This document shows, piece by piece, positions 1 through 64,000 of a stretch of 64,000 nt of DNA. A program made the translations under genes and the position numbers. The stretch is from a virus (taxonomy: Duplodnaviria; Caudoviricetes). Under the pieces are notes generated by a model. The model did not search any database. It saw only the letters and a list, made by a program, of their open reading frames with translations, and was not told where the DNA came from. Position 1 is the first letter of the stretch; every line of letters begins with the position of its first letter. The stretch spans positions 1-64,000 of the IMG/VR virus record IMGVR_UViG_3300012007_000014. The stretch is one strand, 5' to 3'.

Positions 1-338
1 AAGTTATTCATAACAGTTCAAATCTTTTTCAATTAACAAGCTCACCTTACCAATAAACAAAAGAATCCAAGATGATTCTCTAAGCTTATACAGCATCCAA
101 GTTCATAAGAACCTTTCTCGTATACAAGTAGGTCCTTATTACCTTGAACAACCATATAAACTTAAAGAAGATCTTGGATCTAAAAGGAGGATTAGTATGG
201 TAGCCTAAGTAAAATAGGGTGACACTGAGTAATCACAGCACTCAATAGATAACAAGTGCTTCTATACTTGCCCAGGGTCACCTTGAACTTGAAAGATAAT
301 AACACTACTCCGAAACTTGTATAAACTCTAAAACGATT

Positions 339-644
339 TTAGAATGGCTTAGAAGTGTTCGGAGTAGTAAGATAATACTGACTCGTATTCATAGGATTTC
401 CTTGATCATCTGTTAAACTAGATACTGCCATAATTCCACGGTTCAAGACATCATTGAGGGCGTGGTTGATACGCTTATCATTCTCAACATCAGATAGATC
501 TTCAGACGTATGAGCAAGTCTTGCGACAAGTCCACAAGTATTGTAGTGAAGGATTTGTGTATCATACCAAAACCACAAACGATTCTGTGTGAAGAAGTCG
601 TAAGGATTGTCATACGTTGTGATGTACATTTCATTCTCATCCAT
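339..644 (-). CDS. Conserved hypothetical phage protein downstream of the RNA polymerase gene
   Basis: AAGGAG RBS 7 nt before ATG; YITTYDNPYDFF..W...D....YNTCGLVAR motif, recalled from small genes next to this RNAP type. Confidence 0.75.
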   Translation of the reverse strand: MDENEMYITTYDNPYDFFTQNRLWFWYDTQILHYNTCGLVARLAHTSEDLSDVENDKRINHALNDVLNRGIMAVSSLTDDQGNPMNTSQYYLTTPNTSKPF

Positions 645-658
645 AACAAGACTCCTTC

Positions 659-3600
659 TTACTTAGACAGAATAGAAGACACAAGTGTTTGCGAGATACC
701 AACAGCATCTGCAATCTGTTCCTGCGTCCAACCAGCATTCGCAAGTGACTTAATGCGAGATTGTTTCTCTGCTGTCACCTTCGTTGCTTTAGGAAGAGCA
801 AGAGACATGTAAGACTCTTTATCTGCATTCCTAAGAAGCTCTGACAACTTACTCTCAGAGATGGCACCTGCATTGATAGCTTCCCATTGACGCTGTGTGA
901 AACGAATGCGATTCTTCTTAGCACCAGTTGCTTCTCTTGCATCATTGAGACACTGTCCACGCACTTTCTTTCTATCATCTGCCTCATACTCAGGATGCTC
1001 CTTGAACGCTGCATTGATCATAGAGGTTGCAAGAAACTGTGCCTGACGCTCTCTAGGAGCATTCTTCTTTGCAACAATAAGCGCCTCATCAAGCTCTTTT
1101 ACTTCTTTTGCATACTTCTTTGCTGCTTCCTTGGAATAGACCTGATGAAGAGCTGGAGATAAGGACTCAAGCCTTGCTTTATTCCCAAGATTCTTTGCAT
1201 GATTTGCATACTTGGCATAAGCAAGTTCCACCTGAGAAGGATTGTCAGAGAGAAGTTCTCTAGCATCTCTTGCTTTCTCCATCTTGGTGATCTTCTGTGT
1301 CCTTGGAACAACAGTATCCCTATTCCACTTTGTTTTACCTTGACCACGATCGTAGTAATAGGTTCCATCATCACGCTGCTTGATCTGACCATCCCAAGTA
1401 GCTTCCACATCAGTACCATCGGGGTTCTTCATGAACTTGGCATTCTTATGCACCTTGCCATCCTCATCTGTCCATGTGTAACCCTTAGGCGCCTTGACCT
1501 TTTCAACCTTAGGCTTTACCTCTGTTGTAACAGTAGGAGCTCTGTAAATCTTTTCTCCTGTTACAGGATCGATAGACCCCTTCATTTCTCCAGACCACTT
1601 CGCTCTTGCAGGAACAGTAGTTTCCGATCCTGCTCTTGAGATTAGAGAAGAAACTCCCTTGGAACCATTCGCATTGTTCTGATATTTCTTTTCAAGTTCA
1701 GCAATTCGATAGTCTTTCTTAGCAGCTTGCCAATTGAGCTCATGCTTCTTAGCATCAATCACGACCATCGAATAACGAACTGCCCTTGAAATCTCATCCG
1801 GATCGTCACAACCTTTTGCATACATGTCGGTGATGAGGTTGGTGATCTTGCCCATCTCCGTTCCCTTGGCTTTCTCTGTCTTGAAGTACTTATAAGTAGG
1901 ATGCATCTTTCCATCTGGTCCCATCTTCTGCATAGAAGAGAAGTTTGGATTTCCGACGCCGTATTCTGCAGTTGGATCAAAGCCGTCTAGATACGGAATC
2001 TTTGCAACATCTTTTGCACCCTTAATGTCATTTGCCTTATCAAATCCACCTTGAGCATTCTTTCTTGTAAGAGGAATGACAATACAAGTATCACCATCAA
2101 AGTCAGCTCCAGAAAGTGTGGATGCCGTATGCTGGTTAATACCAATTGCATCCTTGGCATTCTTCATGAAGCTGTTGGCTTCTTTGTTATTGTTGTTAAC
2201 CTTACAAATAGGAATCTCAAAGGGACCAGCATGAGGGAATCGTACAAGTGCAACTGTTGTTCCATTCGGAAGAGACGGATAGTAGCACTCATTGTCTTTC
2301 ATGTTCTTCACAGGAAGAAGAACGGAATACTTCTGTCCACCAATAGGAGCTGCTTTTAAATCAACAGCAGAAGCATCACAATCATCTGCAAAGTCAAGGA
2401 GCATCTTTCTCTTGACAACTGGATTGTTAATCTTCTTGATGTCATTGAACTCATCATCCTGTGCTTGAGCCTGAAGCTTTAGTTGCTGCTTGATAAGTGG
2501 CAGTGTCTGCTTTGATAAGAACTGTGCAGGAAGGTTCTTTGAATAATCTCCAAACCGTCCTTCTACATGTGCATCTTTTGCATTAGCACCAACAAAGTTA
2601 ATTGCAGAACGAATCTCATTTCCGTTCTTATCCTTGACTGGATTCCCATTCTTATCTCTTACAATGGTTGGAACAACATTTGTGCCAAATGGATTGGTTG
2701 CAAGAGTTCCATCTTTGTTCACAACAAGAGACTTTAATGCTTTGTCAACACCTTGATTAATACTCTTGTTGGAGTTAACCTGAATGTCTACACCATCAGG
2801 GAGCTTATCAGAATAGACAGCCATTCCCTTGATGTAACGGTTACCCTCAACAGCAATTCTGATCTGTGCATACTTTGCATTGCCAAGAGATAAGTCTTCA
2901 CAAGCAGGTTGCAGGTTACCATCCTTGTCACGAACGGCTCTTAACTGAATGAGACCATCTCTGTCAGTACCACCCTGCTCATCATAGACAATGTTAATCC
3001 TTGAAAGCTTTACTTGTGGAGAAGGACCAAGACCTCTTGCTGTCAAAGCGTTCTGGATGTCGTTCTCTCTATCAGATGGATCAGAGATACGCTTAATCTT
3101 TGTTAAGTCATTCCCAATGTCTTTCCAAAGAGTTGTATCCGGATTTGTTCCAGGAGGACATAACACCTTGACAATTGTCTGCTGTGTTGGATCGGAAACC
3201 TGATTCACTCTAAGTTCCTTGACCACATAGCCTTTTGACTTCAGCATCTCAAGAGAAGTCTTAAGTCCATCAGAAGAAGTCCCAAGAGTAAGTTCAGAAC
3301 CCTTACCAACATCTACAAACCCAAGGTCTTTGACTGCATCCTCAAGTTTATTTGCAACTTCTGTTGTCTTGTTAACTTTACCTTGAGCAGACTTTCTATA
3401 AGATCGAATAGAACTCTCAGATGGGACATTCATAAATTTCGCAATCTGAGTGTCTGTATAATGTTTTCCAGTATTTGGATCAATCTGGGAATCCCAATAA
3501 GCAACTTCATCATAACGATCTCTTCTGACGTTGTTATTGGCAATCTGATACTCTGCTCTTAGTTTTGCAGTAGAGCCTTTTGGATTACCAAATTCATCCT

Positions 3601-3886
3601 TGATTACATTACCGGCTTTGTCATACTGATAGAAACCCATCTGTGCTGCAATCTCAGATTCTGTATACTTCTTTCCAGTATCAGGATTAATTGTAGACAA
3701 AGACTTTAACTTCTTGTACCTTGACATGAAGTCCCAATCATGCTGATGAAGTCTTTCTCCAGACCCCCAAGGATAGCGACCGGAACCAACTCCAGGAGGA
3801 TTGTCATCATGACCTTTTCCGTAATGAGCGATAGAATCATCTGTTACATCTAGGAGCTCATCTAAATATAATTCTAATGATTCCAT
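659..3886 (-). CDS. Single-subunit two-barrel (double-psi beta-barrel) RNA polymerase, YonO-like, with N- and C-terminal HTH-like regions
   Basis: RFPHAG (R-x-P) followed by LSGADFDGDTCIV (DFDGD encoded at 2090-2104), the catalytic motif of two-barrel polymerases; C-terminal HTH WTQEQIADAVGISQTLVSSIL; 1075 aa. Confidence 0.8.
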   Translation of the reverse strand: MESLELYLDELLDVTDDSIAHYGKGHDDNPPGVGSGRYPWGSGERLHQHDWDFMSRYKKLKSLSTINPDTGKKYTESEIAAQMGFYQYDKAGNVIKDEFGNPKGSTAKLRAEYQIANNNVRRDRYDEVAYWDSQIDPNTGKHYTDTQIAKFMNVPSESSIRSYRKSAQGKVNKTTEVANKLEDAVKDLGFVDVGKGSELTLGTSSDGLKTSLEMLKSKGYVVKELRVNQVSDPTQQTIVKVLCPPGTNPDTTLWKDIGNDLTKIKRISDPSDRENDIQNALTARGLGPSPQVKLSRINIVYDEQGGTDRDGLIQLRAVRDKDGNLQPACEDLSLGNAKYAQIRIAVEGNRYIKGMAVYSDKLPDGVDIQVNSNKSINQGVDKALKSLVVNKDGTLATNPFGTNVVPTIVRDKNGNPVKDKNGNEIRSAINFVGANAKDAHVEGRFGDYSKNLPAQFLSKQTLPLIKQQLKLQAQAQDDEFNDIKKINNPVVKRKMLLDFADDCDASAVDLKAAPIGGQKYSVLLPVKNMKDNECYYPSLPNGTTVALVRFPHAGPFEIPICKVNNNNKEANSFMKNAKDAIGINQHTASTLSGADFDGDTCIVIPLTRKNAQGGFDKANDIKGAKDVAKIPYLDGFDPTAEYGVGNPNFSSMQKMGPDGKMHPTYKYFKTEKAKGTEMGKITNLITDMYAKGCDDPDEISRAVRYSMVVIDAKKHELNWQAAKKDYRIAELEKKYQNNANGSKGVSSLISRAGSETTVPARAKWSGEMKGSIDPVTGEKIYRAPTVTTEVKPKVEKVKAPKGYTWTDEDGKVHKNAKFMKNPDGTDVEATWDGQIKQRDDGTYYYDRGQGKTKWNRDTVVPRTQKITKMEKARDARELLSDNPSQVELAYAKYANHAKNLGNKARLESLSPALHQVYSKEAAKKYAKEVKELDEALIVAKKNAPRERQAQFLATSMINAAFKEHPEYEADDRKKVRGQCLNDAREATGAKKNRIRFTQRQWEAINAGAISESKLSELLRNADKESYMSLALPKATKVTAEKQSRIKSLANAGWTQEQIADAVGISQTLVSSILSK

Positions 3887-3892
3887 AACTCT

Positions 3893-4546
3893 TTACACCT
3901 CCATGTAATACTGCTTGTAATATTTGTCGAGTTGCTTAATCTTTGTCATGATTGGAATAATGTCTGATGCTTTTGGAAGACCTGTTAAAATATCACCATT
4001 CTGATAAATGCAAATCGTTGTCTCAACATCTTGAGGCTTTATGTGATATTCCAAAAAGAATAGAGCTGCATATGAAACCAATTGGTCAAGGGATGCTGGA
4101 ATCTTTCCTGTTTTCAAATCATGAATTCGAAGCTTTGATGTAGCTGGGTTATAACGAATTGCATCCGCTGTACCAAATGCATAATCGGAATACTTAAGAA
4201 CCTGTTCTGTTGTAAGGCCATAACCAATTGCATCATTGACATACAGCATCACAGTCGGAATATAATTTGTTGCATCGACAAGATTCTTAGGGATGCGATC
4301 TTGATGCAGTTTATGCTCAATGAACTTCCTTGTTTCATTCTCTGTATCCAAACGAATTCCTTCGTCAATAAGTTGGCTACAAAGTTCATGAATAGAAGTT
4401 CCAATGGTGGTTGCATAACTTGAGCGAATATAATTTTCGAACTGCTCTTTTGTGTACTCTGGTTTTAAGATGTGCCGAGACGGAGACACAATTGCATGCA
4501 TTCCCTCTTTAATTTCAGGATGATTAAAAAACGCAAACTCTTTCAT
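3893..4546 (-). CDS. PD-(D/E)XK (Cas4/RecB-like) exonuclease
   Basis: EQVL..AFGTADAI...LRIHDLKTG...QL..YA motifs; start moved to the ATG overlapping the upstream stop (ATGA). Confidence 0.75.
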   Translation of the reverse strand: MKEFAFFNHPEIKEGMHAIVSPSRHILKPEYTKEQFENYIRSSYATTIGTSIHELCSQLIDEGIRLDTENETRKFIEHKLHQDRIPKNLVDATNYIPTVMLYVNDAIGYGLTTEQVLKYSDYAFGTADAIRYNPATSKLRIHDLKTGKIPASLDQLVSYAALFFLEYHIKPQDVETTICIYQNGDILTGLPKASDIIPIMTKIKQLDKYYKQYYMEV

Positions 4547-4836
4547 TCCTTGAACCATCCTTTCAATTCTTCTATAACTTTATCTTCATTCTCGGGATAA
4601 ACAAAACTTGCATAACTCATTTTCCCAAATACGTCGTTTACGTAGTAGTCTTGGTTTGGTTGATGATGAGCATTTGCAGACTTCTTACATTCAAGCATTG
4701 CATATTTAGGTCCATTGATGACGATAAGATCTGCAATACCTTGAACTTGTTTCGAATCTTGCTTAAAGACATATGAACCTGGAATTTCTCCTTCGATTCG
4801 TTTCTTAAGCTTTCGTTGAAACTCTGACTCAAGCAC
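4543..4836 (-). CDS. VRR-NUC family nuclease / Holliday junction resolvase-like
   Basis: ESEFQ..L...GIADL......LECK......QPNQ..Y motifs; GTG start after AGGAGG. Confidence 0.75.
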   Translation of the reverse strand: MLESEFQRKLKKRIEGEIPGSYVFKQDSKQVQGIADLIVINGPKYAMLECKKSANAHHQPNQDYYVNDVFGKMSYASFVYPENEDKVIEELKGWFKE

Positions 4837-4922
4837 AGTGCCAGCCTCCTTGAAGTTATTTGAAAACGGTGACAATTTGACAAATAGATAGGGGAAATGA
4901 GTAATCTGATTGCTCTTCTCCC

Positions 4923-4950
4923 TCTATTAAAGGGGTAGAAAAATGTGCGA
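4923..4950 (-). promoter_or_regulatory. Repeated phage promoter-like motif (copy upstream of nuclease-RNAP operon)
   Basis: TCGC-ACATTTTT-CT-ACCCCT-TTAATAGA, fits TCGC-N8-CA-N6-WTAATGAA. Confidence 0.55.
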
Positions 4951-5032
4951 TCGGAATACGTAAAAATTAAAGCAAATGAAATAGTCGCCAAGACCATTTC
5001 TGATCTCAGCGACGAAAAAAGTTTACGTATTC

Positions 5033-5377
5033 CTATTTTTCGATGAAGTCTCTCATCCTTTGAATTCGAATACTTGGAAGGATAGGAGCCATGTAATTAA
5101 GTTCCGACTTATTCACTCGAATTAAATTGTTTAAATTATTATTTGTTAAATCTTTATCGATATGAGAGATACAATCTCTTCCATCATCTTTTGCTGGAGA
5201 GAATGCATCCATCACAAGTTTGTGAATAAGTTCATCTTTCCCATCAAGACGAACACCAAGATACTTTTTGCCAAATATAATTGGCTTAAGTTCTTTGTAT
5301 CCATCTCTGGTGATTCGATAAACTCTTCCCTGATCAGAGACTGCATAGTTTGGATGATCATAAATTATCTTTATCAT
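5033..5377 (-). CDS. NUMOD4/HNH homing-endonuclease-like protein, possibly degenerate
   Basis: HPNYAVSDQGRV (NUMOD4-like) and HKLVMDAF...ISHIDKDLTNNNLNNL (HNH-like). Confidence 0.7.
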   Translation of the reverse strand: MIKIIYDHPNYAVSDQGRVYRITRDGYKELKPIIFGKKYLGVRLDGKDELIHKLVMDAFSPAKDDGRDCISHIDKDLTNNNLNNLIRVNKSELNYMAPILPSIRIQRMRDFIEK

Positions 5378-5606
5378 GAATAGCATCCCTTACTCTTCTA
5401 TCAAATGCATCTTTCTCTTTATGGTCCATAGTTAAACTTGCCTTGAACCATTTCGCAAAATCAGTATTAAACTCAATCTGACGAAGAATGAAATTAAGAT
5501 AGTTCTTCTTATCTTCACTCATCTCCTCAAGAACTTTCTCAGGATTATCTACTACAGTGTCTTTTGTTTCATTCTTATCAGTGTAAACCCTTTCCATCTT
5601 TTCCAT
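5358..5606 (-). CDS. Hypothetical protein
   Basis: Co-oriented ORF overlapping its neighbours, with RBS. Confidence 0.6.
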   Translation of the reverse strand: MEKMERVYTDKNETKDTVVDNPEKVLEEMSEDKKNYLNFILRQIEFNTDFAKWFKASLTMDHKEKDAFDRRVRDAIHDKDNL

Positions 5607-5835
5607 TTTTCTTAATCTCCTTTAAATTTGCAAGCTTCTTCCCTAAAGCCTTATCTGCATATTTTATTTGCTTCTTTCCACCAACTTTAGAAATTACATA
5701 ATACTCTTTATTGACAACACTTAAGAAGTCTCCATAAGAGATATCTCCATGCAAAAAGTTATCTGCATAGAAAAGAATTGATTCGATAGCATTGTTACAA
5801 ATCTCAGTGACAGTTTTCTTTCGTAACAGTCTCAT
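5578..5835 (-). CDS. Hypothetical protein
   Basis: AGGAGG RBS before ATG. Confidence 0.65.
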   Translation of the reverse strand: MRLLRKKTVTEICNNAIESILFYADNFLHGDISYGDFLSVVNKEYYVISKVGGKKQIKYADKALGKKLANLKEIKKNGKDGKGLH

Positions 5836-5850
5836 ATCATCCTCCTAACT

Positions 5851-5994
5851 TTAGAATAGCACAATGGTAAATATAATTAAGATGATAAAGAACAAGCCCA
5901 CTCCTATGTTAAAAAGAATTGGAGTAATAGCACCAACAAGATAGATGATTCCACAACAAAGAGCAAAATATAATAGTAACAGTATTGCAATCAT
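5851..5994 (-). CDS. Small membrane protein (47 aa, not in ORF track)
   Basis: MIAILLLLYFALCCGIIYLVG...; AAGGAG RBS upstream. Confidence 0.55.
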   Translation of the reverse strand: MIAILLLLYFALCCGIIYLVGAITPILFNIGVGLFFIILIIFTIVLF

Positions 5995-6009
5995 TTCTTC
6001 ATCTCCTTC

Positions 6010-7215
6010 TTAAATTCCTAAATAAGATCTCTCATTAAAGTCTCTCTTTTCTGATAATGCTCTTCTAATTGCAAGGTCAATTGGTGCATAAGATTGTAAC
6101 TCATAGTAGTAGAGAATTTGAAATGGTGTGTTTGTTCTACTAGTCCTTCCTGCTGCTTGCCTCATTTGTTTGTAAGAATAGTTTAAAGAGTAAAATATAA
6201 TTGTGTCTGTTGTAATACAATTCCATCCTTCTGATGCTGCAGTGTATTGGCATAAGTAAACCCATCGATTTCCAATTGGCAATGGATCATGTTCATTCCC
6301 ATTCCAACCTTGAACCGTGTATCCAAACTTAGAACAGTTTTCTTTTAAGAGTTCATGCTCGTATTGGAAATTGTAAAATATAATTGCCTTTGGATGCTCT
6401 TCTAAAATCCCACGTAGTTTTTCTATTCTACTTGGATCAGAATTAACGACTCTTCGGATTAGATAGAAAAGCTTTCCAGTCTCTTTAATTGGACAATTCT
6501 CATAGGGATCCCACCTATCTCTCCAAACTTTTCTATAAAGATCCTTGTCATACTCGCAAGAGATCTTAAATGTTTTATGTGGAATTTCTCTTTCTGTTTT
6601 CATATAAACCATAATCTCATTTCTTGCTTTATTGATCCTTCCTTTGTTGACGTAGTGATCAATAACAGGATAATTCAAATACGGTTTAAAGACTACATGG
6701 CACATATTAAATTCTGTTCTATTTTTATAGTAATGATTTGCAACAAGAACAGGAACAAGATCTTCATAAGTATCACACGGTGTTGCAGAAAGTAAAACCC
6801 AACGATTCCTTTGAGAGATCTTTAAGAATGACTTTACCCATGCACCTTTCCCACAAACTTTCTGTTCATCAAATAAGAAAAGAGCCCCATAGACTCCCTT
6901 GTACTTCTTAATGTTATTCCAGGAATCTATGAAGACTCTTATGTGATTAATAGATAAAGTAGGATCAGTAGAGAGTTTAAATGGTAGTAACTCTTCTTCC
7001 CATTCGTGGCTATCTCTCTTTTTAGCTGTGGTGATGATGTAGAGATCTTTTGTAATCTTAGGAGGTTTGTAAGGATCAAGTTCTCCTTGAAGCTCTCTTG
7101 TAAACATGTAAGCAAGACCAGTTCGTGACTTCCCAGATCCTGTTTCTCCAACAAGAATGCATCCATTGTGCATCTTATCTAGTGCTTCTTGCTGAGATGA
7201 ATATAATACCCCCAT
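6010..7215 (-). CDS. Superfamily 2 (SNF2/DEAD-like) helicase
   Basis: Walker A GETGSGKS, LFDEQ, LLSATP, EGWN, QAAGRTSR motifs. Confidence 0.9.
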   Translation of the reverse strand: MGVLYSSQQEALDKMHNGCILVGETGSGKSRTGLAYMFTRELQGELDPYKPPKITKDLYIITTAKKRDSHEWEEELLPFKLSTDPTLSINHIRVFIDSWNNIKKYKGVYGALFLFDEQKVCGKGAWVKSFLKISQRNRWVLLSATPCDTYEDLVPVLVANHYYKNRTEFNMCHVVFKPYLNYPVIDHYVNKGRINKARNEIMVYMKTEREIPHKTFKISCEYDKDLYRKVWRDRWDPYENCPIKETGKLFYLIRRVVNSDPSRIEKLRGILEEHPKAIIFYNFQYEHELLKENCSKFGYTVQGWNGNEHDPLPIGNRWVYLCQYTAASEGWNCITTDTIIFYSLNYSYKQMRQAAGRTSRTNTPFQILYYYELQSYAPIDLAIRRALSEKRDFNERSYLGI

Positions 7216-7217
7216 GG

Positions 7218-7409
7218 TTACTTAAATTCTTTCTTAAGTTTCTGGTAATGCTCCCAAGCAGATTGAACATTGTCAATTGGCATTGTGAACTTCTTTGTCA
7301 TTCCACACTTAGGGCAAACTTTCACCCAAGTTATCTCCCTGTCATTGGGGTAAGTGGCTGTCCAATACTTGGGGAATTTGTGATGACAAAATATAATTTT
7401 TACTATCAT
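7218..7409 (-). CDS. Small Cys-containing hypothetical protein
   Basis: CHH and CPKC; coupled to neighbours. Confidence 0.55.
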   Translation of the reverse strand: MIVKIIFCHHKFPKYWTATYPNDREITWVKVCPKCGMTKKFTMPIDNVQSAWEHYQKLKKEFK

Positions 7410-7621
7410 TTCTTGTTATCCTCACCAGTACCTGGAACCTCCAAAGCCTGAATGTTACTGCCTTCTTTTGAGAGCTCTTCTTCAAGTGCCTTTGCCTTTT
7501 CCTGGACATTCTTGGCAATCTTGGAGTAATCATTGGGTCTACACTTTGCAATCATGATTCCTTTTAAGATACCTGTGTACCAGTAATATTTACAAAAGTG
7601 TAATAACTTCTCTGCAGTCAT
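7406..7621 (-). CDS. Hypothetical protein
   Basis: Co-oriented ORF with RBS. Confidence 0.55.
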   Translation of the reverse strand: MTAEKLLHFCKYYWYTGILKGIMIAKCRPNDYSKIAKNVQEKAKALEEELSKEGSNIQALEVPGTGEDNKK

Positions 7622-7775
7622 ACTCTATCATCTCCATGAATAAGCCATTCGAAATAGTTAAGTGGTTTCATGTTTTTGTAATCACAAAGCTGTAAGTAAT
7701 GTGCATACGATCCAAAACTTATGATGTAAAACATAGAGAGAAACACAATGACAAATATAATTAGTACTTCCATAG

Positions 7776-7973
7776 TTAACTAATTAGAGACTCTGTTGTA
7801 TAAAACCAGCCGTCTTTCAAAATATTATTGCAGTCTACTTCTTCAGAGGGATTGAGCATCTTCTGATAAAGGTCCATAAGCTCAAGCTGAACACTTGTAA
7901 TCTCCTGAAGAAGTGCTTCCTTCTTATCCTTGTCCTTTAAATCTTTTGCAGGAGTAAAGCTTACATTAATCAT
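7776..7973 (-). CDS. Hypothetical protein
   Basis: GGAAGAGAG RBS-like sequence; start refined to MINVSF. Confidence 0.5.
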   Translation of the reverse strand: MINVSFTPAKDLKDKDKKEALLQEITSVQLELMDLYQKMLNPSEEVDCNNILKDGWFYTTESLIS

Positions 7974-8157
7974 TACTCTCTTCCTCCTTATTGTCAGTAA
8001 TCTCAATATAATTTACATTCCCATAAGGAAAGAGAAGAGTCTTATGATCTCTCATTCCAATCTTAAGAAAGCTATCTGTATACTTGTAAAATGCAGCTCC
8101 CTCAACAGTCTTCTTCTTTCCGTTAGCATAGTAAATTGTGATCGTGAAATTTCTCAT
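7966..8157 (-). CDS. Hypothetical protein
   Basis: AAAGGAG RBS. Confidence 0.6.
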   Translation of the reverse strand: MRNFTITIYYANGKKKTVEGAAFYKYTDSFLKIGMRDHKTLLFPYGNVNYIEITDNKEEESND

Positions 8158-8225
8158 AGTAAATATAATCTCCTTTCAATGAATGAAAAAGGAGCCATGA
8201 TCTTTCGACCACAGCCCCCAATTGT

Positions 8226-8687
8226 TTAACGAAGAAGTCCCATTTCATCAAGTGCTTGAAACTTTGTCTCACCACTTGACATCCGATCCCTAAGCTCTTT
8301 ACTTTCTCTGTAAGAAAGCTCATGCTTCAAGGTTACATAAGATTGAATATCATTGCAGTAGATCGTTCGTCGCTGTTTTGATCTTGATGCAGCATCTGAG
8401 ATTCTATCTCCCATTCTTCTTGTCTCTGTAATGAATCCAAGAATTAAAGAGAAGAAAGTGATTGCAAGCATAGGGTTTCTCTTTACCCATGTAAAGAATA
8501 CATCCAGCTTGTGAGTTGTCTTATCCTTGAAATCCTGGAACTTTTCTTTTAAAGTTTTCTTTCTGTCCTCATCAATAATGTTATTAGACTGAGGATCCTC
8601 CATCTTATTTACAACTTCCACAACCGCTACAACTGCTGCTACAGTTACTGCTACTGACGCAATAGCGCCAAAAAGGGTGACTTTCAT
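8226..8687 (-). CDS. Membrane-anchored protein
   Basis: N-terminal hydrophobic helix and a second hydrophobic segment (PMLAITFFSLILGFIT). Confidence 0.65.
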   Translation of the reverse strand: MKVTLFGAIASVAVTVAAVVAVVEVVNKMEDPQSNNIIDEDRKKTLKEKFQDFKDKTTHKLDVFFTWVKRNPMLAITFFSLILGFITETRRMGDRISDAASRSKQRRTIYCNDIQSYVTLKHELSYRESKELRDRMSSGETKFQALDEMGLLR

Positions 8688-8702
8688 TTTGTTCTCCTTT
8701 AA

Positions 8703-9260
8703 TTAAAACGGTGCTTCTTCCTCATCAGGATCTTCAGCATTAGGATCTGCCCCAAGTGCATCCATCATTGCTGCATACTTCTCCGACAGAGCATCAAGCT
8801 TCTGGGTCAAATATAATCCATTGAGATAAATGCTTGCAGGATCGTACTTGTGATAAAAGTTAAGAACCATGTCTGCTGTCTCAATGTACATGCCATCAAT
8901 CTGGCCGTAAGAATCGGCAGGGAGCTCCTCAAGACTCTTATTCTTCTTTACAATAAAAATCTTCGGAGGCTTAGAGGATGTATTGGTGTTGATGTTCACC
9001 TTGACAAAATGGATTGGCGCTTCTCCCTCATCAGGGTTGCCGCCAAACTCTTTAATGTTGGCACCATTTGTCCTAAAAATATCCAGGTACTCATCTGGGA
9101 TCATTAAGTTAAAATTCCTTCTACCGGCACTGTTTACAACTCTGCCAGTATGAGGATCCTTTCTCTCAATACCTGCAAAGTTCCGAAATGACCCACCAAG
9201 AATGTTCTCATTGGTAGCACCCTCAATTACAAGATCTCTTCCATTCATTGTGACCTTCAT
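8703..9260 (-). CDS. Putative single-stranded DNA-binding protein
   Basis: FRNFAG...NSAGRRNFNL motif, acidic tail ending EEEAPF, location in replication block. Confidence 0.7.
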   Translation of the reverse strand: MKVTMNGRDLVIEGATNENILGGSFRNFAGIERKDPHTGRVVNSAGRRNFNLMIPDEYLDIFRTNGANIKEFGGNPDEGEAPIHFVKVNINTNTSSKPPKIFIVKKNKSLEELPADSYGQIDGMYIETADMVLNFYHKYDPASIYLNGLYLTQKLDALSEKYAAMMDALGADPNAEDPDEEEAPF

Positions 9261-9541
9261 TACTGATCCTCCTCCTTATTCTCATCATCACTATCATTAG
9301 AAATATAATTCTCTGTTGTTACAGAATCCGGCTCCGAATTAGAAATGATCTCGCTCTCATGAAGAACAAGATCATCATGAAGAACAAAATCAGTTGCAAG
9401 ATTTCCACCATTGTCAATAATCCCTAGAGTTCTTGCAATCTGTTCCTTGGTATAAAGCTTTCCAGTCTTCGGATTAATGGTTCCCTCAAGCATATGAGCT
9501 CTTGCCTCTAAATCAGACAAATACTTAAATACGTCAAACAT
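9260..9541 (-). CDS. Small protein with INPKTGKLYTKEQIA module (HTH-like) and acidic tail
   Basis: Motif shared with RNAP N-terminus and ORF 37596-37871; AAAGGAG RBS. Confidence 0.65.
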   Translation of the reverse strand: MFDVFKYLSDLEARAHMLEGTINPKTGKLYTKEQIARTLGIIDNGGNLATDFVLHDDLVLHESEIISNSEPDSVTTENYISNDSDDENKEEDQ

Positions 9542-9635
9542 TTTATTATCTCCTTTTTAAAATATAATTGTGAATGAATTGATGGCTAAATGCATTACGG
9601 ATCTGCTCTTTTGTGGTGACTCATTATTAAACCTC

Positions 9636-10055
9636 CTATAATTTATTCACCCAGTTTACCAAGCTATTCATATAGATAAACGGATTCTTAATTGTAGATG
9701 AAAGCTTCGATACTTGCTTATTTGTAGTTTCAATGTCATTAAAGACTTCGTGTTTCCAGTATTTTGGAATTGATAGAAAGTTATATACGTCATCAAATAG
9801 AATATATCCTTTGTTATACTTTCTATTCGTCTTAGACATCATGTAGCCAGAACAACAGTATTGAGTTATGTATCCATTCTGATTTAATTTCATAATAGGA
9901 TACGCCATCATCTCATCTATTTCTATTAATTCATTTGGAAATGAACTACATTCTACAGATGGACAATAATATACAACTTTTCCGTCTATAACTTGTGCAT
10001 ATAATCGATCTGATCTAAATATCCGACGGCAATGCGGGCAATATAAAGTTTGCAT
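9636..10055 (-). CDS. Zn-finger-containing hypothetical protein
   Basis: CPHC...CPSVEC, then YITQYCCSGY; GGAGGT RBS. Confidence 0.6.
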   Translation of the reverse strand: MQTLYCPHCRRIFRSDRLYAQVIDGKVVYYCPSVECSSFPNELIEIDEMMAYPIMKLNQNGYITQYCCSGYMMSKTNRKYNKGYILFDDVYNFLSIPKYWKHEVFNDIETTNKQVSKLSSTIKNPFIYMNSLVNWVNKL

Positions 10056-10120
10056 ACTTACCTCCATTAAATCTAAATAAAAAGAGGAAGATGATTGAAT
10101 TAACTCATCTTCCAGATTTC

Positions 10121-10336
10121 TTATTTAGTTTTGTTCGACTTCCGTTTGAATGTAATCATCTTAATTGCAAGATAATCAATTGTTGCCATCACTCCAGTAG
10201 ATACTGCTGCTCCTAAGAGCTCGCTCATATCGTACCAGCAGGCGTTCTCAATCACTCCTACAATCAGTGTATAATTCCATACAAACTGGAAACCAAGAAC
10301 GAACCAACCAAGAACTCTAACTAATAAAGTTTTCAT
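10121..10336 (-). CDS. Small membrane protein
   Basis: Two hydrophobic segments; own promoter motif and GGAGG RBS. Confidence 0.6.
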   Translation of the reverse strand: MKTLLVRVLGWFVLGFQFVWNYTLIVGVIENACWYDMSELLGAAVSTGVMATIDYLAIKMITFKRKSNKTK

Positions 10337-10349
10337 CTTTCATTCCTCC

Positions 10350-10377
10350 TTCATTAAGATACATGAAAATTTTGCGA
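10350..10377 (-). promoter_or_regulatory. Repeated phage promoter-like motif
   Basis: TCGC-AAAATTTT-CA-TGTATC-TTAATGAA, directly followed by GGAGG. Confidence 0.7.
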
Positions 10378-10422
10378 AGGAGAAAAGAGGTGACTTGAAA
10401 TATAATTTACGTTTTTACACTT

Positions 10423-13400
10423 TCATTTTTTCGGAATATCAACAGTAACAAATTGATCATAACTTCCAAACTTATTAATACAGTCAATTGCATCATTACA
10501 TTTAGAAATATAATAGGACTTATTGATATAGTCTTCGAGATGATTGTTTACAACCTCTTCTGATTCAAGCCAATCGTAACGTTCCTTGGTCTCTTTATTG
10601 GTGCTTCCTGCTGCTGCATAACGCTTTCCATCATTAACACGATACAGATGAGCACCTCTACCAGTGATCATAGGAGTAAACTGACCAACTCTTCCAATGA
10701 ACTGATCTACTTCATTCTCTTTTCCCTCATCAAACACAAGATGAAGAGTGCCAGCAGTAACACTAAACGTTTCACACATATCATCAAATGTAATTGGCTC
10801 ATGTGTAAACAGAGTTTTGTAAATATAAGGCACCTGGAACTTCTTACCTGTTGCATCCCATTCAAATGGGCTTTCAGGATCGTCATAGTCATGCAGACCG
10901 ATAAACTGTGCATCATCAATAAGACAAATTCTATTCCAAGTATGTTCGACTTCAAATGTATAACCGTAATCCTTACCACGCTTTAAAACATAGTCAAGAA
11001 TTTCATCTGTTGGATTTGCAATCTTAATACTATCTGTCTTAATATGAATGACAGTAAACCCTTTCGCTTCCACTTCATCCTGAATAATCTTAAGAACCAT
11101 TGCACCACGTAGTGCAACAATGTTATTAATATTGCGAGGGTCCTTTGCTTCAAAATAGTCATGCGGAGAACTTGTCATTCCATAGAAAGCATTCAGCACC
11201 AACTTAAATGCTGTAGAGATTGCTTTTGCATTAGCTTTTAACTGATCTTCAGATCCTGTAAAATACTTTGCTAAAATACCATCAAACATAGTTCTTACAG
11301 TATCAAAGTCTTTATGTTTAATTGCGTATCTTGCTTTCTTCAAATCAGAATATCTTTTTGTCTGCTTTCCAAATAGATTTAACTGCTCAATAGAACTTGG
11401 ATGATGTGATGCACTATCCTCTGTTACTGCCCGACCATAAATCCCAGGATTGGAGTAGACATAACCTCCTCTTCCAATATCGATTCCTCGGAAAAAGTTA
11501 TGTGGACCTTTTGGATCACCAATGTCAACAAGATGATAGCCTGGAAACTGATTGGTATTGATTGGTGTAACACCTGTCCAATCATCTCCAATCTTATCGT
11601 ACTCCTCTTTCGATATAATTGACATTTGATACGGAACTCCATCACCATATTGCTTACCGGTTGTAAAATCTGTATAAACAAGTTCAAGATGATCAGCATC
11701 TCCTTTAACAAATCTTGTAGAAATACTATTTGTTGAATCAATCATTGTAGATCCTGGTACCAAATCAACAAGCATCTCTTTTGCAACAAATTCGTTATGA
11801 GTTGCATCAAATACTTTCTCAAGAGAGACTGCATCATTCTTACAATACTCTTTGAACTTATCCCACAGAGCTTTCGGAACTGGCTGTGTCCAATCTCTAT
11901 CCCATTCCAAATGTGTAATTCCTAGCTTAATTTCCCATTTCTTAAGACTCATCTTTTCTGTAGAATATTCATAAGGATCTGCATAAAAGAGATGTCTTGC
12001 CTGAGTAAACTTTGCTCTATTCTGAACTTCCTTGTTTCTATCGGTAAGTTTCTGACTTAAATTGTAAAGTTCCTCTGGTGTATAACCTTGAGCAGCGGCA
12101 TAAAGCATATTGGAGTCATAAGAAATTCCATTAAATGCAATGATTCTATAATTGAATAACTTTTCAACTTCACTAGCTGTAGGATTTAACATGGCTTTTA
12201 CGTCATCATCACCTTGGTACTTCCACTCAATTAGGAACAGTGCAGGTGTATCTTCTGGGCAATCGGGATATAATTTGGTGCCTGCTTCAAGAGCCTGTTT
12301 TGCAGAAGGAGCAATCTCACAATCCAAAAATATAATTGGAGCTGTCTTATACTCTTCTGTTTCAATATTCTCTTTCTCATTAACATCTTTAGAACAAAAA
12401 TGCATCCTTCCTACAAGCTCCATACAATACTGAGCGGAGTTGGTAGAGTTGGATGCAAAACCAAAAATATCATTCTGAAGATCTCTTACATCGTAGGTGA
12501 ATCCTTCTTTGTAAGCACCCTCAAGAGCCTGATAGATAAAGTTCACTTCGGGACGAGTATAACCATGGTGCTTCTTCTGGATGCAATTGTAAATGAACTT
12601 TCGCAGTGTCTTCTCACTTTTAAATCCTTCCCAGTCCACCATGTCTTTCGTCTTCTCCTCCTTTAACGGAAGTCCAGAACTTATCTCAGCAATTGGTAAA
12701 TCATTGCAAAGTGTAAGTTTCCTTCTGATACTTGTCCCTCCTTTTGGAACCTTTATCTCAACGTTGTCTTCTAGTATTCTGGAAAGCTTATCTGGATCAC
12801 CTCCTGTATAAATATAAAACAGATGCACACCACCACCAGACTTCGATACCTCTGCATAAGTTCTTGGAAACTTAGATGCCATTCTTAAGTTTTCTTCAAG
12901 ATCCTTCTCACCATTCGGACCTCTCTTGTCAAAGTCCAAAAATATAAGATTGTCAGGACCTTTTACATAATGAGTCTTTGAAGTGTCTAGATCTTTAAGA
13001 GTGGTCTTACAATTACTCCAAGCATAACGAAGAGGATGTTCCTTATCATCTTGTTCGTACTGGGCAAGACAGTCGGCATAAGTCTTATCAAAGATAGAAG
13101 TCTGTTTATTTAATGCAATCCAGGTACTTAATGCCTCCTTCTTCCCATCCTTGTCATCGGTTGATGGAGCGTCGGGATCTGTCATACCAATTCTGTCATA
13201 CTTAAATCCAGAGAACTTCTTATCATCATAAGACTTAAAATATAATTTGAGTGTGTCTCTAAACTTGTAACGAACCAGTACATTCTTAAAGTTACACTCT
13301 TGTGCATAGTCTGTATAAAGCTTGTAGGCAGCAGCAAGAGAACAACCATCTTTTAAAGCCAAGTAGTTTTCTTGTACAAAGTTCTGAAAGGGAGATGTCC

Positions 13401-14481
13401 TGTTAAGCATGTCCTCGGCAATATAATTGTCGTAGTAATGTCTTCCAAGTTTCTTATAAGTTTGAAGACATCTGTATGCAATGCCACTTTTCTCAAACGG
13501 AATATTTGCAATACACTCCTCATACTCAGAAGAAGAAAGCTTACTACCAGTGGGTCTTACATCAATAAGTCTTCTATTCATTCCAGAGTTTGGAGAAAGC
13601 TGAACAGGTTCGTTACTTCCTACAATCAAAAGACAATTTGGTGTGATGGAAAACTTCTTTCCAAACTTTGGATTAACAGTAAGCGCCTCATGGGATATAA
13701 TTTTATTGAGTGTTGTCTTAGAGGTGATCATGTTCATCTCTGCATCATCGTCATATGCAAGAACACAATCATTCTCCAAGAACTGCGTTCCAAATGTATC
13801 TCTTCCGCAAAGATCGTTTGCCTCAAACTTTGTACAATATCCAGAGTTCGTTCCCTCAAAAATATTCTGTACAATTACCTTTCCAATAATGGTAGATTTG
13901 CCTGTTCCTGGAAGGCCATAGAAGACAAGCATTTTCTGGATCTTCTCCTGATCTCCAGCAATTGCACAACCAATGTACCACTCCCATTTCTCACGCTCTG
14001 TTGGCAAATATAATGTCTCACAAAGCTTGTCATAGTATGGCGTTTCCTGTTCCTGAAGTGGATAGTCAAGCTTTTTGGAGCAGTAGTCAGATCTCTTTGC
14101 TTCCTGATTGGAAAATAGAAGCTTTTGATTTAATGGTCTCCAATCTCCTTGATAATCTAAGTTACAGAAGTTGTGCCACTGTTTCACAAGACCATTCTTC
14201 TGATCAGAGATCTTCATGATGAGTGGCCCATGCTCAGGATCATTTAGAGACTGTTCAGACTCATGGTCCCTCACATAGTTCTCAACCTGTTCATCAATAA
14301 GAGCAATTGCAACAGGATCTTTTACTTCCCAGAGTCCTGTGTTCTCATTGTAGATTGCATAAAACTTTCCACCACGAACCATTAAATCCTTAATCGTTGG
14401 CTTAATCACAAAGGTAGGAGTATAGACATACCTTTGCTTCTTACTGTCATACTTCTTTAAAACTTTTAAGAAGTCAAACAT
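10423..14481 (-). CDS. Fused SF3 (D5-like) helicase / AEP primase / family B DNA polymerase with 3'-5' exonuclease
   Basis: Walker A GLPGTGKST; primase motifs FLDFD and EVSKSGGGVHLFY; Exo motifs FLDCE, FNGISYD, YCKND; PolB motifs DSASHHPS, KLVLNAFYG, IKTDS. Confidence 0.85.
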   Translation of the reverse strand: MFDFLKVLKKYDSKKQRYVYTPTFVIKPTIKDLMVRGGKFYAIYNENTGLWEVKDPVAIALIDEQVENYVRDHESEQSLNDPEHGPLIMKISDQKNGLVKQWHNFCNLDYQGDWRPLNQKLLFSNQEAKRSDYCSKKLDYPLQEQETPYYDKLCETLYLPTEREKWEWYIGCAIAGDQEKIQKMLVFYGLPGTGKSTIIGKVIVQNIFEGTNSGYCTKFEANDLCGRDTFGTQFLENDCVLAYDDDAEMNMITSKTTLNKIISHEALTVNPKFGKKFSITPNCLLIVGSNEPVQLSPNSGMNRRLIDVRPTGSKLSSSEYEECIANIPFEKSGIAYRCLQTYKKLGRHYYDNYIAEDMLNRTSPFQNFVQENYLALKDGCSLAAAYKLYTDYAQECNFKNVLVRYKFRDTLKLYFKSYDDKKFSGFKYDRIGMTDPDAPSTDDKDGKKEALSTWIALNKQTSIFDKTYADCLAQYEQDDKEHPLRYAWSNCKTTLKDLDTSKTHYVKGPDNLIFLDFDKRGPNGEKDLEENLRMASKFPRTYAEVSKSGGGVHLFYIYTGGDPDKLSRILEDNVEIKVPKGGTSIRRKLTLCNDLPIAEISSGLPLKEEKTKDMVDWEGFKSEKTLRKFIYNCIQKKHHGYTRPEVNFIYQALEGAYKEGFTYDVRDLQNDIFGFASNSTNSAQYCMELVGRMHFCSKDVNEKENIETEEYKTAPIIFLDCEIAPSAKQALEAGTKLYPDCPEDTPALFLIEWKYQGDDDVKAMLNPTASEVEKLFNYRIIAFNGISYDSNMLYAAAQGYTPEELYNLSQKLTDRNKEVQNRAKFTQARHLFYADPYEYSTEKMSLKKWEIKLGITHLEWDRDWTQPVPKALWDKFKEYCKNDAVSLEKVFDATHNEFVAKEMLVDLVPGSTMIDSTNSISTRFVKGDADHLELVYTDFTTGKQYGDGVPYQMSIISKEEYDKIGDDWTGVTPINTNQFPGYHLVDIGDPKGPHNFFRGIDIGRGGYVYSNPGIYGRAVTEDSASHHPSSIEQLNLFGKQTKRYSDLKKARYAIKHKDFDTVRTMFDGILAKYFTGSEDQLKANAKAISTAFKLVLNAFYGMTSSPHDYFEAKDPRNINNIVALRGAMVLKIIQDEVEAKGFTVIHIKTDSIKIANPTDEILDYVLKRGKDYGYTFEVEHTWNRICLIDDAQFIGLHDYDDPESPFEWDATGKKFQVPYIYKTLFTHEPITFDDMCETFSVTAGTLHLVFDEGKENEVDQFIGRVGQFTPMITGRGAHLYRVNDGKRYAAAGSTNKETKERYDWLESEEVVNNHLEDYINKSYYISKCNDAIDCINKFGSYDQFVTVDIPKK

Positions 14482-14505
14482 AATGTCATGACTCCTTTCT
14501 CAAGA

Positions 14506-14775
14506 TTAATTCTCAAGTGACTTCTTAATGTATCTGACCTTTGTTTCCGAGATGTTAAATTCTTTTGCAATGTCAGGTACACTTTTGTCATCTTTGATTT
14601 CCTTGATAATCTTCTGTTTCACAATGTTTGCATCAATTTTGGAACGAAACTTCTTGCAATTTACAAACGCAGTTGAGACTTCAGGATGAGGAAGCTTGTT
14701 AATAGCAGTCTCAAATTCTCTTGCCTCTTTCTCAAACTTGCAAATATCAGCGTTTTTGCAGTTATCACAGTTCAT
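14506..14775 (-). CDS. Small Cys-rich protein with C-terminal HTH
   Basis: CDNCKNADIC; SVPDIAKEFNISETKVRYI. Confidence 0.65.
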   Translation of the reverse strand: MNCDNCKNADICKFEKEAREFETAINKLPHPEVSTAFVNCKKFRSKIDANIVKQKIIKEIKDDKSVPDIAKEFNISETKVRYIKKSLEN

Positions 14776-14779
14776 ACTA

Positions 14780-15310
14780 TTACCTCCTACTAAGAAAGTT
14801 TTCATCAATTGGATAAAACGTATTTAAATATAAATTCATCTGACTCCAGACATCCATGGATCGGACATCTCTATCCGATTGATCTCTAAAGTCAAAAATA
14901 GAACCATGGCCATTCTTGTCATATGACCTTGAAAGCCATGTTTCTACTTTTTCTCTTATCTCTTTTCTGTCTTTTTCTGAAAGTGGATCTTTAAAGCTAT
15001 CAAGATGTAAGTTACTAAGCAAAATCCTAACAAAATATCTAGGATCTCTAAACCCACTCATGTCGTACATGGAACTTCCAAGCGCACAAATCATCTCAAG
15101 ACAAGAACAAGGGCCATCTGCCACATCTGACAGATAGACCCCTGTTTCATATGCACACTGATCTCTTAGTGCAAGTCCTGCTTGTGCTCTATTTTCATCC
15201 AAGATAAACTGCCAGCTATAATTTATCTCAGACAACTCCTTGAATAGATCTAAATGACCTACTGTTCCATACCTTTCAAATAACCAATCTATGTAATCTC
15301 TTCCAATCAT
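14780..15310 (-). CDS. Conserved hypothetical phage protein
   Basis: DENRAQAG..LR...PCSCLEM motifs; coupled to neighbours. Confidence 0.7.
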   Translation of the reverse strand: MIGRDYIDWLFERYGTVGHLDLFKELSEINYSWQFILDENRAQAGLALRDQCAYETGVYLSDVADGPCSCLEMICALGSSMYDMSGFRDPRYFVRILLSNLHLDSFKDPLSEKDRKEIREKVETWLSRSYDKNGHGSIFDFRDQSDRDVRSMDVWSQMNLYLNTFYPIDENFLSRR

Positions 15311-16062
15311 TCTTCCTCATCTTCCTCATTAATTGGAGCATTCGCCTTCTCAGGGAAGAAATCGTCAAATGATGTAAACTCCTTCTTCACATCATAATCA
15401 ATCTCATCCTCCATATTTCGTACTGTTGTCTCTGTCATGTTCTTATTGATGAACCAACCATACTTCCTTAAATCATTGCCAATGAGTTTCTGTTCATCAA
15501 CAAAGTTTCCTTCCTCATCCGTTAGAACATCATCCATTGTGAAATAGAAGAGTGTCTGTTTCTCAAAGGAAATATCAGGATAGTCCTCATCTACTCCATG
15601 AGAGAGAATATAATACTTCTTCTTTCTCTGCTTCTTATAAGTTTCAAACTCTTGTGAAACAGCAAGATTCTGCTGAAGAATTCTCTCATCATAGGTCTGC
15701 TTGAAGTCCTCAGGATTTACTTCTTCCTTTGAGTCGGTAGAGTCAGAATCTTTGTATTTGTACTTTAACTCCTCTACTTTCTTCGTATAGTTCACGTAAT
15801 CAATTCCGTCTTCACCTGGCATTGCAATCTTTGCGGGCCCAGGAGACACGATCTTAGAAGGATCAAAAGAGACCTTCTCTTCTGTCTTCTTTTCTTCGGA
15901 TTCATTAGATGGTTCCTTGGTATCCTCATTGTTTTTATTTAATGAAATATCATTAAGCTCTTCATCAAACTTTTTCTTGGATGCATAGTACCCTGCTACG
16001 TATCCAAGAATCGTTCCAACTACAAGGCTTCCAACGCCAAATATAATTGTACTCTTATTCAT
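15307..16062 (-). CDS. Membrane-anchored acidic protein
   Basis: N-terminal TM helix; L.YF..D.VLTDE motif; ATGA overlaps on both sides. Confidence 0.7.
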   Translation of the reverse strand: MNKSTIIFGVGSLVVGTILGYVAGYYASKKKFDEELNDISLNKNNEDTKEPSNESEEKKTEEKVSFDPSKIVSPGPAKIAMPGEDGIDYVNYTKKVEELKYKYKDSDSTDSKEEVNPEDFKQTYDERILQQNLAVSQEFETYKKQRKKKYYILSHGVDEDYPDISFEKQTLFYFTMDDVLTDEEGNFVDEQKLIGNDLRKYGWFINKNMTETTVRNMEDEIDYDVKKEFTSFDDFFPEKANAPINEEDEEE

Positions 16063-16433
16063 AATTCCCTCCATTCAGTTGTAGGTGACAATGTTTCTTT
16101 TATGCTGCTAACGTTTTTGGAAATAGAGCAAACTTCTTTCTCAATTCGATTCTGCGATCGAAATTCGGTGATACTAATCACAAGCTCAACAATTGGAAGA
16201 GCACATGCTACAACAGAAGACACGGTCTTAAGTTCGTCCATATGATTTGTTGCAAAGAGAAGAGCCTTGGTTGTAATATCAATTGCCTTCTCCTGTGCTT
16301 TTTCTTTCATTGACTTATAAGAAGGATCGTCTTTATGAGTCTTTTCCTGAATCTTACTTACCACACCTACAACTACTACTGTTGTAGTAACAGCAGCAAC
16401 TGCTCCTAATAATATCTTTGCTACCAGTGACAT
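16059..16433 (-). CDS. Membrane-anchored hypothetical protein
   Basis: AGGAGG RBS; N-terminal hydrophobic helix. Confidence 0.65.
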   Translation of the reverse strand: MSLVAKILLGAVAAVTTTVVVVGVVSKIQEKTHKDDPSYKSMKEKAQEKAIDITTKALLFATNHMDELKTVSSVVACALPIVELVISITEFRSQNRIEKEVCSISKNVSSIKETLSPTTEWREL

Positions 16434-16510
16434 ACATTACCTCCTAAAAATATTGGACGACTTTAATAAATATCAAAATCGCCCAATCTTCCATTTACGT
16501 CCTTACTAAC

Positions 16511-17515
16511 TTAGCACTTAAACCACCCAAACTTCGGAATCCCAGAAGCAGAGTCAACATCTGCAATCCGATCCAAGATGTTATCCTCAAGTGGCTTTAC
16601 TGTAATTCTGCCATCTTTTGATGTGTTGACAATCTTGAACTCGAACAGAATATCTTCCGGCTTCCCATCAAGTAGAGACGGATTTCCAATCTCTACTCCT
16701 CTTGCAAAGAGTGACAGTCTATTGGTAGATCCATCCGGCTCTTCATAAAACATGCCTGCTGCCTGTCCTGCAACAGTCTCCGGAATATTCATGGCATATC
16801 TTACTTTATTCTCAAAGACATAGCCCTGAATCTTTGCAATGTTATTCTCTGCGTTCAATGCTCTTAAGAGATCGTCAATCCCTCTTGCAACATTGCCGTT
16901 GTTACCAGATGTCAAATAGAAGTTCCTAACATCTCCAAGAAAGAAGGAATGCGGAATATAAGTTCTTGTATCTCCCATTGTATGAAGAGGAACCTCAGTT
17001 GTAGTAACAGTTCCATCCGGCTTTTGCTCTACAGAGACCATGGAGCCACCTGTCAGATACTCATAGTCCTTCTCTTTCCCCTGATCCTTGACAACACGCT
17101 CTCTGTAGTTACTAAATGCAGCAGCTGTTCCTGCAAGAGCAGTATTTACCACATTGTACTTCTTGGTAAGAGTTGCGTGAGAAATATACTGTAAGAACTC
17201 TCCGAATGCAACAAGAGAGACTCCCTTCCAGCACCCCTTTGTATAACCCTTCACAGCGATCTTAATGGTTTCAGAGACGTACTTCTTTCTCTCCTCTTTG
17301 CTTTCCCAACCATCAGGGTCGTTGTCAGCATCCTTAATAAAATCCAGTCTATTCGCAACTTCTACCTGGACATCGGAAATCTTCTCAGCATCATGAATCA
17401 AGAATACAGTTCCTGCTGCAACACAAATATTACCAACAACGAACTCAATCTTATCAGAGTTCTTCTTACCAAATAATAATGCCTTATTTAAAGTTCTTGT
17501 GATGTCTGCTTTCAT
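16511..17515 (-). CDS. DUF6353-like protein (paralogue 1)
   Basis: N-terminal amphipathic/TM segment, AAAFSNYRERV, GYVFENKV; family name recalled, not searched. Confidence 0.6.
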   Translation of the reverse strand: MKADITRTLNKALLFGKKNSDKIEFVVGNICVAAGTVFLIHDAEKISDVQVEVANRLDFIKDADNDPDGWESKEERKKYVSETIKIAVKGYTKGCWKGVSLVAFGEFLQYISHATLTKKYNVVNTALAGTAAAFSNYRERVVKDQGKEKDYEYLTGGSMVSVEQKPDGTVTTTEVPLHTMGDTRTYIPHSFFLGDVRNFYLTSGNNGNVARGIDDLLRALNAENNIAKIQGYVFENKVRYAMNIPETVAGQAAGMFYEEPDGSTNRLSLFARGVEIGNPSLLDGKPEDILFEFKIVNTSKDGRITVKPLEDNILDRIADVDSASGIPKFGWFKC

Positions 17516-17530
17516 TTTTCAATTCCTCCA

Positions 17531-18124
17531 TTAAATGTTTGAAATATCAATTGGTGCGGGAAGATCAAGCTGATACTTTCCACGATCTGCTCCACTAAAG
17601 ATTGGATGATACCCAATCTCATTTGCATTTACCCAGCCATACTTATAGTCCGTAAATGCGATGGGGACTTTTGGTGTTAAAGAAGAATATAAATCAGAAA
17701 CCTTTGCTACGTGATAGGTTCTGATGAGGTTCTGCAAGAAACCAACTAATTTCTTAGCATCTTCTTCTCTATCCACAACAACGACTCTTACCTCAGAAGA
17801 CGATCTTCTTGCAATGTTGTCTCTACTGGATACCTGAGACGATGATGGTGTTGTATAATACGTTGTGTAAGATGTATGAGAAGATGAACTTCCTCTATAA
17901 GCTCTTCCATGATCTTCTTTATAGAAGAACTTATTGAGTGCTCCTTGGAAGGCATCATTTGCACCACTCCCAAGCTTTGCAAGGAGGTCGTGCATCACAT
18001 CCGTTGCTTGAGGGATAATGTATTCGTCCATTACATATCTCCCAATGTCTCCCATCACGGAAGTCTTTTTGGTTGTTGCACTGACTTCCAATTTCTGAAT
18101 ATCATTGTTCTCATTCTCTGCCAT
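17531..18124 (-). CDS. Conserved hypothetical phage protein
   Basis: DEYIIP..TD and AKVSDLY...FTDYKYGW...LDLPAP motifs. Confidence 0.7.
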   Translation of the reverse strand: MAENENNDIQKLEVSATTKKTSVMGDIGRYVMDEYIIPQATDVMHDLLAKLGSGANDAFQGALNKFFYKEDHGRAYRGSSSSHTSYTTYYTTPSSSQVSSRDNIARRSSSEVRVVVVDREEDAKKLVGFLQNLIRTYHVAKVSDLYSSLTPKVPIAFTDYKYGWVNANEIGYHPIFSGADRGKYQLDLPAPIDISNI

Positions 18125-18139
18125 AGTAACCTCCTAAAA

Positions 18140-18183
18140 AGAAAAAGAGAAGAGCTGTGTAAATTACACAACTCCTCTCTCAC
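18140..18183 (-). terminator. Intrinsic terminator-like hairpin abutting the next RBS
   Basis: GAGAGGAGTTGTGTAA/TTTACACAGCTCTTCTC plus T-tract, then AGGAGG. Confidence 0.7.
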
Positions 18184-18188
18184 GAGAA

Positions 18189-18515
18189 TTATAACTCTTC
18201 TTCAGTTTCCTGCTCGTTTACAGTCTCATCCGAATCAGAGTCGTCATTTGCCTCCAAAAGACCATTATTGTTGTCCTCCGAAATTGCAGGAGGAGTCTGC
18301 TTGTTGCTGTTCATCTTGGAAACGCCAAACAAGACCGCACCAAGAGCTGCAGCTGCACCGCCAATTGCGATGGCTACCTTTCTCTTTGTGGCCTTGGACT
18401 TTTCCTTTGCTGCTTCATCAACAGTCATCTCCTTCGGCTCCTTCTTCGGTCCAAACAGATGGACCTCTAAAGGCATATCCTGACCATTCTGATCCTTCAC
18501 TCCGTAAATCCACAT
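18189..18515 (-). CDS. Membrane-anchored hypothetical protein
   Basis: Central TM helix, acidic tail, AGGAGG RBS. Confidence 0.65.
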   Translation of the reverse strand: MWIYGVKDQNGQDMPLEVHLFGPKKEPKEMTVDEAAKEKSKATKRKVAIAIGGAAAALGAVLFGVSKMNSNKQTPPAISEDNNNGLLEANDDSDSDETVNEQETEEEL

Positions 18516-18555
18516 AACTTACCTCCTAAAGAATATAATTAGAGCACTATTGCTC

Positions 18556-18583
18556 TTCATATAAAGAGTTGATTTTTTTGCGT
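18556..18583 (-). promoter_or_regulatory. Repeated phage promoter-like motif
   Basis: ACGC-AAAAAAAT-CA-ACTCTT-TATATGAA. Confidence 0.6.
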
Positions 18584-19176
18584 TATTTATTGCTAATGAC
18601 GGGTGCAATTGTGATTGGAGACGGTGACGAGGTATTAGTATTTCCTTTTGGAAGATCGTCAATCTTATCGGAAAGCCTTGAAATCTTTCTCTTAAGATAA
18701 TCCACATCATCTTCACTTGCCTTATCATCAATCTTATCAGAGAGTCTATCAATCTTTCGATCAACTTCGTCCTGATAAGACGTCGCCCATTTATTGAAAA
18801 GATCCTTGCTATCGCTCTTTACATAACTGATAGCATCTTTTCTTACTTCAGACAAAATATCATTCTTAAAGCTAGTTACAGAAGACTTCATGTCTGCTTC
18901 CGCTTTCTTTGCATCCGCTTCTTTTAGTCTAACTTCAAGCTTCTTATTCTCAATTGCTACTTTATCTTCAGAGGATAGTGTGGACCAATACTCTTCTTTA
19001 TCCTTGAGTTCCCTCTCTTTTAACTCTTTTTCTTCTTTTGCTTTTCTTTCTTTGAGTTCCATCTCCTGAAGTCTTTTCTTATGGGCATCTATCTCTTCAA
19101 TGATTGTAATGGTAGCAAAAGGAATCGCTACTACTCCTACTGCAAAAATGGTTCCAATAACATGATACTTATTCAT
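18583..19176 (-). CDS. Membrane-anchored coiled-coil protein
   Basis: N-terminal TM; charged coiled coil with RKI.RLSDKIDD twice. Confidence 0.65.
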   Translation of the reverse strand: MNKYHVIGTIFAVGVVAIPFATITIIEEIDAHKKRLQEMELKERKAKEEKELKERELKDKEEYWSTLSSEDKVAIENKKLEVRLKEADAKKAEADMKSSVTSFKNDILSEVRKDAISYVKSDSKDLFNKWATSYQDEVDRKIDRLSDKIDDKASEDDVDYLKRKISRLSDKIDDLPKGNTNTSSPSPITIAPVISNK

Positions 19177-19204
19177 ATTAAACCTCCTAAAATATAATTG
19201 CAAA

Positions 19205-20110
19205 TTACCATCTTGCCATTGTTCTAAAAAGTGGAGAAGCGTTTAAGCTAAGTACCCAAATAAGAGAATCAGGATTAGACGGATCTTCGGTACCGTGAAT
19301 ATCAACACTAATGAAGTTCTCGTCTATGTCACCATACTTCATCTTCTGTGCATCACTCCATCCGAACATGTCACCACGTTGACGGAGAACCAAATTGTCG
19401 TCAATGAGTCTATAAATATCATTGACAGTTGCATATGCACTGCCATTTTCATCAAACTGATTCCACTCTTCCTTAGTAAACTTAATTGACAAAGAACTAA
19501 CTTTCTCCCTAATTGATGAGGGAGAGAGCGTTGACCAAAAATACCGTCCACCAAAGGTATCATAGTAATGGTAGACCTCATTCGCTGTTGCAGGAGTTGT
19601 ATCGATCATGGAGTTATCCTTCTTCTCAGGATTCTCCTTGATAATCTCTTTTGCAATTCCCTCTTTGATCTCATCTGTCTTCTTTGTGCCAAGCTTTTTC
19701 TCTGCTTCCTTCTGGAATGCCTGATATGTCACAATAGCATTATTTGCAGCTACCATTGCATCAGAGAGTTTCTTTATCTCTGCATCCTTAGAATCCATTG
19801 CTTTCTTAGATTTCACAGCAACAACAATCTGAGCTGTTGTAAGAAGAATAATGGGAAGAACAAGAGGAGTAAGAGTTTTAAGCGTCTCTTTGTAGATGTT
19901 ATTTACCTCATCTTTAGAATGAGACTGTGCAATAAAAGTTTTGGCATCTGTTACTGTAGACTTGATCTTATCGGCATTCCGAAAGATGACTGCTGCCTCT
20001 GCAAGTGATAGTCCAACCTGAGCCGCAGGAAGGATTACGTTCTCATGTGTTAAGTAATACCTTGAGATAGGTGCAAGTGCATTGTTTACGGGTTTCAAAA
20101 AGTTTTTCAT
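19205..20110 (-). CDS. DUF6353-like protein (paralogue 2)
   Basis: YDTFGGRYF, ATVNDIY, FGW motifs shared with the other paralogues. Confidence 0.6.
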   Translation of the reverse strand: MKNFLKPVNNALAPISRYYLTHENVILPAAQVGLSLAEAAVIFRNADKIKSTVTDAKTFIAQSHSKDEVNNIYKETLKTLTPLVLPIILLTTAQIVVAVKSKKAMDSKDAEIKKLSDAMVAANNAIVTYQAFQKEAEKKLGTKKTDEIKEGIAKEIIKENPEKKDNSMIDTTPATANEVYHYYDTFGGRYFWSTLSPSSIREKVSSLSIKFTKEEWNQFDENGSAYATVNDIYRLIDDNLVLRQRGDMFGWSDAQKMKYGDIDENFISVDIHGTEDPSNPDSLIWVLSLNASPLFRTMARW

Positions 20111-20185
20111 TTAGACCTCCTAAAAGAAAAATATAAATACAAGAGCCTAGAATATTTAGACTCTTGCTGTTACACAAATATGCAA

Positions 20186-20299
20186 TTACTTCTTTTTACA
20201 TACAGTGTACATCAAACCAATTCCAATAGCCGTGAGTGGTGCAATCCACCAATATTTCATGACCTTCTTCGAATGTTTTGTGTAAACCACTACTTTCAT
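20186..20299 (-). CDS. Small membrane peptide (37 aa)
   Basis: AGGAGGT RBS; one TM helix. Confidence 0.55.
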   Translation of the reverse strand: MKVVVYTKHSKKVMKYWWIAPLTAIGIGLMYTVCKKK

Positions 20300-20332
20300 T
20301 TTTACCTCCTTTAATAAAAGCACATTTATTCC

Positions 20333-20360
20333 TTCATTAAGGAGTTTGATTTTTGTGCGA
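20333..20360 (-). promoter_or_regulatory. Repeated phage promoter-like motif
   Basis: TCGC-ACAAAAAT-CA-AACTCC-TTAATGAA. Confidence 0.7.
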
Positions 20361-20401
20361 AAAATATAAAGGAAGAGATTTGTTTGAATCAAATAAATCA
20401 G

Positions 20402-20608
20402 TTATCTTCTTAATTTCTTAAACGATTTCCGACCATCTCTAATAGCAAGTATTGCATCATATGCTAACAACTCAAATATCCAAAGAATTGGCATCAAACC
20501 AATTGCGGATAACATTATGCCAAATGATACAACAATTTTAATCATTACAACACTAGAAACTATTAAATCGATAATACTCAAAACAAAATATAATACTGTC
20601 TTTTTCAT
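20402..20608 (-). CDS. Small membrane protein
   Basis: Two hydrophobic helices; RBS; own promoter motif. Confidence 0.6.
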   Translation of the reverse strand: MKKTVLYFVLSIIDLIVSSVVMIKIVVSFGIMLSAIGLMPILWIFELLAYDAILAIRDGRKSFKKLRR

Positions 20609-20631
20609 ATTAATCTCCTATCCTCTCTTCC

Positions 20632-20659
20632 TTCATTTAATGACATGATTATTTGACGA
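20632..20659 (-). promoter_or_regulatory. Repeated phage promoter-like motif
   Basis: TCGT-CAAATAAT-CA-TGTCAT-TAAATGAA. Confidence 0.6.
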
Positions 20660-20668
20660 TGAAATTTC

Positions 20669-20920
20669 TTAAGATTTCCTTAACTTGCAAATAATCTCAT
20701 ACCCTCTACTAATGAGTGTAACTGGCCAAATGAAAATTGGTAAAATGATACTTATAATACATAATCCTTCTGTTACTATAAAACGAGCGAACTCGTCTTT
20801 GCACATATTTTCCTGCATGTCACCAATCCAATTAGCAGTCTCCTCATCGTTAAGTATCAAATAAATAAGATTCATTGCAGCTACAATAATTCCAATCTTA
20901 AAATACATTTCCATAATCAT
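20669..20920 (-). CDS. Small membrane protein
   Basis: Two hydrophobic segments, WPV motif. Confidence 0.6.
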   Translation of the reverse strand: MIMEMYFKIGIIVAAMNLIYLILNDEETANWIGDMQENMCKDEFARFIVTEGLCIISIILPIFIWPVTLISRGYEIICKLRKS

Positions 20921-20974
20921 TCTCCCAAAAAGAATAAGGCTCTGAACAAATATCAGTCCAAAGCCCTAATCTTT

Positions 20975-21184
20975 TTACTTCTTTTTCTCTCTGCTTGCAC
21001 AAATTCCTACAATTATACCCGGAATTGAAATGACAAGCAGGATCAAGACAATTGCAATCATGACACCAGGAGCTGCAAGAAATGCCCCAAAAAATCCAAA
21101 TAATACCAATAACAGTATTATTGCGATCGGTATTCCTACAATTACTCCAAGCATGATTAGCAATCCTTTACCTAGTTTTTTCAT
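20975..21184 (-). CDS. Small membrane protein
   Basis: Two long hydrophobic helices; AGGAGGT RBS. Confidence 0.6.
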   Translation of the reverse strand: MKKLGKGLLIMLGVIVGIPIAIILLLVLFGFFGAFLAAPGVMIAIVLILLVISIPGIIVGICASREKKK

Positions 21185-21220
21185 TTCATACCTCCTATAA
21201 AATTGTTTATTGTCCAACGC

Positions 21221-21248
21221 TTCATTAGGAGGCATGAATATTTAGCGT
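21221..21248 (-). promoter_or_regulatory. Repeated phage promoter-like motif
   Basis: ACGC-TAAATATT-CA-TGCCTC-CTAATGAA. Confidence 0.65.
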
Positions 21249-21403
21249 TTTTCAAAGAATACTGGAGTATCAGTTGCTTCATTTACAGGAATATCAAGAC
21301 AATCAGGGCATGGAGAGTCATAGTTATCTTCTTTTCCTCCCTGCCAATACTTGCATTCCTTACATTTTGAGAAATCTACAATTCTATTGTGTTCATTTAT
21401 CAT
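21242..21403 (-). CDS. Small Cys-rich protein (53 aa, not in ORF track)
   Basis: CKECKYW...PCPDCL; GGAG RBS. Confidence 0.55.
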   Translation of the reverse strand: MINEHNRIVDFSKCKECKYWQGGKEDNYDSPCPDCLDIPVNEATDTPVFFEKR

Positions 21404-21474
21404 AGTTATCTCCAAAAAGAAAAAGGAGATCTTAGATCTTTCAACCTAAAATCTCCTTCGGTGCTAGTTAATCT

Positions 21475-21837
21475 TTATTTAGTTTTTGTACTATAATAAT
21501 TTCTATAGTCACTCTGAATTCGCCAAACATCTCCATTCTTTAATTTCATCTCCTCATCAGAGACATAGGCCATCTTGGCCGTTTCATAAGTCATAGCAAT
21601 GCCAATACCAGACATTACAAGACCACCAATACCAGTGATTGCCTGGATTACATCTTTTGGTTCAATACGATGCTCCAGACTCTTCTTCTGGTTCTCGATG
21701 GTCTGCAAGTTCTGCATTGCAGCACACCATTCCTCTGAACCAACCTCCAATGAGCCTATCTTCTCCTTTAATTTTTCGATCTGCTCATTATAGAAATGTT
21801 TGTTTGGCTTTGGTCCAAATGGACTAATGTAAATCAT
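21475..21837 (-). CDS. Membrane-associated hypothetical protein
   Basis: AGGAGGT RBS; coiled coil then hydrophobic helix. Confidence 0.65.
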   Translation of the reverse strand: MIYISPFGPKPNKHFYNEQIEKLKEKIGSLEVGSEEWCAAMQNLQTIENQKKSLEHRIEPKDVIQAITGIGGLVMSGIGIAMTYETAKMAYVSDEEMKLKNGDVWRIQSDYRNYYSTKTK

Positions 21838-21868
21838 ACTACACCTCCTTAAAGTGTTAACATTAGCT

Positions 21869-21896
21869 ACCATTAGAGTGTATGAAAAAATGGCAG
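21869..21896 (-). promoter_or_regulatory. Repeated phage promoter-like motif (variant)
   Basis: CTGC-CATTTTTT-CA-TACACT-CTAATGGT. Confidence 0.45.
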
Positions 21897-21897
21897 A

Positions 21898-22113
21898 TTA
21901 ATAGTCTGGAGCATAGTACGTCATCTCAAGTTTTCTAATCTCTTTGTTTAATGAAAGACTCCCCTTAATTCCCTCTTTCTTATTCACTTCATCTTTAATT
22001 TCTTTCTCTTTATCTTGATACTCTCTTGCAGAGATCTCTCCACTATAAAGAGAATCTTTAAGATTTTTAAGTTCCTTTACCTTACTCTTTACTAAACTAC
22101 TTGCCTGCTCCAT
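21898..22113 (-). CDS. Hypothetical protein
   Basis: GAGGA RBS; one-base overlap with upstream stop. Confidence 0.55.
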   Translation of the reverse strand: MEQASSLVKSKVKELKNLKDSLYSGEISAREYQDKEKEIKDEVNKKEGIKGSLSLNKEIRKLEMTYYAPDY

Positions 22114-22820
22114 TATTCCTCTCCATATACGCGATCCCATTCATGCATAGGAAGTGCTTCATCATTGAAATAGACAAAGTGACAAACAATTTCTTTTCCT
22201 TTAAATAGAATGACTCTTTCAAAATTATTGAATGTTATGCATTGAAGACCATTGTCATAATCATTCCAATCAAATCTCCATCCATAATGTTCTGCTATCT
22301 CAAATAGTTCTGGAAAATCTTTTTCACTAAAGTTTAAAAGTCGAAAGAAATCAGAAAGATACACAATCCCCTGATTGTGAAAGCATTCATTCAAATCAAG
22401 TTCTGCTCTCATAACTTCAGAGATGTCCTTCCAAAATATAATTCCATAGTCTGGAAGGTAAATAAGTTCATTCACCCCATCCGGAGGATCTAGTGCATTC
22501 TGATTCACTGCATCGGCGGCATTCATTAACTCCTCTAGATTTACATCCAAAATATCATTCTCATTCCTTCTCTTTTTCAGCAACCCCTCCGTCAAAATTG
22601 CAGAACTAGCAGCAAGAATAGAAGCCTTTTCTTTACTGGAGAGTCTATTGCTTAATAGGATAGAAACAATGGAAGAAGCACTCATGACAACTGGCAAGAT
22701 GAAATGCGTCTTCTTATGATCCTCTAAATATAATCTATCAGCTCTTACAAAGAGAATGTTAGAAGTAACGTGAGCCCCTATTGCAATACCAGTTACAATC
22801 TCAGGCAAGTATTTCTTCAT
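22113..22820 (-). CDS. DUF6353-like protein (paralogue 3)
   Basis: LPEIVTG N-terminus; YLSDFF...YGW motifs. Confidence 0.6.
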   Translation of the reverse strand: MKKYLPEIVTGIAIGAHVTSNILFVRADRLYLEDHKKTHFILPVVMSASSIVSILLSNRLSSKEKASILAASSAILTEGLLKKRRNENDILDVNLEELMNAADAVNQNALDPPDGVNELIYLPDYGIIFWKDISEVMRAELDLNECFHNQGIVYLSDFFRLLNFSEKDFPELFEIAEHYGWRFDWNDYDNGLQCITFNNFERVILFKGKEIVCHFVYFNDEALPMHEWDRVYGEE

Positions 22821-23107
22821 TTCTTTTCTCCAAGTCTTTTTGCAATCTCGCCTTGAATGATTTGGTCATAGGTGTAAGAGATAAGTTCTTCTGGCTTTTT
22901 CCGTAAAGTCTCTGGAAGGTTTTTGTCCCAATCAAAATTTACTTCCCACCAGTCTCCATACTTATCTAATATAAAAGAAATTGGTTTATTAGGTTTTACT
23001 TGTTCGTGATAAAGCTTTGAATGAAAAAAGTTTGAAGTGTAGTGACAGTTTGGTGCACATGGTTTCTTGCATTGTCCGCCTCCTGCACAAATATACATCA
23101 TCTTCAT
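22817..23107 (-). CDS. Cys-containing hypothetical protein
   Basis: CAGGGQCKKPCAPNC; ATGA overlap. Confidence 0.55.
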   Translation of the reverse strand: MKMMYICAGGGQCKKPCAPNCHYTSNFFHSKLYHEQVKPNKPISFILDKYGDWWEVNFDWDKNLPETLRKKPEELISYTYDQIIQGEIAKRLGEKK

Positions 23108-23198
23108 TGTTCGTTCCTTTTTAAAGTGAAAATATAAAGGAAGAGATTTTTAAATCAAATTCCAATAACTAATCTCTTCCTAAAAGTTTATTTCTTTA

Positions 23199-23393
23199 TT
23201 AGTGCTGAGTTAATGCTTTACTTATTCTAATTCCTATGTCAAACATTAATCCAAATACTCCAGCTAACATGTTAATAATCGCAAATATCTGTAGCGGTGA
23301 CATGTTAGTTGTAATCATTAGTGATACTTTGACTATCAAACAAATAGCTGCAGCAAACTCAGCTAACGTAAAAAGAATCTTTAAAACTTTCAT
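23199..23393 (-). CDS. Small membrane protein
   Basis: Two TM helices; GGAGGT RBS. Confidence 0.6.
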   Translation of the reverse strand: MKVLKILFTLAEFAAAICLIVKVSLMITTNMSPLQIFAIINMLAGVFGLMFDIGIRISKALTQH

Positions 23394-23429
23394 AAAAACC
23401 TCCTTATTGTAAAAAACGATCTCTTCCTT

Positions 23430-23457
23430 TACACTAGGAGGTATGATTTTTTAACAG
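23430..23457 (-). promoter_or_regulatory. Repeated phage promoter-like motif (variant)
   Basis: CTGT-TAAAAAAT-CA-TACCTC-CTAGTGTA. Confidence 0.45.
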
Positions 23458-23458
23458 T

Positions 23459-23677
23459 TCATCTACCAGAGAATTTCTTTCTATCTCCTTCTTGAACTAA
23501 CTTGTCAAACATATTATTAAACTCATTAACACCAGGTTCTCCATAATTTGTAAGAACCTGACTACGAATATCATCTTCTATCTTTGAATAATCTTTTCCC
23601 TCTATTTTTCCGAAAAAATATTCCTCATGATAAAAATATAACTTATTTGCTAATGCTTTCAGACTCTGTGTTTCCAT
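23459..23677 (-). CDS. Hypothetical protein
   Basis: GGAGGT RBS. Confidence 0.55.
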   Translation of the reverse strand: METQSLKALANKLYFYHEEYFFGKIEGKDYSKIEDDIRSQVLTNYGEPGVNEFNNMFDKLVQEGDRKKFSGR

Positions 23678-23957
23678 TCTGATTATTCACCTCCCTTACA
23701 GTCCAACCATAATCCTTAGAAAGCTGATTCAGTTCTCTAATAATGTCAGAAGGATTTGCATGACCTTTTCGGAAGACAACCTTCACAAGTCCTTCTGTAG
23801 GATTGAGAATTCTTGTGTATACCCCATTACAACCTCGAAGTCTTAAGTACTCAAAAAGAATCTTGCAATTGGTCATCTCATACTCAATCTTGTCACACAG
23901 AAGTGCATTATCATCATACTTCATAGTGATATACATAGAATAAAACTTATCTCTCAT
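23643..23957 (-). CDS. Hypothetical protein
   Basis: AAGGAG RBS; start refined to MRDKFY. Confidence 0.55.
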   Translation of the reverse strand: MRDKFYSMYITMKYDDNALLCDKIEYEMTNCKILFEYLRLRGCNGVYTRILNPTEGLVKVVFRKGHANPSDIIRELNQLSKDYGWTVREVNNQNGNTESESISK

Positions 23958-23970
23958 TTTTAATTCTCCT

Positions 23971-24759
23971 TTAAAATGGTAAACTCTTTTCATTCTTATC
24001 TTTTTCAGAAACTTTATTGATCCAGTCGTAATACATTCCCCATTCCTCATAGTAGAGTGGGTCGGTATCGAAATTCACATAAGTTACAGGAAATCCATGC
24101 ACTTCTCTCTTATACATTTGAATCTCCATTCCGTAAATATACATCCATCCAAGCTGATCAAGATCGTCATAGTGATGATCATTTGGATCAATGAATGAGA
24201 AGAAGTCTGCAAACGAGGCAAAGTCATTTACAGAAAGTTCCTCATTTAGTGCTTGAACCGCTCCGCAAAGCGCCTCATCCGTTGCAAATATCATTTTTCT
24301 AACTTGTGGGAAGAAGTAGATATTTACATCGTTCAATCTATTTTCATTTAATTGATCCGATTTCACTGCATCATCAATCATTCCATCAAGATCTCTTTGT
24401 GTGAGCTTTTCCTGAATGTCTTGTATTTCTTTTGGATCTACATGTTTTTCAAGCTCTTTGGAATATGTTTTTCTCTGCAGACTAGAGGCAACAATTGCAG
24501 CATTCATTGCAAGGAGTTTTGCCTTCTCTTTTTGCTGTAATCTATTAGAGAATATAATCGCAGTGACACTTGCAGAAGAGAGAATAACAGGAGCTGCATA
24601 TGCTTTGATATAGTCCTTCTTTGTCGGATTAGGATTCTTTTCATAAAGTTTCTTACTGTTGTAAATATAAAAGAAACTTGCAAGTGCCTCAGACCCTACT
24701 CCAATTCCTGTTAGTATTTCAGGTAAATGATCTTTGATTGGTTTCAAATTTACTTTCAT
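23971..24759 (-). CDS. DUF6353-like protein (paralogue 4)
   Basis: HLPEILTGIG N-terminus, ASFADFF...LGW; clearly similar to 22113-22820. Confidence 0.65.
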   Translation of the reverse strand: MKVNLKPIKDHLPEILTGIGVGSEALASFFYIYNSKKLYEKNPNPTKKDYIKAYAAPVILSSASVTAIIFSNRLQQKEKAKLLAMNAAIVASSLQRKTYSKELEKHVDPKEIQDIQEKLTQRDLDGMIDDAVKSDQLNENRLNDVNIYFFPQVRKMIFATDEALCGAVQALNEELSVNDFASFADFFSFIDPNDHHYDDLDQLGWMYIYGMEIQMYKREVHGFPVTYVNFDTDPLYYEEWGMYYDWINKVSEKDKNEKSLPF

Positions 24760-25005
24760 AGATACCTCCAAAAATATAAAAAGTAAGAACCATGACTTTT
24801 CACAGTTCTTACTCTGTTTACACAATAGTTATTCATCTAGCCAATAGCTATTGTTCCATTCTCGCCATTCTTTAAACTCTTTTACCTCTTTATGTAACTT
24901 CTCAACACGATTCACAATCACATTGAGTAGTGCATAGGCTCCAAGTCCTAAAGCTGGTAAGAAACATACTATTAACAAATAAATATCCATTTTTCTTCAC
25001 CTCCA

Positions 25006-25170
25006 TTAAAGAGGATGAACTTTTTGCGATTTTGTTTTATAGTACTTTTTGTAGGAATCTATCTCTTCTCTAGTCTGTTTGTCAGATGTAAAGAAGACGG
25101 GACCCTTTGAATGATCATTTACAATCTTTGCCCAATACATGATCTCATACCACTCCGTAAGTTCATTCAT
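25006..25170 (-). CDS. Hypothetical protein
   Basis: GGAGGT RBS; start refined. Confidence 0.45.
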   Translation of the reverse strand: MNELTEWYEIMYWAKIVNDHSKGPVFFTSDKQTREEIDSYKKYYKTKSQKVHPL

Positions 25171-25480
25171 GAGAGACTTCACCTCCACAAGCAGCATACC
25201 CTGCAATGTCAATCCAATTGTCAGCTTTGTCTTTGTTCTCCTCTCGTGCAACCTTGAAAAGAATCATCATGATTGCAACGTCTTGAGGGCTAATCGGCTT
25301 ATCAATGTAAAGAGACCAATAGTCTGCAATGCGTTTGAATGACTCTTCAGGAGATCCATACTGCATATCTCTATCCCCGCAAACACACTGCCTTGCTTTC
25401 TCAAGAATGTCCTCTCTTGTTACTGCACTCTTATTGTTGCTAACAACTTTTGTAAAATTAATCTTTGCTAAATCTTCCAT
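25163..25480 (-). CDS. DUF6378-like protein
   Basis: R.DILEKA..CVCGDRD.QYGSPEESF..IA..WS.Y...D.W.DIAGYAACG. Confidence 0.7.
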   Translation of the reverse strand: MEDLAKINFTKVVSNNKSAVTREDILEKARQCVCGDRDMQYGSPEESFKRIADYWSLYIDKPISPQDVAIMMILFKVAREENKDKADNWIDIAGYAACGGEVSHE

Positions 25481-25485
25481 AAATA

Positions 25486-25911
25486 TCAATCTCCTGTTGA
25501 TCCAAAACCGCCTCTTGACTTTTCCTGCATTACATTGTTTACAGTTCGAATGGTTACTTCTTGTGAAGGGATAATCCGAAATTGACAGATTCTTGTATTA
25601 GCTGGAATTACGGTATCACGAGTGGCATAAACTGGCATTTTCCACTCATCATTGGGACCACAATATAAATGGTCAATGACTCCAATGCCATTTGTCTGAA
25701 TGATCCCATATTTCTTGAATGTAGAAGATCTGGGCACAAGAATGCTCTCATACCCAGAAGGAACTGAGATAATAACGCCAAGAGGAATTAGTGTAGCCTC
25801 CCCCTGACGAATGGCAATAAGTTTGGAAGATCTTAAATCAATCCACTCCCCAGGATGTGCCTGAGAGATGGGATCAATGGTGTCAGTTAGATACTTTACG
25901 AAAATATCCAT
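25486..25911 (-). CDS. dut: dUTPase (trimeric type)
   Basis: WIDL, PRSS, GVID..Y, RICQ, RGGFGSTG motifs. Confidence 0.9.
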   Translation of the reverse strand: MDIFVKYLTDTIDPISQAHPGEWIDLRSSKLIAIRQGEATLIPLGVIISVPSGYESILVPRSSTFKKYGIIQTNGIGVIDHLYCGPNDEWKMPVYATRDTVIPANTRICQFRIIPSQEVTIRTVNNVMQEKSRGGFGSTGD

Positions 25912-26248
25912 AGCTATTCTCCTCACATACAGTGACGTCAACAATTCCTTCATTTGCTGTCTCAATAATTGTGTTTGTAGAATGGTAACAACGATCCTGA
26001 CTCTTATTGCAAAGAGCAGTTGCTGCCACAGATATAGCTACATACACACCAAGATTAATACCATGAGCAATCAACTTATTTTTTGGAGAAAGATTCGATC
26101 CATTAATCAGATCGATTGTGTGACAAGCAATTGCTGTGTTTGTTGCCAAGACTCCACCAAACAATGTGCCTGAGATTTCAGCATTTAGCATTTCATTGTG
26201 GAGATTCTTTTTCTCTAATTTTTCAATGGCGATCCTTGAAGTATTCAT
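25883..26248 (-). CDS. Hypothetical membrane-associated protein
   Basis: AAAGGA RBS; two hydrophobic stretches. Confidence 0.5.
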   Translation of the reverse strand: MNTSRIAIEKLEKKNLHNEMLNAEISGTLFGGVLATNTAIACHTIDLINGSNLSPKNKLIAHGINLGVYVAISVAATALCNKSQDRCYHSTNTIIETANEGIVDVTVCEENSYGYFRKVSN

Positions 26249-26264
26249 AACATATCCTTTCTAT

Positions 26265-26498
26265 TCACTGTGCAAATATAGAATCAATAAGACTCTGCAT
26301 CATTGCGATGAGGAGCTGCAAACTCTCCTCCTTATTAAACCCTGCTTTACAGAAGCTAGAATATAAATGAAATGTCTCATCTGCTAAATTCTGCCTGTCA
26401 GTTTTGTTTTTCTGTGATAGCAAGAAGTTAACAAACTGCGTTCCTAAAACAGAATCAATCTTTTTCTGCTCATTTTCCTTGTTATCATTCTCACTCAT
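26265..26498 (-). CDS. Hypothetical protein
   Basis: LYSSFCKAGFNKEESLQL motif; RBS. Confidence 0.6.
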   Translation of the reverse strand: MSENDNKENEQKKIDSVLGTQFVNFLLSQKNKTDRQNLADETFHLYSSFCKAGFNKEESLQLLIAMMQSLIDSIFAQ

Positions 26499-26593
26499 TT
26501 TATTGTCACCTGCCTCCTTATTTTGTTATGTGAACTAAGATCGTAATCACAAATAGTGCAAAGAAAAGTCCCAAAATATCAATGCACCTAAAA

Positions 26594-27076
26594 CTAGAAA
26601 AAATTGAAACAATGGTCTCCATATTGATAACCTATCTCCCCGTATCTTGGGAAAAACCCTGCACAATAGAAAAAGACCCTTGGATCAATTCTTTCCTCTC
26701 CAAGAGCCTCTTGACGCACAGCCTCAAAACATTCATCAGTTACATTGTAAAATGCTTTGGTAAGTCTCGGATCTCCTTCTCTATAAAACTGACCCTGTTG
26801 ATAAATGACATCCGATATGGTGTCTGGAAACCTTGGATCGTACATCCGGTTTAACACTACATCTGCAACTAGTTGCTTTCCTTTTAAGTCTTGATTCCCA
26901 GCTTCCGCCCATACAAGACATGCAAGAAGCTCCAGGTCATTGTAATAGTATTCTTCTGAAAGTGACCCGTACTTCTCATATCCACTTGGAACAGAAACAT
27001 TTGCAGCATGAACATTGAGAGGACAAAATATAAATAAGATGACACTAAACAATAATAAAAACTTTTTCACATTCAT
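26594..27076 (-). CDS. SleB/CwlJ-like cell wall hydrolase (Hydrolase_2) with signal peptide
   Basis: LLACLVWAEAGNQ..KGKQLVADVVLNR...FPDTISDVIYQ.GQF; catalytic Glu in AEA; C-terminal GDHCF. Confidence 0.85.
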   Translation of the reverse strand: MNVKKFLLLFSVILFIFCPLNVHAANVSVPSGYEKYGSLSEEYYYNDLELLACLVWAEAGNQDLKGKQLVADVVLNRMYDPRFPDTISDVIYQQGQFYREGDPRLTKAFYNVTDECFEAVRQEALGEERIDPRVFFYCAGFFPRYGEIGYQYGDHCFNFF

Positions 27077-27093
27077 TCCCCTTTCATAAAAGA

Positions 27094-27127
27094 AAAGAGT
27101 CTTAGAACAATTTGCTCCAAGACTCTT
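27094..27127 (-). terminator. Hairpin family member (GAGTCTTGGAGCA-AAT-TGTTCTAAGACTC) plus T-tract
   Basis: 13-bp stem with G-U pairs; homologous to hairpins near 37270, 37560 and 39661. Confidence 0.65.
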
Positions 27128-27132
27128 TATGA

Positions 27133-27321
27133 CTATTTGTTGACGATTAACTCCAGTATCTCCCATATGACAGTCGCAGATGTCCATCCTATCAAGATTC
27201 CACCAAACAGTGATTTATATGGATTGCCAAGCTTCAGTAACGCACAGGATACTACTACAGACAATATTAAACCAATAATATTAATCAAAACCATGATAAA
27301 TATAAAATCTCGTTCTTTCAT
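27133..27321 (-). CDS. Small membrane protein
   Basis: Two TM helices. Confidence 0.55.
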   Translation of the reverse strand: MKERDFIFIMVLINIIGLILSVVVSCALLKLGNPYKSLFGGILIGWTSATVIWEILELIVNK

Positions 27322-27338
27322 ATTATTCTTATCCTTTT

Positions 27339-27623
27339 TTAGAACACCAAATAAACTAGTAACACAATGTAATGGATTAACTGATCCGCCGCATAATTAA
27401 TTTCGTGGTATCTAGCCTTTAAAGTATCTGATAGTACATGTGTAACAAATATAAATAAAAGCTTCCAGTCTAATCCGAAGAAAATATAGAATGGAAAGCA
27501 GTATAGGAAGCAATGTACAATCATATGATACCAATTGGTTCCTTTTGTCTTTGCTAGAAAATCATTTTGAAACACATAGTCTCCTAGCAAATGACAAAAT
27601 ATCAATGTGATTATTGTATTCAT
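27339..27623 (-). CDS. DUF3307-like membrane protein
   Basis: HLLGDYVFQ..FLA..K...HC..Y...H...D..K....DQLIH. Confidence 0.75.
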   Translation of the reverse strand: MNTIITLIFCHLLGDYVFQNDFLAKTKGTNWYHMIVHCFLYCFPFYIFFGLDWKLLFIFVTHVLSDTLKARYHEINYAADQLIHYIVLLVYLVF

Positions 27624-27888
27624 TCTTTTTCTTTCTCTTTACCCTCATCATTTTGGATCAACTTTTGGAGAAGTGCATTTTGAATACGAAACTGATCTGA
27701 AATATCAGATAAACTCCTTGCAATTTTCTTCAGGGTATTAAGCCTTTCTATCTCTTGATTTGTCATCATTCTCTTTCTTATCCTCTTTATAAGCATTTAA
27801 GAGTTTCTTTAAAGTCTCTACTTCTTCTTTCGATAAACTATCTACAAATTCCTTTGTTGTCATGACTTAGAATCCTCCAAAAACTCTT

Positions 27889-28167
27889 TTAATCCTTCTG
27901 TGATTCTTCCCATCTTGTCTTAAATCTCTCCATCTTGTACTTTGCAATTGTGGGACTTGAATGGATTTCAAGTTCATTAGCACAGTTCACAATGTCGGTG
28001 TACTCCTCTATAATCGCATCATGCATCTCGCTTGCTGTAACTGGAGTTGGATTCTCTCCTCTCTCAATCCGAGCCATTTTTAGTGCCGCTTTTGCAAGCT
28101 CCACACACTCTTCTGCCATCTGTTCATACATGGCAGGTTCTCCAATTTTGTCTTTCATGTAACCCAT
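27889..28167 (-). CDS. MazG-like nucleotide pyrophosphohydrolase
   Basis: EQMAEEC.EL..A..K..R....IIEEYTD acidic helix pattern. Confidence 0.65.
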   Translation of the reverse strand: MGYMKDKIGEPAMYEQMAEECVELAKAALKMARIERGENPTPVTASEMHDAIIEEYTDIVNCANELEIHSSPTIAKYKMERFKTRWEESQKD

Positions 28168-28226
28168 AATCTAATCCTCCTAAAATTTCTCTTGCTCCTG
28201 CATCCAGAGTAAATCCTCCGTTCTCT

Positions 28227-28640
28227 TTATAGCCCTAATTCCTCAAGAAAATACACATTACCTGTCTCCATGCCCTTATATATTGTCCCACTTTTGAAAA
28301 GAGGTAATACAACCTCTGGACTATCATCAAGAATAATAACGATGCGCTGGTATACGCATCCTTCAGGGTTATCAAAGTTTACAAAATCCACTTTGCAAAT
28401 AAAACTAACTTTGTCTCTGAACGGCTTAATGACTGCACTCAAATACTTCTTTTCTGCATCGTTAAGGATCTGTTCTTGTTCATGCTCCTTATCAAGCCAT
28501 CTTTTAAGCGAGGGAATGTACTGTCCTCTTACTAAGATTTTGTCATTCAGAGAAATAACAGTATCGCCATTGCTGTCAAAGGAAAAGAGCAAATCACCAA
28601 ACTTATACCCATTCTTAATCATCCATTCTGCATTAGTCAT
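28227..28640 (-). CDS. Hypothetical protein, tandem duplicate B
   Basis: Near-identical N-terminus and ILNDAEKKYLSAVIKPFRD block with 28637-29023. Confidence 0.75.
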   Translation of the reverse strand: MTNAEWMIKNGYKFGDLLFSFDSNGDTVISLNDKILVRGQYIPSLKRWLDKEHEQEQILNDAEKKYLSAVIKPFRDKVSFICKVDFVNFDNPEGCVYQRIVIILDDSPEVVLPLFKSGTIYKGMETGNVYFLEELGL

Positions 28641-29023
28641 AACCCTAACTCCTCAAGTGTGTATTCTTTGCCAAGTTCCATTCCTTTGTACATGGTATTG
28701 GATTTAAAATCCGGGAAAATCATTTGGAAACCAATATTAATTACTATATATTCTCCTTTGCCATTCAATTTTGGATTTTTCGTAATACTTCGTACTCGAT
28801 CTCTGAACGGCTTAATGACTGCGCTCAAATACTTCTTCTCTGCATCGTTAAGGATCTGTTCTTGTTCATGCTCTTTATCAAGCCATCCGAAAGGAACGTA
28901 CCCTCCTCTTACTAAAATTTTGTTATACAGAGAAATGATAATATCTCCACTACTGCTGTCAAAGCAACAGCACAAATCACTGAACTTATACCCATTTTTA
29001 ATCATCCATTCTGCATTAGTCAT
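28637..29023 (-). CDS. Hypothetical protein, tandem duplicate A
   Basis: As above; C-terminal MYKGMELGKEYTLEELGL. Confidence 0.75.
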   Translation of the reverse strand: MTNAEWMIKNGYKFSDLCCCFDSSSGDIIISLYNKILVRGGYVPFGWLDKEHEQEQILNDAEKKYLSAVIKPFRDRVRSITKNPKLNGKGEYIVINIGFQMIFPDFKSNTMYKGMELGKEYTLEELGL

Positions 29024-29087
29024 AACCTGAATTCCTCCAAAACATCATTTCTGATTTATCTTTGCACCACAATTTGAGCATGCTACA

Positions 29088-29297
29088 TTAGTGTATCCAA
29101 TGTCCATGTACTCCTGGTTCATTTTCAAGTAGAAACCGAATCTTTTCTTTTTCTTTCGTTGAGAAAAACGAACTATTTGCAATCTTATTCCATAATGAGT
29201 CTGCACGAATCCATTTAGATTCCATTGGTTTTGTCACATCAATCTTCTCTACCAATTGCATTTGCCATTCCTCCGTGACGTCAATCTTCGTTTTCAA
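29088..29297 (-). CDS. Hypothetical protein
   Basis: Co-oriented ORF; TTG start uncertain. Confidence 0.45.
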   Translation of the reverse strand: MKTKIDVTEEWQMQLVEKIDVTKPMESKWIRADSLWNKIANSSFFSTKEKEKIRFLLENEPGVHGHWIH

Positions 29298-29610
29298 AGA
29301 GGGTTTTCACAAGGTCCAGCTTCTGCTTTTTACTCCACCGGTTTGCATTCCGGGCAATCAAATGCTGTGTGTAATTGTACTCAAGCTCCGGATCATTAGA
29401 ATCCTTCTCATTCCCCAGCAGATAATCCGTGGTGGTGTGCAGTGCCTTGGCAATATTGACGAGGATAGGACCCTTCGGTACCCGGTCGCCTTTGATATAC
29501 CTGGATATAGACACCTCAGTGGTGCCGACCTGTTCAGCAAGCTCTTTTTGAGTTTTGCCTTGTTCCCTCAGTAATCCGGCGATTCTCTCTCCAATAATGT
29601 TCTGTGCCAT
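29281..29610 (-). CDS. XRE-family HTH transcriptional regulator
   Basis: TQKELAEQVGTTEVSISRYIKGDRVP...IAKALHTTTDYLLG. Confidence 0.9.
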   Translation of the reverse strand: MAQNIIGERIAGLLREQGKTQKELAEQVGTTEVSISRYIKGDRVPKGPILVNIAKALHTTTDYLLGNEKDSNDPELEYNYTQHLIARNANRWSKKQKLDLVKTLFENED

Positions 29611-29660
29611 GTTTTGTTCCTCTTTTTCATTAAAATTCATTATTTTTATCTCCATTTTAT

Positions 29661-30497
29661 TCAATGTGTACGTACTTCTGGTTCAATATTATTGTTTTTA
29701 GACTCAGATGTCTTTCCTTTCTTGGCATCCTTAACTGCCTTATCTATAAGGTAATCCAGAACAAGTCTCTGCTTTTCATTAAGTGTGTCAATAACGTCCA
29801 GAATAGTTTCCTCACCCTCAACTACCTTACCTACAATGTAATACAGAACAAATCTCTGCTTTTCATTGAATGTGTCAAAAACGTCCTGAACAGTTTCCTC
29901 ATTCTCAGGAGCACTCTTCTTAGTAGTATTCTGAGTCATCGTATCATCATTTCTCATTGAGATCTTAAAAACAGGACGAACCCCGAAGGCACTCGAGGCG
30001 GCCCAGCCGTCGACAGCACCGCGACTGCTGACAACGCAGAAATACGTCGAGGACGCCTTCTCCTTGTTCTGGAGCCATCCCCATTCATACTTGCCTCGCC
30101 GCGAAGCTAATCGATTGCGTCGGTCCTGCATAAGCGGCCACTGCTCATGACCGTCCGGCTCGTACCATTCTGGTAGCTTATCGCCGAACATTTCACCCGC
30201 AAAAGGAATGCGGAGTAGATCACCATTTTCAAACGGAACCATACGATAACGAATGCCTTTAAAAACATCGATGGCCTCATTACTTTGTAATCTTTTCCGT
30301 AAATCGCTTTCCAGGTATCCTCCATTGTTAATGTCCACCGCATTCATTTCCATTGGCTTATCAAGGTATTGATCTAAGAGAAATATTGCTGCAATCTGCG
30401 TAATTTCCTGGCAAGTAGCTGTATAATGACCAACATGAATCTGGTCGCCGATTTTAAAGCAGTTTGTCTCTGTTTCTATAACACGATTCACTTTCAT
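29661..30497 (-). CDS. C-type-lectin-fold (DUF6273-like, DGR-target-like) protein with C-terminal 29-aa tandem repeat
   Basis: GGY..SDLR..L; WLQ...SSTYFCVV...G......AS...GVRPVF; 87-nt repeat at ~29766-29900. Confidence 0.75.
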   Translation of the reverse strand: MKVNRVIETETNCFKIGDQIHVGHYTATCQEITQIAAIFLLDQYLDKPMEMNAVDINNGGYLESDLRKRLQSNEAIDVFKGIRYRMVPFENGDLLRIPFAGEMFGDKLPEWYEPDGHEQWPLMQDRRNRLASRRGKYEWGWLQNKEKASSTYFCVVSSRGAVDGWAASSAFGVRPVFKISMRNDDTMTQNTTKKSAPENEETVQDVFDTFNEKQRFVLYYIVGKVVEGEETILDVIDTLNEKQRLVLDYLIDKAVKDAKKGKTSESKNNNIEPEVRTH

Positions 30498-30500
30498 TTC

Positions 30501-30752
30501 TTATTCCTTCACTACTACATTATCTACGATCTTAAGAACATTCAAATGCCACTCGTTTTCATTTCCAATGTGAAGTAAATCATAGTACATCTCATCAGAA
30601 AGTGTTGAAGCAAGTAGATACCTCAGATGTTTATTTAATAGTCTTTTATGCACTATATATACCGTAAAATCTGGAATCGGATCAGACTTATCTGTATGTT
30701 CTATAATGTAATTCCTTACGATCTCAACCGCCATTTCATCTTTTCTATTCAT
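30501..30752 (-). CDS. DUF6275-like protein (divergent)
   Basis: YI.EH.DKSD...VYIV.....LL.STL.D.MYY....G...E..L. Confidence 0.55.
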   Translation of the reverse strand: MNRKDEMAVEIVRNYIIEHTDKSDPIPDFTVYIVHKRLLNKHLRYLLASTLSDEMYYDLLHIGNENEWHLNVLKIVDNVVVKE

Positions 30753-30825
30753 TTATCCTTCTCCATCGAAATCATGAAAATAACCAAGCCGATCGCTGTC
30801 AAAAGGTCGACTAGTATTTTCATGA

Positions 30826-31134
30826 CTAGTCCTCCTCTGTGTTGTCTTCGTCGATGTAATCATCGTCCTGAGGCGCGTCGTCCGGGTAACCATAACGCTC
30901 TCCGAGGATGTTGACAGCGACATCGATTGCCCGCTTGTCCTCTCGTCCTTCTCTGACAAAGAACGCGTAGGCACTGAGGTCGTAGTCGTGGGAGAACCCA
31001 CCATCGGCGATTCTCTTCACGAGGCCGTTGCTTATTTGAGCCGATTTTTCGCAATAATCCACGATCTCGCCGAGCGTGATTGTGTCATTTCTGTGTTCGG
31101 TGATCCATTCCGGGATCGGTTTTCCAAAATACAT
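30826..31134 (-). CDS. Hypothetical protein
   Basis: AAGGAG RBS; visibly GC-richer than flanks. Confidence 0.6.
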   Translation of the reverse strand: MYFGKPIPEWITEHRNDTITLGEIVDYCEKSAQISNGLVKRIADGGFSHDYDLSAYAFFVREGREDKRAIDVAVNILGERYGYPDDAPQDDDYIDEDNTEED

Positions 31135-31146
31135 ATCTATGTCTCC

Positions 31147-31266
31147 TTATTTTGTCTGCTTTATAAAGATTCTCTGCCGGCCATAGTCGGCGATATATGC
31201 CAATTTCCCAGACCTCGTCCACCCGAGCCGCATAAGCGCTGCAACAAGTACCTCAGATGAAATCAT
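31147..31266 (-). pseudogene. Probable C-terminal remnant of a VapE/virulence-associated-E-type helicase gene
   Basis: 39-aa ORF VAALMRLGWTRSGK...DYGRQRIF resembles the C-terminal end of such proteins (recalled); no RBS. Confidence 0.35.
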
Positions 31267-31416
31267 ATTTTTAATTCTCTTTTATTTTTTATTGTATCAT
31301 AGGAAATTTATAAGGTAAATATATTTTGAATATCATAAAACCGCTCTTTTGAGTATTTCTATAAAATTTTTACTGAATTAAAGACGCTTTTACAATCACT
31401 GAATTAAAGTGTTATT

Positions 31417-31947
31417 TTAAGTTATAACACCATCCTTTATACACTGTTCTGCACGGCACAAGAAATTATAATAGTATCCGCAATATTTACACTTGTCTGG
31501 AATCTGGAAATTACTCAGTGGGTCTTGCTTTTTAATGATATGCTCTCCTGTTTCCGTGCCATGCCAGTGAAGATTCCCAGCCGTATCTTCATATTTTGCA
31601 AATACTTCTTCCATAAACAGCACTCCATCCTTTCTCATTGAGATCAGAAAAATCGGCCGAAACCTAGAAATCTCCGAGTTATCCCAGCCGCAGCCATATG
31701 GGATCTTGAGCATATCTCCATCTTTAAATGAAACCATCTGATCACGGATATCTGCAAAGTCATTTAGCACCTCTTCACTTTGCAATGCCTCTCGCAAACA
31801 ACTATTTTCAGTAATATATTGATCTAAGAGAAATAGTGCGGCTCTTGATGAGATATTCTGGCACGTCGCTGTATATTTACCAACGTGAATCCGGTCATCA
31901 ACATGAATATCATTTGTTTCGATCTCCATCATTCTTTCGACTTTCAT
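31417..31947 (-). CDS. Paralogue of 29661-30497 lacking the VR-like segment
   Basis: MKVER..E.ET.....D.IHVG.YTATCQ.I...A.FLLDQY...GD.L.IP...FRPIFLISMR; GGAGG RBS. Confidence 0.75.
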   Translation of the reverse strand: MKVERMMEIETNDIHVDDRIHVGKYTATCQNISSRAALFLLDQYITENSCLREALQSEEVLNDFADIRDQMVSFKDGDMLKIPYGCGWDNSEISRFRPIFLISMRKDGVLFMEEVFAKYEDTAGNLHWHGTETGEHIIKKQDPLSNFQIPDKCKYCGYYYNFLCRAEQCIKDGVIT

Positions 31948-32013
31948 AATCAATCCTCCATTAATGAAAAAATATGGACCTTGAAATTCCAAAGCCCATA
32001 CTTTTTGTTTCAC

Positions 32014-32190
32014 TTACTGAAAACTCAATCCATCAGCAGTCGTATATGTGTATTCAACCTGTTCGGTATGAGTAGACGTATTAAGTGTTAAGTGACCAGT
32101 ACCGATCAATACTCCTGTAACGAGTAATGCTCCAACCAGAACACCTACAACAAAACTTCTAAACATACTTCTCTTCGTATACACTTTCAT
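32014..32190 (-). CDS. Small membrane protein
   Basis: AGGAGGT RBS; one TM helix. Confidence 0.6.
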   Translation of the reverse strand: MKVYTKRSMFRSFVVGVLVGALLVTGVLIGTGHLTLNTSTHTEQVEYTYTTADGLSFQ

Positions 32191-32229
32191 AACATACCTC
32201 CTTAAATAAAGTTTAGTTTTAGTTACTCC

Positions 32230-32257
32230 TTCATTGAAAGACATGTTATTTTCGCGA
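32230..32257 (-). promoter_or_regulatory. Repeated phage promoter-like motif
   Basis: TCGC-GAAAATAA-CA-TGTCTT-TCAATGAA. Confidence 0.7.
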
Positions 32258-32260
32258 TGT

Positions 32261-32917
32261 TTACTCTCCTGTAATCAAATCATGCATAGGAAGAGTTTCA
32301 ATCCAGTCACAGAACTGATGCCATTCTGTAAGCTTATGATTCTTTCTTTGCTGATAAATTGTAGAAAGAACCTGATAATTCATTGTCATTGTGGATTTTT
32401 GATTGTATGACGATGGAATGTATGCAATTAGAAAATTCCAGATCTCTTTCTTACGCACAGGATCTTTCTCTTTTACATACTGTTCTCTACAAACATTTAA
32501 AATATCAATAGTATTTATAAACGCTTGATCAAAGCGAGGATAATTGTTATTGAAAGGATAATAATTATTAAAAGGATAAGAGAAGTCCTCAAATGTAAAC
32601 TCTTTACTAGTAATCTTGTGCATGGTAGAGCAAGAGTTTCTGACTGTTCCAATTTTGTAGGTGTCCATTTCTTTCCACCAATAAAGAGGTGCAGAAATGT
32701 CAAATATCACAGGAATCATCCTCATAAACTTGGCATGAGAAGGCCCTGCTTTTACGAGTTTCTTTGCAAGCTCATAATCATTTGGTCCAAATATAAAATC
32801 TTCAGTATCGGTGGTGGTATCCATTTTGTCCCAACTGTTGTAGGAGTTTCTCATCCCCCTTGCAACAGAAACTAACCACTCTTTTGATGGAAGAACGACA
32901 TTGCAAACAGTTAACAT
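32261..32917 (-). CDS. thyX: ThyX-like (FAD-dependent thymidylate synthase fold) protein
   Basis: RGMRNS..SW; H.KFMRMI.V..DI.APLYWWKEMDTYKIG...NSCSTMH; RKNHKL.EW. Confidence 0.65.
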   Translation of the reverse strand: MLTVCNVVLPSKEWLVSVARGMRNSYNSWDKMDTTTDTEDFIFGPNDYELAKKLVKAGPSHAKFMRMIPVIFDISAPLYWWKEMDTYKIGTVRNSCSTMHKITSKEFTFEDFSYPFNNYYPFNNNYPRFDQAFINTIDILNVCREQYVKEKDPVRKKEIWNFLIAYIPSSYNQKSTMTMNYQVLSTIYQQRKNHKLTEWHQFCDWIETLPMHDLITGE

Positions 32918-32947
32918 AATAATTACCTCCTATAAAATATAAATAAA

Positions 32948-33268
32948 CTACTTATTCTTTTTTAAAGGCTTTTCAAGATCAGTGATTCTTGCTTTTAGTT
33001 GCTCGATCTCCCTGTACTTTCCCTTTATCTTCTCTTTAAGAAGAGCAATCTCAAGAGCTTTTGGATCTTCTGGAAGAAGGTAATCAGTAGTAGTGTGAAG
33101 TGCATCCGCAAGTACATAGAGTACGGGATACGACGGTACTAATCCTTTATGTTCAATAAGACTAATCCATCCTTGAGATACTCCAATCTTTTTGGCTAAT
33201 TGTACTTGAGTATAATTGTTAGACTTTCTTAATAACTTAACTCTATTGGCAAAAACAAGATTTGTCAT
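32948..33268 (-). CDS. XRE-family HTH regulator with C-terminal coiled coil
   Basis: TQVQLAKKIGVSQGWISLIEH...LADALHTTTDYLL. Confidence 0.85.
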   Translation of the reverse strand: MTNLVFANRVKLLRKSNNYTQVQLAKKIGVSQGWISLIEHKGLVPSYPVLYVLADALHTTTDYLLPEDPKALEIALLKEKIKGKYREIEQLKARITDLEKPLKKNK

Positions 33269-33304
33269 CTGATTTACCTTTCATAACAAAAATATAAAAA
33301 TTAT

Positions 33305-33958
33305 TTAATCATTCTTCTCAAGAGTAGATAGTTTACTTTCCATCTCTTCAATCTCTTTATACTTGTTCTCAATTTCTTCCTTTAACCACTCTTTCTCGTG
33401 ATCTTCAAAGAGATAAGAAGGAGAGATCTTATAGTGTTTGCAGATTTCGGAGATTGAATAGAGGCTCGTTTTTGGAGTTACAAAGAACTGATCACCAGTG
33501 ACCTTAAACAAATGATCAAGGTTCTTCTGTACCAGTTCCAAAACTTTCTTGCAATCAGGATCGTCTGGAATATCATCCTTCTTTGGAGACTCAGGAATAA
33601 GAGAATGATCAATTAATTCCTGAGTTTTTGTATCCGGACCATCATCAGATTTGAACCCTGGAATATTTCCATAAATACGATGATCTTCATCTGGATCAAA
33701 TGGAGAATACACAGTTACTTCTGTAGGTTTTGTGATGGACACTTGAGATTCCTCTCCAAGCAAATACTTAACACTAACATTAAGAACTTCCGATATTTTC
33801 TCTCTCATACTGGAGTCAGGATAATATTTTCCGTTTTCAACAAGAGAAACATAAGACTGTGTTTTTCCGATCTTATGTGCAAACGCCATCTGAGAAAATT
33901 GCAGATACTCCCTCTGAGATCTCACACGGTTTCCAAAATCAACTGCTATACTATTCAT
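33305..33958 (-). CDS. XRE-family HTH regulator, two-domain
   Basis: SQMAFAHKIGKTQSYVSLVENG...LNVSVKYLLG; C-terminal half resembles the tail of 32948-33268. Confidence 0.85.
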   Translation of the reverse strand: MNSIAVDFGNRVRSQREYLQFSQMAFAHKIGKTQSYVSLVENGKYYPDSSMREKISEVLNVSVKYLLGEESQVSITKPTEVTVYSPFDPDEDHRIYGNIPGFKSDDGPDTKTQELIDHSLIPESPKKDDIPDDPDCKKVLELVQKNLDHLFKVTGDQFFVTPKTSLYSISEICKHYKISPSYLFEDHEKEWLKEEIENKYKEIEEMESKLSTLEKND

Positions 33959-34143
33959 AATAAACTCCTTTCATAATAAACAAATATCAATTTCTTTTAA
34001 GACAAGCAAACCTTTCACCAACTGGAGTAACAATGTATTCAATAATTGAATCAGAATTCTTTAGACGATCAAGTTCTTCTATGTCGTTTCTATCTGACAG
34101 GTCGAAGCATAAATATCCATTGGATTTGAAGTAGAAACTCCAA

Positions 34144-34320
34144 TTAGGACTTCTTTTTCCATCCATGAATTCTCCTTAAAGACTCATCAATTTTAAAAGA
34201 TTCTTTGCGTCTTTTATCAATTGCTTCCATTGCTTCTTTCCAAGAAATATAATGATTGCAGTTCTGGTGGCACCCAACTTTGCGATCATTACAAGTTCTA
34301 CATGGACATTCATCACTCAT
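34144..34320 (-). CDS. Small Cys-rich protein
   Basis: CPCRTCNDRKVGCHQNC; GGAGG RBS. Confidence 0.65.
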   Translation of the reverse strand: MSDECPCRTCNDRKVGCHQNCNHYISWKEAMEAIDKRRKESFKIDESLRRIHGWKKKS

Positions 34321-35197
34321 TTGCAGTATCCTCCATGTATGCATTCACAAATGCTTCAATTCTATCATAGTAAATGGTTTTCTTCATACTATTAAAATCA
34401 GTAGATATATCGACAGATCCTAAGAGATAAGTTTTGCCAAGCCATTCTACATAGATGCCTATACTTTCTCCATCGGAATTTACGATATGAGAAGTGTCGC
34501 AAATATCTCTTCCAACAAGCTTGTTGACTTTGTCAATATATACTTGGCGGTCGATTGCAACGTTATCAGCCCCGTCATAAACAAATGTCATTACAATAAA
34601 AGTAAGTCCATTTTTTAAGACTAATTCGGACTCTTTGTTCATGTACTTATCCACAATTTCATTAATTTCGTCATAATGTACTTCTCTTTTCTCGCCACAA
34701 GCAGATCCTAAGGTATAACGCTTGCTGTCGTACACAATATAAATTTCTTTTCTCTCTCCATTTAGAAATGGAGCATGGAAGGTGTCACATAAATCCTTTC
34801 CACCAAAAAGTTTGTTAACTCTATCGACATATGATTGAAGATTATTGAAATAGGAGTATTGATTCTTACAAAGGAATTTACCACTTATGGAAGTGTCATT
34901 AACAAACTCCCTTGCAATTTTATTAAGTGCATATCTTAAGAGTGCTTTGGAATCTTTGTTTTTGTTAAATTGATCTTTTGCATATGCATCTTCTTGTAAG
35001 AGCCATTCTCCAATGATTACTGGAACTACAGGAAAATCTTTTTTGTCAAAAGAACGATAAGACCCTATTCGTTTATTGGTCTTTTTGTTTAAGACTCCCC
35101 AAGTGTAAACTTTATCAGCTTCTGAATAGTCTTCAATTTTTGCAGTGAGATCCTTAAACTCAAGTCCTAAACTTTTTACATATTCAGCGTTATTCAT
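34313..35197 (-). CDS. Hypothetical protein with internal duplication
   Basis: YVD(R/K)VNKL.G.(K)D(L/I)CDT..H....E.....Y.LGS twice; N-terminus like MTNAEW genes. Confidence 0.7.
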   Translation of the reverse strand: MNNAEYVKSLGLEFKDLTAKIEDYSEADKVYTWGVLNKKTNKRIGSYRSFDKKDFPVVPVIIGEWLLQEDAYAKDQFNKNKDSKALLRYALNKIAREFVNDTSISGKFLCKNQYSYFNNLQSYVDRVNKLFGGKDLCDTFHAPFLNGERKEIYIVYDSKRYTLGSACGEKREVHYDEINEIVDKYMNKESELVLKNGLTFIVMTFVYDGADNVAIDRQVYIDKVNKLVGRDICDTSHIVNSDGESIGIYVEWLGKTYLLGSVDISTDFNSMKKTIYYDRIEAFVNAYMEDTANE

Positions 35198-35324
35198 AAT
35201 ATTCTCCTTTCTCCAAATTCAATTGTCATTGTAGATTCTTGAAGAGGTTTAATTTTAATAGTATCTTTATTTGGACCTTTAGGCTCTATAGTAACCACAG
35301 CGTCTTTTACAACCAGTTCCATTA

Positions 35325-35513
35325 TTACTTCCCTTTAATTATCATTTCAAATATTCCCATTGGGACTACAACTGGCCAAAATAATCCCATTATTGTGTAT
35401 CTTAAAAATGAATACCAGAACTCTTTAATAGAAAGGTTTCTTTGATACTCAATTTCAAATAAGCATCCCTCCCAGCAAATGTATCCGCCAAGCCAAAACA
35501 TGAAAAGTATCAT
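35325..35513 (-). CDS. Small membrane protein (paralogue of 35799-36029)
   Basis: F.LGG...E.QR..S.KE.W....WPVVVP.GI shared. Confidence 0.65.
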   Translation of the reverse strand: MILFMFWLGGYICWEGCLFEIEYQRNLSIKEFWYSFLRYTIMGLFWPVVVPMGIFEMIIKGK

Positions 35514-35645
35514 ACTAATTACTCTCCTTTCAAATATAAAAAAAAAGACAAAGAGTCTAAGAAATTCCTTTCTTTATGGCTCTTTGATAGAAATGATTTA
35601 GATGTGATATAGATATGACTGCCGTCTATATCGGTCAACCTCCTT

Positions 35646-35673
35646 TCTATCTAAATGGTTGAAATTTTTGCGA
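35646..35673 (-). promoter_or_regulatory. Repeated phage promoter-like motif
   Basis: TCGC-AAAAATTT-CA-ACCATT-TAGATAGA. Confidence 0.55.
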
Positions 35674-35705
35674 GATCCACAAATATCCCATCTGTAAAAG
35701 TTTTG

Positions 35706-35798
35706 TTATGCTTCCTTCCAGGTGCCATAATGGGAGCAAGTTGTATGACACCCAACTTTGCGATCATTACAAGTTCTGCATGGACACTCTTCACTCAT
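35706..35798 (-). pseudogene. Truncated duplicate of Cys-rich gene 34144-34320
   Basis: MSEECPCRTCNDRKVGCHTTCSHYGTWKEA then TAA (30 aa versus 58 aa). Confidence 0.6.
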
Positions 35799-36029
35799 TT
35801 ACTTATATGCCCTCCATCTATTATCTTTATTTGTGTCTTTCTTTGGATCACGAAAACATACATAATAAATTCCAATTGGCACTACAACAGGCCACAATAG
35901 AGAAGAAATTATTACAAGCCGCATACTATTCCACAATTCTTTAACACTATTGCTTCTTTGAAATTCTGTCGTAAATGTACTAAATAAGGATACGACAAGT
36001 CCACCTAAATAAAATGCTAAAATTATCAT
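35799..36029 (-). CDS. Small membrane protein (paralogue of 35325-35513)
   Basis: Shared motifs as above; AAAGGA RBS. Confidence 0.65.
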   Translation of the reverse strand: MIILAFYLGGLVVSLFSTFTTEFQRSNSVKELWNSMRLVIISSLLWPVVVPIGIYYVCFRDPKKDTNKDNRWRAYK

Positions 36030-36036
36030 AATCGAA

Positions 36037-36243
36037 TCATCCTTTCAATTTAAGATCATCTAAAAGACTTAAGTACATTGCCTTCTGCATTTTTGGGTCA
36101 CCATTGTAATAATTCCATCCCGAGGGATATCTTGGAAGACCCACAAGCTCTCTATACTTTCTATATGCAGAAATAATGTCTGCATCATTTGAACTTTTAT
36201 AAATTGTGTGAAGGCATACGGAAATATCTTGTTCTTTCATCAC
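36037..36243 (-). CDS. Hypothetical protein
   Basis: ATGA overlap with upstream gene. Confidence 0.55.
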   Translation of the reverse strand: MMKEQDISVCLHTIYKSSNDADIISAYRKYRELVGLPRYPSGWNYYNGDPKMQKAMYLSLLDDLKLKG

Positions 36244-36527
36244 ATCAACCCCAGAATCTCTTCAATTGTCTTATTGCGAAGTTTATAGGCTTCATCAATG
36301 ACGATGGACCGAAGAGCCGTTGCATTGGCCCTTTCTTTCATTGTAGAGCCATCATAACTTAATACGTCTTCACACATATCATATACAATATTCAGCTCCT
36401 CATTGTACTTATTATAGTTGTTCTCAAGATCGCTCATCTCTAGTGCCCTTCTTAAGGTCTTCTTCTCTTTTGCAGAGTCATCACATAAATTAAAAATAAA
36501 ATTCAAATTGGTATCATTCATATACAA
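36240..36527 (-). CDS. Hypothetical protein
   Basis: AGGAGGT RBS. Confidence 0.6.
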   Translation of the reverse strand: MYMNDTNLNFIFNLCDDSAKEKKTLRRALEMSDLENNYNKYNEELNIVYDMCEDVLSYDGSTMKERANATALRSIVIDEAYKLRNKTIEEILGLM

Positions 36528-36559
36528 GACCTCCTTAAAGCCTTAATAAAAAACAAAAA

Positions 36560-36710
36560 TAAAAGAATAATGTCCAAAGCGTTTCCAGCTTCCCTACTCG
36601 CATTATCTACCTCCGTCAGCTCTACCTGTTACATTCCTGATTCGTTTTACAGCCTCCTCTCATAGGCCAAGTCCCTCAGGCGTGGGTATCCTCTTTGATC
36701 CTCTTATCCC
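36560..36710 (-). ncRNA. Candidate GGA-rich small RNA
   Basis: Between a promoter motif and a T-rich stretch; 10 GGA in 36573-36709; only a possible 22-aa ORF. Confidence 0.35.
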
Positions 36711-36738
36711 TTCACTAAGATCTATGTATTTTTCGCGA
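36711..36738 (-). promoter_or_regulatory. Repeated phage promoter-like motif
   Basis: TCGC-GAAAAATA-CA-TAGATC-TTAGTGAA. Confidence 0.7.
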
Positions 36739-36909
36739 AATATAAAAAGAAATAGAATAAGATTTGTCAGTAGCCAACAGTTGTATCTCCAATCATTCCT
36801 TCGTTTAACTACTAACATTTCTTATTTGAAGGTGAACTACGCTATTCTAATGTAACAGCAGAGTTAGTCCAATCAAGTTGGCTCCACAAATTGTGCCTTA
36901 AGGTTACTG

Positions 36910-37092
36910 TTACTCCTTCATAGTAAGAGATGATTTATTTGCTATTAACTTTTCATAAAGTTCTCTTGCTTCATCTCCTTGAAAAACATTGACAATATCA
37001 ATATGATGATCCCTTCTTATTCTTCCTACAGTCATTATGATGTTGTCGTTTTTATTTGTGGAATCAACTCTAATTATTATTTGATTTTCCAT
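36910..37092 (-). CDS. Hypothetical protein
   Basis: AAAGGGAG RBS. Confidence 0.55.
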   Translation of the reverse strand: MENQIIIRVDSTNKNDNIIMTVGRIRRDHHIDIVNVFQGDEARELYEKLIANKSSLTMKE

Positions 37093-37267
37093 TTTACGTT
37101 ACTCCCTTTCTTGAAAAATATAAAAATTAAAAGACTTTTATTTTTCAACTCTTTCTTTGTTTCTAAAATAATTAATAAGCCAATTCAAAGCGATTCCAGT
37201 TGCAACAGAACCTGCCAATCTTGCAATTGTAAGAAACATTTTTATGACCCTCCAAAAATATAAAAGA

Positions 37268-37302
37268 AAAGAGCCTCAGAACAATTTGTTCCAAAACTCT
37301 TT
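37268..37302 (-). terminator. Hairpin family member abutting RBS
   Basis: GAGTTTTGGAACA-AAT-TGTTCTGAGGCTC plus TTTTCTTTTATATTTTT then GGAGG. Confidence 0.7.
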
Positions 37303-37311
37303 ATCTTGACT

Positions 37312-37497
37312 TCAGTAGTCCCAGCTTCCGTCTTCTACAAAGTGATCTCTTATCTTTTTGTATGCAATGTACGTAATTAAACCTTCATCAAGAGCCTTTC
37401 CAAATACATATTTCTTCGACATAGCCTCCTGACTCGGATTGTAAATCACGTTCAATGCTTCATACAATGTAAACCAAGGATCATTATTGTTTCTCAT
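37312..37497 (-). CDS. Hypothetical protein
   Basis: AAAGGAG RBS; own promoter motif. Confidence 0.6.
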   Translation of the reverse strand: MRNNNDPWFTLYEALNVIYNPSQEAMSKKYVFGKALDEGLITYIAYKKIRDHFVEDGSWDY

Positions 37498-37521
37498 AAC
37501 TTAAACTCCTTTCTGACCTCC

Positions 37522-37549
37522 GTCATTATAGGGGTTGCATATTTCGCGA
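37522..37549 (-). promoter_or_regulatory. Repeated phage promoter-like motif
   Basis: TCGC-GAAATATG-CA-ACCCCT-ATAATGAC. Confidence 0.7.
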
Positions 37550-37557
37550 AAAAAGAC

Positions 37558-37592
37558 AAGAGCCTCAGAACAATTTGTTCCAAGACTCTCTC
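37558..37592 (-). terminator. Hairpin family member directly upstream of a promoter motif
   Basis: GAGTCTTGGAACA-AAT-TGTTCTGAGGCTC plus T-tract. Confidence 0.7.
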
Positions 37593-37595
37593 TTG

Positions 37596-37871
37596 TTAGA
37601 TACAGGAACGGTCATCTATTAAACCAATTTCATGGCATATTTCATCATATGTATAGTATTTATCTGTTTTTGGATTAATTTCGCACATAAGATGCCACAC
37701 TTCATCCTCCATTTTATTCAAATAAATTAATGGATCAACACCGTCGGGGAGACCAAAATATCTATTAATTTCCTCGTTGGTGTAATAATCGCCTGTCTTT
37801 GGATTTGTGTTACATTCCATAATAATTGCCAAATTCTTCATCGATAACAAAACACCAAATATACTCCACAT
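37596..37871 (-). CDS. Small protein with two NPKT(G/D)..YT..EI modules
   Basis: TNPKTGDYYTNEEINRYFG and EINPKTDKYYTYDEICHEIG; AGGAGGT RBS. Confidence 0.7.
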   Translation of the reverse strand: MWSIFGVLLSMKNLAIIMECNTNPKTGDYYTNEEINRYFGLPDGVDPLIYLNKMEDEVWHLMCEINPKTDKYYTYDEICHEIGLIDDRSCI

Positions 37872-37914
37872 AATATTATTACCTCCTATAAAAATGTATT
37901 GAGGACCATTCCTC

Positions 37915-37942
37915 TTCATAAGAGTTCATGAAAAATTAACGA
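37915..37942 (-). promoter_or_regulatory. Repeated phage promoter-like motif
   Basis: TCGT-TAATTTTT-CA-TGAACT-CTTATGAA. Confidence 0.6.
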
Positions 37943-38123
37943 AATATAAATAAAAAGAGCCTCAGCAAAAATGCTATTTCTCTTAATGGATTATAGCATT
38001 TTTCATATTCATCGCTTTCTGCGTAGTCTATCAGCATACAAGCCGTATGAAACGCCCCGAAAACAAATAATACTGCATAGACAATTAATAACAAAGTTTT
38101 TAATATCATAACTTTTCTCCTCC

Positions 38124-38402
38124 TTAATAACTAAACGGCCGATACCCCGTAACTAAATATGTCACAAGTTCCACAATATGTTCCGGCAGTCCACGCTTTT
38201 CATAGTAATATGCAATGGAATCGTACTCCATGTGTCTGTCCATATCACGCTGATCCATATAAAGCTCAAAAGATTCAAAGCTTCCAAAATCGTTTGGATC
38301 AAGTTGGTTAAACTCCTCGTTCCAACACTCTAAATGTTCCATAAGCTCATTCTTAAGCATGCGATAACCAATAAGATTTTCTCTGGTGGCGATAGCGGTC
38401 AT
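38124..38402 (-). CDS. Acidic hypothetical protein
   Basis: GGAGGATTATTATG start context. Confidence 0.65.
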   Translation of the reverse strand: MTAIATRENLIGYRMLKNELMEHLECWNEEFNQLDPNDFGSFESFELYMDQRDMDRHMEYDSIAYYYEKRGLPEHIVELVTYLVTGYRPFSY

Positions 38403-38560
38403 AATAATCCTCCATTCTCTTCATACGAGTTAATCTGATCAAACCATCCTGCATGATCAAAGACATCCCGATCTATTGATTGCATTTCGTCATTCCACTT
38501 CTTATAAAGATCCGAAAACTCTTTCTTAAATTCTTCTTCATTCATCATAATAATTGTCAT
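38399..38560 (-). CDS. Small acidic protein (53 aa, not in ORF track)
   Basis: GGAGGATTATTATG start context; ATGA overlap downstream. Confidence 0.55.
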   Translation of the reverse strand: MTIIMMNEEEFKKEFSDLYKKWNDEMQSIDRDVFDHAGWFDQINSYEENGGLL

Positions 38561-38818
38561 AATAATCCTCCTTCTTTTAATTCAGCAATAACTTTACGGG
38601 TAACGTCTTCTGTCACTCCGATTCTTTTATAACACCAACAAATATTACCAATTTCAATCTTTTTACTTATACGAATATCATCTAACCATGCTTTATGGCT
38701 TTTAAAACATCTTTCTTCATTAATTTGGCTCTAGCATCCCAATCCTCTATAGCTTTTAAAACATCTTTCTTCATTAACTCTTCAAGTTTTTCTCCAGCCA
38801 TAATAATCCTCCTACTAT

Positions 38819-39148
38819 TTACTTGTGACTTTCTAAAAGGTGCCACTTATGAATTAGAATGCCAACAGCATCATAAAATTCATCTTCGAAAATATCTTTG
38901 AAGATGATCTTACTGTTATTAATTTTAATAATTGCGAGTAAATAGTTATCACCACAAATATTCATTCTCAAACAAATTTCATCTGAGTTCACAATAACAT
39001 CGGTTTTTACAGCATTCGACAGTCCAAGTCCTTTAATAATTCCATTGATCCTCTCTAAGACTGATACATAATTCATTGCATCAGTTTCCTTTCCATCTGT
39101 CAGGAATACATTGCAACAAAAAGTTAGTTCGTCTTTCATATCATGCAT
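38819..39148 (-). CDS. Hypothetical protein
   Basis: AGGAGGT RBS. Confidence 0.6.
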   Translation of the reverse strand: MHDMKDELTFCCNVFLTDGKETDAMNYVSVLERINGIIKGLGLSNAVKTDVIVNSDEICLRMNICGDNYLLAIIKINNSKIIFKDIFEDEFYDAVGILIHKWHLLESHK

Positions 39149-39376
39149 AACAAACCTCCTAAGAATAAAATGAAAACAAAAAGAAAAATTATATGAAAAG
39201 AAATCTTGTAAAGCTACCTCTAGGGTCCGCCGAGTATCGTCCGATCTAATATAAATGACCTTTCTTCAGGCTGTGCTCCATGTACGCTGTTAAGCCATAC
39301 TGTCCCTTCAATTAATCCTCTCATCTTTACAATGCCTTTTTCAATTAGGATCTAGTTTACTACCTAATCCTTTCTC

Positions 39377-39404
39377 TTCATTATATGAGATGTATTTTTC
39401 GCGA
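39377..39404 (-). promoter_or_regulatory. Repeated phage promoter-like motif
   Basis: TCGC-GAAAAATA-CA-TCTCAT-ATAATGAA, preceded by terminator hairpin GAGTCCTAACAAGGGCTC. Confidence 0.75.
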
Positions 39405-39623
39405 AATATAAAAAGAAGAGCCCTTGTTAGGACTCCTCCTTTACTTCATAACTAACTTTCACTACTTTTTCACCATCAATTCCGTCAACAATACTGATTT
39501 CATATTTTACATTTTCACTATTAAGTTCAGCAATCTTTTTTGCCAAATCAATAGCGTTTGTGTAAATACTTGAATACTTCATAGTTTTCTCCTTAATAGT
39601 AACTTAATAGTAATTCAATAGTT

Positions 39624-39651
39624 TCTATTATAGTCCTTGTTTTTCTTGTGA
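39624..39651 (-). promoter_or_regulatory. Repeated phage promoter-like motif
   Basis: TCAC-AAGAAAAA-CA-AGGACT-ATAATAGA. Confidence 0.6.
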
Positions 39652-39660
39652 ATTTAAAAA

Positions 39661-39692
39661 TAGAAGTCTCAGAATTTCTTCCAAGACTTCTA
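39661..39692 (-). terminator. Hairpin family member (14-bp stem, GAAA loop)
   Basis: TAGAAGTCTTGGAA-GAAA-TTCTGAGACTTCTA plus T-tract. Confidence 0.7.
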
Positions 39693-39702
39693 ATCTTAAA
39701 CC

Positions 39703-40101
39703 TCATCTGCAAATCTTTTTAGCTTTGTCATTAGCTGGTACAACTGTTATAAATACACTTGAATCTGTACTTATTAGATCACCAATAATATCTCCATTTT
39801 CATCTGAATGCAGTTTATAGATTCTATCGTGTATAGTTGACAAAACTTCATTCTGCTTTTTGCAAATATACTTCATGTACTCCGAATTTGGATTGGATCT
39901 ATCCTCAATAATACCAGGATACATCTCATCAAATTCTTTATTCCATTCATCATATTTGTCATTTAAAGCATCACAAGCTTTATTTCTAACATCAACAAAA
40001 TGTCTATTTGCTACATCCCTATAAACCTCGCTTAAACTAGCAATCTGTTCAATATCTTTTCCAGACCAATTAAAATGTACGTTAAATAACATATCTTCCA
40101 T
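39703..40101 (-). CDS. Hypothetical protein
   Basis: AGGAGGAG RBS; own promoter motif. Confidence 0.65.
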   Translation of the reverse strand: MEDMLFNVHFNWSGKDIEQIASLSEVYRDVANRHFVDVRNKACDALNDKYDEWNKEFDEMYPGIIEDRSNPNSEYMKYICKKQNEVLSTIHDRIYKLHSDENGDIIGDLISTDSSVFITVVPANDKAKKICR

Positions 40102-40135
40102 AATAACTCCTCCTTAAAAATATAAGTTAAAGGTT

Positions 40136-40163
40136 TCTATTATAGGAGTTGTTTTTCTTGCGA
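40136..40163 (-). promoter_or_regulatory. Repeated phage promoter-like motif
   Basis: TCGC-AAGAAAAA-CA-ACTCCT-ATAATAGA. Confidence 0.7.
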
Positions 40164-40196
40164 AATAAAAGGAAAGAGAGGGAATGAAAATATCCA

Positions 40197-40538
40197 TTAT
40201 AATGATTTCAGTCTTTGTTCCTCTTTGAAACTTGCGAATTTCATCGCAAGATTTCCTAAGTCCAACAGCATCCGCGGATCAACATTGTCTACGCTTCCGT
40301 CACAGATCCATCCATCATCTTCATCCCATACGTATGAATACGTTCTTTCCTCAAACACCTTGTAAGTATTTGGAGTAGCCTCGAATTCAACGTAGTAATA
40401 GAATTTGTTGAACTGATCTAATACTTCTTCAGCCATAAAGTTGACATCCGTATATGTTGTCATTGGTTCATCAACCAATCTTACTCTGTACTCAACAATT
40501 TCAAGATTGTACTGTTTCTTAATCTCATCAATAGTCAT
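40197..40538 (-). CDS. Acidic hypothetical protein
   Basis: AAAGGAG RBS; own promoter motif. Confidence 0.65.
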   Translation of the reverse strand: MTIDEIKKQYNLEIVEYRVRLVDEPMTTYTDVNFMAEEVLDQFNKFYYYVEFEATPNTYKVFEERTYSYVWDEDDGWICDGSVDNVDPRMLLDLGNLAMKFASFKEEQRLKSL

Positions 40539-40557
40539 TTAATTCTCCTTTCTCCCT

Positions 40558-40585
40558 CTCATTAGAAGACATGAAATAATTACGA
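40558..40585 (-). promoter_or_regulatory. Repeated phage promoter-like motif
   Basis: TCGT-AATTATTT-CA-TGTCTT-CTAATGAG. Confidence 0.65.
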
Positions 40586-40613
40586 AAAAAAAAGAAAGAG
40601 TACCTGACTTTCA

Positions 40614-40835
40614 TCAAGCACTCATCCTTTTCATCTTTTGATACAGTGGGAACAGTAAACTCCCTTTCTCAAACATTTCCGAAAAGCATTTGTAACTATT
40701 ATCTACTTCAGGTTCTTGAAGGAATCTAACTGCATGACTAAGTGAATCAATATAGTCACGCCCTTGGATCTCTTCTAGATCGATTAGTTCAACAACCGCT
40801 AGCTGTGCTTCTCTAAGTTCATCAAGTGTATACAT
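40614..40835 (-). CDS. Hypothetical protein
   Basis: GGAGGTG RBS directly after a promoter motif. Confidence 0.65.
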   Translation of the reverse strand: MYTLDELREAQLAVVELIDLEEIQGRDYIDSLSHAVRFLQEPEVDNSYKCFSEMFEKGSLLFPLYQKMKRMSA

Positions 40836-40847
40836 TCTCTCACCTCC

Positions 40848-40875
40848 TCATTAGAGGGGATGAAAATTTCGTTAT
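40848..40875 (-). promoter_or_regulatory. Repeated phage promoter-like motif (degenerate upstream half)
   Basis: TAAC-GAAATTTT-CA-TCCCCT-CTAATGAG then GAGG. Confidence 0.45.
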
Positions 40876-41009
40876 CTTACTTTGTCGAGTAAATAGAAGA
40901 ATGCTCGATATGGAAGATTCAGAACAGCATAGGATTTTCCCTCTGTAACCGCTTTGAAGAGGTACTTTTCAATGTCTCCACCAGCTTTCTTGCAGCAGTC
41001 CTCGATCAT
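40872..41009 (-). pseudogene. Possible C-terminal remnant of a conserved phage gene (45 aa)
   Basis: MIEDCCKKAGGDIEKYLFKAVTEGKSY...RAFFYLLDK resembles the C-terminal half of a gene recalled from related phages; no clear RBS. Confidence 0.35.
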
Positions 41010-41218
41010 ACTCTTACAATGCCCTAAAATGGCCAAATTTGCCGCTTTTTCGCCCACTTTATCGCTTGGGTGTGTACTTGTTCCAATGGATACAAAACCG
41101 CCTAAAAACGGCCATTTTTTGCGTTCTAGGGGTATTCTACGTTTGTACTCATTTGTCATGCAAAAAATGAAAGGCCATGAGTTTTGGACGAGAAATATCC
41201 TCTCCAGCCTCCTATAAA

Positions 41219-41291
41219 CAGTCCTGGTTCGATTTGAACGAACGATCACGGAGTCAAATTCCGTTGCCTTACCGACCTTGGCTACAGGACT
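41219..41291 (-). tRNA. trnQ: tRNA-Gln (anticodon UUG), no encoded CCA
   Basis: AGTCCTG/CAGGACT acceptor stem; D arm GCC-AAGGTCGGTAA-GGC; anticodon arm ACGGA-ATTTGAC-TCCGT; T arm GTTCG-TTCAAAT-CGAAC; discriminator G; 73 nt. Confidence 0.92.
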
Positions 41292-41293
41292 AG

Positions 41294-41346
41294 AAATAAA
41301 AAATCCCACATGACCTAGCATCAATCTGACACCAAATCATGTGGGA
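41294..41346 (-). terminator. Intrinsic terminator of the tail operon
   Basis: Perfect 10-bp inverted repeat TCCCACATGA/TCATGTGGGA (41304-41313, 41337-41346) followed by TTTTTTATTT. Confidence 0.75.
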
Positions 41347-41354
41347 AATTCACT

Positions 41355-41702
41355 TTATCTGGATAGCTTCTTCCTTGCAATCTCTTCTGCTTTGTCAAGC
41401 TCTTCCCTTGTAATTGTAGGAGCGATGATCTGAGGTTCCAACTTGTTAATCTCATCTCTCCACTCCTGACGCTGCTTTCTTATAGGAGCATACTCTTCTT
41501 CTGAGAGTGCACCATCAGAGAACTTGATTGCCTTATAATCGGTTTTCTCAAGAAGTCTCTTTAGCTCTTTGACCTTCTTTTTACATTCCACACTATTTGT
41601 GTCCTCATAATCAAGAGCTACCTCAAAATCACCATCGTCAATAATAATACCATTCACCATAACATAACCAGGTAGAATGTTTCCATGTCTGTCGATTAGC
41701 AT
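41355..41702 (-). CDS. Tail-fibre-assembly/chaperone-like small protein
   Basis: ELK.LL..TDYKAIK...G.LSEEEY...R.QRQ.WRDEIN.LE motif; AGGAGG RBS. Confidence 0.6.
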   Translation of the reverse strand: MLIDRHGNILPGYVMVNGIIIDDGDFEVALDYEDTNSVECKKKVKELKRLLEKTDYKAIKFSDGALSEEEYAPIRKQRQEWRDEINKLEPQIIAPTITREELDKAEEIARKKLSR

Positions 41703-41713
41703 ATAGATCCTCC

Positions 41714-44083
41714 TTAAACGACCTCTGACCACTCTTTGGTACCTGTAATTGCAAGACCATCAATGAACTGAATCTGGTTACCTCCAACTTTAAGATAAAC
41801 AGGAAGAGTACAATAGACGTCGCATTCGCTCTTATCAACACCTTTGAGTGCAATCTCTGTGGTATGCTGACTGCCGCTTCCATCATTCATGTTCTTTTCA
41901 ACAGAAGTTACAACACTGAAACCATCGTTCCTTGTATCGTTAACTTGTGCTGCACCAGTACCAAAACTCTTTCCCACAACTTGAAGCTTTGGAGTACGAA
42001 TAACGATTCCTTCCTTTGCATCGAAAAGCATCTTGGCATTTGGACCAGACCCATTGATCATATCAATAACGTTCACTAGTTCATTTCCACTCATACCTTT
42101 AATTGCAGACGTGAGACCTTCAATCACGACACGAAGTCCAGTAGAAGCGGTCTGCATGGTAATTGCAGTAAGGAGACCTGTTGTAATCCAGTTGGCAGAG
42201 AATGTTCCGTCAATGGTCCAAGCAGAAGTAAACGGTCCTTGATATCCTGTCTGTGAAAATGCAATGCCATTCTTGTTAAGTCTAATAACATTTTTTGCTT
42301 TGGTGTAATCGGACTCGTCCATAATAAGAAGCTCTTCTGGAAGGTTGTTCTTATCATAGCGAAACTTAACATACCCGCCAAGTCCACCAGTAATCATCTC
42401 TGCTTGCCTTTGAATAACTTCTCGAAGATCCTGAGAGACACCACTTGATGCTTCCTTGATTGTATTAGACTGATTTGCAATTGTTCCAGATAGATCTCTT
42501 GTCTTGTTTTTATTCCAATTGGAGTCTACTTCAATGGAGTCATAACGATTGAGAAGTGTATTATAGACAGTTTTTGTTACCTTGGCACTTGTATGAACTC
42601 CTAATTTTTCAAATATCACAGTAACGGTATCACAAAGTTTTACAGACTCAATTGGATAAAGATCTTTGTATTCCTCTGTCTCCCATAACGGTTGATAGGA
42701 TACGGTCATGGATACTTCAGGAACACCAAAATCATGGTCATTCATATACTTGGTTGATAATCTATCAATATCTGATACCAGAGGAATTGTGTTCTGTTCT
42801 ATCTCGTATGTTGATCCGTTGTATCTCCAAACATAGTTCTTAATTTCGTTCGTCGCATCTTGTGTAAGTTTGTAGAACTGGAAACTAGATCCATTCCAAG
42901 TATAAAGGCCTTTATAGTTTGTGTAATCTGATTCTTCACCAGATTGCCTTACATAATAGCTTCCATTCCAAATATAAACGGTATTTGTGTCTTTAGACTG
43001 ATCCACATAATAGACATTAAGTCTTGGCGTAATGAATGTATCATGAGAGGAATCTGTATAAAAACTATTGCCTTGAATATAACCTCTTTGAAGTGTATTT
43101 CCATCGGAATAATACTTATAAAGTTCAGGACTGATTTGTTTCTTATTGTCAGAGTCTGTGAAGAAACTAGAACCATTAAAATATCCAGTAATGATTGTTC
43201 CAGAGTCTTCGTAGTAGTTGTTCTTTATTACAAGAACGCCTTCTTTATGCTCAGAGTCTTTGTAGAAGTTTTGCCCAACCCGATATCCTTTCATTACGGT
43301 ATCATTAAAATCAGAAGAACAGTTGTAAATATAAGTTCTGATGTAGGGGAATTTATCTGCATTGGCGCATTTAATGATAGACCCTTCAATCTTTCGTTCT
43401 GGTGTTGAAGCCTCTGCATCTGCTTTGTAATATCCAAAGATTGCAGTATAAGTCTTCTCAATATTCTCTTCTTCTTTCAAATCCGTTAGGTTCTTTCCAT
43501 AACGAATTGCTACTCCATTGTCTCTCCCTCTACTAGAGAGAATAGAAACATTAAAATCATCCCATTTTACTTCTCCGCCATACGTATCAAGGAATCCTTT
43601 GTCTCCACCAATTGCAGATCGAACTGATACGGGAGCATCAATACCAAAGGTAAGAGCTGCTGAAGAAATATCAGTAGAGAATTTGTAAGGACAAGATGGA
43701 TCTTTAATTGCAGAAGTAATTGCAGATAAAGAAGACTTGGCAGATCTTTGTGCTGATGGAACAAATCCAACTGGGGTGTAAGAAAGTCTGTAAGAATTAT
43801 GTCTTGCGGAAACCGTAACCTTACCATTCAATGGCTTAGATACCTTGTAAATGCGAAACGGCTGGTTTACATGATCGTCATTTGTTCCTTCAAACGCCTT
43901 GGCATAAATAATATTGTCATTGAGTAAATATTTAAAGAGAGGCCCGGAAACAGGGTATTGCATTTCAAGTTCATATTCACCGTTTCGTTCCTCTGTTACT
44001 TTACAGCTAATTGCCTCTGATAATCTGCCAAGACCATTTGTAGTCCAAGTAGTAGCAGATTTGTCAAATAGAATTGGAATCAT
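41714..44083 (-). CDS. Tail-associated/baseplate hub protein (Tal, prophage endopeptidase tail family) with Tyr-rich repeat insertion
   Basis: GLGRLSEAISC.VTEERNGEYELEM.YP, QPFRIY, WDDFNV...RG.DNGV.IRYGKNL, V.LCDTVTV; follows Dit. Confidence 0.85.
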   Translation of the reverse strand: MIPILFDKSATTWTTNGLGRLSEAISCKVTEERNGEYELEMQYPVSGPLFKYLLNDNIIYAKAFEGTNDDHVNQPFRIYKVSKPLNGKVTVSARHNSYRLSYTPVGFVPSAQRSAKSSLSAITSAIKDPSCPYKFSTDISSAALTFGIDAPVSVRSAIGGDKGFLDTYGGEVKWDDFNVSILSSRGRDNGVAIRYGKNLTDLKEEENIEKTYTAIFGYYKADAEASTPERKIEGSIIKCANADKFPYIRTYIYNCSSDFNDTVMKGYRVGQNFYKDSEHKEGVLVIKNNYYEDSGTIITGYFNGSSFFTDSDNKKQISPELYKYYSDGNTLQRGYIQGNSFYTDSSHDTFITPRLNVYYVDQSKDTNTVYIWNGSYYVRQSGEESDYTNYKGLYTWNGSSFQFYKLTQDATNEIKNYVWRYNGSTYEIEQNTIPLVSDIDRLSTKYMNDHDFGVPEVSMTVSYQPLWETEEYKDLYPIESVKLCDTVTVIFEKLGVHTSAKVTKTVYNTLLNRYDSIEVDSNWNKNKTRDLSGTIANQSNTIKEASSGVSQDLREVIQRQAEMITGGLGGYVKFRYDKNNLPEELLIMDESDYTKAKNVIRLNKNGIAFSQTGYQGPFTSAWTIDGTFSANWITTGLLTAITMQTASTGLRVVIEGLTSAIKGMSGNELVNVIDMINGSGPNAKMLFDAKEGIVIRTPKLQVVGKSFGTGAAQVNDTRNDGFSVVTSVEKNMNDGSGSQHTTEIALKGVDKSECDVYCTLPVYLKVGGNQIQFIDGLAITGTKEWSEVV

Positions 44084-44848
44084 TTATAACCTCCACCACC
44101 TTGGAATGATAGATAACTTTGTAATAGAATCTGAATAGGAAATCACATTCTTTTTTCCAAGATACATTTTATCGAGTCCAGATGGAAGTGAAAATGTGGA
44201 TTTGGAATTGAGATTTTCTGTTCCGTGATAGACATTCATCATGTCGCAATCAACAGTTGCATCAGACTCTACTGTTACCAAAAATGTTCCATCTTCATTT
44301 TGAATAGTAACTGTTCCTTTTCCTTCAATCATAATTATTGGAAAGGCGATAAAAGAAGTAGGATTGAATAATGTAAGCCCTTTTTCAATTATCACAGGAA
44401 TTTCTCCATACTTCAGGAATCTCTGTGGTTTACAATTAAACTTAATATTCACCATTCCTGCTTCCAACGAATCTATCATTGACGGACTAAAATCTTGTGA
44501 AATATAAGCCATTCTGTATTCGTCTGGATGCCAAGTATCTTCCAGCCTTTTGTAACCGATTGGACCAAACAGCCATTCTCTTACTGCTGCAAGTCTTTGA
44601 TCCATATCAAATGGATACCATTCTTCTGGAATAAAGCCTACACCATCGTAAGTAACATCGGTGTCATCATAGTATCCCTTGTCAATTAGCAAAGATCCAT
44701 TTCTTCCTGGAATTTGAACAGTATCATAAGCCCTTTTGGGAGCACCATAGGTACCCCCGCCAGAGCAAATAAGGCGAAAATCAGAAGAGGCTTTTCCATT
44801 AAATATAAAACACTTTTCCGTGAGCAAATCTCCAATATTTAAGCCCAT
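44084..44848 (-). CDS. Distal tail protein (Dit)
   Basis: FIFNG..SSDF...PKR.Y..V.IPGRNG.L..D.G.Y..; FNCKPQRF; follows TMP. Confidence 0.85.
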   Translation of the reverse strand: MGLNIGDLLTEKCFIFNGKASSDFRLICSGGGTYGAPKRAYDTVQIPGRNGSLLIDKGYYDDTDVTYDGVGFIPEEWYPFDMDQRLAAVREWLFGPIGYKRLEDTWHPDEYRMAYISQDFSPSMIDSLEAGMVNIKFNCKPQRFLKYGEIPVIIEKGLTLFNPTSFIAFPIIMIEGKGTVTIQNEDGTFLVTVESDATVDCDMMNVYHGTENLNSKSTFSLPSGLDKMYLGKKNVISYSDSITKLSIIPRWWRL

Positions 44849-47800
44849 ACTGATTCCCTCCTTCCAACTGCATTGTTAATATTTTGAGAAACACCATTTG
44901 TTACTGCACCTGCAATTTCTCCACTATCAAGAACAATTTGCATCTTAGACACTGCATTTCCAAGATTCACAACGTCTTCTCTCAAAGATGTAATTGCAGA
45001 AACAACATCTCCATTCGAGATTCTTCCAAACATTCCATTTAATCTATTAAGCTCAGAATCTTTCGGTGTTGTTACATTTCCAAGATTCGGATTCAAATTA
45101 ATACCATAGGATCCGTTATACATCGAAGAAATAAGACCTTGACTAGCATAAATATTTGAATAGTCAACAACAGGTGTAATGGTAGGATTTGCACCAAGAT
45201 CTGCATCTAATGCTGATCCAACAATAGAACCAATATTATTTGCAACTTCAGAAATTCTATCAGAACTAGAGTCAAGACCTCTAATATAACCCTCATCCAT
45301 AAATTGACCAAGCTTAAACATTACTCTTGAAGGAGAATGGATTTGGTTCATACTAGCGACTGTGGATGACAGCTCAGTCGCGATCTCATTACAAAGAGCA
45401 TCAAATTCTTCTTTCTTAGAATTAATACCATCAATAAGTCCTTGCATCAGATTGGAACCAGCATTAAACATGTTGCCTTCCTGAGCTTCTACAGATTTCA
45501 CCATTGAAGATGCATAATCTTTGCCGTTCTTACTACCTTCAGAAGAATTTACCTTCTTATCAATTTCAGAAGTTGCCTTATCTGCAATCCCCTTGGATGC
45601 ATTTGCAACCGCTGCTTCATTCTCCTGATATCCAGTTTGAAGACCAGTTGCCATATTGGTAGCAATCGTTGATGCTGTCGTTTGAGAAGTTTGTGAAATC
45701 GTTTCTGTATCATTAGAAAGAGCAGCCTGAATGGACTGACCAAAGAGCGCTGCTGCTTCTGTACCCATAGAAATAAGAGCAGGATCAATAACAGTGCTAA
45801 AGTTTGTCACCATTGTCTGAACTGTTGTTGCAAGAGCGTTAACATCAGACATAGCCGCTGATAATGCTTGCTGATAGGTTTGACCATTCATGGTACCCGC
45901 ATCAAGCCATTGCTGAGAAGCTTTCGCTTTTGCATCATCACCAATCGTGGTTGCCCGTTCATACATGGCATTTGCACTACTTACTTGATCAGACGTCCAT
46001 TGTGTTGCTGCTGCAAGATATTCAGGTCCCTGTTCTGCAAGCTGTTCCAAAAGTCCAGAATTAAGTCCCTTTGCCTCAAGAGCAAGATAGTTTTGTAACT
46101 CTTTTTCAGCTTTATCAAGGTTCCCTCTCATTCTAGTAATAAGTTCATCACCAGAAATTTGATCTTGCTTGTCAGAAAGTTCTGCATAAAGATTTGTATT
46201 ATCAAGAACAGATTTAATAGCATCACCAACTTCATTTGCAGTAAGCTTAAACTGTTCTACAAGCTTAGAAGACTCGGTTGCTTTCTTGAACACCTTATCA
46301 AAATTCTTAACAATATTATTTGTAAGAGCGTCCTGAATGGTAGTTCTATCTTCCAGAATGGCTCCTAGTTGCTCTTCTGTAATGCCATAATTTTGAGCAG
46401 CCGTTGCAAGGTCATCAAACGCCTGTCTTGCCGTATCGTTATCAGGACCAACCTGAGCAATAAAGTCTTGATAGTTAAGAGCTGCCATTAAGAACTCATT
46501 GGAAACATCTCCAATTCCATCAATGGCATTTCCAAATATTCCAGACTCACCAAGATCCATGCTCTCACCAAGAACATTGGTAACGTTTTCTACACTATCT
46601 TTGAACGAACTAACAGCAGTCTCGCCAAGCTCCTTGCCAGCTACTTTCACTGCATCTTTTCCATCGTCCATAGAACCGGCAATATTACTCACAGCATGAT
46701 CTGCTGCTTTTGTTGCCTCTTCGTCCATTTGAGCTGCAGTAAGATTTAAATTCTGATACTCTTTGTTGAGTTGAGTAATCTTTTTCTTAGCGTTCTCTGC
46801 ATTCTTAATTTCATTTTGATATTCTTTGTTCGTATTCTTTTCAACCCACAGAGAATACTTTTCAAACAGATCTTGTTTCTTTGCAGATACTTTAAGAGCT
46901 TCTTTATAATCCTTGTAATTATCATTAACTTTCTTAATCCATTCGTCTCCCATTTTCCCTGCTGCGATAACAGTACCTTGACCTTGGGAAATAAGCTCTT
47001 GAAGTGCTTCCTGGTTAAGACCTCTCTGCCTAAGGCTTAAGATTTCCAATTGATAGTCTTTAATTCCAGCAACACGTTTTTCAAGATTGGATAATAACTG
47101 CTTACCAGTAACATTAGAAGAAATATCAAGAGATTCAAATGCTCCACCAAATCCTTCAATGGCATCTTTCATTGCAGAGCCAAATGCTTTTGCCTTAGAC
47201 TCATACTCAGAAAGCTTACTCATTGCATTGTCGAATTGTGTGTAAGCTTCTTGAACATCTGAAATAATAACAGTCTTTAAAATATTAGTTGAGTCAATAG
47301 TTTGATGAAGATAGCCATACAAGTCACTAAGACTCATTCCAGCTGCATCTGCATACTTCTTAAGCTCTCCGTATGCTTTCTCAAGTCCAGAATGATCATA
47401 TGCATCACTATCAAGAGCGATTCCCATTGCCTTGACTTTGTTCTCTTCTCTAAGAGTGTCAACGTAAGCCTTGGTCATCCCATCAAGCTCTTCATAAGTC
47501 TTAAGACCATCTTCTTTCATCTTGTTCAAATATAAAGCAACCATTCTAGCATTTTCTACTCTAACCGTTGCTTCTTGAGCAAGTTTTTCAGCTTTGGCTT
47601 GATAACCAAGGAAATCCTTTAGCTCACTATTCGACATCTGCCGAAGTTCCATGATCTTCTGATAATTCTCAAGAGGATTAGAACCAAGATCAGCAAGTGT
47701 ATCATCGTCCACACCTCTATAAGCAAGAGAGGTAAGAGCGTCTGTGGATTCTCGCAGTGCGTCGACTTGAGACTTTGCATTCATGATAAGTTTGTCTGGC

Positions 47801-50800
47801 TTTATCATGTCGGAAGTCTTTTTATCAAACTCTGTATAAAAGTCTAATGATCCTTTAATTGCATCTGAGATCTTATTGAACGCTTCCACAAAGGCTTCTC
47901 GTATTGCATTCGCCCTTTGCTGAAGAGCAGTACCTTTTTCTTCAGAGTCTTCATAGACCTCATCTGCTTTATTACTTGTTTTATAAATTTCAGAAAGTAA
48001 GAGTTCAAACCCTTCTGCTCCAATTTGATAAGAAGTAGAATCGGAAACGGTACTCATCATAGAGCCAAAGGAAGAGGTGAATTTATTAATGATTGGAATT
48101 GCCCTTTCATTAAACTTCTCAAGAGTATTCTGGAACTCCTCAAGAGCCCTGGTATTGTCTTTTGCAGATTTAGATCCGCCACCAGACCCTTTTCCTTTCT
48201 TTTTAGAGCCAGAATCTCCTCCACCACTGCCTCCAAGATCAGGAGTCGTGCTAGGCGATCCAGTTTTGGAGTCTCCTTTACTTGCAAAGTCAGACCAAGA
48301 GAACGGAAGGCCAGAATCGTTTTTAGCTCCACTCTCCCAGCTTCCCTTTTGATAAACTCGCTTCATCTTTCCGGTCTTAGGGTCTTTTTGCATAACCCAT
48401 TTGCCCTTGGTCCAATGCTTCGCACCATTGTTCTTTTTGGTACCTGTTCTGAAGCTAATTTCTCCTTCTGTACCAGTGCCAGCACCAACATAACCAAGAT
48501 CAAGAGAGCTCATAGCAGCTCTTGCAGAAGAGACATACCCAAGAATATTGGATAAGAAACTGGAGCCCATGAGATCTCCAATATTACCACCAGTAATACC
48601 AGCAAGAGAAATATCACCACTTGCAATGCCACTCGTAAGTTCAGATATCATGGAACCACCAGTGCCATTTCCATCAAAAGCACCGGAGAGTTTATCCTTT
48701 GCCATAGAGCCAAAGTTTTCCATAGCAGTAGAAGCAGGGACTTCACCAGAAATAACACCTTTAACAAGTTCCAGCATATTGGACTTGCCAGTATTTTCTG
48801 CATCTGCTCCTTCTGTTACGCCTTCTGATGCTGCGCTGCCAACTTCTTGACCTGCATTTTGAGCATCGTCAGATGTACTAGCAACACCACTTGCTGTTGC
48901 ACTGCCAAAGTTCTCACCAAGCTTTGCACCATCCTTAGGATTTAATGTATCAGCAATGCTACTTGCAATATCAGAAGATGCGGCTTTCACTTTAGGAACA
49001 CCAGCCTCTAGTCCTCCTGCAAGCATTGAAGTAAAATCTGGCATCCAACTGTCAGAGTTAGCAAGAGGTCCTTCATCAGGTGTTGAGAAGTGAAGGAATG
49101 ATGCAATCGCGCTTGCAATACTTGATGCAGCATTTTTCACAAGATCAATACCTGCAGAAATACCATCCGCAAGCTTCTGTGCAAGATCCATTCCCCATTG
49201 TGCAGCTTCTTCTGATACCTCTTTAAGGGAGATAAGAAAACCAGCTACCTGCTCTGCAACAGAGACAATTACAAGTAAGACAGCACCAAGTCCAGCAGCA
49301 AATATTAATAATCCTACTCCCGCAATACCGCCACCAGCTCCGATTGCAATAAGTGACAATCCAAGCAGTGTTAATGCTCCTGCCATGAGTGCAAGGCTTC
49401 CAGCCTGATCGGATAGTGCTGCCATTGCAGTTACAAACGCTGTGACTTGAGGAAGGAGTGCTGCAATTCCCTTTGTAATTAGCATAATACCAACTCCAAA
49501 GAGTGCTGCTCCAGCTCCAAAGCCAACAAACGCTGCTGCAATAGAAAGAATAACAGCAGCAAACGCCAAGATTGCTGGAGTTGCTAAAGACAGTCCAGTT
49601 CCAAATATCCCAACAACAGCTGTTAGTGCAACCATGATTCCCATTAAAACGCCTATTACGATAGCAACTTGTGTAAGCCTATCAGCAGGAATCTGTGCAA
49701 GCATTGTCATAGAGACAGCTAAAATAGCAACTGCTCCAGCAAAAGCTATCATCATTACAGAAATTCCAAGTGATGCAATTGCAGACATGTTTTGACCAAT
49801 GGTCATCATGACACTCATGCAAATTGCAAAGACAGCCATTGTCGCGTTTAATGCTAGAGCCACTCCTAATAAATCTTGAGCTGGAATCTGCGCTACTAGT
49901 ACAAGAGCAAGTGATAGAATAGCAACTGCGCCACTAAATGAAAGGACTGTAACTGCAAAAGCTCCTATATCAAGAGCTGTAAAACCTTGAACGATATTTG
50001 CAATCAAGGCAATTGACGCTGACATTGCAAGCATCATCATGGACAAAGATTCTGCTATTGTTATTGCAGCATCCACGTTCTGAAGACCTGCAAGCGCAGT
50101 GACAATTTGACTCATTGCATAAATTGCAACTGAGAAAGAACCAATTGTAGCAATAAAAGCAACGATGTCGAGCCCTTTCATGTCTTTTGTAACATCCCCT
50201 ACAATCTTAATGGCAAGTCCAAGAGCAAGCATCATACCAGCAATCTCTGCTGCTGCAGCAATGGATTGATCCATAGGCAAGGCTGCTAAATTAATAGCCA
50301 TCTTTCCCATCATCTGAATTGCAAGAAGCATTACTCCAACAATTGGAATAACATTAAGAGGCTTTGCCTTGTCCATAAGCTTGACAGAAAATGCTAAAGA
50401 GATCATCATTCCTGCAACAAGAGCAAGACCTGCTGCCATGGGTTTCCAAAGAGCACCCATAATAGCCATGATAGGTGCAAGAATATACATAGCACCTGCA
50501 AGAGCAAGCATAGTACCTGCTATCTTTCCAACTTCTGCACCATTCATAATCTTAATGGACCATGCTGCGGCAAACATTCCACCAGCCATAATTAGAAGAC
50601 CCTTACCAATCGTAAAAAAGTCAGCTTTTCCAAAAAGTGTTACTGCTGCAGCAAATATAATAAACGCACCAGAAAGAGCAAGCAAAGATGTAGCAATGGA
50701 TTTTAAGGTTGGAACTCCGGCAGAAAATGCAAAAATTGAAAGGACTGTAAGTACACCAACAAGTCCAAGAAGAGCAATACCAAGTCCTTGAAGTGCTTTT

Positions 50801-53800
50801 ATAGGATTTCCAAGCTGTGTGCTAAGAACAGAGATAGCAACGCTCATTCCAATTAAGGATAGAGATAAAAGTCCAATCGATGCTGCTATCTGTATGGTTA
50901 AGTCATTAAAGGCATTAACAACTGCCTTTAATCCTATGAAAATAACGACAACTGCAGCAATTGAACCTGCAAGTTGTCCAAGAAATGCAACAATTCCTCC
51001 AACCTCTCCAAATAATGCTTGAAGAGCTTTTATATGAGCGAATATCAATCCTCCAATAACAGTCATCTCTTGCATAAAGAGTCCTGCCTGCACAACTATA
51101 ATCTTAATTGCCATATTCATAAAGACAATAGAAGCTGCAAGAGCTGCAATGCCAGCTGCCATTTTGAGCATGGAAATAGAAGCCTGTGAAATCTTATCAG
51201 AAAACTTAGCAAACGTTGCCATCACGACAATAAGTGCTGCAAATCCAGCTGCCAAGATTCCAACTGGAACGACAATTCTTGCAAGGAACTCCTGCCAAGT
51301 TTGAATGTGATTGTAGAGCACATTTACAGCAACTGTAGTAACACCAAGCTCAATGCCAAGAACTGCAAGTACACCAGCAAAGGAAGTCATGGCAAGTGTA
51401 AAAGCACCAAGACCCTTGGTATTAACCTTTCTAGAAAGAACCGTTGTCAAATATGCAAGAGCTGCTGCACAACCAGTGATTGTGATAGTAAGACGAGCAA
51501 TCGTTGCTGCTGCTCTTTCAAACCGTTCCGGATCAATTTGAACAACAGAAAGTGCAATGAGTGCTGCTGTAAGAATACCAACGCCAATTGCAATGTTTCT
51601 AAATGTCTTTGCACCATTAATTGCTGTGAGCTGTACGAAATATCCTCTAATTGCACCAAGAGTCTTCTTTAAAGAACCTCCAAGTGTATCAAAAGCATCA
51701 CCAAATGTCTGGAAGGAATCTGTTAACTTCTTTAAGTAACGAATAAACAGCAAGATATATCCAAAGGCAAGGATCTGCTGCCAATCCATTTCATTTATCT
51801 TAGTAATAAACTTTCCGACAAGAGTGTCAGTTTGCCCAGCAGCTTTCACAGCATTACTTGCATTTAGTGCAAAAGACTTAAGAGTTTCAACAATTGTGGC
51901 AAAGATTGATTGACTCTTTTGGAGTGCGGGGGTTGTCTTCTCAATCTTCTTTCCAAGAGCACCCATCTTATCTGCAGAAGCACCAATAGTATCTCCAAAG
52001 GATCCAACTGTTTCGGAGTGCTTAGAGAACTTGTTTATAATTGAAGATATGGAAGATTTTACATTGTTAATTGCATCATTTAAGCTAATCTCTCCTTTTG
52101 CAAGAGAGAAAATAGATTTCACAAAGGAAGAGATTGCTGTTCCAGCGATGAGAAGACCTCTTGCTATTGTTCCAAAAATATCATTTGAACTTGCAAGTTT
52201 TGTGATAAAACTTACAATACTATCTTTCATCTGAATAATAACAGTGACAATTGCAGAAAGATTCTTTTTAACCCCATTCCAATCAATGGATTTAATCTTC
52301 TGAATGAGTAAAGAGATACCAATAATTGCAGCTCCAACTACTGTCTGAAGAACTGCTGCAGCAACTCTAAGACCTTTCACAATTCCTTGGATAACTTTAG
52401 AAGAAGAAAGTTTCTTTATAATTGGCTCTACCTTTTGAATAAGAGAGCTAATTACAGAAGATACTCCTCCAACTGCTTCTCCTGTATCCTTAAAGCTCTT
52501 ATTAAGTCCAAGAACTGTTTTTAACAAATTGAAGGATAAGATAATCTTAAATAATGAGATAATTGTATTAAGGCCAAGTCCTCCCATAAACAAAGACTGC
52601 AATGCTTTAATAGCAGTCGTGATAAGAAGGAAGGACATAATCGGTTTTCTAAAAGCAAGGATTACTTCAAGACCCGTTTTAATAATAGAGAACGTTGTCT
52701 TAGCAACTTCCTTGAGATCCGCCATTTGATCCTTGGTAAGGATAAGGTTTCTAGTAAAGCGCTCAATAAAGTCTGTAATAGCCATGAGTCCTTTTGCAGA
52801 GTTTACAGATCCTTGAACATACCCTGTCACCTCTTGCAAAGCCTCTCCTATTGGCTTTAAAACACTCCAAATCGCATTGAAAATATTAGCAATGGATTGG
52901 AGCATCTCCTTTCTTCCACCCTCTGCTTTCCAGACAGCAAGCATAGAGTTTCTAAAGTCAGACACTTTATTGATGGCATTTCCTAAAATGTTAGAGATTC
53001 CAGTCCAAAGCCCTTTTGCCTCTTCGAAATCACCAATGACAGTTCTAAAACTCTGTGTCCATCCAGATCCAATTGCTTCTCCAAGGGTGTCCACCAACAT
53101 GGAAAATGTTTTGACATCTTTTGCGGCATCAGCAGCTTTCATTCCAAGTTGCTCAAACTGCTTTATTTGAGTAGCAGTAAATCCTTGAGCTTTAAGTCTC
53201 TTCTCATAATTCTCTTGCTCTACTTTTGTTAAATCTCTTATGTCTGTTGCATAAAGTTTAAGAGCAGTTGTCAGGGTATCATTGGTAAGCCATTGATATT
53301 GAAGAGAATCATTAAAACCTTTCTGAGCATTGAAGAGTTCTGAAATATCACCCTTCATGTTCGTTGTTACGGTTCTGTAACCACCACTAACTTTCTTAAC
53401 TGTACCAAGTGCTTCTGCTGTTTGAAGGAGCGTATTCTTAAACTCTACGGTAGCCATCATAGAGTTCTCAATAGATTTCCAGTCGATGAGTTTTGTATAA
53501 CCAGAAGACAGTGCCTGAGCAAAGTTATACATAGCATGAGAAGCTTGTTGTGCATTTGCTCCAGAGATAGCGGCCTCATTAGCAATACCTTTAATGGCAG
53601 CCACTGCATCATCAAGTTTAACTCCCTGATTCGTAAATTTACCGATATTGGAAGTCATATCTTGAAACTTATAGATGGTATCATCTGAGTATTTGTTTAA
53701 CTCATCAAGCTTTTTATTTACTCTTTCAACAGATTCTCCTGTTCCAGCCATAATGGTTTGAACAGATCCCATCATGTCTTCGTATTCCTTGAAGCCTTCT

Positions 53801-54132
53801 CTTGGACCAGACGTGATCATGGAGAGTCCTTTATGGACGAAGCTGCTTACGGAATTTCCAATATTACGAAGAACTTGATCAGAAATTGTACCAAGTGTAG
53901 AAAACTTTTTGGTCATGACATCAAGAGAACTATTCATTTGATCAAAAGAAGAGTTCGCCTTGGATAACTGACCTTCCATTCCAGAGAACATCTCTTTTCC
54001 AGTTTTCTTGGTGTTCTCTTCAATGGTATCGTTTAATTTATTTAGAGATTGCAGAGTTTCCTGAATACCAGCTTCGAATTGTTTGTTATCGAATTGCATC
54101 TGCACAACTCTTTGATCAACTTGTGTTGCCAT
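44839..54132 (-). CDS. Tape measure protein (3097 aa)
   Basis: N-terminal tape-measure domain (LDELNKYSDDTIYKF.DMT.NIGKF), long hydrophobic Ala/Gly-rich repeats, HSPSRV near C-terminus, position before Dit. Confidence 0.92.
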   Translation of the reverse strand: MATQVDQRVVQMQFDNKQFEAGIQETLQSLNKLNDTIEENTKKTGKEMFSGMEGQLSKANSSFDQMNSSLDVMTKKFSTLGTISDQVLRNIGNSVSSFVHKGLSMITSGPREGFKEYEDMMGSVQTIMAGTGESVERVNKKLDELNKYSDDTIYKFQDMTSNIGKFTNQGVKLDDAVAAIKGIANEAAISGANAQQASHAMYNFAQALSSGYTKLIDWKSIENSMMATVEFKNTLLQTAEALGTVKKVSGGYRTVTTNMKGDISELFNAQKGFNDSLQYQWLTNDTLTTALKLYATDIRDLTKVEQENYEKRLKAQGFTATQIKQFEQLGMKAADAAKDVKTFSMLVDTLGEAIGSGWTQSFRTVIGDFEEAKGLWTGISNILGNAINKVSDFRNSMLAVWKAEGGRKEMLQSIANIFNAIWSVLKPIGEALQEVTGYVQGSVNSAKGLMAITDFIERFTRNLILTKDQMADLKEVAKTTFSIIKTGLEVILAFRKPIMSFLLITTAIKALQSLFMGGLGLNTIISLFKIILSFNLLKTVLGLNKSFKDTGEAVGGVSSVISSLIQKVEPIIKKLSSSKVIQGIVKGLRVAAAVLQTVVGAAIIGISLLIQKIKSIDWNGVKKNLSAIVTVIIQMKDSIVSFITKLASSNDIFGTIARGLLIAGTAISSFVKSIFSLAKGEISLNDAINNVKSSISSIINKFSKHSETVGSFGDTIGASADKMGALGKKIEKTTPALQKSQSIFATIVETLKSFALNASNAVKAAGQTDTLVGKFITKINEMDWQQILAFGYILLFIRYLKKLTDSFQTFGDAFDTLGGSLKKTLGAIRGYFVQLTAINGAKTFRNIAIGVGILTAALIALSVVQIDPERFERAAATIARLTITITGCAAALAYLTTVLSRKVNTKGLGAFTLAMTSFAGVLAVLGIELGVTTVAVNVLYNHIQTWQEFLARIVVPVGILAAGFAALIVVMATFAKFSDKISQASISMLKMAAGIAALAASIVFMNMAIKIIVVQAGLFMQEMTVIGGLIFAHIKALQALFGEVGGIVAFLGQLAGSIAAVVVIFIGLKAVVNAFNDLTIQIAASIGLLSLSLIGMSVAISVLSTQLGNPIKALQGLGIALLGLVGVLTVLSIFAFSAGVPTLKSIATSLLALSGAFIIFAAAVTLFGKADFFTIGKGLLIMAGGMFAAAWSIKIMNGAEVGKIAGTMLALAGAMYILAPIMAIMGALWKPMAAGLALVAGMMISLAFSVKLMDKAKPLNVIPIVGVMLLAIQMMGKMAINLAALPMDQSIAAAAEIAGMMLALGLAIKIVGDVTKDMKGLDIVAFIATIGSFSVAIYAMSQIVTALAGLQNVDAAITIAESLSMMMLAMSASIALIANIVQGFTALDIGAFAVTVLSFSGAVAILSLALVLVAQIPAQDLLGVALALNATMAVFAICMSVMMTIGQNMSAIASLGISVMMIAFAGAVAILAVSMTMLAQIPADRLTQVAIVIGVLMGIMVALTAVVGIFGTGLSLATPAILAFAAVILSIAAAFVGFGAGAALFGVGIMLITKGIAALLPQVTAFVTAMAALSDQAGSLALMAGALTLLGLSLIAIGAGGGIAGVGLLIFAAGLGAVLLVIVSVAEQVAGFLISLKEVSEEAAQWGMDLAQKLADGISAGIDLVKNAASSIASAIASFLHFSTPDEGPLANSDSWMPDFTSMLAGGLEAGVPKVKAASSDIASSIADTLNPKDGAKLGENFGSATASGVASTSDDAQNAGQEVGSAASEGVTEGADAENTGKSNMLELVKGVISGEVPASTAMENFGSMAKDKLSGAFDGNGTGGSMISELTSGIASGDISLAGITGGNIGDLMGSSFLSNILGYVSSARAAMSSLDLGYVGAGTGTEGEISFRTGTKKNNGAKHWTKGKWVMQKDPKTGKMKRVYQKGSWESGAKNDSGLPFSWSDFASKGDSKTGSPSTTPDLGGSGGGDSGSKKKGKGSGGGSKSAKDNTRALEEFQNTLEKFNERAIPIINKFTSSFGSMMSTVSDSTSYQIGAEGFELLLSEIYKTSNKADEVYEDSEEKGTALQQRANAIREAFVEAFNKISDAIKGSLDFYTEFDKKTSDMIKPDKLIMNAKSQVDALRESTDALTSLAYRGVDDDTLADLGSNPLENYQKIMELRQMSNSELKDFLGYQAKAEKLAQEATVRVENARMVALYLNKMKEDGLKTYEELDGMTKAYVDTLREENKVKAMGIALDSDAYDHSGLEKAYGELKKYADAAGMSLSDLYGYLHQTIDSTNILKTVIISDVQEAYTQFDNAMSKLSEYESKAKAFGSAMKDAIEGFGGAFESLDISSNVTGKQLLSNLEKRVAGIKDYQLEILSLRQRGLNQEALQELISQGQGTVIAAGKMGDEWIKKVNDNYKDYKEALKVSAKKQDLFEKYSLWVEKNTNKEYQNEIKNAENAKKKITQLNKEYQNLNLTAAQMDEEATKAADHAVSNIAGSMDDGKDAVKVAGKELGETAVSSFKDSVENVTNVLGESMDLGESGIFGNAIDGIGDVSNEFLMAALNYQDFIAQVGPDNDTARQAFDDLATAAQNYGITEEQLGAILEDRTTIQDALTNNIVKNFDKVFKKATESSKLVEQFKLTANEVGDAIKSVLDNTNLYAELSDKQDQISGDELITRMRGNLDKAEKELQNYLALEAKGLNSGLLEQLAEQGPEYLAAATQWTSDQVSSANAMYERATTIGDDAKAKASQQWLDAGTMNGQTYQQALSAAMSDVNALATTVQTMVTNFSTVIDPALISMGTEAAALFGQSIQAALSNDTETISQTSQTTASTIATNMATGLQTGYQENEAAVANASKGIADKATSEIDKKVNSSEGSKNGKDYASSMVKSVEAQEGNMFNAGSNLMQGLIDGINSKKEEFDALCNEIATELSSTVASMNQIHSPSRVMFKLGQFMDEGYIRGLDSSSDRISEVANNIGSIVGSALDADLGANPTITPVVDYSNIYASQGLISSMYNGSYGINLNPNLGNVTTPKDSELNRLNGMFGRISNGDVVSAITSLREDVVNLGNAVSKMQIVLDSGEIAGAVTNGVSQNINNAVGRRESVWA

Positions 54133-54174
54133 ATGTATTCACAACTCCTCTCTATTGTGTTAAATTTGGGAATA

Positions 54175-54570
54175 TCATTGTGATTTCACTTCTTCCCAAA
54201 TATCTTTTTCCATTTCATCAAATAAAGGTTTGAGGGCTGGATTAATATAATCAATACCTTCAATCCAACCCCCATTTTTTGTTGCATGACCATATTGAAG
54301 CATCAGTGCAACATTAAAATAATCTTTCTTTACATTGCTGTTGTACCAAGTAAGTGTTAAAGTCTCACCATCGTCTTCTATCTTGTAATACCAAGATGAA
54401 GCAGTAAGCCCTGTATCTCTTGGAGTATTTTCTGAAAGAAGTTGAACTCCTCTTTCACCATACTTATTTAAATTGGAAAGGAACTTTTTCTCTTGCATGG
54501 CTTTGAGGAATTTAAAAGTTTTCTTAAAATCCCCTTTTTCAGACATTTGTACCACAATTCCTCTAGCCAT
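54175..54570 (-). CDS. HK97 gp10-like tail completion/neck protein
   Basis: GERGV..L...TPRDTGLTASSW.Y...ILQYGH.T..GGW.EG.DYINPAL. Confidence 0.75.
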   Translation of the reverse strand: MARGIVVQMSEKGDFKKTFKFLKAMQEKKFLSNLNKYGERGVQLLSENTPRDTGLTASSWYYKIEDDGETLTLTWYNSNVKKDYFNVALMLQYGHATKNGGWIEGIDYINPALKPLFDEMEKDIWEEVKSQ

Positions 54571-54595
54571 TTTGAGAGTCCTCCAATGATGCTAT

Positions 54596-56089
54596 TTAGA
54601 CGATATACATGTTCTTCTTTCTTCCAAGATCTTTAACGCTATTCTTTTTCCTATTTGTCTTCTTGTTAAGTTTCTTATTAACATTGTCGACACTATTCCT
54701 AAGATTATCAACAGGTGTATTTGTAATGATCTTCGGCTGATGAAGTGCCTTATTTAATCTATACTTAGCATTTCTTACAGTGTTTCTAGCATTAATCTTT
54801 GCAAGATCCTTTTTGTATCTTGCCTTATTCTTAAGACTTCTTGCATCAGACTGAACACTATAGATTCCAGCATCAATATTGTTCCTAGTCTGTCTTGCTC
54901 GTTTCTCGGCATCTCTTGCAGCATTGGATACAGATCTCTTAGCATTGGAAGCAGTTCTCTTTGCAGAATTAATGCCAGAGTTTACCCTAGATCTGGCCTC
55001 GTTCATTGCATTATTAGCAGTTCTCTTTGCAGAGTTAATTCCAGAATTTACTCTAGATCTTACTAAGTCAGCATTATTATTTGCATTAGACCTTGCTCTA
55101 TTTACGGTTCTAGATGCGGTTCTCCGAATATCATTGATTTCATTCTCAGCGTTAGATCTTGCTCTATTTGCACTATTCTTTGCATAATTGATACCAGAAT
55201 TTACTCTAGATCTGGTTTCATTCATGGCATTATTAGCAGTTCTTCTAGCAGAATTAATCCCAGAATTCATTCTAGATCTGGTTTCATTCATGACATTATT
55301 AGCAGTTCTTCTAGCAGAATTAATGCCGGAGTTCATTCTAGATCTAGCCAAATCAATATTATTATTTACGTTGGATCTAACTCTGTTTGCAGTTCTATTT
55401 GCTGTTTTCCGAATATCATTGACTTCGTTCTCAGCTCTATATCTAGCATTGTTGGCTGTTCTCTTTGCAGAGTTGATACCAGAATTCACTTTCCTTCTAG
55501 CAGAGTTGATACCAGAATTCACTCTAGATCTAGTTAAATCAACATTATTTCTTACTCTAGATTTCGTTCTACTAGCTGTTCTTCTTGCAGTTCTTTGAAT
55601 ATCATTGAACTCATTCTCAGCGTTAGATCTAACTCTATTTGCAGTTCTTCTTGCGGAATTAATTCCAGAGTTTACTCTAGATCTGGCTAAGTCAATATTA
55701 TTTCTTGCATTAGATCTGGCCCTATTTACACCGGAGTTTACTCTATTGGAAAGATTTTCTGCAGTATCTCTAGCCGCGTCAATACGATCATTCACACCGT
55801 TTCTAAACTTCGTTACAGCATAATCCCTATTTACTGCATCACTAATTTCATTTGCAGTATCTCTGGCAATACGACTTGCCTGATTAGAAATATAATTTAA
55901 CTCTTTTCCTGCCTGTTTCGCTCTAAGCTGCTGCTTTCTTGCGAGGATCCTGTTTTTGTTCTTGATGTAATACGCCTTATTGTAAGCATCCTGCTTTGCC
56001 TTATCCCAGTTCTTGGAATAGTGGGCCTTACCTGTTGCAGCATGTTCGATGTAATCGTCAAGACCTAAATTCCAGCTATAATTATTCAT
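54596..56089 (-). CDS. Highly basic Arg/Asn/Ser-rich tandem-repeat protein (497 aa)
   Basis: Nine NSG(I/V)N cores in 11/22-residue repeats such as TRSRVNSGINSARRTANNAMNE. Confidence 0.85.
   Translation of the reverse strand: MNNYSWNLGLDDYIEHAATGKAHYSKNWDKAKQDAYNKAYYIKNKNRILARKQQLRAKQAGKELNYISNQASRIARDTANEISDAVNRDYAVTKFRNGVNDRIDAARDTAENLSNRVNSGVNRARSNARNNIDLARSRVNSGINSARRTANRVRSNAENEFNDIQRTARRTASRTKSRVRNNVDLTRSRVNSGINSARRKVNSGINSAKRTANNARYRAENEVNDIRKTANRTANRVRSNVNNNIDLARSRMNSGINSARRTANNVMNETRSRMNSGINSARRTANNAMNETRSRVNSGINYAKNSANRARSNAENEINDIRRTASRTVNRARSNANNNADLVRSRVNSGINSAKRTANNAMNEARSRVNSGINSAKRTASNAKRSVSNAARDAEKRARQTRNNIDAGIYSVQSDARSLKNKARYKKDLAKINARNTVRNAKYRLNKALHQPKIITNTPVDNLRNSVDNVNKKLNKKTNRKKNSVKDLGRKKNMYIV
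54840..55760. repeat. Imperfect coding tandem repeat array (units based on 33 and 66 nt)
   Basis: Recurrent CCAGAATTTACTCTAGATCT and GCAGTTCTTCTAGCAGAATTAAT variants. Confidence 0.85.
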
Positions 56090-56094
56090 AGTTT

Positions 56095-56649
56095 TTAGCC
56101 TTTCGTATGAAACCTTGCTTTGTTGAGCTTATTTAGCTCTGAGTAATATTTTGATGTTTGAGATTTACTCATTTTCTCAGGTGGTGTATTGTTTTCACTA
56201 CACACTTTAATAAGTGTTAGGAGATTATTTAAATGCCATTTTTCACACACATCAAATGGGAGATTAAATTCTGCCATATGAGAATATATAACTTCAGATG
56301 TGAGAGTTATAGGCTTTTGTCTTTTCTTACTTGGGTGTTCTTTAATGGTTGTTGCAGTCATTGGATCATTGATATAATTAATGATTTTGTTATAGTCTTC
56401 ATTTGATAGCTTCTGAAAAATATAAGGAGGAACTGATTGATCGAGTGACATGCAATAGAAATAGTACAAGGTTTCGTCTAAGGTTTTTGGTCCTGTTTTA
56501 TCGGATAGATATGGTCTCTTGTACTTTTGTTCCCAACGTGTAAGAGATATTAAAGAATGCTCAAGACGCAAGTTATAATCCTTTACTTTGTAGAATTCTC
56601 CTTTGGCATTGTCAAAGTATTCACCACCTGGTATTTTTATCCTGAGCAT
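56095..56649 (-). CDS. Tail assembly chaperone (second ORF)
   Basis: L.LEHSL.SL..WE.K...P.L; TSE.IY..M..FN.P....WHLN.LL.LI.VC; between MTP and TMP. Confidence 0.7.
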   Translation of the reverse strand: MLRIKIPGGEYFDNAKGEFYKVKDYNLRLEHSLISLTRWEQKYKRPYLSDKTGPKTLDETLYYFYCMSLDQSVPPYIFQKLSNEDYNKIINYINDPMTATTIKEHPSKKRQKPITLTSEVIYSHMAEFNLPFDVCEKWHLNNLLTLIKVCSENNTPPEKMSKSQTSKYYSELNKLNKARFHTKG

Positions 56650-56668
56650 TCTTTACATCACCTCGGAT

Positions 56669-57064
56669 TCACTGCTTATTTTCCGGAAATGGAATGGTGT
56701 TTTCCTTCTTCTTAGGCATTACACCGTTGATGAATTCCTGAGCTGCCTTCTCATCTGTTGCAAGTCTCATGTAAATCTGAGAATAAGCATTGGTTGAAAC
56801 AAAGTCGTCGATGATCTGCTGACTCTTTCTAAAGTGAATGCCATCAGGATCTCTCTCGCCATAAGAACGGACAATAATATCCTTGAAGTACTTAATAAGC
56901 TCAGGTGTAGACTTTGCTCCAATGATCTTCTGAAGCATGGCTACCATGCCACCGGACACACCATACTGCATCTCAGTAATCTCAGCCTCTGTAAGATTGA
57001 AGTAGAAATCCCCTTCAATCATGTTTCCATCAAAATCCGGATACTTCTCGTGAATCTTATACAT
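56669..57064 (-). CDS. Tail assembly chaperone
   Basis: DFDGN....DFYFNLTEAE...SYGE...DG..F.K......F..T.AYS. Confidence 0.75.
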   Translation of the reverse strand: MYKIHEKYPDFDGNMIEGDFYFNLTEAEITEMQYGVSGGMVAMLQKIIGAKSTPELIKYFKDIIVRSYGERDPDGIHFRKSQQIIDDFVSTNAYSQIYMRLATDEKAAQEFINGVMPKKKENTIPFPENKQ

Positions 57065-57093
57065 AATATGCTCCTTTCAATTTTTTACGTTAC

Positions 57094-57762
57094 TTAAGCC
57101 TTGAACGCGGCCACAACCTCATCAGGAAGCGGAAGCTTTGCAGTCGTTCCAGTACCAGAATCAGCACCATCAGTGCCGTAAAGAATATCCTCGAACTTCT
57201 TGAGCTTCTCAGCATCAACCTTAGTGGAGTTGATAACCATGTGACTCATCGGCTTGCCAAAGGTGTTACGAATAGGATTGCAAGCAAACTCAAAGCTCAT
57301 CGTTCCAGCTTCCGGAGAGTCATTGATCGTCTGATACTGCAGCTCAGAAGGAGAGACCGTTGCGTTGTAGACAAGGTGAAGCTCATAACCGAACGACATG
57401 CCTGCCTCGTCATTTCCAAGCTCCGTTCTATAAGACAGACCAAACGGTGCCCTAGGCTGCTGATTTGCCTTGACGCCCGGCACAAGTTCAAGTTCACCAT
57501 TGCACTCTGCAAAGCTGTCCGGATAGGTATAGCACTCAATCGTGCCACCAAAATCCTCTGCACCTCTTAAAGATCCATACAGAATGTTATCTGCATAGAA
57601 CTTCTGCTCGTCTGCGCCAGAAGGAGACTCCGTGACAGACGTCAGACCATTCCAAGCCTCAGCCTTGTCATAAACTCCCTTATTGAGGCGATACAGAACA
57701 CCATTCTGAACACCAAGAGAGTAAATCTTCTCTCCAGTGCCGTCCCATGTAAGTCTTGCCAT
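57094..57762 (-). CDS. Major tail protein
   Basis: LTWD.TGE..Y..GV..GVLY; AWNGLTSVTESPSGA....YADN..Y; FGLSYRT; ATVSPSE..YQTINDSPEA. Confidence 0.88.
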   Translation of the reverse strand: MARLTWDGTGEKIYSLGVQNGVLYRLNKGVYDKAEAWNGLTSVTESPSGADEQKFYADNILYGSLRGAEDFGGTIECYTYPDSFAECNGELELVPGVKANQQPRAPFGLSYRTELGNDEAGMSFGYELHLVYNATVSPSELQYQTINDSPEAGTMSFEFACNPIRNTFGKPMSHMVINSTKVDAEKLKKFEDILYGTDGADSGTGTTAKLPLPDEVVAAFKA

Positions 57763-57870
57763 AATTTGTTACCTCTTTCTATAAATGTGAGTGTTAAGGC
57801 TTGAAACGAGTGCGACTTCATTTCTTGCCAGTGTATTGAATAAACCCTTATAAAGGGCTTATTAGTGAAA

Positions 57871-58119
57871 TTATCTTCCAAAGAGTCTCTGAATTACATT
57901 TCCAACATTAATTTGACTCTTTAGAATATTAAATGCCTCCTCTGGAGTTTGAACATTTGGCATATTAATACCATTCTCCTTGCAGAGGTTCATAAAAGCA
58001 GTCTTACTATCTCCACCATGAGAAGAAACATAAGACTTGGCCCCATCCAAAGGATTCGAGGCAGGTGTTTGAGTGGAAGATGCACTTCTTTGGAACATGT
58101 CAAGAATTGGATTATTCAT
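57871..58119 (-). CDS. Hypothetical protein (unknown module)
   Basis: GGAGGTG RBS; NP...F...GGD.K.AF..LC.E.GI. Confidence 0.65.
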   Translation of the reverse strand: MNNPILDMFQRSASSTQTPASNPLDGAKSYVSSHGGDSKTAFMNLCKENGINMPNVQTPEEAFNILKSQINVGNVIQRLFGR

Positions 58120-58483
58120 CCTTCTCACCTCCAAGATCTTTCACAAGCTTGTTTACTTTGTCAGCTAACTTGTCAAATTCTTTTGTTGTGACGTAAACCG
58201 GGGTTTCCTCTTTCATCTCGGCATCATCCATTGGAACAATCCGAAAGCCTTTCAAAGTTGGATAACCTGCGCCGTCCGTCATCTTCGCCCAAATAATGGA
58301 ATCTGTCTCATCCATTAAGAGAATCGAAGAATTCGGAGGAAGAGAATAGGCTTTTGCACCATTCTCACCATGTACTTGAGGAACTTTAATAGAAGGTTCC
58401 TGTTGCATTGGCGTTTGAGGCTGATTAAACTGACTATAGCCATAAGCAGGAATCCCAAAATTATAAGGATTATACGGATTCAT
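58112..58483 (-). CDS. Hypothetical protein (unknown module)
   Basis: V.G..GAKAY.LPPNS..LLMDE....IW.K.TDGAG.PT....; YVT..EF..L. Confidence 0.75.
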   Translation of the reverse strand: MNPYNPYNFGIPAYGYSQFNQPQTPMQQEPSIKVPQVHGENGAKAYSLPPNSSILLMDETDSIIWAKMTDGAGYPTLKGFRIVPMDDAEMKEETPVYVTTKEFDKLADKVNKLVKDLGGEKDE

Positions 58484-58514
58484 AAGTAACACCTCCTACA
58501 CTCCATTTTGATCG

Positions 58515-58886
58515 TCAATTCTTTATCGGTAGTTGCTCAACTTTGCTAAGCAAGACCTTTCCTTCTCCAGTGACATCATCAAGTTCGAAATAAGGAACAG
58601 AAAGATCTTTAATTGTCTGGAGTTCATCAAACGTGATAGATCCTTCATTGATAGCATTTTTGCTAAGAAACATGAATCTATCTCGTAAGAGTGCCACATT
58701 GGCTTGCTTAAGTTTAGCGTCGTTGTTTGCCATTTCAGATAAAGCACTATCGACGTTATCAAGGCGTCTTGAGAGCTCATCTAAAATATCTTTTCTCATC
58801 ATTCTTTTGGAGAACCATGAGGACGAGATCACGGCAACCAACACTGATGCAATGCTTGCAACTATCGTACTAAGCCAAGGTGGCAT
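58515..58886 (-). CDS. Putative holin-like membrane protein
   Basis: N-terminal TM helix, coiled coil, ALLRDR......G.IT.DE...I..L..PY..L motif. Confidence 0.55.
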   Translation of the reverse strand: MPPWLSTIVASIASVLVAVISSSWFSKRMMRKDILDELSRRLDNVDSALSEMANNDAKLKQANVALLRDRFMFLSKNAINEGSITFDELQTIKDLSVPYFELDDVTGEGKVLLSKVEQLPIKN

Positions 58887-58907
58887 ACTCTTTACCCTCC
58901 CTAGCCT

Positions 58908-59150
58908 TTAAAGTGACTGCATGATCGTAATCTCTGCTACCCGTTTGGAGTAATAGCTTACGATGTGCTCATCTGGATTCTGAATCATCTCGAAAAAGTT
59001 CTTGGCATGTGCCAACTCCTCTTTTGACATAGCCAAGAACTTGTCTGAATCTTCTTTCGAGGTTTTCTTCAGCCAGAGTGCTTTCTTTGCATAATCTTCA
59101 GCATCATTAAGCTCGTCGCAGAGATAGTTTTCCAGCTGGTTTATGCTCAT
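58908..59150 (-). CDS. Small ferritin-like four-helix protein
   Basis: DELNDAEDYAKKAL...FL.MS.EEL.HA (ExxH metal-ligand-like motif). Confidence 0.6.
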   Translation of the reverse strand: MSINQLENYLCDELNDAEDYAKKALWLKKTSKEDSDKFLAMSKEELAHAKNFFEMIQNPDEHIVSYYSKRVAEITIMQSL

Positions 59151-59794
59151 CCAGTGGTAACTGTAGAGGAGGCTGCCTGAGATCCACTAGGAGTCCAGGC
59201 AACAAATCTCCCAAGTGCTCCCAGAATGTTCTGAGTCTGCTGAGCGTTATTGATGGCATTTTGAGCAACACCAAGCTCTCTGTTTCTATCCTCCAGACGA
59301 TCCTGAAGCATCTGCGTCTTAATGCTGCAGCAGCACTGATCCATCTGATAACCAAGCTGACTGATCTGCATTGCAAGCTGATTCGTCTGATTCTGAAGCT
59401 GCTGAGAGACACCATCAAAGCCGCCCTGGAGTGTCTGGTTCACACTATTGAATCCCTGCACTGCATTGATCTGATTTGCATGGTTCTGCTGCTGGAGAAT
59501 ATTCGTCTGACCGTTGATAAGCTGAGCAGTCTGATAGTTATTGTCAGCAGTAGCAAGCGCAATGTTATTAAGGCCAGTATTTACAGTCTGATTGTTAATC
59601 ATCCCCTGAACATCAGTCACTGTTGCAACATTCGGAGGAACTGCAGGACCAGGATTCCGATTCCAGCCGCCACCCATTGCTCCAAAAAACAGGAAGATCA
59701 GAATCAGCCATCCAAGACCATCTCCATTGCCGAAGCCAGAGCGATTACCAAGCATCGCGGCAATGTCCCCAAGAGAATAATTTGAATTTTCCAT
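59147..59794 (-). CDS. Gly-rich membrane-anchored coiled-coil protein (unknown module)
   Basis: TM helix WLIILIFLFFGAMGGGW; Gln/Asn heptads; QCCC motif. Confidence 0.75.
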   Translation of the reverse strand: MENSNYSLGDIAAMLGNRSGFGNGDGLGWLILIFLFFGAMGGGWNRNPGPAVPPNVATVTDVQGMINNQTVNTGLNNIALATADNNYQTAQLINGQTNILQQQNHANQINAVQGFNSVNQTLQGGFDGVSQQLQNQTNQLAMQISQLGYQMDQCCCSIKTQMLQDRLEDRNRELGVAQNAINNAQQTQNILGALGRFVAWTPSGSQAASSTVTTG

Positions 59795-59895
59795 AAGGTT
59801 ACCTTTCTCTGCTTTGTTCTGAAGCAGTAAGAAATGAGTAAAAATTAAGAGCCACTACTCATATTGAGTAATGATTCTAGTTACCATTTGGAATG

Positions 59896-60048
59896 TTACA
59901 TTGGCAGAGAATGAATAAGCTGCTTTACTGTCTCTTTGTCGGTATCAGAAAGTTTGGTATAAGAATTAATAACTGTGGTCTCATCTTCACCACTATTAAT
60001 TCTTTCCCTTGCATTCCTAGCAATAATCCTAAGAATAAACATTGGCAT
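59896..60048 (-). CDS. Small hypothetical protein (50 aa, not in ORF track)
   Basis: GGAGGTG RBS; one-base overlap with upstream stop. Confidence 0.55.
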   Translation of the reverse strand: MPMFILRIIARNARERINSGEDETTVINSYTKLSDTDKETVKQLIHSLPM

Positions 60049-60341
60049 TAGGATACACCTCCCATACTAAGAGCAATTGCAGACTCAAGATCTGAAATTC
60101 TCTGTCTTAAAATATCAGTTGATGTGAAGTTACCGAAGATCACATGGTCCTTACCATCTTCCATAAAGTGCGCGACTACCTTATCGAAATTTGTGGTAAC
60201 GCCATCAATCTTCATGTTCTTAATTGTATCGTTTGTAAAGGCGTCACTAGGAACTACAGTATCAAAAATATAATTATTTCCGTTTAATGTAGCTTCGTAT
60301 GACTTTCCATTACTAAGTACAATTGTATGCTTCTCTTCCAT
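60048..60341 (-). CDS. Hypothetical protein, tail-fibre-associated type
   Basis: GGAGGT RBS inside the RT 3' end; LNGNNYI and C-terminal RISDLESAIA. Confidence 0.65.
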   Translation of the reverse strand: MEEKHTIVLSNGKSYEATLNGNNYIFDTVVPSDAFTNDTIKNMKIDGVTTNFDKVVAHFMEDGKDHVIFGNFTSTDILRQRISDLESAIALSMGGVS

Positions 60342-61410
60342 AAGCACCTCCATATAGAGTGAAAGCATGTGCAAATTGTTCGCTATAAAGGTTGTATAGA
60401 TTACAAAGTGTTCTTTTGGAGAGGATCTTTTTAAATGACATTATCCAAGATTTAAATGCATTCTCTACATCTTTGAAACTCATTCTTCCTTGTATGCAGA
60501 GCACAAATTGTTTCTTAAGTCTTCGTCTAAATGAAGAAATTCTTTTTGGATTCATGCGCTTGCAAAGATGACCTGATTTTGAGAGTCTGTAGCGAATCTG
60601 TAAGAAAGTAAACCCTCTAGATAGCTTATAAATATGTGTTTTACGAGTATTGACGTGAATACCAAGTTTGTTTGCAACAAGAATAGCTTTCTTCAAGAGA
60701 GACTTTAGAAACTCTTTTGACTTATGAACAATGCAAGAATCATCCATATATCTATCATAGTTTCTAATATGTTTTACAACTTTAAAGAACGTATCCCAAA
60801 TTGTAGGAAAATAAACTCCAAATATCTGAGAACATTGATCTCCTATTCCGCATGATATTGGCTTACTATTAATTTCAAAGTTCTTAAGAATTGTTTTGAT
60901 AAGCCAAATACAATCGGCATCAGTTAAATGCTTTTTCACTTGTTCCAATAGCTTATCATGTGGTATGGAATCATAATACTTCTTGAAGTCAATGATTAGG
61001 ATATACCCATCATTTCCATGATTCTTTCTGTAAAACTCATGGATCTTCTGCTCAAATCTACGTCTTGTGAATCCGATTCCTTTCCCTCTTACAGAAGCAC
61101 CATTGTCATGAATGAGATATGGGTATAAAGCTGGTTCTAAGACATAATCACAAAAGCATCTTCGTATGACTCTATCATAGAATGGATTGCTTCTAATATA
61201 TCTTATCTTTCCGCGCTCTCTTATTGTGAATTCTTTTCCTTTTCTTGGCTTATAAGTCTTTTCTTCAAGCTCTTGTCTTGTTTTTACAATATTAATAAGC
61301 CAATTTTGCTCGTAAATTTGAACGGAAGACTTCCAATCTGAGCCATTTTTAGACTTTTTGTAGGAATCATAGAGATGATTTAAATCTGTAAGTTCACTAT
61401 ATCCCTCCAT
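60313..61410 (-). CDS. DGR reverse transcriptase
   Basis: RGK.R.I, DRV, DFKKYYDSI.H, GIGDQCSQ (DGR-type SQ), RYMDD, FTFL motifs; adjacent TR and avd. Confidence 0.95.
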   Translation of the reverse strand: MEGYSELTDLNHLYDSYKKSKNGSDWKSSVQIYEQNWLINIVKTRQELEEKTYKPRKGKEFTIRERGKIRYIRSNPFYDRVIRRCFCDYVLEPALYPYLIHDNGASVRGKGIGFTRRRFEQKIHEFYRKNHGNDGYILIIDFKKYYDSIPHDKLLEQVKKHLTDADCIWLIKTILKNFEINSKPISCGIGDQCSQIFGVYFPTIWDTFFKVVKHIRNYDRYMDDSCIVHKSKEFLKSLLKKAILVANKLGIHVNTRKTHIYKLSRGFTFLQIRYRLSKSGHLCKRMNPKRISSFRRRLKKQFVLCIQGRMSFKDVENAFKSWIMSFKKILSKRTLCNLYNLYSEQFAHAFTLYGGAYGREAYNCT

Positions 61411-61589
61411 AAACAATAATTCCTTTATATTTATTAGCCTTAAATTAGAGTGGAAATTAGTCGGCTAGAGATAACAGACGTATCTGATCTCATCTAATAT
61501 GGAGATATTCTCCACCCACTCCTTTATTTCTCCATTTAGCTGGAAGGGACTAAATCTCCTTCTCCTGATCCATTTCTGAACCAAAAGAA

Positions 61590-61679
61590 TCCCAAAACGC
61601 TGTTCCAAGTATTCGAAGCGTTGTTCCTATTCGCGTTACCATTGTTGTTGACATTCGCAAAGTTAGATGCTGACACAAC
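61590..61679 (-). repeat. DGR template repeat (TR)
   Basis: GTTGTGTCAGCATCTAACTTTGCGAATGTCAACAACAATGGTAACGCGAATAGGAACAACGCTTCGAATACTTGGAACAGCGTTTTGGGA; AAC/AAT-rich; aligns without gaps to 62306-62395. Confidence 0.95.
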
Positions 61680-61695
61680 GGAAAAGTTTACAGAT

Positions 61696-62196
61696 CTAGC
61701 CCACAGGAAAGTAAACTCCTTGCTTTTCCTGATTTTTCTTTAACTTTCTAAATTGTTGTAAATCTTTGTTTTTAATCGAACGAAGTAAGTCAATTTCTTT
61801 GACAATCAGTTGGGTAAGCCGATAATACTTATTAATATTTACGTCTATATTTTGAGCACGAGAAGTTTCTATAAAAGTCATACAGACTTGTTCCAATTTA
61901 TAGCAAGCCGCAATTGCTTTTATTAATTGTTCTCTTCTATACTTCAGATCAATGTCCGTTACAACCTTGCAGCATCCAGCATTAGAAACTCTAAGATGAA
62001 GTTCTCTTACTTGTTTATACATATCGTCTCTTGCAAGTGTGATATAATTGATAAAGACCTGAGGGTAATTGCGTGCTTTTGCTGTATCAATACCTAAATC
62101 AGTAAGGACGTAATTTAATAATTCATTCTTGATCTGGTGAGTTACATGAAACGCTTCGTTACAAGATGGTTTCCTCTCACCTTTCTTAACACTCAT
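61696..62196 (-). CDS. avd: DGR accessory variability determinant (Avd-like four-helix protein)
   Basis: MSVKK.ERK.S start, basic helical 166-aa protein between target and TR. Confidence 0.75.
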   Translation of the reverse strand: MSVKKGERKPSCNEAFHVTHQIKNELLNYVLTDLGIDTAKARNYPQVFINYITLARDDMYKQVRELHLRVSNAGCCKVVTDIDLKYRREQLIKAIAACYKLEQVCMTFIETSRAQNIDVNINKYYRLTQLIVKEIDLLRSIKNKDLQQFRKLKKNQEKQGVYFPVG

Positions 62197-62250
62197 TGTT
62201 ATCTCCTATTGTTCTGCCCGATAATATCAGAATAGGCTGAAAACGGCCTC

Positions 62251-62278
62251 GCTTCGCTCGGATCGCTGCGTACGCAGC
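62251..62278 (-). other. DGR target-recognition hairpin/cruciform region
   Basis: Perfect 14-bp palindrome GCTGCGTACGCAGC (62265-62278) and GCGAAGC mini-hairpin (62251-62257) just after the target stop codon. Confidence 0.75.
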
Positions 62279-62287
62279 TCGTAATTT

Positions 62288-63166
62288 TTAATGGATCAGG
62301 TAGTAGCCCAAAACGCCGTACCAAGTAAACGAAGCGTAGTACCTATACGCGCCACCATAGTAGTCGACACCCGCGAAGTCAGACGCCGACACGACGTCTC
62401 TTAACCAAATACTTATTTTTCTATTCATACTTGACTGATCAAACTTAAAAAGTGCAATCTGATTCTTCGAGCATCCAGTATTATATAGACCTGCTCCAGC
62501 ATTATTTGCGCCGTTTACAACAGTCCCATAATACATTGCTTCGTTGAAGATGTTATAAATTGTGTCTACCCATTCACCACCAGTAGGAACACCATCTGTA
62601 ACAGCATTTGAAATGTACTCTCTATGTTTTAAAAGATGATTTCCAAATGCTGTAGTAATATCGGGAAGAATCTGATTTGGAATTGTAGTATTCCACATCT
62701 TTGAACCCTTAAATCCACCAGCAGTGGTATCGGTATCATTCATGAAATGCGTAGTTGATCCATCTGCAGTAAGATCTACACCATCGTCAACCATTAAAAG
62801 GTGATGACCTAATTCGACGTTATCTCCACAATGAATGAAGTAATCGATATCACCAATGCGTCTTGTCTTTCCATTAATCACCCAGTAATCACCAACATAC
62901 ATATCTGTAAAGGTGCCATTCTGTACTGCTTGTGACTGCTCGGTTGTGAAAGAAGTTCCAAGATTCTTTCCTCGATAGATCATTCTATGAGAAATTGCAG
63001 GAGGGCAAAGCTCCATGATTGCCCTAAGATCTGCTGCCTTTGCAGCGACATTGTCCTGAAACTTCGATACTGGCATTCTTCTAAGTCCTGAAGTAGCTCC
63101 TGTAATCAGGACACTATCATCCGAATTAAACCCGCTAGTTGATGGATAATTGTTTACTTGACTCAT
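62288..63166 (-). CDS. DGR target protein with C-terminal C-type-lectin-fold variable domain (probable adhesin/receptor-binding protein)
   Basis: GDYW.ING...RIGD..YF...G; MN.T.TT.GG..GS.M; WLRDVVSAS.FA.V...G......AS...GV; contains VR. Confidence 0.9.
   Translation of the reverse strand: MSQVNNYPSTSGFNSDDSVLITGATSGLRRMPVSKFQDNVAAKAADLRAIMELCPPAISHRMIYRGKNLGTSFTTEQSQAVQNGTFTDMYVGDYWVINGKTRRIGDIDYFIHCGDNVELGHHLLMVDDGVDLTADGSTTHFMNDTDTTAGGFKGSKMWNTTIPNQILPDITTAFGNHLLKHREYISNAVTDGVPTGGEWVDTIYNIFNEAMYYGTVVNGANNAGAGLYNTGCSKNQIALFKFDQSSMNRKISIWLRDVVSASDFAGVDYYGGAYRYYASFTWYGVLGYYLIH
62306..62395 (-). repeat. DGR variable repeat (VR)
   Basis: 90 nt; 18 mismatches at TR adenines, only 2 at non-adenine positions (both T to C, synonymous). 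Confidence 0.95.
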
Positions 63167-63181
63167 TTATTTTATTCTCCT

Positions 63182-64000
63182 TTATGCTGTAGCAATAGAA
63201 GCCTTTAAATCTTCTATCTGCTTATCCATTTTCTTTACTCGAAGCCGGTACCAATTCTCAATCTGTGCAAAGTCCATCCCATTTGGTTCTGTTCTAAAGA
63301 GTCTCCTGTCTGCTTCAATTGCATTCATTGGAATCTTGCGAATAAAGCTTAGGAACTCTCTATAAACATTCTCTTCAGAAAACACGGTTGAGCGCAGATA
63401 TTCATACCTGTCAATTAGTCTTTGGGGATCATAAGTCCAGATCATATGCATTGCTCTGTTGTGACCATCCCAGCCTTTAAGCGATGGAGATCCTTCATCT
63501 GGTCTCCAAAGAAGATTCGGATTTTTAGAATCAGGGCACCAGTTTCCCCAAGTCGTATCAAGGTCGTAAGCGGAAAAGAACCATTTTGTTCCGTCATATG
63601 TCACAAGAAGCCAGTTCTTACCAACATCATCCGCTGCATTAATGAGGGAACTGAAGATCATGTAATCTACAACAGAATCGTAGTCCAAATACTGTGCAGA
63701 AACCTTCTTATAATTTGTATCTTTGTTATCCTTACCAGTGCTATCAACAACAGACTGAATCATGGTATTAAGAGATGCTCTAAACTTTGTGTTATCAGCT
63801 TCATACTTAGACAGATCTTCCTTGTAAGCATCATCATCTACACCCTTGTCATAATCAGAAGGCTTTGGTTTTTCATTTGGAATGCACTCATAAGTCCATG
63901 CAGTCGATTTCCCAGAAACGTCTTCACCTTCTTCTGCGTCCACGACTAAGTTTGCCGCCTTAAATCCACCAGCACCATCTGTTCCAGCACCTTCATTAGA
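63182..64000 (-). CDS. CotH-kinase-domain protein, 5' end outside the window
   Basis: YLD.DS.VDY.IF.......DD.GKNW.L.T.DG.KW....YDLD.TWG; frame stays open to base 64000. Confidence 0.75.
   Translation of the reverse strand, partial: SNEGAGTDGAGGFKAANLVVDAEEGEDVSGKSTAWTYECIPNEKPKPSDYDKGVDDDAYKEDLSKYEADNTKFRASLNTMIQSVVDSTGKDNKDTNYKKVSAQYLDYDSVVDYMIFSSLINAADDVGKNWLLVTYDGTKWFFSAYDLDTTWGNWCPDSKNPNLLWRPDEGSPSLKGWDGHNRAMHMIWTYDPQRLIDRYEYLRSTVFSEENVYREFLSFIRKIPMNAIEADRRLFRTEPNGMDFAQIENWYRLRVKKMDKQIEDLKASIATA

Follow-up and report, generated by a model that had tools for sequence, protein, structure and literature searches.

How the mutagenised cDNA of a diversity-generating retroelement (DGR) enters its target is still described as unknown (PMC12875486, 2026). 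The minus strand of the DNA analysed here, a 64-kb viral stretch referred to below as the window, carries a complete DGR consisting of a target gene, an avd-like gene, TR, spacer, and RT, and this locus raises a specific form of the question: does the RNA that primes cDNA synthesis also read the end of the target gene? The initial annotation had drawn attention to an 11-nt inverted repeat shared by the spacer and the target and proposed that it might act as an RNA guide. The repeat is exact, with CCTGATCCATT (61564–61574) being the reverse complement of AATGGATCAGG (62290–62300), and it is unique, the word having just two exact copies within the window. Its context had also been correctly described: the spacer copy begins 15 nt past the TR, and its partner lies 3′ of the VR, where TR/VR homology has ended, spanning the last 3.5 codons of the target and the first base of its stop codon (..Y Y L I H stop). 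The full complementarity is longer than the 11-mer, comprising 15 pairs over 16 primer positions up to the predicted priming adenosine, with one bulged A and one A·A mismatch. In a draw of 20,000 random 24-mers from the window, exact complementarity of at least 11 nt to the spacer's first 60 nt occurred in 22, a number that includes several drawn from the locus itself; the chance probability for this specific primer/target pairing is about 1e-3.

The DGR cassette of the window

All features described here lie on the minus strand. The target gene (62288–63166) encodes a protein of 292 amino acids, for which Pfam, PHROG, and PDB sequence searches returned no family match, and bears the VR (62305–62396) at its 3′ end. 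The VR gives a 92-nt ungapped match to the TR (61590–61680), and the limits of homology fall at 61589 on the TR side and 62305 on the VR side. Twenty mismatches are found in these 92 nt, 18 of them at TR adenines; opposite A61590, which is predicted to be templated first, all VRs in the clade carry C. The VRs of the window and of contig L001, which is 98% identical to it, differ at 21 positions, 19 of which are TR adenines, whereas outside the VR the two are near-identical. Judging from this pattern of sequence differences, the DGR of the window is active and its diversification ongoing. The VR is followed by an IMH-like 3′ flank (62288–62305) that encodes the last codons, YYLIH, and the stop. 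This flank is conserved among relatives, where changes are synonymous only; as coding sequence, it is also conserved for that reason. Nine nucleotides (62279–62287) past the target stop codon there begins a GC-rich inverted repeat (62265–62278) with a 5-bp stem and a 4-nt loop, corresponding to the DGR target hairpin/cruciform described in PMC3240598. The stem covaries among relatives (GCUGC/GCAGC, GCGAC/GUCGC, GCUAC/GUAGC, and GCCGC/GCGGC), and the loops, GUAC, GAAC, or GAAU, differ from the GRNA consensus of that study.

Between the target and the TR, in an order conserved in relatives, is an avd-like accessory gene (61696–62196) encoding 166 amino acids. Its product had no match in Pfam, PHROG, or PDB sequence searches. 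AF2 predicts a bundle of helices (pLDDT 82), and the best-fitting folds, 2rld and 2gsc (TM 0.72–0.78, with weak E values of ~0.2), belong to the IVP or "S23 ribosomal" four-helix family. The position and size of the gene fit Avd. The reverse transcriptase gene (60313–61410, 365 amino acids) matches RVT_1 (2.5e-13), phrog_1423 (7e-64), and chain A of PDB entry 8ub7 ("Reverse transcriptase", 328 amino acids; 2.9e-11), presumably the BPP-1 bRT, of which it is thus a distant relative. It contains the I-G-x-x-x-S-Q motif of the DGR-type palm (I/L-G-x-x-x-S-Q), here IGDQCSQ, without variation across the alignment of the clade. The locus showed no retron features. Blastn of the cassette against GenBank phages gave no match, a metagenome scan recovered a single distant locus, a spacer-motif scan of IMG/VR matched solely the near-identical contig, and Rfam returned no matching family.

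Architecture of the DGR RNA

Directly 3′ of the TR, an IMH*-like strand (61577–61589) provides the 5′ strand of a template:primer hairpin, which in the MFE fold has a GAAA tetraloop (61573–61576) and is completed by the primer strand (61560–61572). The hairpin comprises 13 bp, 9 Watson–Crick and 4 G·U, with primer Gs at 61564, 61565, and 61570 engaged in wobble pairs, and the 11-mer consists of nine nucleotides of the primer strand and two of the loop. The 11-mer is primarily one strand of a local hairpin, which the initial annotation had missed, and taking part in the template:primer duplex is the main role known for this segment. A GG linker (61558–61559), the counterpart of BPP-1 Sp57-58, leads from the primer strand to a stop duplex, in which a spacer strand (61546–61557), defined by the MFE fold and the alignment consensus, pairs with the 3′ end of avd (61692–61702, including the avd stop codon). 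This 11-bp avd:spacer duplex corresponds to the "cPRT Stop" duplex of BPP-1. It shows compensatory changes, both inside the clade and between clades, and invariably lies 2 nt past an A; the order A, GG, spacer strand recurs in most of the DGRs examined. The remaining spacer (61411–61545) contains several stem-loops with many compensatory changes, which are candidate protein-binding elements. Both the hairpin and the avd:spacer duplex are present in the MFE structures of the 320-nt DGR RNA and of a 920-nt transcript, as well as in the RNAalifold consensus of five relatives.

Among relatives the hairpin loop varies in sequence and length, whereas the stems stay constant: just 2 of 26 columns vary in the hairpin stems, compared with 32 of 62 in the other spacer helices (p = 8e-5). 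The near-invariance of the stems fits a three-way constraint. In the sister clade, the equivalent template:primer hairpin does covary.

In the BPP-1 structure, a TR117-129:Sp47-56 duplex is followed by the priming A56, two nucleotides, and then an avd:Sp duplex (10.1101/2023.10.23.563531); the priming and IMH system of this phage has been described by Naorem et al. 2017 (PMC5703328) and Handa et al. 2018 (PMC6182149). The window has the same gene order (target, avd, TR, spacer, RT), the same succession of template:primer duplex, priming A (predicted here), two nucleotides, and avd:spacer duplex, and likewise a GC-rich inverted repeat downstream of the target. Since the RNA architecture is homologous to that of BPP-1, A61560 is predicted to be the priming site, 4 nt past the 11-mer. 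To the extent that this assignment, made purely by homology to Sp47-56 and A56, holds, it agrees with the earlier suggestion that priming occurs just beyond the 11-mer. The two systems also differ, in that the hairpin of the window is local, with its 4-nt loop, whereas the BPP-1 duplex is a fold-back over ~45 nt.

Pairing of the primer strand with target and TR flanks

The primer strand favors the 3′ flank of the target, which is IMH-like, over its own IMH*-like hairpin partner. With the VR flank it forms 11 contiguous Watson–Crick pairs and a duplex of -19.0 kcal/mol, as against 9 Watson–Crick and 4 G·U pairs and -13.7 kcal/mol with the TR flank. Over 13 aligned positions, the IMH*-like strand and the VR flank share 7 identities and differ by 4 transitions, 2 transversions, and 1 gap. 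The strand that the primer meets in the hairpin is a decayed version of the target flank, in which pairing has been kept mostly through G·U wobbles. The same preference for target IMH over TR IMH* characterizes BPP-1, where it was noted by Naorem et al. 2017 (PMC5703328), whose proposal was that the primer RNA serves as a guide for the cDNA; in our check of the BPP-1 sequence, Sp47-56 forms 9 Watson–Crick pairs and 1 G·U with VR118-127 and 7 canonical pairs with TR118-127. The resemblance has its limits. IMH and IMH* are about half identical in the window compared with 16/21 in BPP-1, and the window IMH* pairs by way of four G·U wobbles, whereas BPP-1 tolerates mismatches. Moreover, unlike BPP-1, the window lacks the (GC)14 element, a 14-bp GC-rich element at the start of the IMH; the end of its TR/VR reads GCGUUUUGGG, a sequence not rich in GC.

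The comparison with other DGRs that the initial annotation had called for, of spacer/VR-flank complementarity and its covariation, was positive in several clades. The asymmetry in favor of IMH recurs in L013/L092/L093, L096, L098, L124, and a Selenomonas clade, in addition to BPP-1. In L063, whose RT is 63% identical to that of the window, the flank of the VR is CUUAAUCC and the primer is GGAUUAAG, where the window has CCUGAUCC and GGAUCAGG, so that at a synonymously altered Leu codon two pairs have changed in a compensatory manner; IMH* has changed along with IMH and primer. For this comparison, primer/target pairs were tabulated by script, as the MAFFT placement of a 1-nt indel in L063 shifts the pairing register. 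The five closest relatives show no compensatory change in the primer/target pairing, and a synonymous CAU to CAC change in L006 and L063 breaks a terminal pair. A sister clade, to which L165 and L169 belong, carries a different version of the match: its 9-nt hairpin loop, which is unpaired with the TR flank, complements the end of the target, the complement lying 8–15 nt past the VR in 11 of 12 loci and almost nowhere else, and compensatory primer/target changes are found in this clade. In one of its members, L122, the primer tracks the target and mismatches its own hairpin partner.

Of 30 clusters of primers, 15 had their cognate post-homology VR flank ranked in the top 10% relative to noncognate flanks (binomial p = 4e-8, the clusters being partly dependent on each other). 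Taking the longest contiguous run as the template register did not work for BPP-1 or for several of the GenBank phages, and register-free duplex energies were used instead. One seemingly positive locus, L051, was set aside, its TR/VR alignment being broken by an indel. Primer/target pairing is not universal among DGRs. In the largest ("GAGAAA") sister clade, and in most of 14 sampled GenBank phage DGRs, extended complementarity is absent and the TR flank is the better primer partner; in these groups the VR flank shares just 4–7 bp beside the priming A. We therefore reject extended primer-to-target pairing as a general requirement.

A proposed guide model and its alternatives

These observations can be assembled into a model. 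As folding and covariation show, the strand at 61589–61577 pairs with spacer nucleotides 61572–61560, setting A61560 beside the first template nucleotide, A61590, and cDNA synthesis should start at A61560 and copy the TR, a role assigned from BPP-1. The primer strand, as seen in the sequence, also complements the 3′ flank of the target itself. After reverse transcription, the RNA primer would remain joined to the 5′ end of the cDNA, as in the model of Naorem et al. 2017, and could then base-pair, on the sense strand of the target gene, with the IMH-like flank, the cDNA annealing to the adjoining VR. Pairing with both flank and VR would fix the site of homing and its donor-to-recipient direction, and TR DNA would be a poor target, its flank matching the primer just through wobble pairs. 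In BPP-1, putting the target flank in the place of IMH* is reported to render the TR itself variable. The RNA–cDNA chimera envisaged by the initial annotation would indeed be in register with the target sense strand, save for a 1-nt bulge. The use of the spacer as a guide gains comparative support from several clades; the guide idea itself, however, was already published by Naorem et al. 2017 (PMC5703328) and hence is not new, whereas the comparative support for it appears to be. We consider it reasonably probable that BPP-1-like priming, the match of the primer to the target flank, and guiding of the cDNA together form one explanation of this locus. A broader proposal is more tentative, and we hold it at somewhat short of even chances: that the primer strand of many DGR lineages, joined in some of them by the adjacent hairpin loop, is an RNA guide that reads the target 3′ flank by Watson–Crick pairing and so fixes the site and direction of retrohoming, the TR being spared since its own flank pairs only by G·U wobbles, with mismatches, or not at all.

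Several other explanations of the match must be weighed against this model. IMH and IMH* may simply descend from one repeat, with the spacer selected for priming on IMH* only and the IMH match a leftover. The flanks can be aligned (with 7 identities and 4 transitions in 13 positions), IMH* of L063 changed together with IMH and primer, and the primer prefers the TR flank in the "GAGAAA" sister clade and most GenBank phage DGRs, all as such common ancestry would allow. A perfect match to IMH and a wobble-only match to IMH* are, however, the opposite of what selection for the hairpin alone predicts, the same asymmetry recurs in BPP-1 and the other loci named above, the complementary part in the sister clade is a loop that is never paired with IMH*, and the L122 primer follows the target at the expense of its hairpin partner; we regard this account as unlikely. 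A chance match between two independently conserved sequences is extremely improbable: some 11-mer inverted repeat within 64 kb is not rare per se, but the probability for this specific pair of short regions is ~1e-3, and the match has been conserved, shows covariation, and is found again, in different sequence, in other clades.

Target 3′ end and spacer could pair as RNA, in a read-through transcript or in trans with the target mRNA. Such pairing might control priming or translation, or make the VR available as a second template, with no guiding of DNA integration. Co-transcription of target and avd is plausible, because the sense strand between them has no terminator-like site or good promoter match; the primer/target pairing is the stronger of the two duplexes, and covariation is equally compatible with RNA:RNA and RNA:DNA pairing. 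We know of no RNA:RNA regulatory role for such pairing in DGRs. Furthermore, in the MFE and centroid structures of the 920-nt transcript the local hairpin persists and the target flank stays unpaired, which also disfavors the earlier suggestion of pairing between the two sites of a single transcript, with avd and TR looped out, although covariation by itself would allow it; and the IMH of BPP-1 is a DNA target element that remains functional when moved beside a foreign gene (PMC5703328, PMC3240598). On balance, an RNA:RNA role seems quite unlikely. Alternatively, the match might be a consequence of homing, not a requirement for it, kept up by copying or repair of the target flank against the RNA primer with which it physically pairs. 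Such conversion would suit the way in which the flank tracks the primer even at synonymous sites and the fact that in BPP-1 the primer is joined to cDNA integrated right beside the flank (10.1101/2023.10.23.563531, PMC5703328). It sits poorly with the finding that homing in BPP-1 does not carry over markers 3′ of about TR107-112 (PMC5703328, PMC3240598), with the invariant C opposite A61590 in the clade, by which the extreme 3′ end is not rewritten, and with the protein-coding constraint on the flank, and we consider it improbable.

Two other kinds of element bear comparison. In retrohoming of group II introns, which are retroelements related to DGR RTs, the intron RNA recognizes its DNA target by EBS–IBS pairing, and under the guide model an RNA would in both cases pick a DNA site through short, covarying base pairing. 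The likeness is a resemblance in logic and would not imply membership, as a DGR has neither ribozyme nor reverse splicing, and its RNA would merely position a ready-made cDNA. In the msr–msd of retrons, the cDNA branches from the 2′-OH of a specific RNA nucleotide, and cis-priming at an internal purine beside a duplex to give covalent RNA–cDNA would be common to both; unlike DGRs, retrons prime from G, lack a TR/VR pair, and do not home.

To our knowledge, the sole concrete proposal for how IMH is recognized rests on one BPP-1 sequence comparison. In the window and its relatives, the preference of the primer for the target over its hairpin partner is repeated in unrelated sequences, turning an anecdote into a testable rule, and it is accompanied by compensatory changes at synonymous target sites and by a loop-borne version that priming does not explain. 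Collectively, these sequence comparisons give support to the published, still hypothetical Naorem model of how mutated cDNA finds its target, and they offer natural elements whose target flank can be recoded with the priming hairpin untouched. Should the guide reading prove true, DGR targets would be predictable, and retargetable, from the spacer sequence. The comparisons also bear on the engineering of DGRs for directed evolution, where the IMH is now treated as a black box that is simply carried along.

Cassette layout and predicted priming site

The window, which belongs to an 81.5-kb IMG/VR virus record, carries on its minus strand, in this order, a DGR target gene (63166..62288; 292 aa), a GC-rich inverted repeat (62278..62265), an avd-like gene (62196..61696; 166 aa), the template repeat (TR; 61680..61590), a 179-nt spacer (61589..61411) and the reverse transcriptase gene (RT; 61410..60313). 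Of the 92 positions at which TR aligns with the variable repeat (VR), 20 are mismatched, including 18 TR adenines; in L001, a 98%-identical contig, the VR departs from that of the window at 21 positions, of which 19 are TR adenines. Given the full gene order, the adenine-directed differences and the diverged VR of L001, the element is a complete, active DGR. Two T-to-C changes relative to TR, at VR positions 4 and 22 (62393 and 62375), are not at adenines; both are absent from L001, which suggests recent point changes or rare non-A RT errors. Directly upstream of the target, a gene that continues beyond the window (63182-64000, minus strand) encodes a CotH kinase domain (PF08757, 4.5e-15), an unusual neighbour for a tail-fibre-like DGR target. 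A 108-aa ORF of no family (60048-60374, minus strand) overlaps the RT gene 3′ end, and a comparable small ORF follows RT in a relative, L007, and in several GenBank phage DGRs.

The avd 3′ end, TR and spacer were folded as RNA, as was the 920-nt stretch from target end to RT start, and two helices are common to both folds and to an RNAalifold consensus of five relatives. The first is a 13-bp hairpin with a GAAA loop (nine Watson-Crick and four G.U pairs) between 61589-61577, the 13 nt after TR, and spacer 61572-61560; the second, separated from it by two nt (GG), is an 11-bp duplex of spacer 61557-61547 with the avd 3′ end (61692-61702). The avd:spacer duplex shows compensatory changes inside the clade and, in all related clades, always starts two nt past an adenosine. 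In Bordetella phage BPP-1, the template:primer duplex TR117-129:Sp47-56 terminates at the priming adenosine Sp A56, followed by two nt and the avd:Sp “cPRT Stop” duplex (10.1101/2023.10.23.563531), and the RNA of the window DGR has the same succession. From this shared ribonucleoprotein layout, A61560 is the predicted priming nucleotide and A61590 the predicted first templated one. The 11-mer of the initial annotation (61574..61564) comprises two loop nt and nine primer-strand nt, ending 4 nt short of A61560; we assign this segment with high confidence to the primer strand of a BPP-1-type cis-priming hairpin.

The stop codon of avd (UAG, at 61698-61696) sits within the avd:spacer duplex, so that avd translation and duplex formation would compete for one RNA. 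Several stem-loops in the distal spacer (61411-61545, minus strand), with many compensatory changes across five relatives, are candidate counterparts of the BPP-1 Avd- and RT-binding elements. An A, then GG, then a strand pairing with sequence upstream of TR (often AAAGG) marks most of the DGR spacers examined (loci L049-L062 and L064-L171), with AU replacing GG in a Selenomonas-group clade; this landmark offers an easy way to predict priming sites across whole genomes.

Primer strand and target flank in the window and its close relatives

The initial annotation described 61564-61574 as the exact reverse complement of 62290-62300, at the target 3′ end, and proposed that the spacer may act as an RNA guide. 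The sequence bears out this match, and there are no further exact copies of the 11-mer within the 64-kb window; of 20,000 random 24-mers drawn from the window, 22 contain at least 11 nt exactly complementary to part of the spacer's initial 60 nt, some of these being the locus itself. Aligned to the TR flank, the target flank (UAC UAC CUG AUC CAU UAA) needs one gap and shows 7 identities, 4 transitions and 2 transversions; the transitions convert Watson-Crick pairs of the primer to G.U, leaving the primer perfect for the target flank and wobble-rich for its hairpin partner. Primer and target flank pair without a break over 11 nt; extended as far as the priming A, the pairing covers 15 of 16 positions, with a single bulged A and a single A.A mismatch. 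The duplex energies are −19.0 kcal/mol with the target flank versus −13.7 kcal/mol with the hairpin partner. If cDNA is primed at A61560, the resulting RNA-cDNA chimera would align in register along the sense strand of the target, as originally suggested.

Both complementary sites are kept in L004-L009, relatives with Avd 49-94% identical, whose target flanks differ synonymously only: UAC to UAU and CUG to UUG each preserve a wobble pair with the primer, and CAU to CAC loses a terminal pair. In the more distant locus L063 (RT 63% identical), the Leu codon is UUA, versus CUG in the window, and the primer is GGAUUAAG, versus GGAUCAGG, giving two compensatory pairs with the target; the TR flank is altered alongside. 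Among the close relatives, L063 is decisive. Across the five closest genomes, 2 of 26 hairpin-stem columns are variable versus 32 of 62 in other spacer helices (p = 8e-5), which is notable because in BPP-1 hardly any base-specific contacts link the proteins to the equivalent duplex (10.1101/2023.10.23.563531); a three-way constraint among primer, partner and coding target flank would explain it. The Logan contigs L004, L005, L008 and L009 end ∼115-125 nt upstream of avd, within the VR 3′ end, probably because population VR heterogeneity halted the assembler, and such breaks are a practical clue to active DGRs.

Pairing across other DGR clades

Around 120 further loci were gathered with RT profiles, their TR/VR located and the priming A set from the upstream:spacer duplex. 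Twelve form a clade (L136, L165, L164, L122, L169, L139, L167, L149, L148, L147, L168 and L154) whose hairpin combines a 7-bp stem with a 9-nt loop (e.g., CCUAACCAA) that lacks a partner in the TR flank. The loop complement (UUGGUUAG/AA) lies 8-15 nt past VR in 11 of the 12 and is nearly absent elsewhere in 5-6 kb; pairing of the target flank with loop and primer together has an energy of −12.5 to −19.7 kcal/mol, versus −5.4 to −8.8 for the hairpin. Compensatory changes occur in L154 (AUUAACCAAC with GUUGGUUAAU) and L169 (CUUAACCAAUGA with UCAUUGGUUAAG), and in L122 the primer changes from CAG to CCG opposite target CUG to CGG, even though an A.C mismatch within its hairpin results. The same asymmetry marks L124 (target flank UUCCCCA, TR flank UUCUUCA, primer UGGGGAA) and L096, where 12 contiguous primer pairs with the target become interrupted with TR, as well as L098, L013/L092/L093 and a Selenomonas-group clade.

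With the comparison confined to sequence beyond the TR/VR homology, 15 of the 30 primer clusters ranked their cognate flank among the best 10% of 30 flanks (binomial p = 4e-8, a value that overstates the case since the clusters are phylogenetically non-independent), and 14 had z < −2 against shuffles; positive clusters still represent no fewer than six distinct sequence families. In the largest sister clade, whose primer ends in GAGAAA, the distal stem is long, covarying and specific to TR, and just 5-7 bp are shared with the target flank; most of 14 GenBank phage DGRs sampled by tblastn show only 4-7 bp adjoining the priming A. The complementarity and covariation that the initial annotation wished to see examined in other DGRs recur in several clades, and extended pairing is thus lineage-specific. 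In L022, L103 and L131, the distal primer strand complements the 5′ arm of a GC-rich hairpin downstream of VR (UCUGCGA), plus the TR flank, a feature not common to other members of their clade.

Alternative explanations and the guide model

The match could be a by-product of common ancestry of the VR- and TR-side 3′ flanks (IMH and IMH*), which predicts that the primer best matches its hairpin partner; the opposite preference is seen in the window, BPP-1 and several clades, and the loop clade is not explicable that way. Possibly, target end and spacer pair inside a read-through transcript, as the initial annotation offered as an alternative; the interval from target to avd yielded neither a terminator nor a promoter, but the 920-nt fold does not favour such pairing. 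A chance match is ruled out by conservation and covariation.

In the BPP-1 genome, Sp47-56 forms nine Watson-Crick pairs and one G.U pair with VR118-127 and seven canonical pairs with TR118-127, the latter agreeing with the structure paper (10.1101/2023.10.23.563531), which counts “seven canonical, three non-standard” pairs. Naorem et al. 2017 (PMC5703328) put this relation forward to explain directionality, with primer-cDNA annealing in the manner of an Okazaki fragment. The perfect match in the window repeats a relation already noted and interpreted in BPP-1, so the guide idea is a published model and the window case adds no new mechanism. A 2026 study (PMC12875486) still calls the integration step unknown and reports a preference for targets whose lagging-strand template is the strand complementary to the cDNA. 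An extensive survey of DGRs catalogues both IMH and IMH* without comparison to the spacer, and our literature search found no paper testing primer/target-flank complementarity across DGRs. We consider the guide model somewhat favoured for the window element, its standing raised by the comparative evidence, which would fit RNA:DNA or RNA:RNA pairing, selection or conversion, equally well. What this comparison adds is evidence, drawn from other DGRs, for a spacer that follows its target flank and not its own hairpin partner, and these cases give clean designs for testing the guide model.
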